A program made the translations under genes and the position numbers. A stretch of 64,000 bases of DNA from contig MU626300.1 of the NCBI GenBank assembly GCA_025603075.1, positions 62,001 to 126,000 of the forward strand, read 5' to 3'. The notes beneath the pieces are model-generated. The model made no database searches. It worked only from the letters and a program-made list of their open reading frames with translations, and was not told where the DNA came from. Positions 1 to 64,000 of this stretch are shown one piece after another. Position 1 is the first letter of the stretch. Every line of letters begins with the position of its first letter. This stretch comes from Neoconidiobolus thromboides FSU 785. Lineage: Eukaryota; Fungi; Entomophthoromycota.

Positions 1-1795
1 GACAAAGCATACCCCATTGTGAAGGCTTTTGATGTTTTTAGTCTATTTATACTTTAAGATTTAAAAGATTATTTACCTGTAGAGAACGTGGCCCAGAAAC
101 TTTCCTTGTCTTTTCAAATTGGGAAGCAATACGTGTCATCATACCAAGGGCAGATATATAAGATAATCGAGATAATACATGAGTAATACCAGCACGTTCC
201 ATCTTAAAACGTTTTAAAATCCAATTACCGGTAGAAATAGAACGATTGAAACCAGCAGAAATATGGTCTTGTAATAAACGTAACTGAGTGATAGCATCGA
301 ACTCCACAGCTCGTTGCTGTTTTTTGAGAACTTTGTCGATTGATGATTTTAACATTCCATTAAACTGTTTAAATAGATCTTCGAATAAAAGAGACATAAG
401 TTGGCCAGCACTATAAATTAAATATAATTAGTATTTTTTGTCGAATTCCGTAAAATAATAATTACAGTTCTAGTCGCTTGTTACCAACGTAATCTCTATC
501 ATCCAATGTTTTTTCGTTATTTAAAGCTGAGATCACCCTTCTAGCCATAATAGTAATGTATATTGCTTTTGGGCGAAAATTTAAATCTTCAACTGTAATA
601 TGAGCTAAAACAGTATTAGCTAAGCAATCAAGAGCTTCATCAGCCTAATCAATAGATGTTGTTTGTACTTATATTCTATTCTACTTAATATGAATATTTA
701 CCTGAGTCCTTTTTATTCCCATTGCTGCAGGTCTTCTTGCTACTTTAGTTTTAGTGCCAACATAATCTAAGGCTTGTTGTTGACTAAATATCTTTAGTTG
801 CCCACATTCTTCAATGGAAGGTGCAAATATATCCATATAGGCTACATCACCTCCAGTTACTAATAGCGCAATTTCTTTATCAGTCACTATTCCCATTGCT
901 TTAAGAGCAATTACTAATGGTAAATCTTCTGTCAACGAATTATGTCTTAAATACAATTTTGCATTTTTCATAACAACGTAAGATTTGGATTTACGCTCCA
1001 TTGTTGAACTATCAAAAATTAATACACGAATTAATATATTCAATTAAAATACCTAGTAACTGAAGCAACAGTCAACCCTTTTGGATCAATCTCAACAATA
1101 ATTCTATTTTTTGATAATTGTTCTTGTACTAAGATTACTTTTTCGGTTCCATTGACAATAAAATAACCCCCAGGATCTAATGGACACTCTCTTTTATCTG
1201 CCAACTCTTGGTCATTGCAATTTGTTAATATACAATTCCTGGATCTTAACATCACTGGAATACGTCCTATAACTACTTTGTTACGCGTAACAAGGTTTTT
1301 ATTTCGTACATATTGCACATTTACATAAATGTTTGCTGCGTAAGTCAAATCTCTTAATCTGCACTCATGTGGTGTAAGTGGCGAGTTTGATGTATCACCA
1401 GCCAAACGTTCTGGCTTTCCAACGTAAATATCAGTATATCTAACTGTTAGTGTATGCTTAAGATTTAGAAATACATTAATTTACTTAAAATAGAAGTTTG
1501 GATCAACATCTGATGTGACTTGTTGATTAGCCAACATGATCTTTTTCAGATCTGTATCGATTAAATAATTATAAGAATCTATATGCTGCTTCACTAAGCC
1601 TTTCACTTTTAAGTATGCTGGTAAAAGTTTCCATTTATCCTATAAAACAATGGTAAATATACATGAGCTGTTTGATAATGAATTGAAATTTACTTCTAAC
1701 TTTTTTACCGGAGCATTTAAGTCTTCACCTTTAAAATGCTCTTCTAAACTTAATTCCGTTCCTTCTACCTCTTTTTTAACTTTTACTTCCGACAT
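1..1795 (-). CDS. RPC2: RNA polymerase III second-largest subunit, 5' part; gene runs off the left edge; multi-exon
   Basis: ATG at 1795. Exons 1795-1694 and 1639-1485 give MSEVK...[34 protein letters not shown], the RPC2/Ret1 N-terminus. Later exons give [55 protein letters not shown] and PSQWGMLC. All introns are GT-AG. Confidence 0.97.
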
Positions 1796-2290
1796 TTTTG
1801 TTTTAGCTATTGTTTTTCTCTATAAACTTGTAATAAATATTAAATTCTATAAAAGTTGATTTTTATAGAATAGCTTTAGAATATTTAAAATCAAGCAACT
1901 TTGAAAATAGACTTTTTGAGCTTTTCATAAAATATAAAAAATAAAAACAAGTATTTTAACATGCAAAATAAATATTAAATGTTTTTAAATTATTAGTATA
2001 AAATAAAACATAATTTATAATTGCTTGATAGTTATAATAACTTATAGTGATGATTTTAATAAATAGATTTTTGGTTTATAAACAATGTTATTTTACAATT
2101 TTATTAATTACATTTATTAAATGAATAGATAGAACATAAAGATAACAAAGAATAGTTATCATTACTAATATTAATATGAACATAAAATTATTTTTAAACA
2201 GAAATTTCTTTAACATACATTCTTTGGATGAATTAAATAAACCCAGCAACTACACTTTCAAAACAAAAACTCCTTATTTTCAAATTAATT

Positions 2291-3695
2291 TCATTTACGC
2301 TTACCAGAAAGTGAATGTAGGCAAAGGTTAACGATACCAAACAGTTCGATCAAACATGTTTGGGAAGCAGTACTCAAATCCACTTCAAATTTATCATCTA
2401 AACCTACTTAATATCTATTAAAGTACAAATGAATATATAATACCACTTAAAGCGCAAGGGATGCCATACAAGCGAGCCAATTTGACTATCATACCAAGTT
2501 GAGAATAGTTTAACAACTCCATTAAGCGTAACACATCATCTGCGTCCACCTAAATACCGTCAATTAAGTCTAGAAATTCTTGTAAAAACACTTACGTCAA
2601 CAACCGGGCTCCTTTCTCTTAATCCATAAAGTGGCCTAAAAGGATTTGGATCAGCCAAAATGCGTAGCTTTTCTGGATCTTTAATATCAAATATCGAATA
2701 ATCATTTGATGGATTGTGATTTGTTTTATCACCATTAAATAGCTTTAAATTATTTGCCTTTGTTCTTTCAGTTGAAGGAATTTCTCTTTCACTTTCTTCT
2801 TTATACAATCTAGCTTTTTTTAAGTCTTTCTGACTATTTCTACCATTATCGTAGTCTAGCTTGCTATCTTCAACTTTAGTCTGTGCTCTTCTTGGAATCT
2901 TTGATGGCATTTTTTGGCTATCTTTACTATTATCGCTATCCGGTCGATTTACTTCAGCTTTAGCTTGGGTTCTTCTTGAGATTTGTGGAGGAGCCGCATA
3001 TCTGTTTCTTGGAGGTAAAGATGCCTCTTTGATCTCTCTAGTTTCTCTAACTAATGATTTTTTTCCTTCTGATGTCCTTTTTGGTTGAGTTTCGATACCA
3101 TTTTTAGTTTCTGAAGGAGCTTTATGTGGAGCTTTTCCAACTCTTTTTCCACCTCGAACTGGCCTTGGGGGTGTATTTTCTTCTTTTTCATCAGCAGGGT
3201 TTAATAGCGATCGATCCCTTGCAGAAACGTTTTTGAAAGTCTATGATGAAATGTTGTTGGCCTATTTTATAAAATAATAATAAATAGCATACCACTATAT
3301 GATCCTCTATATATCTTTCCTTATTTACATTAAGATCATGGTCTATTTCATAAACCGTCCTCTTTTCATCGTTAAAATATAATTTGATTTTTAAATAAAA
3401 TGAACCCCATCCCTTCTCTTCTAATGCATATGGTGGGTCTCTACGAACTATTAATAGTTATTATCATATAATATAAATAATATTGTATAAGTATACTCTG
3501 TGGTTTTTTGCCAAAAGATTCATGTAGGATATATTCAACTTTATTAATAAAGTCATGATTTTTCATAGGCTCCCCGTCATCGTTTAAAGCAAGAATATGT
3601 ACCCTCCAAGCATATAATTTATTACCTTCAACAAATCGGTTGGAGTCTTTTACCACGGTTACTACTTTAAAGTCTTTTTCAATATTCCTTGACAT
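2291..3695 (-). CDS. Taf14/Sas5-like YEATS-domain protein with charged low-complexity middle and C-terminal ET-like domain (5 exons)
   Basis: Spliced translation gives a YEATS core (KVEYILHESF...PPYALEEKGWGSF...DHDLN), then TFKN from 3240. The C-terminal exons read VDADDVLRLMELLNYSQLGMIVKL...DDKFEVDLSTASQTCLIELF, with TGA at 2293-2291. Intron phases are consistent. Confidence 0.8.
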
Positions 3696-4213
3696 TATAA
3701 ATTTAGTTGCAATCAGGATTAAGCTCAGTTTATATTAAATTATTTTTATCAGTTAAATTACTTTTTATTAAAAAACAACTAGAAATTGAGACGCAATAAA
3801 ATTTATAGCAAATTGGGAAACCCGGATCTAAAATGCTAAAAATGGCACCTAATCGAAATAAATTCTAAGAATACTATTATTGAAATACGCAACAGTGTAA
3901 AGTAATTTAAGAAATTTAATTTAATGAAACTAGATACACTAATACAATGCTTACTTTGATACTGTTCTTTTTCGTTTATTTATAAGATTCAAAATTTAAT
4001 ATTACTATTCACATAATAGTGATATATTAATACTATATATAATGAAAAAAAATGCTATATAAATTCCAAAAGATAATTCTGCTTTTTATATTATCATATA
4101 TTCCTTTTATTTAATTTATAATGGTATATTACATTTTAAATCTTATTCAATTCATCTTGATATTATTAGTTAATTAATAAATATTATTTAACTTTTATTG
4201 AAGATACCAAACA

Positions 4214-5889
4214 TTAAATATTAATATTTTCAGGTAAAAGTAGATTAGTTTGCAAATTAGGTGAAAGTGTACCAAAGGGGAAAGTAGGTACAGTTAAGCT
4301 TGTCATAAGCTGTTCATTATTAAGAAAATATGACGTTAAATCGAGATTAAGTAGTGGGCCAGCCTTTGGTTTGTGATCTGAAACGTAACGCCAGATAAAT
4401 GTAGCGATTAAAGAAGATAATACTAACATAAAGATACAAAATAAAACTAATGGCCTGTATCCTGAGTAAGGGATTATATTGATTAAATGAGACCCCAAAG
4501 GAGATCCAAGTAAAAAGCCAAGGCCACGCGACGCTTTATAAAAGCCTAGTAAACTGGTCAAATTGTTAACACCTAAAATATGTTAGTAAATATTTAAAAT
4601 TAAAATAAACGATAAATACCAAATAATTCTTTTGCTACCATTGAAGAGCATGTTATTGAGCCACCAGACAAGATGCCATATGAAATAACAAAAGTAAAAA
4701 GTAAACTTAAAATAATTGTATCTAAATTATGGAAGTGAGGTTCATTAAATGGGTGTATACATGCTAATAACCAGAAAAAGCATGCCACAGAAGAAGCTAT
4801 TAAAGTAACCAGAAATAAAAAGGAATAGGTGTTGAAAGGTAATGGATGCTTGCCCAAATGATACAAATTCAATAGTTTATATTTTAGTCGTATATTTTTC
4901 TTATTGATATTGATATTGTTCATTTTATCGCCTATCAATCCTATACTTATTTTTCCTAAACCTGAGGAAAGATTCAAAACAGATATTAATATTGCTGCTG
5001 TACTCCATCCCATTTTCAACTCAGTACTTGTGAATATACCCAAAAAGTAAAATGGTATTAAATAAGCGAAGGAATGAAATAAACCAACCAAACTAAATAA
5101 CATATATTTTGACCAATTTTCATAAATATTATCAAAGACCTGTTTAAAATTAAACGTCCTAAAATCATAGCTATCTTTAGCTTGGTTTGATTTAGGTGGT
5201 ACAATTAGCAAACTACTAATTAATAGTCCAAAAAACAATATCAGTGCATTGATTCTTAGCGTATTTTGATATCCGGTTACATTCAATAAATATCCGTTTA
5301 AATATGATAGTGACATTCCACCTATTCCTGCTCCAGCAGAAGTTAATCCAGTAGCTAATCCACCATAGTGTTTGAAATGCAAAACTGGTAATGAAGTTGC
5401 AGGCATATTAGCTAAAGATATTCCAATCCCACATAACACACCTTGAGTTAAATATAAATGCCAAAGTTGGGTTGAGAAAGAAGCTAATAATAAACTAATT
5501 GCCATTATAAAAGAAGCTATAATCGCAATTAGTTTATGTCCAAATCTATCACATAAAATACCGGAAGGTAGTGAAAAAAAAGAATTTAATGCTGCACATA
5601 ATGTTCCTACCCAACTAAATAAGCTTAAATTTATCGATAAATGTTGATTTATGTTTGGATGTTCATTAGATAAATATTCTTGGTAAATCCCAAAAGAAGA
5701 TATTGGCCCGAATGATAATGCTTGTAAAAGAAAACAGCTTAATAAAACTCTGAGTCCAAACCACGAAATTAGTTTTGGCTCTTGTTCAATTTCATTAATA
5801 AGTGGGAAATCTTGATCGTTTTGATATAATTGACTCGTTTCATCATAGTCTGTTTCAGTTTCTTCATTCCTATTTATTTCTAGATTCAT
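4214..5889 (-). CDS. MFS transporter, monocarboxylate-porter (MCT/Mch) family, one intron near 4570-4615
   Basis: Multiple TM helices, SFGIYQEY, motif A-like GILCDRFGHK, STQLWHLYLTQGVLCGIG, ELFG|VNN splice junction. Confidence 0.88.
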
Positions 5890-6353
5890 TATATTATGTT
5901 ACTTAAAACTAGTTCAATTATATAAAAGCCTACATTTAATACTCCTTTTCTTTACCAACTAATTGTTAAATCATCTAAGAACTTAATAAATTGTTATTCC
6001 TTAAAAAGGCTATTTGTATTTAAATTTAATATTCGAAATTAATGATCGTTATTCAGCAAAAAAAAATCTATTTATTTAAATCCCTGGCTTAAGAATAACA
6101 TATTTGTAATAAAATAAATAAACAAACATGTTTTTCTAAAATACGTTATATTAGTACATAAACATCTCTATAATTGTGTCCTATTCATGTTGAAATAAAC
6201 AGTTCTTGTTCCCTAATATTTTTACAGTGCAGCAGAGTTACTGTTGAAACAAATTGAGTTGAGTCTTTTTTGTATAGTTGTATTTTTTTTTGAAAAGTGA
6301 AATTTATGGGGAATTGATCCACTTTGCAAAATACTTTATTGAGTTTTATATAT

Positions 6354-6451
6354 GGGAATGTTTTTTTTAATTTCATTACTTTTCCATTTTTCAAGCGCTA
6401 TCTGAGTGGAAAGATTGCTAGTAAAATCCTTAAACAAAAAAACACATCCCC
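6354..6451 (-). mobile_element. ~98-bp MITE-like element, copy A (strand is relative to consensus GGGGATGTATTTTTGTGTTTAAG...AAAACATCCCC)
   Basis: GGGAATG...CATCCCC termini; ATAT/ATAT flanking direct repeat. Confidence 0.85.
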
Positions 6452-6992
6452 ATATGTTAAAAACTATATATTTATATAACTGAAGTATAGAAGCTTTGTT
6501 CTATTTTATCTGAAATAAGCTGTTATTTAGAAACTTCTGTGTAGTTTTACTAGTTGCTATTATCGAAAGTAAATGAATAGATTAGTAAATTAAATATATT
6601 TGAATAACATTGGGACTTTTTTTTAGATGAGTGGCCGCTAATAATAAAAAGAGAAAATACAACTGTGAGAGTAGTGAAGTACAAGATAAAGTAAGAGCGA
6701 ACAAGCAAGTAACCACCATTTGGATGAAAATTTATTTAAGCATATTTTAGGGTTTCCAACTGCTTTACTTTATTTTATTTTTAATAAGCTTGTGAACAAA
6801 ATGGGACAAAATGTCAACTTTAACAAGTTCATAATACTAAATTGTTTAAAAATTGGTAGTCTTATGCTATTGCTAGTTTTATACTAGATTTTGTACTTAA
6901 AGCTATTACTACTTTGAGTTATCTTGGTAGTATTGTGATAATATTAGACTTGATACTGCATGAAATTAGAAAAGTGGGTCATAAGAGGATAT

Positions 6993-7089
6993 GGAGATGT
7001 TTTTTTTGGCTTCATCACTCTTTTCATCTTTAAGCGCTATTTGAACGGAAAATTATTAGTAAAATTCTTAAACACAAAAATACATCCAC
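6993..7089 (-). mobile_element. MITE copy B
   Basis: GGAGATG...CATCCAC; ATAT/ATAT flanks. Confidence 0.85.
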
Positions 7090-7093
7090 ATAT

Positions 7094-8250
7094 GGTTCAT
7101 AGTATATCGGAATTATCATTTGGTGATGACCTTGAAGAATATTTAGGAATGAAAGTAAACGACAGGCTGTTATATATCATCTTAGATAATCGACATGATA
7201 TAGTAAGTACTCGCTATTCGATATAATTTACACAAAGAAAAAGTTTACTCATGAAATACCATGAGCTGAAGATGATTATTCTCAACTGCCTGAATTAAGT
7301 TATAACTTTAAATACTTGAATTCAATTCATGATAAATTCCAAACAGTCACTTTATATAATTTAGTTTTATTTATTGTCGGAGATCACACAAAGGTAATGA
7401 ATAGCTTTATTAATAGTATAATTGAAGGGGCTTCTGTCATTGAAATAAATAATATCGAATTGATAGATTGGATTGAAGTTCAGATGGATCTTTATTTACC
7501 AATTTTAATTTTGGAGCAACTTAAACATAGTTTTGTTAAAAAATGATTTGGAGTTTCCTAATGAAGTTTGTAACAAACCAAACCAAATCAAAGAGAGTAT
7601 CATTTGCAAGATATATCGTAATAACCTCAGTTTTTCCATAAGCGAAAATAATGCTATTTTAGAGGAACTGGGAATCAACCAACATACATAAATCAAAATG
7701 GTATTAAACGAGTTTGATTACAATTTTAAAGCATTTAAAAAGGATGTCTCTTAATTTCGAAATTGAATCGTTAAGACATAATATTAATTTAAGTAGTAAT
7801 GAAAATGAAATTGTTATATGGGATTTATGCAGGTATTTTTTGTATTTTATTTTAGAAGTAAGAAAAATTAGGAGATAAGTGGACTTGTTGAATACACTCC
7901 ATGTTGAGTCACATTTGGTTACTAAAGTAATTGTTAGGTTGGTACATCAATGCGCACTTTTTAAAACAGATAAAAACAATTTTGAGTTATTTAATAACTT
8001 AAGCAACCATAATCAGAATTTTCATATCAGTGGAGTTAAACACATTGCTGTATAACAAGCTTGCTATATTTCTTGATCAAAATCGGGTCTACAATTTTAG
8101 GAGAATCAATACTAAGTAAGCCTGATGACTTTAAAATCAACAACCCAACTACCCTATTTTTAGAAAAAAATTCGAAACTTTTGGTATTAATAAATGAATC
8201 TGATGACTCTGATTCTTTCTCACAGGTTATCTTTATGAATACTCAGATTT
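7094..8250 (+). pseudogene. Disrupted spliced gene of unknown family
   Basis: Protein-like frame HSISELSFGDDLEEYLG...RHDI, then a GTAAGT..AAG intron. About 100 codons follow with one in-frame TGA, then a frameshift in an A-run near 7540, further stops and exon-like blocks to about 8250. Ends are approximate. Confidence 0.4.
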
Positions 8251-8608
8251 GAGTGATAAGTCAAATGAGTAATTAAGAGTGCTTACCCAGGTTTAAATTT
8301 AAAGAAATGGATAAAATAACTAATCATTATGATTCGAAGACGTTGTACAAAGGTTCAGATATTTTTATTATACCTTAAAATCCTTCTGGAAATCAACATC
8401 TTAAAACACAACTATAATACTATTTAAATAACCAAATTAGGAATGAAAAAGTTGAAAAAAGTAGGGATGACAATGAACTTATTTATCATTTAACTAAAAA
8501 ATAGAAGTATACTACTTTATATCTTTTATGGCTTAGAATTCTTTATTTAGAAGGGGGTATATATTTTATTAAAGCTGTCACATAAAGGTAGGGTTTAAAT
8601 ACAATTAT

Positions 8609-9483
8609 TTACACTAAATAATCGGCAGAAAAGTAGCCAATGATATCATTACATACATCCTCTTCTAATGGACAATCTAATAACTGAGGTTTAGTAGCAG
8701 TAGCTAAATTATATACATTAGAAATGCTTTCTCCAAGAACTAAAGACTCTAAAGTACAAACGTTAAAAGGGAATAATATATTAATACCAAAGTACCATGA
8801 TCATTTGTACAATTACTTTCATTTAGTACTAAATCAAAAGAGGATTTTATGATTTTTTTAATTTCTGATTTTGATAAATAATCAAACTAATGATTTTAAT
8901 AAATTAATGAATTTAATATATTGAAATACCAATTCACCATTTTGAAAAGAACTTGAGTTCACTATAATACTTTGTATTATCTCTTTTACATCATTTATAT
9001 CATTTAGTAGCATTAATTTATGCCCAAATTGACAATTAAATAACCTTAATATTTAGCTTAATTCAACAATAATTATATACTTTAGCTCAAACTCAGTTAT
9101 ACTTTCTAGACTAAGTTCATTGTTCAATAAAACAAATACAACTTTATCGAAGTTCGTTGCGTAGTTTAACCTGATCCCTAAAATTAGTATAATTTCATCA
9201 AATTAGATTTACATTTCATCAATTTTATTGTCTCTTTTCAAAATATAAAGTGCGGTATTATGATTGTCAAGGTAAATATCCTAAAATTATTTCAGTTTAA
9301 ATTTTAAATATAGTAATAGTACTAAACTGGTTTAATCTCACTTTCAGTGGCTACAAAATAGTTAGAGTAGTTTTTAGAATATGTGATTATTTTATTACTA
9401 TACTTCACATTCATTATAGTATCCTTTTGAAGCTCATTGAGCCATTTCTGTTTGGCTGCCCATCCTTTGACTCTAATATTCAT
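8609..9483 (-). CDS. 203-aa XPF/ERCC4-family non-catalytic subunit-like protein (SPO16/PTD/FAAP24-like), 7 exons
   Basis: Exons 9483-9399, 9350-9328, 9280-9213, 9170-9081, 9044-8930, 8886-8796 and 8748-8609 join in phase through six GT-AG introns (612 nt). The family call rests on recalled motifs: KW..L...PDIYLDNHNTALY (FAAP24-like) and NDHESLVLGESISNVYNLATATKPQLL...IIGYF (PTD/SPO16 HhH2-like). Confidence 0.7.
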
Positions 9484-9616
9484 AATTTCAATATAAAACA
9501 GTTATTACCTGTTTTAAATTATAATGTCTAAATATAAATACAATAAATGCAAAATTTTTAGCATTAAAAGTGATGAAAGGGTATTAAAAATAAAAAAGAA
9601 TTATATCAGTTTAATA

Positions 9617-10827
9617 TTATTGTATACTTATAGATGTAAGGTTCGAATTTAACTCATGTTCATCTTCATTATCCTAAAACGATAATATTAATAAAAATGA
9701 AGAATGCTAATTAATTTATGTTACCATAGTTGGAGTATTAATAAAAGTAAAAAATAAATATCTTTCCCATAAAGCTAATTTTGCTTTAGATTCTGGAAAT
9801 TTATTATACTTTGAAGAGATTAATTGCCAAGTAGCTAAGCCTTGTCTTGCTACAATCTATATTAAAAATAGAACATGCATTAAATAGATAGTCTTACTTA
9901 AGAATAAATGAAACAACAATAAATACAAGAGTGCTAATAGTCCACCAGTAGCTATAATTGTCAATATAAAAATAAAACCAGAAGTAATATGAATTATAGA
10001 GTCTGGTGCTCCATTATTTATATTATATGATTTAATTACTAAAAATTTACTATAGCTTAAATATTTAAACTAATATATCCAGCTTACTTTGGTTAGAAAG
10101 ACCTTCATAATCAGCTATCATATAAGATGTTAAATACCACCCTAAACTTGATGCTACCATAAGGAATAAGCAGCTCGATGCAATTAAATAGATGAAATAT
10201 CTATTTTGTAAAATTGGCTTTTATTTAGCTTTAGAGAATAAATGAATACCTATAATTTGTTTTTCCAATGCAGTTATTTAGCCAGATACAATGATGATCC
10301 ATTCCTTCAATACATTTATTACAGCTGTGGCAATGGTAAGAACATTCTTTACTATGAAAATATTACATTAAATAAACAAGGGTTATTATAATGTTATTAC
10401 AAGTATCCTTCACAATAGGAGCAAAATGAATTGTTTGAATTATTATCAGATATACTTAATATGGCCTTGATATCTAAAGGTTCGTCATTATCCGAACTAA
10501 ACAAATCACCGGTAGCAACGGGATTTGAAAAGGAACATAACAAACTTAATACGATAATTCCTATACTTAAAGAAACCATAAGGTAATATAAAGTTAACGA
10601 TGATAATTATTGCAAATATTCAACGCTTTATACAATTTGACATAAATTGAATCTTATGATCTTAATAAAAAGGATATAATTTGTAGTATAGTATTCGCAT
10701 TAACAACTAATGGTTTGATTAAGAAGAAGTAGTAATAAATCATTAATAGTTTAATGGCCCAATTGCTAATAAACAAAGGGTGATATGGTGGTAGTAGGCC
10801 ATTACTTCTTCTCTTTCGGTCATTCAT
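9617..10827 (-). CDS. DHHC palmitoyltransferase (ZDHHC1/11-like N-terminus), 289 aa, 7 exons
   Basis: Exons 10827-10678, 10582-10401, 10351-10250, 10200-10088, 10038-9898, 9849-9725 and 9673-9617 total 870 nt. The product contains FCSYC...[31 protein letters not shown], an N-terminal RRSNG..PPYHPL and 4 TM segments. Confidence 0.93.
10583..10677 (-). other. U12-type (minor spliceosome) AT-AC intron, 95 nt, intron 1 of the DHHC gene
   Basis: 5' end ATATCCTTT; branch-like TCGTTAAC at 10600-10593; 3' end TAC. Phase 0 at both ends restores the frame, and I found no plausible GT-AG alternative. Confidence 0.88.
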
Positions 10828-11785
10828 ATTGAAAATAATTAAATTTATTTTTTAATTTACTAAAAAATATGGAGAATTAAACTGCATAAATCACAGCTCA
10901 ATTTCTAAATAAGGTTATAACATTTTAAGGATGTTTCATTATAGCAGAATATAAAAAATAATTATTAATACAATTTATGGTAGTAATTAAAATTATAGAT
11001 AAAAGTAAAGAATCTTATGAAAGTGGTCCCGAGTTAATTATGACATTATAGAAATGATTATACTCAAAAGCAGTATATCAACTTCAGAAAAGCAACTTCA
11101 CATTAGGATAAATCAATATTAGGAGCAACCATAAGCTTACAAATTGTTCTGAGTTTAAAAGTTTGTTTGTTTTAGCTATTTTTCATATCCAAATAACTAC
11201 TATTATATTACTATGTAAAGCTAACATTTTAGGGTAGCAATTATCTTTTATGATCTCAATACAGATTGTAATTAAAATCAACTATCTAAAGCTACATTAA
11301 ATTTTCTTAATGGTATATTAAATAAAAAAGTCATATAAAAAGCATCTATCAAAAATTTTAATATTAGATATTGTATATTTTGTACTAGTCTATTTAATCA
11401 GTGTTTAGATTTACTTCTGGAATTATATTTTACTAGGGTTACGTAGATCGTCGGTGATTTAAAAGTTATTATTTAAATCAAAAAGGTACAATAAATTAGT
11501 TGATTTATTATAGTAACTTTAAGCATATGGTTCTAACATGTAACTATTAATTAATTGATATTATTATCATTAATAAAAAACATTATATTATTACATTGTT
11601 ATACTATATTAATGTTATCTTTTTGATATTTTTTTAATGTTTACATTATTAGTTAATTTAATTAACAATTTTCTAAATTAATTAGTTTACATTAATTAAT
11701 GCATTTGTGTATGATTGGAGAAAAATTACCTGTAAATGATCAGAATTAAGTTCCATTTTTACACTTCACTTTTACATTTTTAGCA

Positions 11786-13965
11786 ATGTCGTTATCAATT
11801 GGAAAAAATATTGGCAAATTTAAGCAGGTAAACTATAAGAACAATCGATATATAATAAACAATTATCATTATATCCTCAATTGTTATTTTGAAAAAGCAA
11901 TCATATATACTTGTAAGTATTAACTCTTTTTCTTAGTGGACAAGTGAAAGAATTGGCGCTGCTGAAAAAACAGATACTTCTGAAGAATTCAAAAATCTAG
12001 AGTATGAGACTGATCAAAGAAAAGAAGCTTTAGAAAGGTTAGAAATGTCAATGGACACATATCTGAAGGTTTTAAGTAAGAGATTTTCAAATTATCTTAA
12101 TTGAGTTTTATCTTTGATTCAGGTAAAAGAAAGCCAACTCAAGATGATAAAAGTAAAACCATGCCTATTGAAGCATTAGGAACCTGTATGATTAATCAAG
12201 CGTATGTTATTGGTGAAACTACAAAATATGGTAAGATATTTAATATGTAGAGATGAGTTGGTACTTATTGTGGTGTGCAGGAAAATGCCTTAATCTCACT
12301 GGCCAAGCCCATGAAAAAATTGCAACTATCCAAGGTGAATATGTAAAGAGAACACTAACATTTATTTTACGATAATAATAATGATAAATTTGATTTAGGT
12401 CAATAATGCACGTATGGGATATTATTCTAATTTGGAAAGATCTTTGTTAGACCTTAAAGAATATCAAGTAAAATATAATATGAAAGTTTACTCAAAGTTT
12501 TAATAATTAATAGAGTTTAAGAAAAAAGTTGGAAAATCGTCGATTGGATTTAGATGCTAAACTTTCAAAGGTTCAAAAAGCAAAAAGAGAAAAGCCAGAG
12601 TTAGAAGAAGAAGTCCGTGCTGCACAAGTTAAATACGATGATTCTTTAGCTGAATCACAAGCGAGAATGGTAATGATAGCTGAATCTGAGGTAACAATAT
12701 TTATTTTATATTAACAGTTTGACTGAATAAACAAATAAAGGAATATCATGCAAGAGACCTTGCTCTTTTAGTTAAATCGGAGCTTGAATATTATACAAAA
12801 TCTGCTGAGATATTACAGCCACTTCTGGAGAAACTAAATGAAATGTAAATAATGGTTATTATATAATAATAGTTTATTTAAATGTTATTAGAAATAATTC
12901 AGAAATGGTCAAAAAACGTCAAAGCTCTTCAAACCTTAGAAATGGCTTTTCATCAGTCGGTCGTTCAAGCCCGTATTCCGAGAGAGAGTACAGAAATTAC
13001 AGTGAAGACGAAGAGAGAGTATCTCGTTCACCTACTACAGTCAAAGAATTTTCGGAAAGGAAGGCTACTACTAGATCAGCATTGAGATCTAGAACTCAAG
13101 AACGTGCTGCTTTACCTCCACCCATACCACGCAGACAAGGTAAATATCATATAAAATATATTATTAACTATATCATTAAATCAATATTTAAAAAGATACT
13201 AAAAAGAGAGTTAAATGTGTATTTGAATTTGAATCTAACGAAGATGATGAGCTAAGTATATATGTTGGAGACGTTATTACCGTGATAAAAGAGATTGACG
13301 AGGGATGGTGGATAGGTGAAATTAATGAAGGAAGAAATAAACGCTCAGGTATGTTTCCAGTAAACTATACTGAACCGATCGCTGAAGAAAAGCCAAAGAT
13401 CCCAATAAGTCATAGCTTTGATGACAACGATCCATGGGAAGTAACCGAAAATGTAGGATCGCGTTCCTCTTATAGCCAAAAATATGAAGAACCTCAAGAG
13501 ATTGAATATGAAGAACCTGAATATGAAGAGCCTGAATATGAGCCTGAACCACCACGCCCTAGTTACCGCCGTTCTAACACTACATCAGCAGTTCCTACTC
13601 GTGGTGGCTCAAACAGGAATCCACCATTGCCCAGCCGTAACGCTGAAACTCCACCTAATCCAAGCTCACGTCAACCGCCGCCATTCCCTCAAAGATCTAA
13701 TAACACTAACATCCCCCCTCCACGCCCTTCTGGACCAAAGCCATCTTTAGCTTCATCGGCCCCATCAAGAAATTCGCCCCTTTCTACTCAAGCACCACGC
13801 TCATCGCCATTACGTAATCCAAATAACCCAGCATCTGCAGTAGCAGCGGCTGTTAATTCGGATGATTTAGGCCTTCTTCCAGAATGTAGAGAATGTGGGT
13901 GTGACGAATTCAGTGCTAATGTATTTAAAAAGGGCACATGCAATAATTGCTTTCATAAACATTAG
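11786..13965 (+). CDS. Endophilin-like N-BAR + SH3 protein with Pro-rich tail and C-terminal Cys/His motif (9 exons)
   Basis: MSLSIGKNIGKFKQ|WTSERIG...EEFKNLE BAR start; LENRRLDLDAK; SH3 EIDEGWWIGE...GMFPVNY; ends CRECGCDEFSANVFKKGTCNNCFHKH. Confidence 0.88.
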
Positions 13966-14562
13966 ATTAGTAATCAAAATGAAATATTTAGAAGAATTGG
14001 TATTATTTTGAGTTTAATTTATTTTGGAGGTTACTAAATTGAATAGCAGTTGTACTATATCAAATCTATCATTTAATAAAGATATATTTTATGTTTTTAA
14101 AATGAAGTAGTATATAATATTAAAGTTATTGATACATGATTTAGGCTTGGAGGAATATTAACTTTAGATGAGCTATTTTGAAAAATATGTTCCTTAACTT
14201 AAATCATTTGACTCGAAGTTTTATGATATTTAAATTATTATTCTTTATACTGATTTAAATAAAAATCATAAAGCTTTTAAAATAAATATCTTGAAGCAAC
14301 TAGATATTATGATAGCGAATAATTACTCAGTTTTGAGCAATTTATTTTAGCTCTTATAGGTCACATTTATTAAATTTAATTTTTTTATTTCCTTTTATGT
14401 CCTAGTCATTTTTTGCCCTTATTTTGTTATTTGAACTATTTTAAAAAAAAATCAAATTGAAACAATTGTTAATACATAATTTCAAAATAAATTTATTATT
14501 GCAATATTTGAGAATCAACTCAAGAACTATAAGCCAAAAGCTAATATGAATTATCAAAAAAA

Positions 14563-15924
14563 TTAAATACCATCTACATGGGGCCCATGAGGAACTATTG
14601 GGTTTATACCTCTAGTAACAGAGCAAGAGTTATTATTGCCAAAATCGCAATAAACTGCACTAGAGCCATTGTATTTACAAGTAGTTCCCGATGCACATTG
14701 GCGTAAAAGCCATTTTCCATTATAACATAATGCATAACTGTTTCCATTACAAGAATAATACCCCTCATTACTGCAGGAATTTCCGTTAATTGGGCAAGTT
14801 CCAGGAACAGAGGTGGTTGTGGTAGTGGTGGCACTAGTGGTAGTTGAGGTAACTGGAGGATTAGACGTTGAGGTAGCAGTAGAGGTAACTGGGGGCTTAG
14901 TGGTTGAAGCGGTGGTAGAGGTAACTGGAGGGGTAGAAGTAGAAGTAGGGACAGTTCCTCCACAAGTTCCTTGGGCTAAGAAACTGGCTACACTCTGTCC
15001 AAAGCTACCATTATTATAAACTTGAGAAGCATCCCAAAACATTAAACCACCAAAATTTGGATATTGTGAGCGCACCTGTGATACTTTTGAAGAAATAGTG
15101 CCAGCATCGACGTAACCATTATTGGCACCTGTTTGGCCACCTGGTAAACCTACGTATAATTTCACATTCTTATTGACAGCAGTATTCTTTGCCCAGTTAT
15201 CCCAGTCAGCATAATTAAATTGAGCGTTCAAGCCACAATAATTATTATAGAATTGAATAAAAACCATATCAAACCATGCGCTATTTAAAACAGGACCGAG
15301 ATAGCCATCTGGGAATGGACATTGTGGGGCAGCAGCAATATAGTACTTCTTAGAAGGATCGCTTGCATATAATCCACGTAACTCATTAATGAACGCAGTA
15401 TATCCAGTTGAAGAACCACCTTCAATATCTAAATCTACACCATCTAATACTGCATCACCAAATGGTCTATTTGTAGTTGTCCCTTTAAATAAGGAATCCC
15501 AGATTTGACGAGCAAAGTTTTTACCATCAGCATCAGACCCAAAACCATATGAACCAGCAGCTCCTCCCAATGACATTAAAACAGCAACGCCTTTGGATTG
15601 ACAGTATTTAATATCTGCACCAATGGCAGGACAAGTTAAGAGATCTGTACCAGGGAATGTAGTTTCACATGCACTGCTAAGATTAATCAATGGCGTATTT
15701 TTTCCATTAAAAACGTGCATGAATGATAAATTAACGAGAGACACTCCAGGCTGATCACAATAATATTTTAGTGGCTTTTGAGCATTTCCATCGTTTCCAT
15801 GAGTAGCACCATAGGAATTTTGCCCCCAATAGAGTACTAAATTACTATTACAATTGACGTTAAAAGCATCAATTGCTGAACCAGAAAGAGCTAAACTTAA
15901 AACAAATGTAGATATGAATTTCAT
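14563..15924 (-). CDS. Secreted GH18 class III (CTS1-like) chitinase with Ser/Thr linker and C-terminal Cys-rich chitin-binding (CBM19-like) module; intronless
   Basis: Signal peptide, YWGQN, SLGGA, catalytic DGVDLDIE, AAPQCPFPD, QFYNNYC, GG.MFWD. Confidence 0.95.
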   Translation of the reverse strand: MKFISTFVLSLALSGSAIDAFNVNCNSNLVLYWGQNSYGATHGNDGNAQKPLKYYCDQPGVSLVNLSFMHVFNGKNTPLINLSSACETTFPGTDLLTCPAIGADIKYCQSKGVAVLMSLGGAAGSYGFGSDADGKNFARQIWDSLFKGTTTNRPFGDAVLDGVDLDIEGGSSTGYTAFINELRGLYASDPSKKYYIAAAPQCPFPDGYLGPVLNSAWFDMVFIQFYNNYCGLNAQFNYADWDNWAKNTAVNKNVKLYVGLPGGQTGANNGYVDAGTISSKVSQVRSQYPNFGGLMFWDASQVYNNGSFGQSVASFLAQGTCGGTVPTSTSTPPVTSTTASTTKPPVTSTATSTSNPPVTSTTTSATTTTTTSVPGTCPINGNSCSNEGYYSCNGNSYALCYNGKWLLRQCASGTTCKYNGSSAVYCDFGNNNSCSVTRGINPIVPHGPHVDGI

Positions 15925-15967
15925 TTTAGTATAAAAATGTTAAAGTAAAGTACAGTATTTCTGTGTG

Positions 15968-15975
15968 TTTATATA
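15968..15975 (-). promoter_or_regulatory. TATA-like box upstream of chitinase
   Basis: TATATAAA about 45 bp upstream of the ATG. Similar boxes lie upstream of the RNase T2 gene (33845-33852), the subtilisin (37898-37905) and homeobox 2 (55808-55815). The AT-rich background weakens the call. Confidence 0.4.
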
Positions 15976-16796
15976 CTTTGTGATTTGTACTTATGTATAC
16001 AGGATCAAGTCATTCCGATTTTTGCTTATTTATTAATAAGTTTTATAATTAAAAGGAGAGTTTAATATTATCTTATCACATTACCAGGACACAGTATGCC
16101 AATCGTTATTTGATAGAGATAAGGTTTGTTTGACATTATACCAAATATGGATGAACCTTATGGATTTAATGTTTTTATCAAATACCTGATAGTCATTAAA
16201 TAAATAAATAAATAATTGGACTTATTTACTTTACACAGACATTACCTTTTTAATTTAACACTTCTATATTTTTACTATCATTTGATTCTTATCATGACTT
16301 TAGGCTTAAGTTTATAAGGTAATATATTGCTTTTACTGAGATGTCTTGTGATACTTGGCCTCATTTTAGATCCCTAAATGATAGGGTGACTGTCACAATG
16401 GATGATTTCCAATAACTTCATCATTTCTTTAGCATTATACCAAATTTAGTGATTTAAATTAAATAGTTGAAACTCAACCAATCGCAGCAATATATTGTCT
16501 AAATTTTGCAATTTACTATCAATTTAAAAAAACTTTAAACTCAGTTTAAAACTTAAATTTGATTATAAATTTATTTAATCCAAATAAACAAGATAAAATA
16601 AAAAAAAATAAAAGAGATACGATTGACTTGAGATAAAGTACTCGTACTTTTGGTTTTTTGAAGCCTATGGTTATTTTTCTGTTTTTTACAGTCTTTTCTT
16701 TAATTTTGTTTTTGATATTTGGATAGTTGACACACAATGTTTAGTTCTTTTGAACTCTTGCTTTTTAAACGATAGTTTAAGAAATGTTGACAAAAT

Positions 16797-16895
16797 GGGG
16801 ATGTATTTTTTTGTTTAATAATTTTACTAACAATCTCACCGCCTAAATAGCGCTCAAAAAATGGAAAAAGTTATGAAGTTAAAAAAAACAGTTCC
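16797..16895 (+). mobile_element. MITE copy C
   Basis: GGGGATG...CAGTTCC; AAAT/AAAT flanks. Confidence 0.85.
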
Positions 16896-16934
16896 AAATG
16901 TTATTTATGTACAGCTGTTTAAATTTAAATACGT

Positions 16935-17030
16935 AGGAGTGTTTTTGATTTCATTACTTTTTTCATCTTTTAAACATTATTTGAGTGGAAAGATTGTTAG
17001 TAAGATTCTTAAACACAAAAATACATCCCC
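16935..17030 (-). mobile_element. MITE copy D (inverted relative to C, 39 bp away)
   Basis: AGGAGTG...CATCCCC; ACGT/ATGT flanks. Confidence 0.85.
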
Positions 17031-17269
17031 ATGTACTATATAGTTATAATTTTTATAGCCATTAATTTGGATCATTGTGTTAGATGGAATTTAACTATTA
17101 ATTTAATTTTAAATGAGCATTTAGTAAGCACCCATTTGAACTTAAACAGTTGTACTGAACTTTATTTCAACTTTAAATATTTACAGCTGCTGCAACTCTA
17201 TTGTGATCCAATTTGTAGTGATTTTTAGAGCCAGTTACTTATTTGTTTAGTTTTTTTAAAACGTAATAT

Positions 17270-17367
17270 GGGGATGTTTTTTTTGGTTTCATTACTTTTC
17301 CATTTTTTAAGTGCTATTTGAGTAGAAAAGTTGTTAATAAAGTCCTTAAACACAAAAACACATCCCC
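17270..17367 (-). mobile_element. MITE copy E
   Basis: GGGGATG...CATCCCC; ATAT/ATAC flanks. Confidence 0.88.
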
Positions 17368-17434
17368 ATACCTTTATTTTTAAGTTAACAGCTAATTAAG
17401 TTGTAATAGAGCTCCTGCAGCTATATTAAGATAT

Positions 17435-17532
17435 GACGATATATTTTTTTTGTTTAAGAATTTTATCAACGATCTTTCCACTCAAATAATGCTTAAAAAT
17501 GGAAAACTGATGAAGCCAAAAAAAACAGTGTC
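17435..17532 (+). mobile_element. MITE copy F
   Basis: GACGATA...CAGTGTC; ATAT/ATAT flanks; internal sequence matches the consensus. Confidence 0.82.
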
Positions 17533-17816
17533 ATATTTTTAATTTTTTAAGTGATTGTTAACAAAATTAAATAGACATTAAAGTTATAGTATGAATGATG
17601 CAGTATTTTGTTTAAATCATGAATATAGTAAGGAGAAAAAAAGGAATTAAACAAACTAAAGTAAAAAAAGATAAGGATTCTAAAAAAAGTAAATAAAACT
17701 AAAAATATCATTACGGAAACTCTTAATTTTGTTCACTTTATTGAAAATCATTATCGATTTTTTTATTTTAGTTTGTTTAGATTTTTTTCTCGTTATAGCC
17801 ATAATATAAAAAATAC

Positions 17817-17914
17817 GGGAGTGTTTTTTTTGACTTCTTATTTCTTCCATTTTTTAAGCACTATTTAAGCGGAAAAATTGTTGATAAAATTCTTAAACAC
17901 AAAAATACATCCCC
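17817..17914 (-). mobile_element. MITE copy G
   Basis: GGGAGTG...CATCCCC; AATAC occurs on both sides (boundary ambiguous by 1 nt). Confidence 0.85.
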
Positions 17915-18032
17915 AATACTTATATCAGTTTTAAACGTTGGTGCTTTTTTTAATAACTTTTTACTATAATTAAAATATGGTTTAATAACTTCAAGCTTTT
18001 TGTAACATTTAACAACTAACTCGGGACATTGC

Positions 18033-18098
18033 AACTAATAATTTTTTTATTCAATAGTATTTAAAAAATGAAAAGATGAAATTAAAAAGGAAACCCTT
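18033..18098 (+). mobile_element. Degenerate partial MITE copy U
   Basis: ACTAATAATTTTT...TCAATAGTATTTAAAAAATGAAAAGATGAAATTAAAAA aligns to the right two-thirds of the consensus. Confidence 0.5.
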
Positions 18099-18265
18099 AT
18101 ATATAAATATTTATTTTGTCAATATTGTTTCTAAGTATCATAAAAAAAGCAAAAAATAAAACGAATGTTGTTTTCTCCAAAAGTGTATACTACTATAAAG
18201 GCTGCCATTATGAATGAAATGCCGATTTTCTAAAAACTTGACCGATAATTTTTCGATTCGGCTAT

Positions 18266-18305
18266 TTTTTTTATAAAACCGGGAATTTTTTTATAAAACC
18301 GGGAA
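18266..18305. repeat. Perfect 20-bp tandem duplication
   Basis: TTTTTTTATAAAACCGGGAA x2. Confidence 0.9.
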
Positions 18306-21300
18306 CTTTGAATTCAAAATGCAATATCTAAAAGCACCTTTCAGAAAAAATACATTGAGGCATAAATTCTTACTATTTATAATTCAACAATTTATAATTA
18401 TATATAATACCCTAACTAACATAATTGAACTGATATCCAAAAAAAGCAAAAATCACTTTTTATATTATGAAATTCATATTAGATACCTTTGTGTGTGTAA
18501 CTTCAAAAAAACTCTTTTTGCTGAAAGCACTAAAGCTTCCGTTTTCATTTTTTAGTAAACATAAAGCTGGAAATGTTCATATTTGATTCATCAATAAGGA
18601 TGTGAATAAAAAAATAGTGTTTTAAGGGAGAAATGAATTATATAGTTGAACGCAAACTACATTTGAATGCGTTATATGCTTTTGTATTAGAATAGAAGTG
18701 CCAATTGTGAGTAAAAAAGGTTTACTTATTTTTATAGTGAACGGTATAAAATCATGCGTATTATTAATACACTATAATAGTTAAAGTTTCGGTGTAAATT
18801 TTATGGTGATTATTTTTCCAATTACTATCATGAGATTCGCATAAAACATGATTTTGTGATATTGAGTTTTAGTAGAACATTTAAAAGTTGTAATCAGATA
18901 AGTTTATAAAGTCTTAATGTGAGGAACTATACTCATGCTACATAGTAAAAAAATAGATACTAAGGAACTTATATCTGGTTTATAGCTTAACACGGAAAGG
19001 CACAGAAATGGTAATACTAAAATATTAATCAATTATAGCATGCTTAAAACTACAAGACAGGACGAAGTATTGAAAACTATAATGTCTCAGTACAAAATTT
19101 TTGATTTTGTTTTCTTTTTTTGTTATTATTCATTTCATTAGATTCAGCCTATAGAAATAATAAAATACTTTATCGACATGGTATTTAGCTAACTCCTATA
19201 TGAACTATAATAAATAATATCTCACGATTTTTAAACCACAATTGATAATTATTAATTCAGAAATATTTTTTAGCTGACTTATAATATCACCATCGTTTTA
19301 TCTGTCTTTACACACATTTGAATACCTTATATTTGCATTTTGATATAATCTTATTTATAAAACATATAAAAATCCAATGAATTATAGCAGCCTGCTATGC
19401 AGATAAAGACCACAACTAAAAGGTATCATTTCTTTTGAGTAACAGACACAATAAACTGGGATTTCATCCTTTTTGTTATTTTTATACATTTCTGATAAAT
19501 ATAGAAAGCTATTTTCTTATTTAATAATATTGAAAGTTATTGAAATACATAATCAAACTATATTTTTTATACACAAATAAGACTTGATATTAAATCACAG
19601 CTCAAATTAAAGTCGACTTAAATTATCTTCTAACATAAAATTAATAAATTATAATATACACATACATAGATTATTATTACTATATATTATAAGTTTGTTA
19701 TCACTTTACAATTATAGTAGTCCCAAGTAGCCGACACACGATAATTTAAGCTCTTTTCACATGAGACTAAGTTTTTAAAGAATTGAGCAGCTTTCTTTTC
19801 AACTATTAGGTTACCATGGGGTGGAGGTTCTCAGTGATTTTATGTCTTATTTCAATAATAGTTCTAAAAAAAATAGTTGGGAGAGGGGGTTGTTTTAGCT
19901 TAGCTAAAAAATTGATCCTTTAACTCTCGAAAAGGTAATTGCATATGAATCTATTACGTATAGGAGCCTTTCATTTTACTACAGTTTTATTATAAAACAA
20001 ATATTGTTTACTATTACTGTTGCAGCTTTTATCAACTATTTAGCGCCAATTTTTACAGTCAAACAATTTAAATATCTAATTTTCACAAAGCCTAGTCTTT
20101 ATATTTTAGCCAAATTCTAACATAAATTTTACTCTAAATAAACTGTTAGATAATTTGAAAAGAACTGCAACAGATATAATAGCAATCAGCTTTATTCTAT
20201 TAGATTGAATTTTACCCAACTTTAATTACCCGAAACTAACCAATATACTTTTAGTTTTTATCTGCGTTGAAATATTACATATTATGATTAATGTAAAAGA
20301 TATTCTTGAAATCTAATTTAAACCATTATAGAGTAGATAAGATAGTGTAATTTATGAAACTAAGGATTCATGTATAAATACAACCTAAAATAAAGGCTGA
20401 TTATGAAAGGAATAATTGAAATAAAAAGGCTTTCATTTTTGCGAAAAATGGATTAAAAAGTAATCATTTATTTTTACTAAATAAAATGAATAACTTAATT
20501 AAAATTTTTAATGGGTTTTGAACGTTATTAAATCATAAAAAATCTAGACATTTTCTAATTCTTTTTATAATAATACCTCTTATTTTAAATACTTTCGCAG
20601 GTTGTATTTTCAAAATAATAATACTAATTTTTTTAGTATCAATTTTTATCAACTATAACTATCATATAAACAAAATCTCATTTGATCCTTGAAATTGTGA
20701 AATGTTTTAAACTGCACTCAATATAGGTGTAGTTTTAAAAGTAATTCTCAAACAGAATTTATGTTATTTGAAGTTTTAATATACCATGAAATTATCACAA
20801 AGAGTTTATTGTCTTTTCAACCAATCCTTTCAATAATAAATTAGCTTAAGAAGCAATGCTTTGAATGGAGGCTATTCTATATAATCCGGCATATTGAGTG
20901 TATCTACACAACCTCAAAGTATTTATGAAAGAATTTGACTAAAGTTGAATCATGGTGAAAAGCCACAACGATGAAATAATGGCCTAAAAAGATATTGAAG
21001 AATAATAAATTTAATTTGAGTTTTACTATAACCGTTGCCTAACCCTGACTAGGACTCGATTTATATCCCAAGGCCAACCTCTGAAAAGATTAAAGTAAGT
21101 ACATGTACTTAGCCTAAAAAACTTTCATGTGGATCATTTTTTTAATGAATAGGAAGTATCTCAAATCACTGGGTTTATCTTTTAGCTTATGCATTAGAAT
21201 ACAATCACTATTCTATTATTAGCTATATTGCTCTAAAAATATAAAGATAATAATTTATTAGAATACAATGAAATAAAATAATGAAGTAAAATAATGAAAT

Positions 21301-21377
21301 GATGAAATTAATTTTTTATTTAATACAATATTAAAAATAACAAAACTTTAAACTATCAAAATATCTCAACCAACAAG

Positions 21378-22049
21378 CTACAAATTCATGTAAGACACAT
21401 TCATATGACTTGTTGTATCTTGTGGAAGGGTATTTTGAAATAAATCCATATTATCGTAAGTGTTTGTATAGAATGGGAATAATTGGTTATTAAACATTGA
21501 AATTTGGTTTAATATCATGGCATCGGTGGTAACAGGACATTGTTGATTTGGCATACTAAAATAGTTCATGTTTTGCGTGTCAAGAGCCATATTTAGTTGA
21601 GGATTATAGCTAAAATCAAAATTGGTGGGGTAGTTATTATATAAAGGCTGTGAAGTCAAAGCATTGAAATCCATATTCATATTTTGGTTGAAACTAATAT
21701 CGAATTCACTCGATCTTGGAGATGGATTAGTAATTGAAGATGCATCAACATTAATATCAACATTCATTCTTTTACGACCATCTCTCTTTGTTTTACGATT
21801 TAAAGTAGAAGGTGACATTTCACCCTTAGATCTGGCTTTAGTACGTCTGTTTTGAAACCAAATTTGTACGTTTCTTTCAGTCAACCCTAATTTTTTAGCT
21901 AACTCACTACGTACTTGGTTACTTGGTCTATTATCTTGTTTGAACAAATCTTCTAATCCTTTGATATGTTCAGCAGTCAATGTAGTTCTATGACGAGTAT
22001 AAGGACGATCATTAAAGTAAACGATTTGATTATCTACATTAAAATTCAT
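21378..22049 (-). CDS. Homeodomain transcription factor 1 (intronless)
   Basis: RHRTTLTAEH..GLEDLF...RSELAKKLGLTERNVQIWFQNRRTK. Confidence 0.93.
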   Translation of the reverse strand: MNFNVDNQIVYFNDRPYTRHRTTLTAEHIKGLEDLFKQDNRPSNQVRSELAKKLGLTERNVQIWFQNRRTKARSKGEMSPSTLNRKTKRDGRKRMNVDINVDASSITNPSPRSSEFDISFNQNMNMDFNALTSQPLYNNYPTNFDFSYNPQLNMALDTQNMNYFSMPNQQCPVTTDAMILNQISMFNNQLFPFYTNTYDNMDLFQNTLPQDTTSHMNVSYMNL

Positions 22050-25000
22050 TTTTTGTGTATGGTATATTAAATTATTAGATATCAGATTTTTGGGTAATAA
22101 ATAAAATGATTGTTTTAATTTATTTTTTTGATTTCAAAACTTGAGTATTTATATGTTTTTTGCCACCTTTGAATATCAGTAATGAAATGGATCACGTAAG
22201 AAAAATTATTTTCATTTTTAACAAATATAGATAAATTAACGTCCATTCACCAAATTTTGACTGTTATAAACCTCTAAATCTACTTGATGATGACAACGCT
22301 ATCTCGTTTTAAATAAAATTAACATATTAAGAGAAAGTGCGATTCATGCGTAGATTTAAAACAACTTATATTAAAAGCCCTAAAAAGTTTGAATTTTAAA
22401 AATCAATAATCTCAGCATTCAACATCTTACACTGGTGTGTGAAATTAAATGCTTTAATCACTTAATATTTTAAATGGTAATTTTCAAAGCTATAAAGCAA
22501 ATAGAACAAATTTTGCGATACTTGATTTATTTTTAATATTTCTAAATTTAAAATAAAAGGCTACTGTTATTCATAGTAAAAATGAAAAAATGATTTCATT
22601 ATATCAGTATTTATTTTATATTATTACTATTAATGAATAGCTAAAACCTTATTGTAGCTTATTTTACATTATATTGTAATCTATTATATTATTATCTACA
22701 TAACAAATGAATGTTGAATATCTTTTTATTCAAGTAATATTAGGTCCTAAAATGTAAATATATACTTATTACCATATTACATCAAGTTTCCGACAAGACA
22801 TAAAATACCCCTAATGTTTTTGATTGATTTATAAATATTAATTTAATATTCCTGTAAGAACTTTGGTAAATAAAATGAACTTCTAAAATTTAAACTTAAT
22901 TTCCAACCCTCTACTTTATTGTAATATGTTTCATGTTATTTAAACTATAATCTATTTACACTAATATTAATTATATTGTTATATAGTAATATCACTGAAA
23001 GCAGGCCATACAATATAAAAAACATTTTTATTATGATCAAGTTTCATATTCGCTATTTAATAATATAGGATCTTTTATTTGAAGGAATATTACCCAGGTC
23101 AATAAAGATACTTTAAAACTTTAATTTTAAACAAAAATTTGTTCAAAATAAGTAACTGTTAACTATTTAATGACATCTTTCATATTGTAAGTATATCTAA
23201 TATGAAAATTTCGTTCAATCGTTATAGTGGGAATGTATAGTATCTGATACTGATAATATAAATTATATTAAAGCGTTACTACAACATATAACTAGCAAAA
23301 CTCTTTGATGTAATTAATAAGTATATCTTATAAAATGTTCGATATTTAAAGCATAAACGCTATAAGCAAGTTGGTATTAATTTTAATAAAACAAAAAATT
23401 TACTCAATTAGGTAACTCTGGCGGCAGGCTTACTGAATATGTCAACTATATACCATTAGCTTATAAATATATAAAAGATATTTTTAAATAAAAAATTAAT
23501 TTTGGTTTTATTTAATGCAAGTTTATGTAGGATAGTTTAGATAAATTTAACTGGCCTTTTTTCAATGTGAATCTATGCATCAAGTTTTGAATAAGGCTCT
23601 AAATTTAAAAATAGAGCTTTTATTAATTTGATTTAATTCATTCAAAAATAAAATATTTCTAATATCTAACAAATATCAATTTGCACATCTTTGATACGAA
23701 TGATACCATTTATGAAGGGGTATTTTGAGCTTGTATTACTTCTTCATATGTATACTTTTAAGCTTAAAACTTGGTCTTAAATTCAATATTTACATTCTTT
23801 ATAGCTTTAAAGTATCGTTAATATTATAATACAGAGTATCCATATATAACACTGAGGGGTTTTATATCCACTAGAAACACTAATTAGTCAATTTATAAAC
23901 TGTCTTAATGAATTTAAAATAATGTTAATTGAGTGTAAATATTTTAAATTTAAATCAAGTGTGACTGCATAAATAAAATTCAATTTTGGGGTTTTGGGGA
24001 TAATGTATCATCATGCAATTAGTTTGAATTAGACTAATTTTATTAAAGTTTTAGTAAACCTTGATATAATTAAACTGCCTTCTAGTTTTGATAATTTAAG
24101 TGAAAATATACCCATCAAGCTTAAGTCAGCAGGAATTAAAACCCCTTGCTTATGACTGCAAAGGAGGGCAAAGTAAACTCGTTATAGCAAAATCTGTCTT
24201 ATAAGGAAATTTACCTTATAAAGAACTGACCGTATATTCATCAATATTATAAATTTCATTGCTTAGCTCCCAATGACTTTGAACATCAAATATGATAGTA
24301 AATTATAGTTAGCCTAAAAATCCTTAAATAAAGTTGATAGTTTCGTTCTTTCGCTATGTAAATTAGTCTATTAACTAAACCAACGATAAAAATAGAGATA
24401 CTAAAAGCTATGGTCTTTAAACTCAATAAAAATATTCAATATACTCAAAGTTTTAAAAACAATAATTATGTATGTAATTATTGTGAACATAGTAACTTAA
24501 TAAGCTACTAAAGCTAAAGTCGATGATTGGTCTATAGTAGCGACGGAAACATGCATAAAACATAGCTATTGTTTGACTATTTACATAAATTATTAACTCA
24601 TTTCAAGACATAACCCAAATGAAGAAATTTAGTAAAATTAATTCGAAATTTTATAATGCTCATAGTAAAGTATGAAGTTAAGCAAGGGCTGAAAATTTGA
24701 TACTAGAAATAAAGATAGAAATAAGATGAAATTAATATTAAACAGAAATTAAGTACGAAATCGCAGAAAGACTTTAAAAAGAAAAGATAAATTAATAATA
24801 TGAAAATCAAATGTGCTATTAAACCTAATTATGCATAATTTTTTTGACACGAAATCAAAGTAAAGTTAAAAAATATGATATTGACTTTAATTCATTATTA
24901 ACAACACTGAAAGACCTGTATAATTAATATGCAGTAGTAATAGATTTCACCTTTGCTTTATTAAATGTATATTTTAAAAGCAACTGTTTTATTCCAATTT

Positions 25001-25826
25001 AGTAAAAATACCTAAAGGAAGAATAACAATAAAGTTGGTATTAGAAAGTGTATATAGTATCAAAGAACTTAATTGTATTTAGCTTTCTCTACGAAAACAC
25101 ACATTAGGCCAAAAGATTAGTAGTGAGTTCATTTAGATGAAATAAAAGAGAAGTACTAAGCTTCAGAATAACATTCTTTTGTTCCATTTACAACTTATCC
25201 TTTTATGGTAATCATTATCTAAATATATCATGAGAGGATTTTTGCTTAGAAAATTTGATGTAACTGTGTTATAAGTTATTATTATTGACTATTTTGAGTT
25301 GAGATAATAGTTTTAAGCATGTCTAGCACTAAAGGAATAGATACATAACCTTTGCTTAATTTACAATACTATAAAAAAATGAAAGGTATTGGGATGCTAA
25401 GCTAATATTTTTTAATGATAAAACACATAAATCAAACATTCAATAAGATCAAAAACCCACTTTAAGCAATAGTAAAAATTTTAAATTTATTAGAACTATC
25501 TCGGAGTTTTTAAGATATCTCTTCTATAATGTTAAAATATAGTAATAGTTTATTATAGAGGGCAGATAAAAAACAAATAATGGTTAAAATGAATCGTTTT
25601 TTAGTAGCTATACATTAGGATTATATTTTCTGATTGTAAAGTGCAAGAGTTTTTTTAAAATTCAGAATATTGTTGATGTCGGTATTTTTTTTATGATTGA
25701 GAATTCCTTAATAAAGAGCATTATTAATAAAATGGTGTACACCCATTGTTTATTTATCGGATTGATATTTTAAATTTGCCTTTCAATTTCGAGCGTTTAC
25801 CTTAGAATCCATCTTCAAATTAACAT

Positions 25827-25919
25827 GGGGGATATATTTTTATTTAAAAATTTTACTAACTTTCATTTAAATAATGCTTAAAAATGGAAAAACGATGAAA
25901 CCAAAAAAAACACCCCCCC
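25827..25919 (+). mobile_element. MITE copy H (small internal deletion)
   Basis: GGGGGAT...CACCCCCCC; ACAT/ATAT flanks. Confidence 0.8.
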
Positions 25920-27708
25920 ATATTGAATCTTTTTTATCATGATTCCATGGCATAAAATTATAATGCACAAATCAACCTAAAATTAAAAGTATCAAATTTT
26001 ATTTAAAAACAAGCCCCCCAACTTTGAATATTAATAGTTTTAAATATTTAATTTATATAATAATTACAAGAAAATCTAATACAAAATTAAAAGACTAAAT
26101 AAATTCAATCAAGTACTCAGCTTACAATGTTATATTCTTAGTTTTGATTTGATTGCTTTAGTAAATAAGTTAACAACAATTTAGCTGAATTATGATTTTA
26201 GTAATTTTCTATCTTTAAACAGCTCTATTTAATAAGTTTATCACATTTATATTAACATTAGTAAAAGATGTTAGCGTTTTTGTTTAATTAAAGTTGTGTA
26301 GATGTAGAGCATTGACTATATTTTATTTAAAGGTAAATTTATTTTGTAAATTATCATAGAAGTAATAATAAGATTCATTTCGAGATTTTAATCAAATTTC
26401 AATTTAGTTGTAATGAATTAGAATAAGACAACACTCCTCTCAAATTAGCTTATTTTTTAACTAGAAAACGTTCTAATTACAATGTATCATGATTTATATG
26501 CTTATTTTTTATCTAATCAGAATATTAACAAAGTACTATTTCAGATGAAATGAGGTGGATATGGGCTTTTTCAAGTTGCATATCTTATTTAAATGTTAAT
26601 TTTTTGAGTATCATCAATCTTCGCAAAAATTTGTTACAACTAGCCCCTTGAAATATATTTGCTAAATTCAAATTTATGCATCAAAACTCAAATAAATTAA
26701 AATTAAAATTAATTTAATTAGCTAATTTCTTTTAAATTTTATTGGTTAAATGCTACTTTTGAGCTGAATGAATGTATCCGTCCTAATCACTTAAGTTAGA
26801 AATAAATGTAATAGTTCATGTAAAAAACAAATTAAATTAAGATTTTGAGTCGAGATACTCAGAACGCATATAAAAATAAAATGGTCTTCATTAAATTATG
26901 AATCAGCTAAAAGCTACCTTAAATAGCATTTATCTCGCTGTTTTTAATTTTTAATATACAATTATGTAAGCTAAAGACATGCAGCAACGATCCAAGAGTA
27001 ATTATACTAATAAAATATAAAGCTATTATTTATTGCCACTTTCATTATTATTGAAACAAATAATGTTTTATTACAATAAAGAAACTTATTGATTCAATGT
27101 TTTTTTTAAAATTATGTTTAATTCAAAATAAAGAAATCGTTACAATATTGAGAGCATAATTTGAATGAATGACTATGTGTCAACAGATAGGGGGTATGTA
27201 ACTTTGTTTTTACTTCAAACGATATCTTTTGAAACAAGTGGCTTGAAAATTTAAATAAACTTGTATGCTTGTAATATAAAGGTATCTCAGTATGTATGTT
27301 GAATTCATTAAAAACAAAGTGATATCCCCAATTAAATATTTTCTTCAAAGCAGTTATCTTTCTGTGGGTTCATATCGAAAATATAAAAGTACCAAAGTTG
27401 AACAAGGATAGTGAAAATCAACTTGTTTTTTCCCTATCTTAAATAGAAAAGTATATGATCAATAAATAGCGTCCGTTTCTTTCTATAAAAATACTGATAT
27501 TTATTAAAAATGAAAATCTGCATAAAAATATATACTCTAATGCTGTGAAAAAGCACTAGTATTTAACCTACTTGAGTTAAATCAATGTATTGATGCTACA
27601 GATCAGCTAAATTAACAATGAATAATTAAAAACTCATAGTTTTATCAATTTAAGTGACATAAAATCATAAAAACTCGAACTAGAAATTACGATACAAACA
27701 TTTTTTAT

Positions 27709-28122
27709 TTACAATAATTTTCTGATTTTTCTAAAGAGTCTCTTATAGATATTAATATTATCTTTCTTTTCAGAATCAATAGAACCCTGATATTTAGCAC
27801 CATTTTGGTCAGCAGAAGCGGACAAATTATTAATTTCAGAATACTCATATTTGTCCCCCTTCTTTTCAACAAGTCCAATAAGCTCTTCAGTACAAAAAGC
27901 AATGAATACTTTATCGTTGTCAACCGATTTGACTTCTGATGAACAATAATTTTTGTTTTCTTTACATTCTAATTTCACCGAAGCATTAGATGCTCCTTGA
28001 GCAGTACATTCACAAGTAAGATTATTGTCTTTAGTGGCTACATTACAATCATATTTAACAGCTGTAATAAGGCTGAATAATACAATTAAACATAAAGAAA
28101 AGAGAGAGAAATATCTGGACAT
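27709..28122 (-). CDS. Small secreted Cys-rich protein of unknown function
   Basis: 137-aa ORF with ATG start, hydrophobic signal peptide and six Cys in the mature part. Confidence 0.7.
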   Translation of the reverse strand: MSRYFSLFSLCLIVLFSLITAVKYDCNVATKDNNLTCECTAQGASNASVKLECKENKNYCSSEVKSVDNDKVFIAFCTEELIGLVEKKGDKYEYSEINNLSASADQNGAKYQGSIDSEKKDNINIYKRLFRKIRKLL

Positions 28123-29080
28123 ATTGTTATATATTTTAATTGAACTACTTGAAGTTTTAATATTTTAATTGGATTAAAAATTGACTCTTTTTATATTTTA
28201 TTTTACGGATTATTTATTTTGGTCTATTGCTCAGTGAAATTAAGTGTTATTTTACTTTTTCTCCGTGGTTCTTTGTTTTTTTAATACTGCATGTTTTATT
28301 CTCTATTGTGAATTACGATAAAACAGTTCCAAATTTCATTAATTTATTAACATTTACTAAAACAGTAACACGTTGTAAATATTAAATGAAACCCATAAGT
28401 CAATAGTAAAATTCAAATGGAAACTATACATTAAAAAAGAGAATAGACTATTATTGAGTATAAGTAGAACTATTATTCTGATATTGAAAATATAAAATAA
28501 TAATAGAAAAGCATTAATTAAACTAGTTTTTTAAGTAAATTGTCATGTTTTTTTCAAATGCTGATTTGCCTAAAGATTTTCCTGAATTAAGGCTTAAAAA
28601 TGAATAAATAATAATAATGTTTTTTAAATAATATAATTAGCAGGCACTTTTATTAAATTCTAACCCATTTGGATTAATTTTGAGAGCATCAAAACTAAAT
28701 CAAATATTCATCGTTTTGACTTTAGTTTTTTACAGTATAATAATACCTCTAGTGTACATAAAAATCAACTCATAGTATAGTTAGGATTTTTATTTTTGCA
28801 CTAGCAAAAAAATGTCTTGTTAACGCTAAAAAATTGATTGACCTAGATGGATTAATTTTTGAACCTATATAAGAACTTAATTAGTATTTATTTTTATTAA
28901 AATTTCATATAATTGTAATTTTTTTTGCATATATAAAATGTTATTTAGTTGAATGTATTGTTGTAAGATTTGGTGCTTAGGGAAAAGATTATAAAAGTCT
29001 TTTAATTAACTATTTATAATAAATTCAGAAATCTTAGCTTTAATAACTAGAATAGGTTTATAAATAAAAGAATAGCATGT

Positions 29081-29179
29081 GGGGGTGTATTTTTATATTT
29101 AAGGATTTTACTCACAAATTTTCCACTCAAACAACGCTTAAAAGATGGAAAAAATAATGAAGTCAAAAAAAACACTACC
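29081..29179 (+). mobile_element. MITE copy I
   Basis: GGGGGTG...CACTACC; ATGT/ATGT flanks. Confidence 0.85.
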
Positions 29180-29903
29180 ATGTAATAATTAAGCAGATTG
29201 TATGAAGCAAGATAAAAAACTTACACAATTAACGGATCATATAAAAAAACTAATAAAAAATAAATTTATTATTTACTTATCAGTGTAAAATCTGGTACTC
29301 AGTGGTTGAAGTCAAAGGCCTTAGTTTACGTAGCTAATGTAGGCTTAAATTATGAAGAATAAGATGTAATAGGCTATAAACTATGTAAGATAAATAGAAT
29401 AGACAACACTACTGCAAAATCTATGTAAAATTCTATTAGTAAAATTTAATGGCTTTATTAAAGGTGAGAGTATCAGGGAGCAATTCAATTAGAAAGCCTC
29501 GAGTTATTGTGTTAAAGGATTTTTTTATACTCCAACAAGTATGGATATCAAAATGAGAAGTATAATATTCTTTGCGATGTAGAGTTAGAAATTCTTATAA
29601 AAAATCAAAATAAAAGCTTGGGATTGATTGTGTGTAAACTCAAGAACACAACAACTTAAGTGATTGTTATGTTATAATCAATTATAAAGCTGATAAAGCA
29701 ATATTTCACAGCAATTATAACAAAAAATAGCTGTTGTTATGTTTTTTATGTATAGCTACCTAATTGAAATATATATATCCTTAATATGTTAATTTAGAGC
29801 CTTTTGTTAAATTGTTTTTTAATATTATATCTTTTAATAAAAATACCAGATTTTATAATAATATGTTTTATTTTATTTGTTTTATATAATTTATAACTTA
29901 TAT

Positions 29904-29999
29904 AGAGGTGTTTTTTGAGTTTATTACTTTTCCATTTTTTGAGCGCTATTTGAGCGGAAAAATTCTTAGTAAAATTCTTGAACAGAAAAATACATCCCC
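29904..29999 (-). mobile_element. MITE copy J
   Basis: AGAGGTG...CATCCCC; ATAT/ATAT flanks. Confidence 0.85.
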
Positions 30000-30179
30000 A
30001 TATACTATCATTTATTGAATGAAATTATTTATTACTTATTGAATGTAAACTATATTGTACCTAATACTTAATGCTATTATCTGGATTATTTTTGTAGAAC
30101 TATACAATAAAAGAAAATAACTTAAACAATAATATTCAATCCATTTATTCATTTATTCATTCATTATTGTTAAAAATAA

Positions 30180-31172
30180 TCAACAATAAATGTATTTATG
30201 TAGCTCATAACAGATAGGAAGGTTAGAATGGTTGAATCTAACATGAGGAAGTGTATGTTTCCTAATAACTTTAATACCTAACTCCCTAAGTTCATCATTT
30301 AATAAGGAGATATTAAAATTCCAGATAATCAAACTTAATTTGAGTTCATTAGCTAAATTTAAACTGGCTTGAATTAATGGGTTAGCATATTGATTAATAT
30401 TATATCTTATTACATTTAATTGATTTAATTTAAAATCATAATCAAATATCATAAATTCATTTAAATATTCAATAGCATAAACCTTAGGTAAATCAATATT
30501 ATGATGTCGATTATAAAAATCAGATCGTAGCCAATGCCATTTATAAGTAATAAAATTAGGTTCTACTATAAATACACCTTCTTTTAATAACTTTTCATCA
30601 TTAAGTTGTTGAATTCTTTCTTTACTTAATTGACAATCTATAGTAGTTAATTGTTCTATTTGGTTTTGATTAAGATATTTTAAATTTTTATCTTGAATTT
30701 TAGTAACTGAAGTATTATCAAATTGAACATGAAAAGGCAACTGTAATTGAAAATTCATTCTTTCATAATAATTGTCAACATCTGAAAATAACATCATTAA
30801 ATTGTTTTCTTTTCGGTCCATTTCAGTTAATACTTTGTTAATCATGACTTCCGCATACCCTTTCTTTCTTTCATTTTCAATAGTAAATACAGAAGCTAAA
30901 CAATTTAATTGAAGTTCTTTATATCCATCTAAATCTTTATAATAGACTTGACGAGAGATAACTTCACATTGGGAAACTACTTTTTCATTTTCATTTAATA
31001 ATAAATAACTCTTAATATTATTTTTAATAAATGTTTCATTTCGTGATAATATTTCTCGTTCAATAAATTGTTCTATTGTATAATCTTCGCTACCCCATTG
31101 TTGATAAACTGTTTTAAATGTTTGTAATATGTCTTCAAATGAGGTGGCTACTTTCAATTGTAAATTAGTCAT
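30180..31172 (-). CDS. GNAT acetyltransferase, LYC1-like, paralog 1 (intronless)
   Basis: LASVFTIENERKKGYAEVM (acetyl-CoA motif A), LFSDVDNYYER, FMIFDYDF, HTLP; motifs are shared with the 47862 and 60964 genes. Confidence 0.8.
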   Translation of the reverse strand: MTNLQLKVATSFEDILQTFKTVYQQWGSEDYTIEQFIEREILSRNETFIKNNIKSYLLLNENEKVVSQCEVISRQVYYKDLDGYKELQLNCLASVFTIENERKKGYAEVMINKVLTEMDRKENNLMMLFSDVDNYYERMNFQLQLPFHVQFDNTSVTKIQDKNLKYLNQNQIEQLTTIDCQLSKERIQQLNDEKLLKEGVFIVEPNFITYKWHWLRSDFYNRHHNIDLPKVYAIEYLNEFMIFDYDFKLNQLNVIRYNINQYANPLIQASLNLANELKLSLIIWNFNISLLNDELRELGIKVIRKHTLPHVRFNHSNLPICYELHKYIYC

Positions 31173-31626
31173 TTTAATTGTTAAATTAAAGATTGATATG
31201 ATGTTATTTTTATACTTTTTTTACTTGTTTTTATCCGATACATTAAATATTTGATGTAACTGCGTAAAAACAAGAATAAATAGTGTAGTCTCATGCGTAT
31301 GTTGTTTATGAATAGTAGGATTTTCTTAAAATTTTAAAGTTTAATTTTTTAATTTTTTAAAGTTTTTAATTAAATGTATGTTTGTATCTATTTCTATTAT
31401 TTATGTTACTTACATAAAATGTTTTGTTGATATTATTTAAGCATTATCTATCTATTTACTACTTCAAAAAATTATAATTTTAATCTACAAACCTTCCAAT
31501 ATGAAAAAACGTGATCAACTATTATCATAATATTCTAATATCGCTTAAATTTAAATCCTATTCCTCAATGTATATTAACTTAATTTGAGAAGTGGATAAA
31601 CTTCAAAAATACATACAAAAAACTTA

Positions 31627-32592
31627 TTATTTATTAAAGGTAACAAAATCATGATGAAGATATTCATTGCAATCATCTAAATCGATATCGAAATACTTTT
31701 TAATATTTTCCCTTCTACCTTGCTCATTCTTTAAATGAATTCGTTCCACCTTATCGTTGTTCATATTAACAATTTTAAGTTGATTATCAAATATCTTGTA
31801 TAATTTATTCCCTTTTTGAATTCTTAATTGAATATGGTTAATGAATGGTTTAGAATTATCTAATACAGTAAATACATTTAAACGATTAATATCTTCATGA
31901 AAATAAGGTTCTAATGCAAAGAAATATAATGGAGTAATAACATCATTATGGTAATATTGAGCCATATAAACTTTCTTGAATAAATTGCTATTTCCGTATT
32001 TTGGCGGATATCTAAAAACTACCTGTAATTTTTGATTATACTCTAACTTCACAATCTCACACTTTTCGTCCTCTGTTTCTTCTTCATTAATAGGTACAGG
32101 TAAAAATTGACCAAAACCATCCCAACCAATATCAGCTAAATATTTAACTCCATCAATTTGAACTAAATTAGCTGAATGCCTCATACCGCTCATCACTACT
32201 TTATTTTCTTTCTTTAATACATTAACATCTACTGAACGACAAGCCACAATAAAATTCAAATATCCAAAATAATTCAATACTTTATGAAACAAAACAGCAT
32301 GTTCAAAGCAATATCCATCTTTACCATTCACAATCATTTTGTTATATACATCTTGTGGATGAATGCTTACTCCTTTTGTAATAGTTTTATTATTGACATA
32401 AGTCGACTCATGTTGTCCTTCTACTTGATTGTTATAATAAAAAAAACTTAAATTACCATAAGGTAGATGACTTAAATGATGTTTCATTAATAGAGTTAAG
32501 GTTTCTAAGTTGGGTTCTGGTAAGCTATCTTCAACATAAGGAAACTCGATTTTATTAAGATATTGGATTATCTGTTGTTTGTTAAATTCCAT
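31627..32592 (-). CDS. Arylamine N-acetyltransferase (NAT family), intronless
   Basis: HHLSHLPYGNL; Cys-His-Asp triad in GYCFEH, HSANLV and YLADIG. Confidence 0.92.
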   Translation of the reverse strand: MEFNKQQIIQYLNKIEFPYVEDSLPEPNLETLTLLMKHHLSHLPYGNLSFFYYNNQVEGQHESTYVNNKTITKGVSIHPQDVYNKMIVNGKDGYCFEHAVLFHKVLNYFGYLNFIVACRSVDVNVLKKENKVVMSGMRHSANLVQIDGVKYLADIGWDGFGQFLPVPINEEETEDEKCEIVKLEYNQKLQVVFRYPPKYGNSNLFKKVYMAQYYHNDVITPLYFFALEPYFHEDINRLNVFTVLDNSKPFINHIQLRIQKGNKLYKIFDNQLKIVNMNNDKVERIHLKNEQGRRENIKKYFDIDLDDCNEYLHHDFVTFNK

Positions 32593-33894
32593 CTTTTATT
32601 TTTTATTTATAAAAAAAGATAAAGTTCAAGAATATTTATAGTTTATTCTGTAACTTTTTTGATTAAATTCCATTGGCTACATTATTAATTGTCACTTCTG
32701 GTCACTATCCAGTTTTTTTATAGCTTGTGAAATTTTAGAATTGAAATACTCATCAGGACTAAAGAGACATCGCCCTGTTTGCTCATTACCTTGGTATGAA
32801 ATAGATACTAAAATTATTATATATGATTACTATTCTGATAAACATTATATAGCTTTACTAATAACGAGATAGCTCTGGGTATTGTTTTAATTATAAGGTG
32901 ATTTTTAAAGTAATTTCATTTTTTGAACAAAGCCCTACAAGAGTACATAGAATTGCTACAAGGCGTCTTATTTACATAAAATGTGTTTTTACATATCAAA
33001 AAACATTTTCTATTGTAGCCAATAATCTTCCTTTATTCGATATGGAGATTACTAGAAACAACTTGTAAGATGAATCCTTTAAGTATTAAATTAATTTAAA
33101 AAATAAGTCCAATTCAACCTGATTTTTTAGTTAACCGGGATTGAATTGGACACTATACTCGTAATTGATATACAAAGGACTAAAATAGCAAAGTTGAGTT
33201 GTTTAAAAAAAATTGTAGAAGCTCCATGAACGATATGCAGAAACTTGTAAAACTATAGGGACCAAATTACTCAATCAATAATTCAGATGGTAAAAATTCT
33301 ATGAGGCATTTTATAAGTAAAAACATTGAAGAGTATAAGTAATATGGTAAACTATGGGTTCTTTGTGATCTACTTTTGAGGGAGTAGCGTAAAGCTTTAC
33401 ATGTGGTTTTTAACACAATATAATGATTGAAGTTGTGGTAAGAATTGAGAGCGTTTTTATCGGAATTTTACTTAATATAAATTATTTATGATAATTGATT
33501 ATATATAATTCATGATAAAACTCAAACACAGTGAATTAGATGTCAAATCAATAAATAATGGGACTTGAAGTATTAATCAAACAATGGAATATCTTTTAGT
33601 TAATTAAATTTAGTCTTTTTTTATAACTTCAATTTTATAATCAATGAATTCCATCAACTCAATAAACCTTTTAAATTTACCTAATATAGTAGAAAAGCTA
33701 TTTCTACTATTTTTTTTATTAACTTGACTTTAAAATATTGCACATGGGAAACAACTCTTCTTTAACGATAAAATATTAAATAATAAAATAAAACAATGAT
33801 CTATTAATAGTCACTTGAAGGCAACCCCTTAGTTTTATAAAAACTATATAAATAATATAAGACTCCTAATAATATACACATAAACCTATTTAAA

Positions 33895-34626
33895 ATGAAA
33901 TTTAACACGGGAATCTTATTATCAACTTTAGCACCTAGCGTTTTTGGTCAGTTAAACTCAGGTCTTACTTGCTCGAATGATATCCGCTCATGCTCGGCAA
34001 GTGCCACTGATAAATGCTGTAGCCCAGATTTAGGTTTATTAGTCTTATCATTACAATGGATACCGAATTTAGGCCCTAATAATGCTTTCACCCTACATGG
34101 ATTATGGCCTAATAATTGTGATGGAAGCTATAGTCCTACGGATGGATGCGATGCTTCACGACAATATACTGATCTCGATGCCATAGTATCTGCAGACCCT
34201 ACCTTAAAAGAACAAATGAACACATATTGGTCATCATATAATGGTGACAACCCAGCTTTCTGGCAACATGAATGGGGTAAACATGGTACCTGTTATAGTG
34301 TATTTTCACCAGATTGTTACTCAGCCTTTGAAAGAGGTCAAGATGCCAGAGATTATTTTAGTACTGCTTTGGCTTTAAGACAGAAAACTGATTTATATGC
34401 TACACTTAGTAATGCTGGTATAATTCCTGGACGCTCTTATTCGAGAAATGATTTTATTGCTGCTTTTAATCAACTTGGGGCTCAAGTTCAGCTCATTTGT
34501 AAAAGCGGTGCTATTAATGAAGTTAGAGTCTACTTTTATGTTAATGGTAAGGATAACTTTCAAATTACTAATGCTCTTTCTACTGGTTCTTGTCCTAAAA
34601 CAATTAATTATCCTATCAAGGGTTAA
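33895..34626 (+). CDS. Secreted ribonuclease T2, paralog 1
   Basis: Signal peptide; CAS I FTLHGLWP; CAS II FWQHEWGKHGTC. Confidence 0.96.
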   Translation: MKFNTGILLSTLAPSVFGQLNSGLTCSNDIRSCSASATDKCCSPDLGLLVLSLQWIPNLGPNNAFTLHGLWPNNCDGSYSPTDGCDASRQYTDLDAIVSADPTLKEQMNTYWSSYNGDNPAFWQHEWGKHGTCYSVFSPDCYSAFERGQDARDYFSTALALRQKTDLYATLSNAGIIPGRSYSRNDFIAAFNQLGAQVQLICKSGAINEVRVYFYVNGKDNFQITNALSTGSCPKTINYPIKG

Positions 34627-35608
34627 TATTTGTTGAAAAAATTTGATCAAAAGTAACTGAATATTCAATAATATTTATAATAAAACTCATTTACATTAAA
34701 AGAATTAAAGAATATATGATGTTTACATTTACTTCAACTCTAAAAGAATAATAAAAATATAGGCAGGTAAATGTAGCTCATAAATTTAAAAGGTTATTCT
34801 AAGTTTTATTTCAAGTAGTAAGTAGATATAATTTGTTGTACTTCATAAAAGGGTATAAAATAAAATTACCATGTGTCAAAAATAATAAGTGAATAAAATA
34901 AAAAACAAACCACTAATTAACTTATTTGCAATATCTGAAAGACAGTTTATAAATTATGAATTGTTTATTATACTAATTATACACCATGGAAAAAAGGCCC
35001 CGTTCATCAAAATTCCATATTTAAAATAGTTGTCAAGTTATAATCAATGGAATAATATCTAAATTTTAATTTTAAAACATATACTTAATCCGAGGGGAGA
35101 TGGTTTATCAGCATTGATTTGTCTAAAGTGTAGTAATGGGATTTTATAAGGCTGTAATTTAATATTAAATATCAAATTAATAAAATGACGGCTCATCAGA
35201 GAATATCTAAGAGCATTAAATGCTAATATAAAAATAGAAACACTTTAAGTAAGCGAACGGTTCATATTAAACATACAAAATTTCATTTTTTTTAGAATAA
35301 ATGTGATTAGATTTACCAACTTTATGACATAAGGTGACAGAATTTGATATCTAAAATAGAAATTTGTTGTTAGAAGATACTCCTTTCATACAATGGCTTA
35401 TTATTACTGATACAAAACACTAAGAGCTCTTTACCACATAGCCATTCATATTAGAGTTAATATCCTAGTTATGCTAACTTTAGTATTTAAAGCTTTGTTT
35501 AGTAACAAAAATTAGAAAAAGCTCAATGGGATTAATTGTATAAAGTTAATTTAATAAAAATAGCTAATTAATACAAAGAAGTTGTTATAAGAATGGTTGT
35601 AGTTGTAA

Positions 35609-35952
35609 TTAATGACTTTGATCGAGCTTTTCTTGAAATGAACTAGTCCGTTCGATTGAGGATCTTTTTAACCCTAATGAAAAACTAAAAAGGGTTTAAT
35701 GATAATAATGATAGAATAAAATAAACTACTTACTGGTATTTGTATACCGACTCCAATTAAATACAAAGCAATAGGTATTAATAAGTAAACATCGGCACCA
35801 TTAAGAATAACCATAAAAGCAATAGCTATGGCACAAGCTGCTGATAATAGGAAAAGGATAAGCAAATGAATCAACCAAAATTTACGCTTAAACTTGGAAC
35901 GAGCCACTGGATTAGTTGCTACTTCTCTTGCTTCGCTGGCAGATATACCCAT
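35609..35952 (-). CDS. Small 2-TM membrane protein (about 94 aa, one probable intron)
   Basis: Two hydrophobic segments; GTAAGT donor after QIP and TTAG acceptor leading to GLKRSSIERTSSFQEKLDQSH-stop. Confidence 0.5.
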
Positions 35953-37993
35953 AGTTTATGAAAAAATATCATAACAACAGTTAAACTTTATCTATTTATA
36001 TGCTTTAATTTTCGAATGGCAAAATTTGATTTCATTTTAACGATGATCTAAAACTGACACAATTCTTTGAAGCTGGTTCAATAATCTACCATATATAGAA
36101 TTAAATCCTATCATTTTTATGAAACTTGTAATTCAATACACTTTTATCCTATTATTATAAGATAAACGTTAATTATCAGCTTTTATTTCTAAAATGACTT
36201 CACATTAGTTATTTTGATTAGAGGATCTAAAATTTCGTAAATTTTATTTTAACAAATCAAGAAGCGATTAATTTCTTATTAAATGATCTGGTTAGATACA
36301 ATAAGCTAAAACAAATTTAATCAAACATCTTTAATACAAAATATTATTTATGGGGTATATAATGCCTCTTATTCTATATTAAGTATTAATTAACCTTGTT
36401 TTTTAATTGTATCTAGTATGGGTCCAGCCTAAGTTTAAGACTTTCAAATAGTCCATAAGTGCCACTCGATATAATCTGGGGAATTTTGATTCAGGTGTGC
36501 CTTGGTATAGATCTATAGACATATGCTCTAGCACTATATAAGATACGAAAGAATCTTGCTACCGATTCTATTTTTTGATTTGTATACGGACCATAGATTG
36601 TGTTTATTGTTTAGTAGTTCATGGTTTACTTTATCTACCATTAAATATAGCTAAAGTTTTGAGCTATAATCTATTTAAATTTATTGACATTAGAGAAATT
36701 TGTAAAAAATGCAAATTCTTACTTTATTTGTTTGTAATCAATTTAGTAAAATAATATTAGTTCAACCTTATTAAAAAGTCGCGAAAGAAATTTTATTAAA
36801 TTATTATATTTGTTAATTCAATTCCACTTTTGATAGAAAATTCTTGAAAGTAGTGCCATGTTTAAAAATGCTACCATCCTTTTACTTTCAATACAACTAT
36901 TTCTATTGAATTATGTCATAACAACAACCCATAGAATACAAATCATTAATCTCGATAAATATGAAAAATTGAGTTATTTATTATGGAACTCAGCTAAATT
37001 CAAGCATCATTTTTAAATCCATTTCTGTTTGATTTAATTGAATAAACAAAACTTTGAGCCAAAATTATGTTTTTTTAAATGCATATCCTGCTTTGTTTAA
37101 AACATGCAACTTTTTCAAAGGCTACTCAACTCAAATAAAACAGATATACATTTGGAAATAACACTTTTAAGTCTAACTGGGTTCTATAATAACATGATAT
37201 TTCTTCTTATTATAATTTAATTGAGTCATTTAATGAATCCTATTGACATTAACTACGCGACCCTCATTAAATTTGTTGTTATAAATGAGCCATTAAATAA
37301 ACACTAATGAGTTTATTAGATAATTAAACCACTAAGCCTATATTATAGTTCAAAATAACTCTAATCTTTATCTTAGTTCATGTTTATGTAGTGTTATAAA
37401 AAATAGCCGAGCATACAAGTTACACTTCTTTGTAATTTTATTTAATGTGAGAGGTTTCTAAGGAAAATTAAATACTATGAAGTTGAATGAATTTCATTTA
37501 TTGAATTTTTTTTATCATTATAGCCACTGTTTTAGCTTAATTTTAATAAGAGACCATTTGGCTTAATTTGGAAATTAAAATTCTAGATTGTCTTTTTGGT
37601 TTTGGCTTTAAAATAGAGTTAGAGCATGTCACTTATTTAAGATACTTATTTTCAAATATCAATATAGTTTAATATAAAATAATTTTAAGAGAGCAGTATT
37701 AGGGTTACCCTATGTTGATTAAATAGTATCTTTTGTTAAGCCTTTGTGTATCGAATTATGTTAGAGAGATAAAATTTTGATAAATTTTGAAAATAATATT
37801 ACCATTTTAGAAAAAACTAATATAAGGCTAAACTCAGACTTGGGAAATCTGTGGATTAAGTTAGATTATTTACAATTTAGGAGGATTAATACTAAAGTAT
37901 ATAAGAGAGATAAGCATTAAATATTGATATAAAAAACAAGAGTTTGTCAATATCTCATCATTTTTATTTATAAGTTTATTTGAGTTTTCTGTT

Positions 37994-39142
37994 ATGAAGT
38001 TAGCCTTTCTATTCTTAGTAGTCTTATTATATTGCAATGCAATCGCAGGTCAATTCCTACCCAAAACGTTTGTAATTAAATTCAAGGATGATATGTTAGG
38101 CTTAAACCTTCATCAAGCCATCAGTAATACTTTGGCGCCATTGAAGCATTTAATATTTGGACGACCCGAAGTTAGAAACATTTATAGCCATATTTTTAAA
38201 GGGTTTTCAGCTCACATGCCCGCTTTTTTAGTAGATAGGATTAAAAAATTACCACTAGTTGATGTAATTGAAGAAGACATGGTCATCAATATCAATGATT
38301 TTCAAATGAACGCGCCTTGGGGTTTGGCTAGGATTTCCCAAAGGGAGCCTATTTCAAATAACAAAACAATATATAAACATAGCCCTAATGGTGGCGAAGG
38401 TGTAGCTGTTTATGTCATAGATACCGGGGTTCGAATCACTCATGAAGAATTTGAAGGAAGAGCTGTGTTTGGAAAATCATTTACAGAAGGTAGTAATACA
38501 AGTGATGAGAACGGTCATGGTACCCATGTAGCAGCTACAGTAGCAGGAAAGACATATGGAGTAGCCAAAAAAGCACAAATTGTAGCCTTAAAAGTGTTTG
38601 ATGCTAGTGGTACTGGATCAACATCCGATATTATATCGGCGGTTGATTGGGCAGTAAAAGATAAACGAGGTAAAAATGGGAATGTACTTAATATGAGTTT
38701 GGGTGGTGGATTTAGTATGCTTCTTAACTTTGCCGTTGAAAAGGCTTACCGTAAAGATTTTGTAATAGTTGCTGCAGCTGGTAATTCGGATCAAAATGCT
38801 TGTTTTAATTCACCTGCCTCTAGCTTTAATGTTATTACCGTTGGAGCTACTAATATTACAGATCATCGAGCTTATTTTTCAAACCACGGTAATTGCGTTA
38901 ACGTGTTTGCCCCAGGGCAAAATATCCAATCGGCTTGGATTGGTAATGATAAAGATACCAAAATTATTTCAGGAACCTCCATGGCTTGTCCACATGTAGC
39001 TGGATTAGCTGCTTATTTTTTAAGTCAAGAAAAACTAAAAACATCACAAGTAGCTAATAAAATCAAAAAATTGGCTACTAAAAAAGTAGTTAAAGAGGAG
39101 GGTTTCCTATCGCCAAATATATTAGTATATAATGGCGAATAA
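37994..39142 (+). CDS. Secreted subtilisin-like serine protease (S8A, proteinase K type) with I9 propeptide
   Basis: Signal peptide, APWGLARIS, catalytic YVIDTG, NGHGTHVA and SGTSMACPHVAG. Confidence 0.96.
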   Translation: MKLAFLFLVVLLYCNAIAGQFLPKTFVIKFKDDMLGLNLHQAISNTLAPLKHLIFGRPEVRNIYSHIFKGFSAHMPAFLVDRIKKLPLVDVIEEDMVININDFQMNAPWGLARISQREPISNNKTIYKHSPNGGEGVAVYVIDTGVRITHEEFEGRAVFGKSFTEGSNTSDENGHGTHVAATVAGKTYGVAKKAQIVALKVFDASGTGSTSDIISAVDWAVKDKRGKNGNVLNMSLGGGFSMLLNFAVEKAYRKDFVIVAAAGNSDQNACFNSPASSFNVITVGATNITDHRAYFSNHGNCVNVFAPGQNIQSAWIGNDKDTKIISGTSMACPHVAGLAAYFLSQEKLKTSQVANKIKKLATKKVVKEEGFLSPNILVYNGE

Positions 39143-39324
39143 TTATAGTATTATAGATACGCTTCGATTAAGATGTGCTTCTCAGCATAAAAAGTGTGGG
39201 ACTAAGCAATGTACTAAACTATTAAAAATTATTAAATTAAAGTAAAATGAACATTGTATTTCAAAATAAAGTTTAATAAGCATACAACTTTTATTTTTTT
39301 TTATTTGAAACATAATAAATTCAT

Positions 39325-40059
39325 TTAATTTTTAATAGGATAACTAATTGTTGAAGGACAAGAACCAGCCGAAGGAGCATTAGTAATTTTAAAGTCCGAT
39401 TTACCATTCACATACATATAAACTTTAACTTCACTAATCGCACCATTAGTACAAGTAAGTTGAACTTGAGCCCCCAATTTATTAAAGGCAGCAATAATAT
39501 CACTTTTAGAGTAAGATCTACCAGGTGTAATTCCTGAACTTTTCAATGTATTATATAAATCGAATTTAGTCCTTAAAGTTAAAGCTGTCTTAAAATAATC
39601 TCTAGCATCTTGGCCTCTTTGAAAGGCAGTATAGCACTTTGGTTCATAGATAGAATAGCAAGTACCATGTTTCCCCCATTCATGTTCCCAGAAAGAGGGA
39701 TTATCTCCTTTATAAGAAGCCCAATAAGTATTCATTTGGGTTTCTAAAGAAGTATCAACGGCAACTATATTCTTAAGATCAGTGTATTGACGTGTACTGT
39801 CACAACCATTATTGGGGCCAAAACTACCATCACAGTTGTTAGGCCATAAGCCGTGAACGGTAAAGGCATCTTTAGGACCTAAACCAGGATACCACTGTAA
39901 AGCTAAGACTAATAAACCGAGCTTAGGACTACAACAAGTGTCTGTAGCACTTGCTGAACAAGAACGAATGTCATTGGAACAAGCCAATTGTTTTGTTGTC
40001 AATTGACTTAAACTGGTTAGTGTGAAAAGAGGAAATAAAATACTGGTAGTGAACTTCAT
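39325..40059 (-). CDS. Secreted ribonuclease T2, paralog 2
   Basis: FTVHGLWP and FWEHEWGKHGTC; colinear with paralog 1. Confidence 0.96.
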   Translation of the reverse strand: MKFTTSILFPLFTLTSLSQLTTKQLACSNDIRSCSASATDTCCSPKLGLLVLALQWYPGLGPKDAFTVHGLWPNNCDGSFGPNNGCDSTRQYTDLKNIVAVDTSLETQMNTYWASYKGDNPSFWEHEWGKHGTCYSIYEPKCYTAFQRGQDARDYFKTALTLRTKFDLYNTLKSSGITPGRSYSKSDIIAAFNKLGAQVQLTCTNGAISEVKVYMYVNGKSDFKITNAPSAGSCPSTISYPIKN

Positions 40060-41431
40060 AATACAGAATAAGTTTTGTGATGAACCAAGTTAGACTTTTG
40101 TGAACTTATATAGCTTTTCAAATGCATTTGTTTTAGCTATATTTATTAATATAAATATATTATTGACTTTTTTATAACTTATTTACGGGTTATTATTTTA
40201 ATTTAGATAATAAATGCCATGTGCCATGTTTGTTTGGTTCATGATCATAGTAAAATAAAACAGTTATTGACTGTTTAAAAGGCCATATTTGCTAAAAGTT
40301 TCGATCAATTGTTAGGTTTTATTTATTTATATTACTTTAAATGCTAACATCAGTTATATCACTTATTGTACTGATAGAACTAATAAATTTAAATTTAAAA
40401 AATTTATTATACATTTTATTATAAAATTTAAATGTATAATTAATTTAAAAGCGGTTATATATGCTATCATATGTCTAAAGATGATTTAAAGCATTATGTA
40501 ACTATATTTGATATGTAAAATGAGTTTATTCAACCATAGCTTTATTAAAAATATTAAAATTTCCATAACTTCACACTTTACTTTAATTATTGATATCTAA
40601 AATAATAATTAATAATTTCACATACAACGTGGTTCTAGTATAAGGTAAAGTAATAATGATTGAAGCACTTTGTAAAAGTTGTTAATGAATTCGGTAACTT
40701 TTTCAGCTACCGCTACTTTACCACATGCTCGAAGGCGCTTGATTTTACTAATAAAATTAATGGTTTAATAAGGAATTTATAGCTAAAAGGCACATGTATT
40801 AATCTTATTCTAAAAAACCTTATTTATTAAAAAAATCATTATAATTTGATATACTATTTAAAGTAAACTATTGATTTAGGGATATTTTATCGAATTTAGT
40901 AAATTGTTTCTTTTTGTTATTATAAAGTATACTGTTGATGACTATAGTTTTCGAAACTATACAATAAGCTGGAGTATTGAGCAATTTGTTATATCAATCT
41001 ATTTTCTTAAATTATCCATGTTTTAATCTATAATTTAATTCATCTAATGCTTATGTTTTAATATTTATAATTGTCAAATACCCTCAAAGTAGTAAATATG
41101 ATCATTAGATTTAACATATTATACTACATATAGTAATAGGCTGCAGATGTTTATTTTATTTAAAAAGGAGATGAAGTAAAGAAATTTATATATTTAGATC
41201 TATGTTGTTTACAATGTTTTAATCTATTGTTAATTTATTCTTGCTTCTTATGTTAGATTATTGAGTTTTATCTTAATGTATTATAATTATTAGATTACTT
41301 AAAATTATTATATCATTTTAAAAGTTGTAATAACAACTATCAAAAAAGCATCATGAAATATAAATACACAATTTTTTCTATTAACATCAACACATCCATC
41401 ATATGAAAACTGGGCCTAAAAATCATTATTT

Positions 41432-41530
41432 GGAGATGTATTTTTATGTTTAATAATTTTACTAATAATCTTTCCGCTCAATTAGCGCTTAAAAAACAAA
41501 AAAAGTAATGAAGTCAAAAAAAACATCACC
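41432..41530 (+). mobile_element. MITE copy K
   Basis: GGAGATG...CATCACC; ATTT/ATTT flanks. Confidence 0.85.
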
Positions 41531-41534
41531 ATTT

Positions 41535-41632
41535 GGGGGTGTTTTTTTGTGTTTAAGAATTTTACTAACAATCTTTTCACTCGAATAGTGCTTAAAAAGT
41601 GGAAAAATAATGAAATCAAAAAAAACATCGCC
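41535..41632 (+). mobile_element. MITE copy L (head-to-tail with K)
   Basis: GGGGGTG...CATCGCC; ATTT/ATTT flanks, the left one shared with K. Confidence 0.85.
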
Positions 41633-42131
41633 ATTTGTTGTCTATAATACTAAAAAAAATGAATGCTTATGACTCATATATAATATAATATGAATGAATA
41701 ATAAGTTAAAAGTTTGAAGAGTTAAGTCAATATTTAAGTTATAAACTCAAGGCTCAAATTTTTTGTCCAATATTGATTTTTAGCAAAAATTGTGAATCAG
41801 GCACAAAATCTATAAAAATAGTTCCTTTTGCTTAATTTTAAAATGACTCAAACATGTACAGTTTTTGTTCAATGTCTATTTAATATTTCTTTTAATATTT
41901 TACGCTATATAGAAAATGTACAAAGAAGAGAAATTAGAAACTTCTATTTTTAATTTTAACCAGACTTTTAAACTTCCTATTTACTGTTTATGTTTACCAT
42001 CTAAAAATTTAAAAAACCATTTATCAAACTCAAAACTCAAACCCAACCAATCAAACTCCTATGATGACATTTATGACAAGAAAAATCTTGTCAAAACCGA
42101 AACTCTAAGTCCTTATCTTTTATCAAAAAAA

Positions 42132-44075
42132 ATGAGTAAAGTCAGCAGTGTATTAACCAGTAGCTTATATGAAAAGCATACCAAAGGCTTTTTAAAATTT
42201 ATCAATGCTTCGCCCAGTCCATTCCATGCAGTAAAAAATATAAAAGAAAGATTACATGAGAATGGATTTTTGGAATTAAAAGAAAGGGATAGTTGGAATG
42301 GTAAACTGGAAAAAAATGGTAAATATTATTTTACTAGGAATCAATCAACTATTGTTGCTTTTGCTGTTGGAGAGAAATTTGTAAGTTTAGATATATTGTC
42401 TTTGTTAGTTGCTGATGATTAAATAAAAATATAGGAGCCTGGAAATGGATTTTCAATGGTAGCTGCTCATACCGATTCTCCTTGTCTTAAGGTAAATTTT
42501 CTTATTTTTAAAATAAAATAAAAATTCACTACAACATTTAGGTGAAACCAATCTCTAAGAAAGAAAAGGTTGGATATCTTCAAGTTGGTGTTCAATTATA
42601 TGGTGGCGGTTTATGGTATTTATATTAATTAAATATTGATTTATTAAACAACTAATATAATTAAAAGGCATACTTGGTTTGATCGTGATTTAGGTTTGGC
42701 TGGTAGAGTAGTTACTCAAAATAAAGACGGAGGTTTACAATCTCATCTTGTTCATATTAAACGGTATTTATTGAATAATGATCTTTACTATAATTATAAT
42801 AGCTAACTTTTATTATTTAGTCCAATTTTACGTGTACCAACATTAGCCATTCATTTAGATCGTGGTGTCAATGAAAAATTAGAATTTAATAAAGAAGACA
42901 AATTATTGCCTGTTTTAGCTACTGTTAATGAAAGGTAACTAAATACTTAAAAATGTAAATTAGTTAATTAATTGAATTAATTTAGATTAAATTCAGAACC
43001 CTCAAGTTCAACTTCTCATCATCCAGAGTTATTAAGTTTATTATCTCAAGAATTAAGTGTAGAAGGTAATTAATATATAATAGCATAATAGTATAACAAT
43101 TGAAATTCTTTTTGCATAGCTGAAAGTATTCTCGATATCGAGTTATGTTTATTTGATACTCAAGAATCATGTACCGGTGGCATCAATAATGAATTTATAT
43201 TTTCTGCCAGATTAGATAATTTAATGATGAGTTATACTACAGTTGAAGGTTTGATAGATTCCTTGGATAAACATCCATTAAATGAAGATCCAAATGTACG
43301 TTTAATGTGCTTATATGATAATGAAGAAGTTGGTTCTGCTTCTGCTTATGGAGCTGATTCTTTGTTAACTGAGTCTACTATGCGTCGTATTCAAGCTGCT
43401 GTTTCCAAAGATGCTCATACTGTAAGTTTTTTTATGATTTTTGTAATGTAAAATATTAAATCTGTAACAGACTGCTTTCGAAGAAGGCATTGCTAAAAGT
43501 TATCTAATTTCGGCTGATATGGCCCATGCTATCCATCCTAATTATAGGTAATTTATAGTTATAAAGTATCTTAAAGTGATGAAACAAAAATAATTTTACT
43601 TTTAATTAGTGATAAACATGAAAGTAACCATCAACCCAAGATCCATGGTGGTGTTGTAATTAAACATAATGCCAATCAACGTTATGCTACTACATCAGCT
43701 ACATCAGCTATCCTTAAACATATTGCCGAACGTTTAAGTCTTCCATTACAAGAATTTGTAGTACGTAATGATTGTGCCTGCGGTTCTACTATTGGCCCTA
43801 TCCTTTCTTCTAAGCTTGGTTTACAAACTATTGGTAAAGGATTTAAGAGTTAGCTAATTTTAATATAGTAATTAATGAATTGTTTTATAGATATTGGATG
43901 TCCTCAACTTTCTATGCATTCTATTCGTGAAATGGCTGGTGTTCAAGATCTTGCTCATGCTATTAAATTGTTTGAGGTAAAAGTATTGTTTTCTTCATAG
44001 TCGTTGTTTTTAATTTCATTGTAGGAATTTTATGGTTGTTTCCCAAGAGTATTAAGTAAATTTCAAGTAGATTAA
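42132..44075 (+). CDS. Aspartyl aminopeptidase, M18 family (APE4/DNPEP-like), multi-exon
   Basis: FINASPSPFHAV, AHTDSPCLK, YGGGLWHTWFDRDL, PTLAIHLDR, RLDNL, YDNEEVGS, SADMAHA.HPNY, CGSTIGP, MHSIRE. The start is taken at ATG 42132, not at the upstream ORF start. Confidence 0.95.
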
Positions 44076-44876
44076 AAAAACAATCAATTAATTAAAACCT
44101 TGTGTCTGGGATTATTTTTATTATTTAATATCTAATTGAATATATTGGCAGTTATATTATTATGATTAACTTTTTTAATATAATGATTAATATATAGCAC
44201 AAAACTTAAAGGTCAAATTATACTTTTTATTATATGCATATTTTAATCTAAATTAACATTTTAAATATTTCATAATTACATATTAATATTAATAGTATTT
44301 AAAGTTTATAGACTACTAGTAAAACCATTAACTGTAATAAAGTTGGCTATGAAAATTGAATCCAATGGAAACGTGCTACTACTTCGTTAAACTTATAAAC
44401 TTAATGGGATTTATAAAGTTAAACAATATTGAAAAGAAATTAAGAATGTTTAGTTAAAAGTTGAAAATAAAATAAAATATACTTATCATAAGATTGTTAC
44501 CTGAATTCACCTTCTTTATAAGACAAAGAATCAGGTATTAAATATTAAAAGAAAAGCAGATAAGAACATTATCACTTTGTAAAAAAGCAAAAAAAATCAA
44601 AATGATGTCTACTGATTGATTGCATTTCTTATAACAGTTACTTAGGCAGTTTTAAATGATTATTATTGCAAACAAAATACTTGGAGTTTAGTCTCTATTA
44701 AGAGAATAAAGAAGTCCTACGTCTTCTTAGTATTTGACTTTAATCTTATAATCAAATATAAAGCAAGGCTCAAACAAATGAATGGATAAACTTGATTATA
44801 AGACATCTAGGACTTAAATAAATAATAGTATATAAACTATACTTAATTTTCAAATCTTAATATCTACAAAATGTAT

Positions 44877-44976
44877 GGGGATATATTTTTGTATTTAAGA
44901 ATTTTACTAACAATTTTTCCACTCAAATAGTGCTTAAAAGATGGAAAAAGTAATGAAGCCAAAAAAAAACATTCAC
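44877..44976 (+). mobile_element. MITE copy M
   Basis: GGGGATA...CATTCAC; GTAT/GTAT flanks. Confidence 0.87.
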
Positions 44977-45049
44977 GTATAATAGTAGTAATTCAATATT
45001 CCTTAAAACAATAATTTAAATATAAATCCTTTATTAAAATGAAGCATGT

Positions 45050-45271
45050 TTAATAGTAAGGAGCAATAGTAGGACAAGTTCCTTGTACAGTTTTGGTAAC
45101 ATAAGTGGTGGCAGTTTTAGTGACTACTTCGGTAATATCTTTGCAAGTATTTCCAGAGCCTCCGGAGCCTCCAGGACTTCCAGGACTTCCAGAACTTCCA
45201 GAACTTCCAGAACCATAGGTCTGGGAAAGAGTAGAGGTAGCAAATAATACAACAATAGCTAAAAGTTTCAT
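45050..45271 (-). CDS. Small secreted Gly/Ser- then Thr-rich protein (73 aa)
   Basis: MKLLAIVVLFA signal; (GSS/GSP) repeats; C...T-rich...TCPTIAPYY. Confidence 0.75.
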   Translation of the reverse strand: MKLLAIVVLFATSTLSQTYGSGSSGSSGSPGSPGGSGGSGNTCKDITEVVTKTATTYVTKTVQGTCPTIAPYY

Positions 45272-46132
45272 TTTGATTTCGATGATTTTGTTTGTGTTTT
45301 TTAATAATTTCAACCCTTCAAGTTTGATAGTTTATATACACTTCAGATGCCTAGACACCTACATAAAAGAAAAACATTACGAACCTTAAGCCTTTGTTTA
45401 GAACATGAACTATTTTTATAACTCATTTTAAAATAATGTGTCAAGATGATATAGTTGATTCTGTTGATAAACTTAAATTATTTATCTAAAGTATTATCAT
45501 TCTTTATTTAATTCTTAAAAGGATCAATGCTCCCATTATTTTATTTACAGAATATTATTACCTTGTAACCAAGTTTTAGTAGCTTATTTTCGATCCATTC
45601 ATTTTTTGAAAAGAGCTGTTTTTAAAATAATCTCCCTTTCTTAGGCAAGAAAAAATAAAAAGGTTATTGCCTACAACAGTAAATATATTTTATGCCTAAA
45701 AACAAAATACTTTTCATGTAAAAAAATCAATTGTGGCAATTTCATACCCTCATGAATATAAATCAAATCATCTAAAAACAAGATTATTTTAGAAACAACC
45801 TTGAATTTATTTTATTACCATTTAAACATTATTTGAATCAATGACACCAAAAAATGTGACGGCTTTTTTTAAGGTTGAAATTAAAAATTAGAGTTTAGCT
45901 AGAAAATAAGTTTAAAACTTAGAAGAGATAAACTAAATCAATTCTATTCAAGCAGTAGGATGATTATATGATATAAAACATCATTAAGCTACTTCCTCGA
46001 GGTCAATTTCAATTAAAAATAGATTCCTTTAAAAGCCCATATTTTTATGTATCTTTTCTTCTAGACCCGTCCTCTATCCAGGCTATAAAAAAGAACATGG
46101 CCAACCCTAATCTTTTATATTAAAAACAAAAA

Positions 46133-46567
46133 ATGAAATTTATAGTATTTAACTCGATAGTACTCTTTTTTTTAGCTATTAACGCTATATATCAAAATGA
46201 TTATACTAGTGTTAGTAGCTATGGCGGAAGTTCTGGTGGAGGTAGTAATGGAAGCTATGGAGGAGGTAGTAGCGGCAGTAATGGTGGAAGCAACAATGGT
46301 GGTAATGGTGGCGGTAATAGTGGAGGTAATGGTGAAGGTAATAGTGGAGGTAATGGTGGAGGTAATAGTGGAGGTAATGTATGTAACCCAAAAACAACCA
46401 CTAAAACTTCGACTGTAATTATGACTTCAACTGCCACGGTAACCAATAAACCTACCAATTGTCCTACTCCTTGTGCTCCTAAAACTATCATTTCTACTAA
46501 GATTGTTACTTCTGCCAGTACCAAGACTGTAACCGTTAAACCTTATTGTCCTATTTCTTATTATTAA
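46133..46567 (+). CDS. Small secreted Gly/Asn- then Thr-rich protein (144 aa)
   Basis: Signal peptide; GGNSGGNG repeats; Thr-rich Cys-bounded segments; ends YCPISYY. Confidence 0.8.
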   Translation: MKFIVFNSIVLFFLAINAIYQNDYTSVSSYGGSSGGGSNGSYGGGSSGSNGGSNNGGNGGGNSGGNGEGNSGGNGGGNSGGNVCNPKTTTKTSTVIMTSTATVTNKPTNCPTPCAPKTIISTKIVTSASTKTVTVKPYCPISYY

Positions 46568-46671
46568 AATTGGTTTAACAAGCTTATTTATAAACAAATA
46601 TCTATTTTATAACTTAACTTTAAATTTGTTTTTAGAACTCAAAATTCAATCAAAATAACTAAGTTCTATAT

Positions 46672-46744
46672 AGAGATGTTTTTTTGGCTTCATTATTTTT
46701 TCTATTTTTCAAGCACTATCTGACAGGAAATCTTGTTAGTAAAA
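46672..46744 (-). mobile_element. Truncated MITE copy N
   Basis: AGAGATG start after ATAT; similarity ends after GTTAGTAAAA. Confidence 0.7.
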
Positions 46745-47861
46745 ATAACTATCTTTAAATAGTCTTAAAGATAGAAAAATAATTAAAGTTGAAGCTTAAT
46801 AAGTTTTTGTACAAGTTTAAACTAATATAAAAATTATAAAATTATTTATAAAATTATTTATATTTTTGATTCATGCATAATTAATTTAAAATTATTTCAA
46901 TTAAATTTACTATAAGGTTTTTCACTTTTTAATTGGAAAAAACATTACTTTTATATTTGATATTTATACTTAATAGTTATAATAAATAATAAATATTGTT
47001 ATTATATTTTTTATATCAAGTAGTTTAGTATAAAATATTAAAAAAACTTTTTAATATTATAACTCCTCCTTTTAAATTTTACCATATTTAGTATAAAAAA
47101 CTTATTTTTTTGAATATTGAATTTTATATTGTTATTATTTAAGTTAAATTAAAACTAAATACTTAATTTAAAACTATATAATAATTTACTAATATTATAA
47201 TTTTATTAAAACTAAAAATTTTGAGCTTAAAATTTAAATATAGTAAAAAGCAAAAAATTATATAGAGCTGTTGAAATTCAATTATGTAAAAGCTAGCTGT
47301 TTATTTTAAAAATAAGAGATTAAACATTATTGAACACCATAACAGTAAAATAAAACTACAAAAATTATCCCTAATCAATGCATAATTAAATTCAATAGTT
47401 GTAATTCAAAGTTGCAAAAAGCCATTATTAGAAAACCTTGTAACATTTTTTTTGGTTGAATTTTGATTCAATTAAACTTATTTTTAAATTCTCCTGGTAA
47501 TAAAAAAGCTTAAAGATATTTATAAAAACAAAGTATCACTTTATAAAAGATATGCTAAAACTATTGTTGACAGTTTAGTAGAATATTATCAACATACCAC
47601 TTAATTATAGATGATTCTACACTATTCCAGTGAAATTGAATGACGTTGGATTTTATTTTGTACAACTTGAAATTAAAGCGAATATTAATTTTATTGGTTG
47701 ATACTGATATCATGATTTGAGTTTTCCTAGAATCTCAAATGAATTAAATTGCAATTTCAAGCATGACCTTTTATAAAGCTACCTTAATAATATAAAAGTA
47801 ATAAGAAAGTATAATAAATAAAAATAAGAACAAGATTTAATTCAAAAAGTTAAAATAAACA

Positions 47862-48872
47862 ATGTCCACCGAAAACAATGAATATAAATTAGTCGTTGCA
47901 ACTAAAGAACAACAATTAAAATGTTGGAAAACAATTGGACCTTATTGGGGTAAAGGTATTAATGAGAGTGAATTCATAGCTAGAGAAACATTATTAACTG
48001 GAGGTGCCTTTGGAAAAGAAAATTTGACTCAATGGGTCTTGATTGATAGTAATGATAAGATGCTAACCTTTTGTGAAAGTTATCAACGTAATGCTATTTA
48101 TAAGAATGAAAATGAAATAGAGAAAAGAAAAGTTTATAGTATTTGTTCGGTATTTACACCTGAAGAATATCGAGGAAATGGTTATGCTTCAAAAATGTTT
48201 CAATTATTAGTAAATGAATTGGATAAAAACGATACTTTATGCTCTGTACTTTATTCAGATGTAGGTCAATTTTATGAACGTTTTGGGTATAAAGAATATG
48301 ATCCCTATCATTTAGAGTTAGATTCTAATGTTGATAATCTTCAATTAGATGAAAACATTCACTATTTAACAGAAGGTGAGATTAAAAAAATAAGTGAGTT
48401 AGATCTTCAGTTAATTGAAAGAGAATTAAAAGAAAGTGAAGAGAAATCAATTATGGTAATTGAACCAAATTTTGATTGTTATGAATGGCATTTTACTCGA
48501 AGTCGATATTATGCTAATTACAAAAAGAAAGAAATACCTACTATTTTTGGTTCGATTTATCAAGGTGAAGAACTGGAATTTTTAATATGGACTTATGATT
48601 TTAATGAGAATGAATTAGTCATTTTAAGACATAGAATTCAAAATCATGGGGATGAATTATTAAACTCTGCTTTGTTAAAGTTAAAAGAGATGAAGTTCAC
48701 TAAAATTGTTGCTTGGAATTTATATAAAAAAGATGTTGGGGAGTATTTTAATGATAAAGTTGTTATTGTTAAAAGAGATGTAGATTCTTTACCTTATGCT
48801 ACTTTTCCTCAATTAAAAAATCAAAAGGATTATCCTCATTGGTGGTATATTCAAAAATATAATTGGGTTTAA
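47862..48872 (+). CDS. GNAT acetyltransferase, LYC1-like, paralog 2 (intronless)
   Basis: ICSVFTPEEYRGNGYASKM, SVLYSDVGQFYERFGY, FLIWTYDF, SLPYA. Confidence 0.85.
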   Translation: MSTENNEYKLVVATKEQQLKCWKTIGPYWGKGINESEFIARETLLTGGAFGKENLTQWVLIDSNDKMLTFCESYQRNAIYKNENEIEKRKVYSICSVFTPEEYRGNGYASKMFQLLVNELDKNDTLCSVLYSDVGQFYERFGYKEYDPYHLELDSNVDNLQLDENIHYLTEGEIKKISELDLQLIERELKESEEKSIMVIEPNFDCYEWHFTRSRYYANYKKKEIPTIFGSIYQGEELEFLIWTYDFNENELVILRHRIQNHGDELLNSALLKLKEMKFTKIVAWNLYKKDVGEYFNDKVVIVKRDVDSLPYATFPQLKNQKDYPHWWYIQKYNWV

Positions 48873-48925
48873 ATAAAAAATTAAAGTTATATAATATAAT
48901 TTATTAATAATATTATTAAATTGAG

Positions 48926-48960
48926 TTTAATTTTAATTTTAATTTTAATTTTAATTTTAA
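48926..48960. repeat. (TTTTAA)n microsatellite
   Basis: About six tandem hexamers. Confidence 0.8.
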
Positions 48961-49450
48961 TTAATTATAGAATAAATTTATTTATTCTGTAAGAATTTTC
49001 AATTAAAATGACATTGTTTTTAAATGTTAGTTCTATAATTCTAGTTTCAAACCTTTTAATTTTATTATCAAATTTTATGATTATTTTAAATAATAATAAA
49101 ATAAGACAAATTAGTAATATTTATCAAAATTTTATTATAATTATTTAATTATTATTCTAACATCTTTTTTTCTATTAATTAAATCATAGTTTTTGAGATA
49201 AGGAATTAGAGATCAACTGATTTTTATTTAAACTAATATAAATTCTTGAAAACTTATCAATAAATATTAAATTTATTAATAAAATTATTAAAAAAGTGAC
49301 GGGGATTTTTATGAAACGTAAGTCGGATGATTGGTTTAACTCTAAGTATAAAAAAAGTTAACAACGCCACTTTAGAGGTTTATTTTTTTATCTTTTTTAT
49401 CTCAATTTACTCCAATTTATTTCAATTTATTTATTTTCAATTTCTATTTC

Positions 49451-49970
49451 ATGGGGATTTTACATATCAGTTATCTTTGTGGAAGCTCTACTTATGGTTG
49501 CAGTAATTGTGATACTCCACTTTTTACAAAAGATAACATATTAAATGAAGTAAATTTTATATTATTATTTTGTTTTGTTTTATTTTATTTTATTTAACTT
49601 ATTATTTAGTCATTTAATAAAAAAAGTCAACCTCAACTAATTAATAAAATGTAAGATAAATAATGTTTGATTATAATAAAATAAAAATTAATAATTTATT
49701 CTCTTTTAGTTATAATATAACAGAAGGAAATATTGAATTAAGACCAATGGTTAGTGGTATTCATAAAGTAGTCGATTTATATTGTATTTATTGTGATAAT
49801 TTATTAGGTTGGAAATATGTAATATTTTATTTTATTGACTGTTTTTTAATAATATTCAACAATGTTTAATAATATTTTTGTTTACTTATTAGGTTCATGC
49901 ATTTGATTATAATCAAAAATATAAAGAAGGAAAATATTATGTAATTGTGGAGAAAATTCAATGTGTTTAA
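49451..49970 (+). CDS. Yippee-family zinc-binding protein (4 exons)
   Basis: YGCSNC...; RPMVSGIHKVVDLYCIYCDNLLGWKY|VHAFDYNQKYKEGKY; GT-AG introns in phase. Confidence 0.9.
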
Positions 49971-50878
49971 TATATTAAATCAATTTTATTTTTACTTTTT
50001 AATTATAAATGAAAACTATTCTTGTTAGAAAAAATGTTGGAGTTATTTATTTTATTATGAAATCATATTAAATTACTTTCAATTATCCTTCTTGGGATCT
50101 TTTTACATTGTTATTATGTTATTATGCTATTAAATAAACCTTGTCTTAAGCAAATAAGTTTCATAAAAAAATTCCATAAAATATATATTAATTCACATAC
50201 TATATATTGTCCTTTTAATTTTGATTTAAAAATTATACTAAATAATCAAGAAGTGCTTTTACAAGCTAAATAACATTAGAAACTTAATAAGTGATATTAA
50301 ATTCTTAAAAAGGTAATCTCTTTCTAAATAGTTGCCAGTATACTTTAAACTTCAAATATTAAGAGGTAGTGATTAGTCAAGTACTTAGTTTTTTTTGAAT
50401 AGTATAAATTTTTGAAAGTAAATTACTAATTAATTTTAGTAAAATAAGAATCTACTACTGCTTTAATCATACCCTCAATGTTTTTTAACATAACATTTAA
50501 TTCTGTTTTTTTTGGTTGGAATTTAATTTAATGTAAAACTAAATCTACTTTTTAAAATGAAAACCAAGTGTGTCTGTCTGATTGTTGTCATCCATTGAAC
50601 TTTATATTGATATTACTCCTTAATAACAAAAATTATTTGATTACTTCTATTTGTCAGATTGATTATCCACCTTTAAATTACTAATAAACAAAATCAACAG
50701 TTCATTTTTATTACCTTTTAAAGTAAATAGAAAGTAACTAATATTTATATTATAAAGGATAGCACTTAAAGAAGATTAAAAAATTCTAAATCAATTTTTA
50801 AATCTGTTTATAGTCAATCTTATTCCATTTAGCTAAATCTATCCGCTTACTTTTGTGTCGCTTAAAATTTCACTAAAT

Positions 50879-50975
50879 GAGGCTGTATTTTTATGTTAAG
50901 AATTTTACTAACAATTTTTCTGCTCAAATAACACTTAAAGGATAGAAAAAGTGACAAGGCCAAAAAAATACCCTC
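50879..50975 (+). mobile_element. MITE copy O
   Basis: GAGGCTG...TACCCTC; flanks AAAT/ATTT. Confidence 0.8.
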
Positions 50976-51000
50976 ATTTAATGTAAGATTAACTCTATAT

Positions 51001-51100
51001 GGGAATGTATTTTTTATATTTAAGAATTTTACTAGCAAATTTTCCACTTAGATAGTGCTTAAAAAATGGAAAAAGTAATGAAGTCAAAAAAAACATCCCC
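51001..51100 (+). mobile_element. MITE copy P
   Basis: GGGAATG...CATCCCC; ATAT/ATGT flanks. Confidence 0.87.
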
Positions 51101-51485
51101 ATGTTTTGATGTTACTTTATTAAATTAATAAAATTCAACTTTTATCTTATTATAGTTTATAATTTTGAGTAAATGTTGACATTTAATTTTGTTATTTTCA
51201 ACTTCAAAAGAAAAAAGTTATATAATTAATCTATTTTATATTTTATAATCATCATTACCAATAGAAAGATTTGGATTAATAAACAGTAAACAAGAAATAG
51301 ATAAACAAAAATCATCAAGTATTCAAATAATAACTTTTATTTTATTTAATTAACTTAATTTAACAAACGATTCGTTTTAAGAGCATTTCTTTCACTTTAA
51401 ATTCTATTTAGTTTTTAATAATTTAAAATATTCTTGTCTTTTACCTTATAATAAATACTGTATACTTAATTCCAAGAAACTTGAC

Positions 51486-53260
51486 TTATTTTTTAATTAT
51501 TGGATCTAGTTGATCTAAAATAGAATTATCTATATCAAAATCCTCATCGGAATCTAGCTCGATTCTGATAGTAGAAGGTATACGTGGTAATAAATTACTA
51601 TTATTATTAATATCTATATTGATTATAGAAGGTGTATTATTTAATAAACTGTTTTCTTTACTATTATTAATACTGTTACTATTTAATTCCATTCTTACAG
51701 TAGATGAAGTATCTTGTAATGAACTAGTATTATTACTTAAATTACTATTATTTTTATTCAATTGATTTAAGCTATTATTATTATTATTATTATCTATAAT
51801 AGAATCTCTGATTTCAATAATTTCATTCTTAGTTGGATTCATTTGAACAATGGGTAAATCATTTTTAGTTAAATCTACTGCAATTTTTGGTTTTTTTATA
51901 AATTCAGGTTGAGATCCACATTTGATTATACTATTAGGTATAAACACATCTGAGTCATCACTCGATATTAATAATATACTACTTTCTATTAAATATATTA
52001 ATTTAATTTTATTACTCTATTATTATGATTATTAATCAACTTACCATCCATCGCCTGATTTTTATTTACATTATCTTAAAATAAAAATAATTAAAACACA
52101 ATAAATAGTTAGTAATAAATACTTACTATTCTTTATTCCATTATTATTGTCTATTATCCTTATATCACTTTCATCAATATCAATACTTTTAAGTGGAGCA
52201 TTAATAATCAAATTCGATTTACTTCTTTTCTCTCCTTGTTTTTTAGCTTTATATTCTTGATCTAATTTATCAAAGAATTCAGGATCCAAATCATCACTAC
52301 TTAAAGATAAATCTATATTATTGCTGTTATTCGCTATTAATATTTGATTATTCATTTGGTTCTTCCGATCTCCCTGAAAATGATTCTTCTGTTGATGATG
52401 ATTATTATCATTACATATTTGTTGTCCGTTCCTACTATTATTCACTGCTTGTCTATTAATTATAATATTCTGTAAGCTATCTCCACTAGTATTAAATTGG
52501 TGGTTCTTATTCACATTAACCTTTCTTTGATTTCTGCTAAAATCATTCCCTTGTTCTCCACTTTTCTTCAATCTATCTTCAACAATTTTTCTTAATTCCA
52601 TTTCCAATCTCCCCTTTAAACTAATTTGATTAAATTCCTCCACCCATCCCCCTAACAATGTAAAATTTTCTGGTTTTAACATTAAACATCCTCTTTGTAC
52701 TACTACTTCTTTTAGTAATATCTAACAAATTAATTTAATTATTTACTCGTTCTAAATTTCGATGCTAAATTCCTTACCTTTGCTCCCAATAGTGTATCTG
52801 TGGAAATAGCCTTAATTGGTTTATATTCCAATGCATATAATTCATGAATTCCATCCGATAATACTAATTTTAATGTTCTTATTGATTTAATATTTCTATT
52901 CATTCCAACTTTACCCTTCCCTTTCTCAAAATTACTACCCTCTTCCTCCTCCATTTCCATACCATTAATAACATCCAATTGTTTCATCTTACTTTTACTT
53001 ATATCCATTATATCCTTTATTTGAAATACTCTACAATCTTTAAATAATATATCCGATTTAATTTTGCCTATTAATTTAGTTCCCCATCGTTTTAAAAATT
53101 CAGTATCTAAAGGTAATGTTGTAACTTTTAAATCCGAATTTAAAAATTGTTGATAAATGGTATTTTGATTTAAATTCAAACTAAGTTGATAAGATAACCA
53201 AGTGGGCTGTAAATTAATACCGGAAGTTTGGAATTCTTGTTGTACTTCTTCGAAACTCAT
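51486..53260 (-). CDS. RMI1: RMI1-like protein (N-terminal helical + OB fold, Asn-rich low-complexity tail), 4 exons
   Basis: FLNSDL, FQIKDIMDISKS, RTLKLVLSDG...ALEYKPI...TLLGAK|ILL...VQRGCLMLKPENFTLLGG.VEE; a 30-nt micro-exon at 52075-52046 keeps the frame. Confidence 0.85.
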
Positions 53261-53615
53261 AAAAAGACTAAAAAATAAAATACAACTTGATTATTTGATT
53301 GTGATGTTTTGGACATGCTCCGAAAATTGCAAAAATTAAGCTTAAAAGTTGCAATTTCTGTAATTAAAGGATGCTAAATTAAAATTACAAATAGATGCTT
53401 AAAATAGCAAGTTAGATCCTAGCTAATTTAACAAAAAATATACCCACTTTAACTATCCATTTCAAAGCCAAATTAAAATATCAAGTATTTTATTAATTTT
53501 GTTACATTAATTATTTGATATAAAATTTAGCTAGTCTTAGATCTTTTCCTTAGATTTGAGTATTTCTCTATTTTTTAAACATTAAATATTACTAAGATAT
53601 ATCATAATTGAACAA

Positions 53616-53687
53616 TTCTTCATGGTCCAGTGGTTAGGATTTTCCGCTTTCACCGGAACGGCCGGGGTTCGATTCCCCGTGAGGAAG
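53616..53687 (+). tRNA. tRNA-Glu(UUC), intronless
   Basis: Acceptor stem TTCTTCA/TGAGGAA, anticodon stem TTCCG/CGGAA with TTC at 53649-53651, T-loop GGTTCGATTCC, downstream T-run near 53709. Confidence 0.97.
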
Positions 53688-55210
53688 TAAAAATTTTCAA
53701 TTGATTTCTTTTTTTACAAGATAATACCAATCTCTTTACATAATATTTTTTTAACTTTAATTTTGATATGATTAATATGGTTAATGTTTTGATTCATTAA
53801 ATGGAAAATGTCACTAAAAATATGTTAGCTTATACTACTATTCAAAGTATCAAACAAAAACAATATTGTATGTTTATTTTAGCTATTTGGTGTTTTAATT
53901 TAAATTCCAATACCTCTGTATACCTACTTTATTAATAACTCTCTTACAATTCGTTGAAAAGCATTGAACACCACTGTTTATATCATTTTAAAAGTGGTAG
54001 TTCAATTCTATTATCTTCAATAGGTACATTTTTTATATATTGTGAATTCACTGAAGTGGAAAAATGTAATGATGTGGAATATTTACCTAATTAATAGCTA
54101 TATTTTTTATGGTTACTAGCAATTAGGCAACTATTCTATGACATCACACCCCATTCTATTGAATCCATCTATATGATATTAGATTGGTTTCTACATATTG
54201 GAAATTTTTCATGCACGCAAAATAATGGAAGTTACTGGTTGTAGCAGCAAATATCTTTGATCATTAAAGATAATATTTACTCCAATCTTAATATTTTACA
54301 TTGTTACAATCATTGTTTGGATGCTTTTTTATTCTCATGGAAATTCTAGAAACCTAAAAACTAATTTAATATAATTGACAATTAGCGTTGACCCGAAAAT
54401 TTACTAATTTGCTAATCTCCACAAGTTATTATAAAAGACAGAACGGCATAGTATTGATATCAGTTGTCTTTAAGGTTGTTTTGAGGGGTGCTAGTATGTC
54501 GGATAGTATTACCTTAAGCCTTATTTATATTAGAATCCCGAAAGTCAGTCATTATATAGTTATATTTTTTGCATTTTCATATCATTTGAACATAAATTAC
54601 CTTTTTTAAGTATTTTATTAACTTGCATAATTAAAGGGATTTCCAAACTAATAAATAAAGTTTATAGTTAATTTAAATGATTTCTGATTTACTTTGCAGT
54701 AGTTTTAATATTCAGATATCATTTAACTCTTAACTTAAACCCTAGTCTTTATGTTTCAACTTACTTTAAGCTAAATATTTACCCTCAATAAAGAATTAAG
54801 TAAGCCGCAATTCACCTGAGCTATAGGTAAATATTAATTTAAATTAGTTTGCTTGAATTTGATATTTTATATCAAGATTATGCATTCATGCTAATATAAC
54901 TATACATAACTCGTAATGTATGAATTCTATATAAATTTATAGCTTATTATAGCTTATTTTATTAATCAATTGTTAATTACCTTTTTAGTTACTTTTTATA
55001 AATTTGCAAGGAATTAAAACAATATAAAACAGTTATGAATGAACCATATTGATGGTATAGTATAAACCGCTGGAAATTGTGCATACATTTTTAATATGCT
55101 ATCTCCTAAAAACTACTTAACAAAGTTCTAACATGATTAAATTAATAGTACGATTTTATACTTTATTTGAAAAATGATTCATAAAAATAAGGTTAGAAAA
55201 AAAAATAGAA

Positions 55211-55741
55211 CTACAATAATAAATAACTCAAGCTCATCCTTGTCGTATGTTTGGCCGAAGAAGAATGTAAAGGAGAGATAGCATGATCTGTTGCATTAGA
55301 GTTTGTTTCAAAATTACTTTGTGATAGTAAGGAAGGAGAAGAATTCAAATTATTACTGTTGATTTCGGATGATAAACTTGAGTAAAGCTTTAAGAAATAA
55401 GATGGTTCAATAGTACTTATCCATTGAAGTCCAGTATTTATTGGTATTAGCTTTGTCTTTTTCTTATCTCTAGATCGTCGATTTTGAAACCAAATTTGAA
55501 ATTCTCTTGGATCCATTTGTAACTGCTGTGATATCTGTTTTCTAGCATCTTTACAAGGATATGGGTTAAGTTTATAGATTGATTCTAATACCTTACGTCT
55601 CTCTTCTCTCAAAATTTCTCTGATATTTGTTCTTTTGCTATTATTAATATCTTTACGATCCTTCTTTCTATTGCTATTACTATTAAGGATGGATGAAAAA
55701 CTACAAGCGTAAGCTTTATAACTTTTGGTTGATTGTATCAT
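55211..55741 (-). CDS. Homeodomain transcription factor 2 (intronless; first ATG at 55741)
   Basis: RRKVLESIY..NPYP...RKQISQQLQMDPREFQIWFQNRRSR. The ORF-track start at 55834 is a TTG upstream of a TATA-like box. Confidence 0.88.
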   Translation of the reverse strand: MIQSTKSYKAYACSFSSILNSNSNRKKDRKDINNSKRTNIREILREERRKVLESIYKLNPYPCKDARKQISQQLQMDPREFQIWFQNRRSRDKKKTKLIPINTGLQWISTIEPSYFLKLYSSLSSEINSNNLNSSPSLLSQSNFETNSNATDHAISPLHSSSAKHTTRMSLSYLLL

Positions 55742-56627
55742 ATCCTGTGATGAATAAATAATAAAGATAATGTTTTTTTTAAAAGTGGATCTTATTTTTG
55801 AACTTAATTTATATACTTTTCTTAAGAATCCCAATTAATAATAAATCATTTTATATCATAGTTTGCTTTTAGGTAACAAGGTGGTGGCAACTAGAATTCT
55901 TATTTGGGCTAAAAATAGACAAAGATTCTATTACGTGGGAGTGTTTAATTTTACACTACTAGGTTATTGTTTTCAAAGTGAACAACTATTTATTATCTTA
56001 AAATTTTGACTTTATTATTAATTCTTTTTATCTCTTGATTTGTAATTGCAAATAGTTATTTAATAATATTACTTTTATTTGAAGTTAATATTAAAGTAGG
56101 CTTTATAAAATTACATCTATTCATAACATATTTTAAAGTCCTTTGAGATCTTTAATAACGTAAATATTGTGTTATAAAATTGTTATCATAAAGAAATAAC
56201 TTTTATTTTATTTATTTTATTTTATTTTATCAATTTAATCTTAGTTTACTATTCGTGATATAAATGTTGAGCAATTTTAGATATTTATGCAGGTTCAATA
56301 ATCGATGGGTGTTTAACCTTTTGACCAGTAAAGGTAATCTGTATTACATTCTTAATATAACAATTTAATATCAATATCAATGAGTTACCCAAATAAAGCG
56401 ATTAACGAGTGACTACATGATAACAAAACTAATATTTAAAAAGTATGGGATAAAAAATTGTTTCATTTGGTTATATAAAAAAGCAATGATTTAGTTTTTA
56501 TAATTAGGTAAAGGAACTATTTTTGCTATACTTACAATAAATTAAGCTATTATTTAAAACATTTTAATATTTTATATTATCTCAATATTGTTTTTTTTAT
56601 AAATTTTGAAAATAATATAGTTTATAT

Positions 56628-56726
56628 GAGTATGCTTTTTTTACCTTCATTACTTTCTCCATCTTTTAAACACTGTTTGAGCGGAAAAATCATTAGCAAA
56701 ATTCTTAAACATAAAAATACATCCCC
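56628..56726 (-). mobile_element. MITE copy Q
   Basis: GAGTATG...CATCCCC; ATAT/GTAT flanks. Confidence 0.83.
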
Positions 56727-57315
56727 GTATTATAAATGATTGTGACTACTTTTTATTATCCAAACATGAGATTATGTGAAAATCAATTTTACTTATATAT
56801 TAAGAATTGCATTAATATTTACTATTGTAAATAGAAAATTATATATAACAAGAAGAATAAAAAGCAATATAGTGAATATTATTTTTGAATTATAAAACCA
56901 AAAGCTATTATATTATGACTTATATATTCCAAACTACATCTTTATCCGAATCATTTGAGCTAAAAAAACTATGATTCAACAATCATAATTTTTAGAAAAA
57001 TGTATTGCAAAAAATCGTTTAAGTTCAAATATGCGCTCTATTGCTAATAATTTTAATGCTTAATAATTTATGCTTTAGACATAACTATAATATGAAATCC
57101 AGATTTAAATGTAAGATACGCTTAAATTTAAATTTTTGTAAATCAACTGCAGTTATTTCATATAAATAAATTAAAGTAGAATGTCGCTTATTTTATAGTA
57201 TTATGAGTTAATATATATATCCTGTTTAAACTGGAAGAGGTGATTTTATGATTAAAATTTTGTATTTAGTGTAATTAGTCTATAATTCCACTTTTAGAGT
57301 AAAAAAATATGATTT

Positions 57316-57413
57316 AGAGACATATTTTTTTGTTTAAAAATTTTACTGACAACCTTTCTGCTCAAATAGCGCTTAAAAAAAGAAAAAAGTAATGAAACCA
57401 AAAAAAAATCCCC
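57316..57413 (+). mobile_element. MITE copy R
   Basis: AGAGACA...AATCCCC; ATTT/AATT flanks. Confidence 0.8.
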
Positions 57414-57421
57414 AATTACTA

Positions 57422-57459
57422 TATTAACATAGCTTACTTTATTAACATAGCTTACTTTC
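57422..57459. repeat. Perfect 19-bp tandem duplication next to MITE R
   Basis: TATTAACATAGCTTACTTT x2. Confidence 0.9.
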
Positions 57460-57959
57460 GAGTTCACTGGGCTTTTTTTATTTGATACTGCCAATAAATT
57501 GTTTGCCTTTTCTTAATATAGAAAAAACAAATAAATAATACCAAAAAAGGCATCCCCATCCAACTATGTTTATGACTGCATATTTCATGATATCGTCTCA
57601 AAACTTTTAATTATCTGTTTAGGAATCTAGATAAATGACATGTACTTAATATGTTTTTAATTTGAAGAAGCTATGCTAATGGCATAGACTAACAAGGTTA
57701 AGATTTTGTTTTCAAAGATAACATCTAAGTAACAAAGGTTGTAAGCAAATTTTATCCAGTATAGATACATAATTTTAACAAAGTATTTTTATGTGAAAAT
57801 AGCTTTTACTTTCATACATAATAAAATATTCTATTATAACCAATAATAGCCTTATTTCTGCTTAGAAATATTAGATTGCTTTAGAAAATATCTAATATTA
57901 AATACCCTGACGACTGGGTAGCTTAATTTTAACCATCCCCAAACTTTAATAAAGAATAT

Positions 57960-58058
57960 GGGAGTGTTTTTTTTGACTTCATTGTTTTTTCCACTTTTTA
58001 AGCGCTATTTAAGTAGAAAGATTATTAACAAAATTCTTAAACACAAAAATACATCCCC
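57960..58058 (-). mobile_element. MITE copy S
   Basis: GGGAGTG...CATCCCC; ATAT/ATAT flanks. Confidence 0.88.
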
Positions 58059-58886
58059 ATATGTAGCTTAAATCTCAAAAACTGTTTGGTTCAGATACTT
58101 TCCATTTATATTATTTTAATGACCTCTGGTATTAGTATTATTAAAACATGTTGATTTTAAAACTATTCTTTGGATATCAATATTAGCAGTATCCATATCT
58201 TTATTATACAATCAGTTATTCATACAAACCAGTTGTCTACTTATTTATAATAATCAAACCCATTATAGGCTTTTAGAATACATCAATAAGGGATTGAGTA
58301 AATACGGTATAAATTAACCGCCGAATTTATACACTAAATATTTATTACAAAGTTTAAAAGATTCCAATTAACTAGTAATTTTATTTATAAGCTGTTATTG
58401 AATTATATGGCAGGGCTCCCGATAATCTCAAGATCTTTAATAAATATTCTTATTTTTAACTGTGGCTGCCAATTTTTATATAGTTTATTCGGGTATTAAG
58501 GGAAAGTAAAGCTTTCATTATATTAATTAATCTTGGCTCTATGGTCTTAGAGGTTTATTGAGTTTGATCTACAATAAATATGTCATACATTCAGATATAG
58601 AAAATTATAATGGTACTTTGATATAGTATTACTTTTTGTTTAAAATATCAATTATGTGTATTTTCTACTAAATAATAGGTGTAACCATATTGAAAGAAAT
58701 AACCAATTATTAAAGAAAGTCAGATAATAATGATTGTGTAATTAGCTAAGCGTAATTGAATAAAATTGTATATATTAGTGAATCAAACCAGAGGTTTTAG
58801 TTTGTGAGTCTAGATGAGACAAATAATCCATATGTAGTAATAGCTAAACGAAAATAATACATATTATTTATTACAGATAAATATAT

Positions 58887-58976
58887 GGGGATGTTTTTTT
58901 TTAAGAATTTTACTAACAATCTTTCCACTCAAATAGCGCTTAAAAAATGGAAAAAGTAATGAAATCAAAACAACCC
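58887..58976 (+). mobile_element. MITE copy T (short deletions near both ends)
   Basis: GGGGATG...CAACCC; ATAT/ATAT flanks. Confidence 0.85.
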
Positions 58977-59879
58977 ATATAGTACAATTTTGTAAATTTC
59001 GTTGTAACCTAATGATTTAATGTTTTTTAGAATATTTGAAATTAAGGTTGATCGCCGGGCTATATGTATATTATTAATACCACCTTCGAAATCTATAGAC
59101 AGTGCAGTTATTATTAAGGTCCCTAATGCCAAGGAAAGTTAATAACCATTATTTGACGGATACTTGGACTCAATGTGTGTGGAATTAGATTAGATTAGGT
59201 TAACTACAATCTAAATTAAAATTATGTCATATAATTCTGTTGTTTTTACAAGGCTTATTCTCAGAAATTTAAAAAAACACCATAAATATGATGTTATTTG
59301 CCCTTATTAATTACGTTTGTTAAAATCTATAGATTTAAGTTCTTGTGAGAGCCGGAGTCCTTAAATGATTATTTTATCAAACAAGGAAAATTATTATAAT
59401 GATGAAAGGGCCATAGAAGGAAAGTTACTTTATCTAAGTATTAATATGGTATTTTCAATAAATTACGTATATTTGATTTTTTTTTATCTTTAAACTTTAC
59501 TAAAATAATTGACTATACAGCAACTGAGTTTTACTCAGAATTTCTACCAAATTGATTTTAAAAATCCTCGCTTTTTGCTAAAACCCTGAAAAGCTGATAG
59601 ATCTCAAATATCTTTATTACTGGTAGTTAAAAAATTATGAGAAAACAGATAGAAGTAGGAGGGTGCAGAAAAGTGCAGAAATTAGTCTAAGTTTTGGAGA
59701 GAGGTGCTAACAAAGAACGATCAACTTCTGGTATGAAAAAGGGGCAAGGTGCTGAGAAATACTCATATTGGTATAAAACAATCCAGACATAAGAAAGATG
59801 CAAGTGTGAAGGGTTGAGGCAAACTCACATTTCTTCAAGGATTTGTATACAGTGGGACTGTTTTAGCTGAGATGGATTT

Positions 59880-60480
59880 TGACTAACTATTCATATAGGG
59901 ATAAAAACAGGTGTTTCAAATCAGTGTAATAATACAAACTATTACAAAGATTATCTTTACATAGTGCACATTTCAATCAAAATAGCCTTACAAAAAAAAC
60001 TTGAGTTCAAAGATCCACATAGAATTTGACTCTAAGAGTAAGTCTCTACAAATTAAAAAACCTGGTTTTGGCATAAAAAAAGAGCTTAATGTTGGATTTC
60101 CAAAATAGGAATTCAGAGATAACTTTAATTCAAGAATGGAATTGAAAATTGCTCACTTTACAAAACTTAAGTAATAACCCTATTACAAAAAAGTCGTGCC
60201 CTATTAACTAAAGGTTGAAGATAATTGAAGGTAATAGAAGAAACAATAGAATTAAGTGGGGTTTGGGATCGCATTTTAAGTTGAAACTTAGATATTTGAA
60301 ACATAATAGTTTTGATTACAATTGAAAGTTGGTTTTAAGGTTTTAAAAGGACAGAGAATGAGTTAATGGTCTTATTTAAAGACAAGTTAGAATCGCATCA
60401 AGCCTAATCCCATATTAAGGAAAGGCATTAAATTGACAAAATTAGGATTAAATGGAGCTTTAACTCAGATTAAGGAAAGC
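59880..60480 (-). mobile_element. Possible decayed non-LTR retrotransposon (LINE) 3' fragment
   Basis: Stop-riddled frames contain LI*...MPFLNMGLGL (resembling post-RT W...P...GGLGL) and FW...KTRFFNL*RL...CALC...TDLKHLFL (resembling the C-terminal zinc knuckle). Confidence 0.35.
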
Positions 60481-60963
60481 TATAAACTAAGAAAAAAACA
60501 GATTTAATTTAAGCCATTCTGTTCAATTTAGAGTTTTCAAGTTTGAATGGTACTAGTAAACGTTTTAATTTTTGGTTGATCCTAAAAGTATTTTATAAAA
60601 TACTTTGTCATATCATGAGTATATTTTTGCATAAACAAAGTTCAACAATTTAATTATGGTCTATTTCTTTAATTCTATAAAAGCAGTGATTTTTTATATT
60701 ACATATTATTAAATGTATATTACTATTTACTCACTTAAATAAACACATATTTGAAGGACAGTGATTGCGTTATTTATTACGTTGAAGCCTAAACGAGTTT
60801 TATAGCTAATATCATTAAATCATATTTTAGTTTTAGCCATTTTCTATAAAAAAGAGAAATTATCTGGATCATCAATAAGTGTTCAATCTACTAAAGTATA
60901 TATACTATTAAAAATCTAAGAAAATCAAAATCAAAATTGTACCTTTATTTTTATATTTCACTA

Positions 60964-62046
60964 ATGACTATCGAATCAACTTTATTTAATAATCAAAGAG
61001 AGTTTATTTTAAAGAAGGCAACAACGAAACAGCGAATACAAATCTGGAAGAATTGCTATCAAACGTGGGGCTATGGGATGAATGAAAAGGACTATTTAAA
61101 ATTAGAGAAAAAGATAAGTAATTCCTCATACAGTATAAAAAATTTAGAATATTATGTATTACAAACAGCACAATGCAATAACGAAATTAATTTTTTAACA
61201 CAATTAGAAACAATAAAACGACAAACTTATTATCATCACCCTATTCACGGATTTAAAGTCATTGATTTATTATATATTGCTTCAATTATAACCCCAGAGC
61301 ATTTAAGGGGTTTAGGTTACGCTAGTAAAGCGTTTGAGTTATTATTGCCTCAATTAACAAAAATGGGCTGTTTTGGTAGTATATTATACTCGGATATTGG
61401 TAATTTCTATGAACGATATGGATATAAATTATATTCTCCTTATCAATTAGAAATAACATGTAGTGATAATAATAAATTGATAATACTAAATAAGAATATT
61501 CATTTTTTAAATCAAACTCAAGTAATTAAATTATGTGAATGGGACAGCTTAAAGTTAGCTACGAATATTAAAAATATGAATAAATCTCAGTTACCTGAAG
61601 CTGGATTATTTGCTGTTGTACCGAGTATTGATAATTATATTGGGCATTGGGAGACTTGTAAATTACAAGCAAAGAATAAAAAGGTGCCATTACCTCAATA
61701 TTATGCTGCTATGCATCAGCCCACTACATCTACGGATAACATTCAATTTCTAATATGGACATACGATTTTCTTTTAAATCAATTAATCGTTTTAAGACAT
61801 CGTTTAATTGATGATCATGCCTCTGATCTTTTATATCATGCTTTATATATAGCTAATCGATTTAATATGAATAAACTGGTTGCTTGGAACCTCCCACTTG
61901 AGTTAATTAGAAACAGTTCGTTAATAAATGAAGCTACTTGGATTAAAAGGAAAGAAATTTCTCTGCCCTACGCTATATTTCCGGATTTGAATCAAAAAGA
62001 CCATCAACCACATTGGTGTGAAGTTCAAAAGTATACTTGGTTTTAA
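60964..62046 (+). CDS. GNAT acetyltransferase, LYC1-like, paralog 3 (intronless; first ATG at 60964)
   Basis: IASIITPEHLRGLGYASK, SILYSDIGNFYERYGY, FLIWTYDF, SLPYA. Confidence 0.85.
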   Translation: MTIESTLFNNQREFILKKATTKQRIQIWKNCYQTWGYGMNEKDYLKLEKKISNSSYSIKNLEYYVLQTAQCNNEINFLTQLETIKRQTYYHHPIHGFKVIDLLYIASIITPEHLRGLGYASKAFELLLPQLTKMGCFGSILYSDIGNFYERYGYKLYSPYQLEITCSDNNKLIILNKNIHFLNQTQVIKLCEWDSLKLATNIKNMNKSQLPEAGLFAVVPSIDNYIGHWETCKLQAKNKKVPLPQYYAAMHQPTTSTDNIQFLIWTYDFLLNQLIVLRHRLIDDHASDLLYHALYIANRFNMNKLVAWNLPLELIRNSSLINEATWIKRKEISLPYAIFPDLNQKDHQPHWCEVQKYTWF

Positions 62047-62176
62047 TATTTATGTGTTTTTTTAAGTTTTTAGATGTTAAATAACAAACTAATAAATGTG
62101 ATAAAGGTTAAATAAAATAATATATGATTAAGTTTTAATAAGTTAATATAATTTTAATATATAAAATAAATAAGAT

Positions 62177-63817
62177 TTAAAAACCATGCATTAAATCTAA
62201 AGTAGAGATATCGTTATTATCAAAAGTAAAGCCTAAATTTTTAGCTAATTCCTGATTTAAATAATTTTCATTATCAAATAAATTTAAATTCCAGTTCTGA
62301 AATTGATGATTATCATTATCATTGATTTGAGCTAATTCAGGTGTAAATGAGGAACCTTCAGTTTCAGAACCAGAGTTATTATTATGACCATTGTTATTCT
62401 GAATATTCATATTCTGTCCATTGCTTTGTGTATTGTTATTTAAATTAGTAATGATTTCTCCTTTACTATTTAAATGCTCAGGGTGATGTAAAGCTAAATG
62501 TTGAGCTAATTGATCCTTACGATTAAAAGTCCTTGGACATTTCTCATGTGGACATGGATTTGGATGTTCATGAGTTTTATGATGTCTTCTTAATTGATCA
62601 CTTCTTTTAAAGGCCCTACCGCAGTATTCTACTTGACAAACATGGGGTCTTTCATTTGGATCAATAATTGTATTCATTTTATTTAACTTTGGTGGCATTG
62701 GGTATGGGCTTAAATCTTTCATCATATTATGACGAAGCATACTTGGTTTGTTTCCCATAGTTAAAAAAGGTTCAGGATTGAAGCCCATAAAGGGGTGTTG
62801 GGCTATTGGACTATCAAAAGGTAAGTTGGTAAATGAATTACGATTCAAGTCCATACTTGGAGACATCATATCAATTGTATTTAATTCATCGGATAGGGAA
62901 GGTGATTGAAATAAATTATTACAAAATAATTGTTGTGGTGAATAATTCATAAAGGAGCGAGTTAATAATGGATTATCAAAAGGTAACATGTATGACTGTG
63001 GTGGAGTAAATGGATTCATTTCCCATGGATAAGACATAAATGCTAAGCCACTTTGTTCTATTAATTGACGTTGTTGTTGTAATATATTGTTGTTGTTTCC
63101 TGGATTTAAGGAAGCATTGTCATAAATTAAATGTTGATCAACTCTCTTTGGTATACCTGAATGAGCTAACGGATGTCTCTTGCTTTTAGTACTACTATTG
63201 TTATTATTAGCACTATCTAGATTTTCCATTTCTTCTTCTTCTTCTTCTTCGTCATTAATATTACTGTTAGTATTAACATCTTCGGTAGTAGGTTCAGTAC
63301 CCATACTTTCTCTTTTTAAATCTCTTTCTAAAGCATCAATAAATAGTCTATCATGAGGGACAGAATACCAAAAGAATACTTTTTGTTTCTTTTGAGTTCT
63401 AATACAATTACTTCTATATAACATTTCTAAAAATTCACTTCTAGGTTCTTCTAAAATAGCATCAATACCAGGTTTTAAGTTTCTTAAATCACTAAAGATT
63501 CCTTCTTCAAATTTTTTAAAGTTTTTTACTGGTCTTCCATAACATTCAAAACGATAAACCAAACTACGTACAATATCGGTACCTGTCATAAAAAATAGTG
63601 AATTCCATAAGATACAACTGATAGCTTCACCGTTATTCAATGGAAATCTTAAAATTGGATTTTCAATATCCCATTTACTTGGTGCATTTAAAAAGAAATC
63701 TTTTAAATTTTCGACTTTGGTCATATTATCCTCTTTATTAATATTTTCTTCGACTTGTTCTTCTTTAATTGTATGTGCTTCTTCATTTTCATTGTATAAG
63801 TTTAAAAAGTAGTTCAT
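62177..63817 (-). CDS. STE12: STE12-like transcription factor (STE domain plus two C2H2 zinc fingers), intronless
   Basis: FFLNAPSKW...ISCILWNSLFFMTGTDIVR...KKFEEGIFSDLRNLKPG...CIRTQKKQKVFFW.SVPHDRLF.DALERDLKRE; two C2H2 fingers near the C-terminus. Confidence 0.95.
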   Translation of the reverse strand: MNYFLNLYNENEEAHTIKEEQVEENINKEDNMTKVENLKDFFLNAPSKWDIENPILRFPLNNGEAISCILWNSLFFMTGTDIVRSLVYRFECYGRPVKNFKKFEEGIFSDLRNLKPGIDAILEEPRSEFLEMLYRSNCIRTQKKQKVFFWYSVPHDRLFIDALERDLKRESMGTEPTTEDVNTNSNINDEEEEEEEMENLDSANNNNSSTKSKRHPLAHSGIPKRVDQHLIYDNASLNPGNNNNILQQQRQLIEQSGLAFMSYPWEMNPFTPPQSYMLPFDNPLLTRSFMNYSPQQLFCNNLFQSPSLSDELNTIDMMSPSMDLNRNSFTNLPFDSPIAQHPFMGFNPEPFLTMGNKPSMLRHNMMKDLSPYPMPPKLNKMNTIIDPNERPHVCQVEYCGRAFKRSDQLRRHHKTHEHPNPCPHEKCPRTFNRKDQLAQHLALHHPEHLNSKGEIITNLNNNTQSNGQNMNIQNNNGHNNNSGSETEGSSFTPELAQINDNDNHQFQNWNLNLFDNENYLNQELAKNLGFTFDNNDISTLDLMHGF

Positions 63818-64000
63818 GATGCCGTTGATGTTATGTATTTAAATATGAGATGCTAAAATGTGATGGGTGATTGAGATTAAATATGTATATAAATAAAAAA
63901 TTAAGGAGATCTATATAAAATAAGAGATATAATTTTAAAAATAATTTAAACAAAAGAAATAGATTGAAGGGGATTTATATACTTTTCAAATTTAAATAAC

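Follow-up and report, generated by a model that had tools for sequence, protein, structure and literature searches.

An AT-AC intron of 95 nt (positions 10677..10583, minus strand, phase 0) in a ZDHHC1/11-like palmitoyltransferase gene of the insect-associated fungus Neoconidiobolus thromboides FSU 785 is, with a probability that we put at roughly 0.9, a genuine U12-type intron. The gene lies within a 64,000-nt stretch of contig MU626300.1 of assembly GCA_025603075.1 (hereafter, the window), to which all positions refer. The initial annotation, made from the letters alone, had proposed that a minor-spliceosome AT-AC intron is required for expression of a DHHC palmitoyltransferase, and this proposal is borne out by the splicing signals, by the exact RNA junction in three sequencing runs, and by animal genes that have a U12-type intron at this site.

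The 5' splice site, ATATCCTTT (10669..10677, minus strand), begins directly after codon 50 and matches the U12-type consensus, /RTATCCTTT (PMC3584512), at nine of nine positions. Toward the other end of the intron, the branch-point sequence TCGTTAAC (10593..10600, minus strand) departs from TCCTTAAC by a single mismatch, a G in place of the consensus C, and is followed by 10 nt (TTTATATTAC) to the intron end. This spacing places the branch A ∼12 nt from the 3' splice site, for which the optimum distance is 11–13 nt (PMC3584512). A distinct polypyrimidine tract ahead of the 3' splice site is not a feature of U12-type introns; here, only CTTTATATTAC separates the branch site from the 3' splice site, and T-richness is uninformative at a GC content of 26.5%. 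The intron closes with the terminal AC at 10583..10584 (minus strand), placed by both the sequence and the RNA joint, and its termini are thus an unmixed AT...AC pair, which reads GT..AT across the joint on the plus strand. From ATATCCTTT onward, the unspliced frame meets a stop seven codons after codon 50, and the gap contains stops in all three frames. Excision of the 95 nt joins NANTILQI to LMVSLS in phase 0 (exon flanks ...CAAATT and CTTATG...). Upon re-reading, the coordinates and sequence statements of the initial annotation for this intron proved exact and correct.

RNA evidence was drawn from Logan contigs of three runs, X1, X2, and X3, which derive from two studies and carry two organism labels. 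The 10678/10582 junction, for which the initial annotation had suggested an RNA test, is present as an exact joint in all three runs: it skips precisely 95 nt, with GT..AT on the plus strand (AT..AC on the gene strand). No letters at the joint fit on either side, i.e., there is zero microhomology, which argues against an artefact of template switching or microhomology. Additionally, contigs that end at 10582 have the overhanging letters AATTTGTAG, identical to the final bases of exon 1. The same contigs confirm all five neighboring introns of the gene, each with GT-AG termini and a length of 48–51 nt. Within exon 1, RNA contigs cover 10678–10810; the ATG at 10827, 17 nt beyond, is uncovered.

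Unspliced RNA is also represented. Unitigs that span the whole AT-AC intron without a gap occur in X1 at a depth of 951, compared with 1250 for the joint, and in X2 at 10.5, compared with 26 for the spliced form, although these are k-mer depths of assembled contigs, which are a crude measure and a poor gauge of intron retention. Such unspliced contigs occur for the AT-AC intron only; the five GT-AG introns have zero coverage (the binned depth is exactly that of the exon overlap), and intergenic DNA is likewise uncovered in the RNA contigs. Because neither the GT-AG introns nor the intergenic DNA are covered, the unspliced form represents RNA rather than DNA contamination. U12-type introns are known to be removed more slowly (PMC3584512), and the retention pattern fits this behavior and weakly suggests that, of the six introns in the gene, the AT-AC one is probably slower to be spliced than the five of the U2 type. 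That minor splicing limits expression of the DHHC enzyme is hinted at by the restriction of unspliced contigs to this intron.

Several other features of the RNA contigs at this locus were recorded. In X2 and X3 (organism B), two of the GT-AG introns (10352–10400 and 9673–9723) show variant joints, in which 50 or 52 nt are skipped and an additional G is present, beside the reference joint, and exonic single-nucleotide differences are present in these runs (95–99% identity). The most likely source of the variant joints is variation between alleles or strains at the exon edge, and not alternative splicing. In X1, a contig of 2121 nt runs unbroken from the final exon of the DHHC gene, whose stop is at 9617, across a spacer of ∼133 nt into the next gene on the same strand (ATG near 9483), covering 9399–9672 and continuing downstream to ∼8609 (minus strand). 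The same contig contains the next gene's own joint at 9350/9399, which reads CT..AC and corresponds to a GT-AG intron. A contig that spans both genes could stem from read-through or from transcripts that overlap, or else from assembly across tightly packed genes.

Motif content by itself does not distinguish the intron from the background of this AT-rich DNA. In the 64-kb window (26.5% GC), RTATCCTT occurs six times, compared with 8.3 expected, and the combination of a donor, a branch site with no more than one mismatch, and the matching end dinucleotide occurs twice, compared with 1.18 expected from first-order Markov shuffles of the window. As the U12 motif set is no rarer than chance, the argument from motifs alone was dropped; what sets the intron apart from chance is its precise exon context, together with the junction in RNA and the U12-type intron at the orthologous position in animals. 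The second motif set in the window, GTATCCTT ... GCCTTGAT ... AG at 10403–10479 (plus strand), is antisense to DHHC exon 2 and was judged to be a chance match, and it illustrates how readily U12-like motifs arise in an AT-rich genome. Three occurrences of ATATCCTT, at 29775 (plus strand), 53010 (plus strand), and 55562 (minus strand), were rejected for want of exon context. The last of these falls within the coding sequence of an open reading frame at 55211–55834 (minus strand), which encodes a homeobox-like WFQNRRSRDKK segment, and does not mark an intron. The remark that no other such intron was traced holds for the window, where the remaining motif sites lack exon context or match by chance.

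Other ways of repairing the reading frame were enumerated, including GT-AG, GC-AG, and alternative AT-AC pairs, and all of them either delete transmembrane segments or lack RNA support. The assertion that no plausible GT-AG pair repairs the gene is therefore right in substance, but not to the letter: frame-preserving GT-AG and GC-AG pairs do exist, but every one removes 206–398 nt, transmembrane segments among them. None of these frame-preserving alternatives were seen in the RNA contigs.

Removal of the AT-AC intron and the five GT-AG introns (48–51 nt) yields a protein of 289 aa that ends at 9617. Exon 1 (10678..10827, minus strand; 50 codons, with its ATG at 10827) encodes an N-terminal motif of 11 residues and the first transmembrane segment (TM1). 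Exon 2 (10401..10582, minus strand), which is supported by RNA and translation, encodes TM2, a linker, and the start of the Cys-rich domain, and also holds an ATG at 10579. The DHHC catalytic core (PF01529) is encoded by exon 3 (10250..10351, minus strand; RNA and translation), which is flanked by GT-AG introns at 10352–10400 and 10201–10249 (minus strand), both observed as RNA joints. The remaining exons, 4 through 7, are located at 10088–10200, 9898–10038, 9724–9849, and 9617–9672 (the last including the stop) on the minus strand, as defined by RNA joints and translation. The product matches the Pfam DHHC family (PF01529) with 109 bits, compared with a cut-off of 28.7, and has an intact D-H-H-C motif, present as MDHHC at residues 128–132. 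Kyte-Doolittle peaks at residues 24–42, 47–65, 147–165, and 205–223 predict four transmembrane segments, with the DHHC motif (beginning at residue 129) between TM2 and TM3. This two-plus-two arrangement is obtained only with exon 1, and without it a single transmembrane segment precedes the DHHC motif. The motif that follows TM4 (exon 6, 9724–9849; residues ∼234–243) reads A-T-W-Q in the fungus, without an acidic residue, compared with S/T-T-[YF]-[DE] (TTxE-like) in animal ZDHHC1/11.

Elsewhere, the window has ordinary fungal gene content. Intron-less open reading frames encode a STE12-like transcription factor (STE and C2H2 domains; 62177–63817, minus strand), a GH18 chitinase with a CBM19 domain (14563–15924, minus strand), and a subtilase (37994–39142, plus strand), and there is one tRNA gene (53616–53687, plus strand).

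In profile searches, the named proteins nearest to the 289-aa product are ZDHHC1 and ZDHHC11, with an identity of only ∼30–35% to any relative found. An initial homologue search returned mostly Erf2-like paralogues from Mucorales and one Logan open reading frame, which were of no use for comparing introns, and no fungal orthologue with at least 40% identity was found in the homologue searches. The fungal and animal proteins share an N-terminal motif, NG-x-S/L-x-P-x-HP (family form NG[WF]SxPxHPxQ). The description of the gene as ZDHHC1/11-like agrees with the named matches, this shared motif, and shared intron positions; it is an assignment by matches, motif, and exon-intron structure.

The initial annotation had also suggested checking whether the intron position is conserved in ZDHHC1/11-like orthologues. 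With four relatives placed on their genomic loci, a U12-type intron was seen at the same site and in the same phase in three animal genes. In the ZDHHC1-like gene of the bryozoan Watersipora subatra, intron 1 begins act/GTATCCTTA and carries GCCTTAAC followed by 13 nt to AG. Intron 1 of ZDHHC1 from the fish Lampris begins att/GTATCCTTG, and intron 2 of ZDHHC11B from the rhinoceros Diceros begins ggt/GTATCCTTT and carries TTCCTTGAC followed by 12 nt to AG. The remaining introns of these three genes are ordinary GT-AG introns. The U12-type intron has phase 0 in the fungus and in all three animals, and in each the P of the [N/D]P that closes TM2 comes exactly 21 codons after it. Upstream of the junction, the stretch back to the HP motif is shorter by one residue in the fungal protein, and the alignment places the fungal junction one residue off, corresponding to a one-residue indel in TM1 or the adjoining loop.

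The flanking U2-type introns provide a further comparison. Fungal introns 2, 3, and 5 occupy the identical alignment column and phase in all four genes (phase 2, 19 codons before the D of DHHC; phase 2, 15 codons after; and phase 1, after FH-x-[FY]-L), such that, together with the AT-AC intron, the fungal gene shares four of its six intron positions with the animal genes. A fifth intron of the fungal gene agrees with the animal genes in phase, but the loop in which it falls aligns poorly. The minor-intron genes tabulated by Olthof et al. (2019; PMC6717393 supplement) include mouse and human ZDHHC1, ZDHHC11, and ZDHHC11B, with GCT/GTATCCTTG and the branch-point sequence GAGTCTTTAACC for ZDHHC1, and with GTATCCTTT and the branch-point sequence T[GC]TTCCTTGACA for ZDHHC11/11B. 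The rhinoceros ZDHHC11B words match those listed for ZDHHC11, and the fish ZDHHC1 donor matches the word listed for ZDHHC1. Relatives from a plant (Stephania) and a green alga (Apatococcus), for which orthology is uncertain, lack an intron at this site, and none of their introns is of the U12 type.

Judged by its site, phase, and signals, the fungal intron is the orthologue of the known minor intron of animal ZDHHC1/11. Because it shares its site with the GT-AG U12-type intron of the animal genes, we infer that it is ancient and predates the fungus-animal split; the position is established for four genes, and the age is deduced from it.

Removal of this AT-AC intron by the major (U2-type) spliceosome is very unlikely given the presence of both U12 motifs, with ATATCCTTT at the 5' end and TCGTTAAC ∼12 nt from the 3' splice site, and given that its animal orthologue is listed as a minor intron and shows textbook U12-type signals with GT-AG ends, even though some AT-AC introns are of the U2 type (PMC3584512) and no minor snRNA gene lies within the 64-kb window, for which an Rfam search returned one tRNA match and zero snRNA genes.

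A second alternative concerns the coding consequence of the intron. The deposited model, a "zf-DHHC-domain-containing protein" of 238 aa (10579–9617), equals the C-terminal 238 residues of the 289-aa model; it starts at a Met one codon into exon 2, and thereby omits exon 1, TM1, and the conserved N-terminal motif. The expectation that standard predictors would truncate this gene is thus realized in the public record. Were the deposited model right, the protein would start at the ATG at 10579, exon 1 would be a 5' leader or upstream open reading frame, and the AT-AC intron would lie in the 5' untranslated region, without coding consequence. The GenBank annotation of a product from 10579 and the end of the RNA contigs before the ATG at 10827 are in keeping with such an arrangement, which we nevertheless regard as highly improbable: the NG-x-x-x-P-x-HP motif and TM1, both supplied by exon 1, are conserved in animal ZDHHC1/11, and the exon is joined in frame; the shorter protein would retain one transmembrane segment before the DHHC motif, against the four-TM topology; and the spliced mRNA has an in-frame upstream ATG at 10827, which scanning ribosomes would use. 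Readthrough of the in-frame TAA, or a pseudogene broken after codon 50, would accommodate the early stop, seven codons after codon 50, and the existence of unspliced RNA, but merits almost no credence in view of the spliced junction in three runs, and because readthrough cannot reach the DHHC frame across the gap, whose 95 nt are not divisible by three and hold stops in all frames.

For the favored reading, a U12-type intron that interrupts the coding sequence, the course of splicing can be outlined from the established U12 pathway. U11, and later U6atac, would pair with the 5' splice site ATATCCTTT, and U12 would pair with TCGTTAAC, with one G-G mismatch relative to the usual consensus partner, leaving the branch A bulged ∼12 nt from the 3' end. 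Excision, as seen in the RNA, joins exon 1, with the N-terminal motif and TM1, to exon 2 in phase 0, and gives a four-TM DHHC enzyme of 289 aa. The signals and the accurate excision together point to a dependence on U11, U12, U4atac, and U6atac, which would be at work in this fungus.

The fungal intron is of the AT-AC subtype, and every animal orthologue examined is GT-AG. Switches between minor-intron subtypes are a known phenomenon (PMC2831892). N. thromboides might have systematically converted ancestral GT-AG minor introns to AT-AC, an idea that we consider doubtful. If such a conversion did occur, it would represent a lineage-specific shift in the preference for minor 5' and 3' splice sites, perhaps tied to the AT-rich genome or to a modified minor spliceosome, and the strong retention confined to this intron would mark a regulated step that is rate-limiting for the enzyme. 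An apparent excess of AT-AC introns may instead be a matter of ascertainment, as GT-AG U12-type introns leave gene models unbroken and go unnoticed.

Minor introns in non-Dikarya fungi are already established, and ZDHHC1/11 are already listed as minor-intron genes; the understanding of the mechanism of minor splicing is unchanged by this work. The practical value lies in re-annotation, since the public gene model can be corrected from a 238-aa protein that misses TM1 and the conserved N-terminal motif. Furthermore, an RNA-verified minor intron is added for Entomophthoromycotina, for which none was found reported in the literature searched; in that search, no paper was found that pairs Conidiobolus with minor splicing. 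The ZDHHC1/11 minor intron would be at least as old as the common ancestor of fungi and animals, with its subtype changed and its position kept. It is also clear from this case why minor introns are under-counted in genomes of this kind when a census relies on annotation.

Compared with the animal ZDHHC1/11 minor intron, the fungal intron has the same 5' splice site core, TATCCTT, and a TCCTTRAC-like branch site 12–13 nt from the 3' end, and its flanking U2-type introns share positions and phases with those of the animal genes. The two differ in their termini, as the bryozoan, fish, rhinoceros, mouse, and human genes all have GT-AG where the fungus has AT-AC, and in length, which is 95 nt in the fungus, and ranges from 287 nt to 10 kb in animal ZDHHC1/11. 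The proteins differ as well, in that vertebrate ZDHHC1/11 have a long C-terminal tail, and the fungal protein is without one. Among fungi, minor introns are documented in Zoopagomycota and Glomeromycota, with ∼205 in Rhizophagus irregularis and ∼249 in Basidiobolus meristosporus, and Basidiobolus (Zoopagomycota) has the highest reported density, according to the accessible portion of Larue and Roy (2023; PMC10639083), which makes no mention of N. thromboides. Unlike annotated fungal minor introns, the ZDHHC1/11 intron is missing from public annotation, and annotation-based surveys would miss it. Similar to these early-diverging fungi (Rhizophagus and Basidiobolus), N. thromboides belongs to a non-Dikarya lineage that has kept U12-type introns with animal-like signals, some of them conserved with animal minor introns (PMC10639083).
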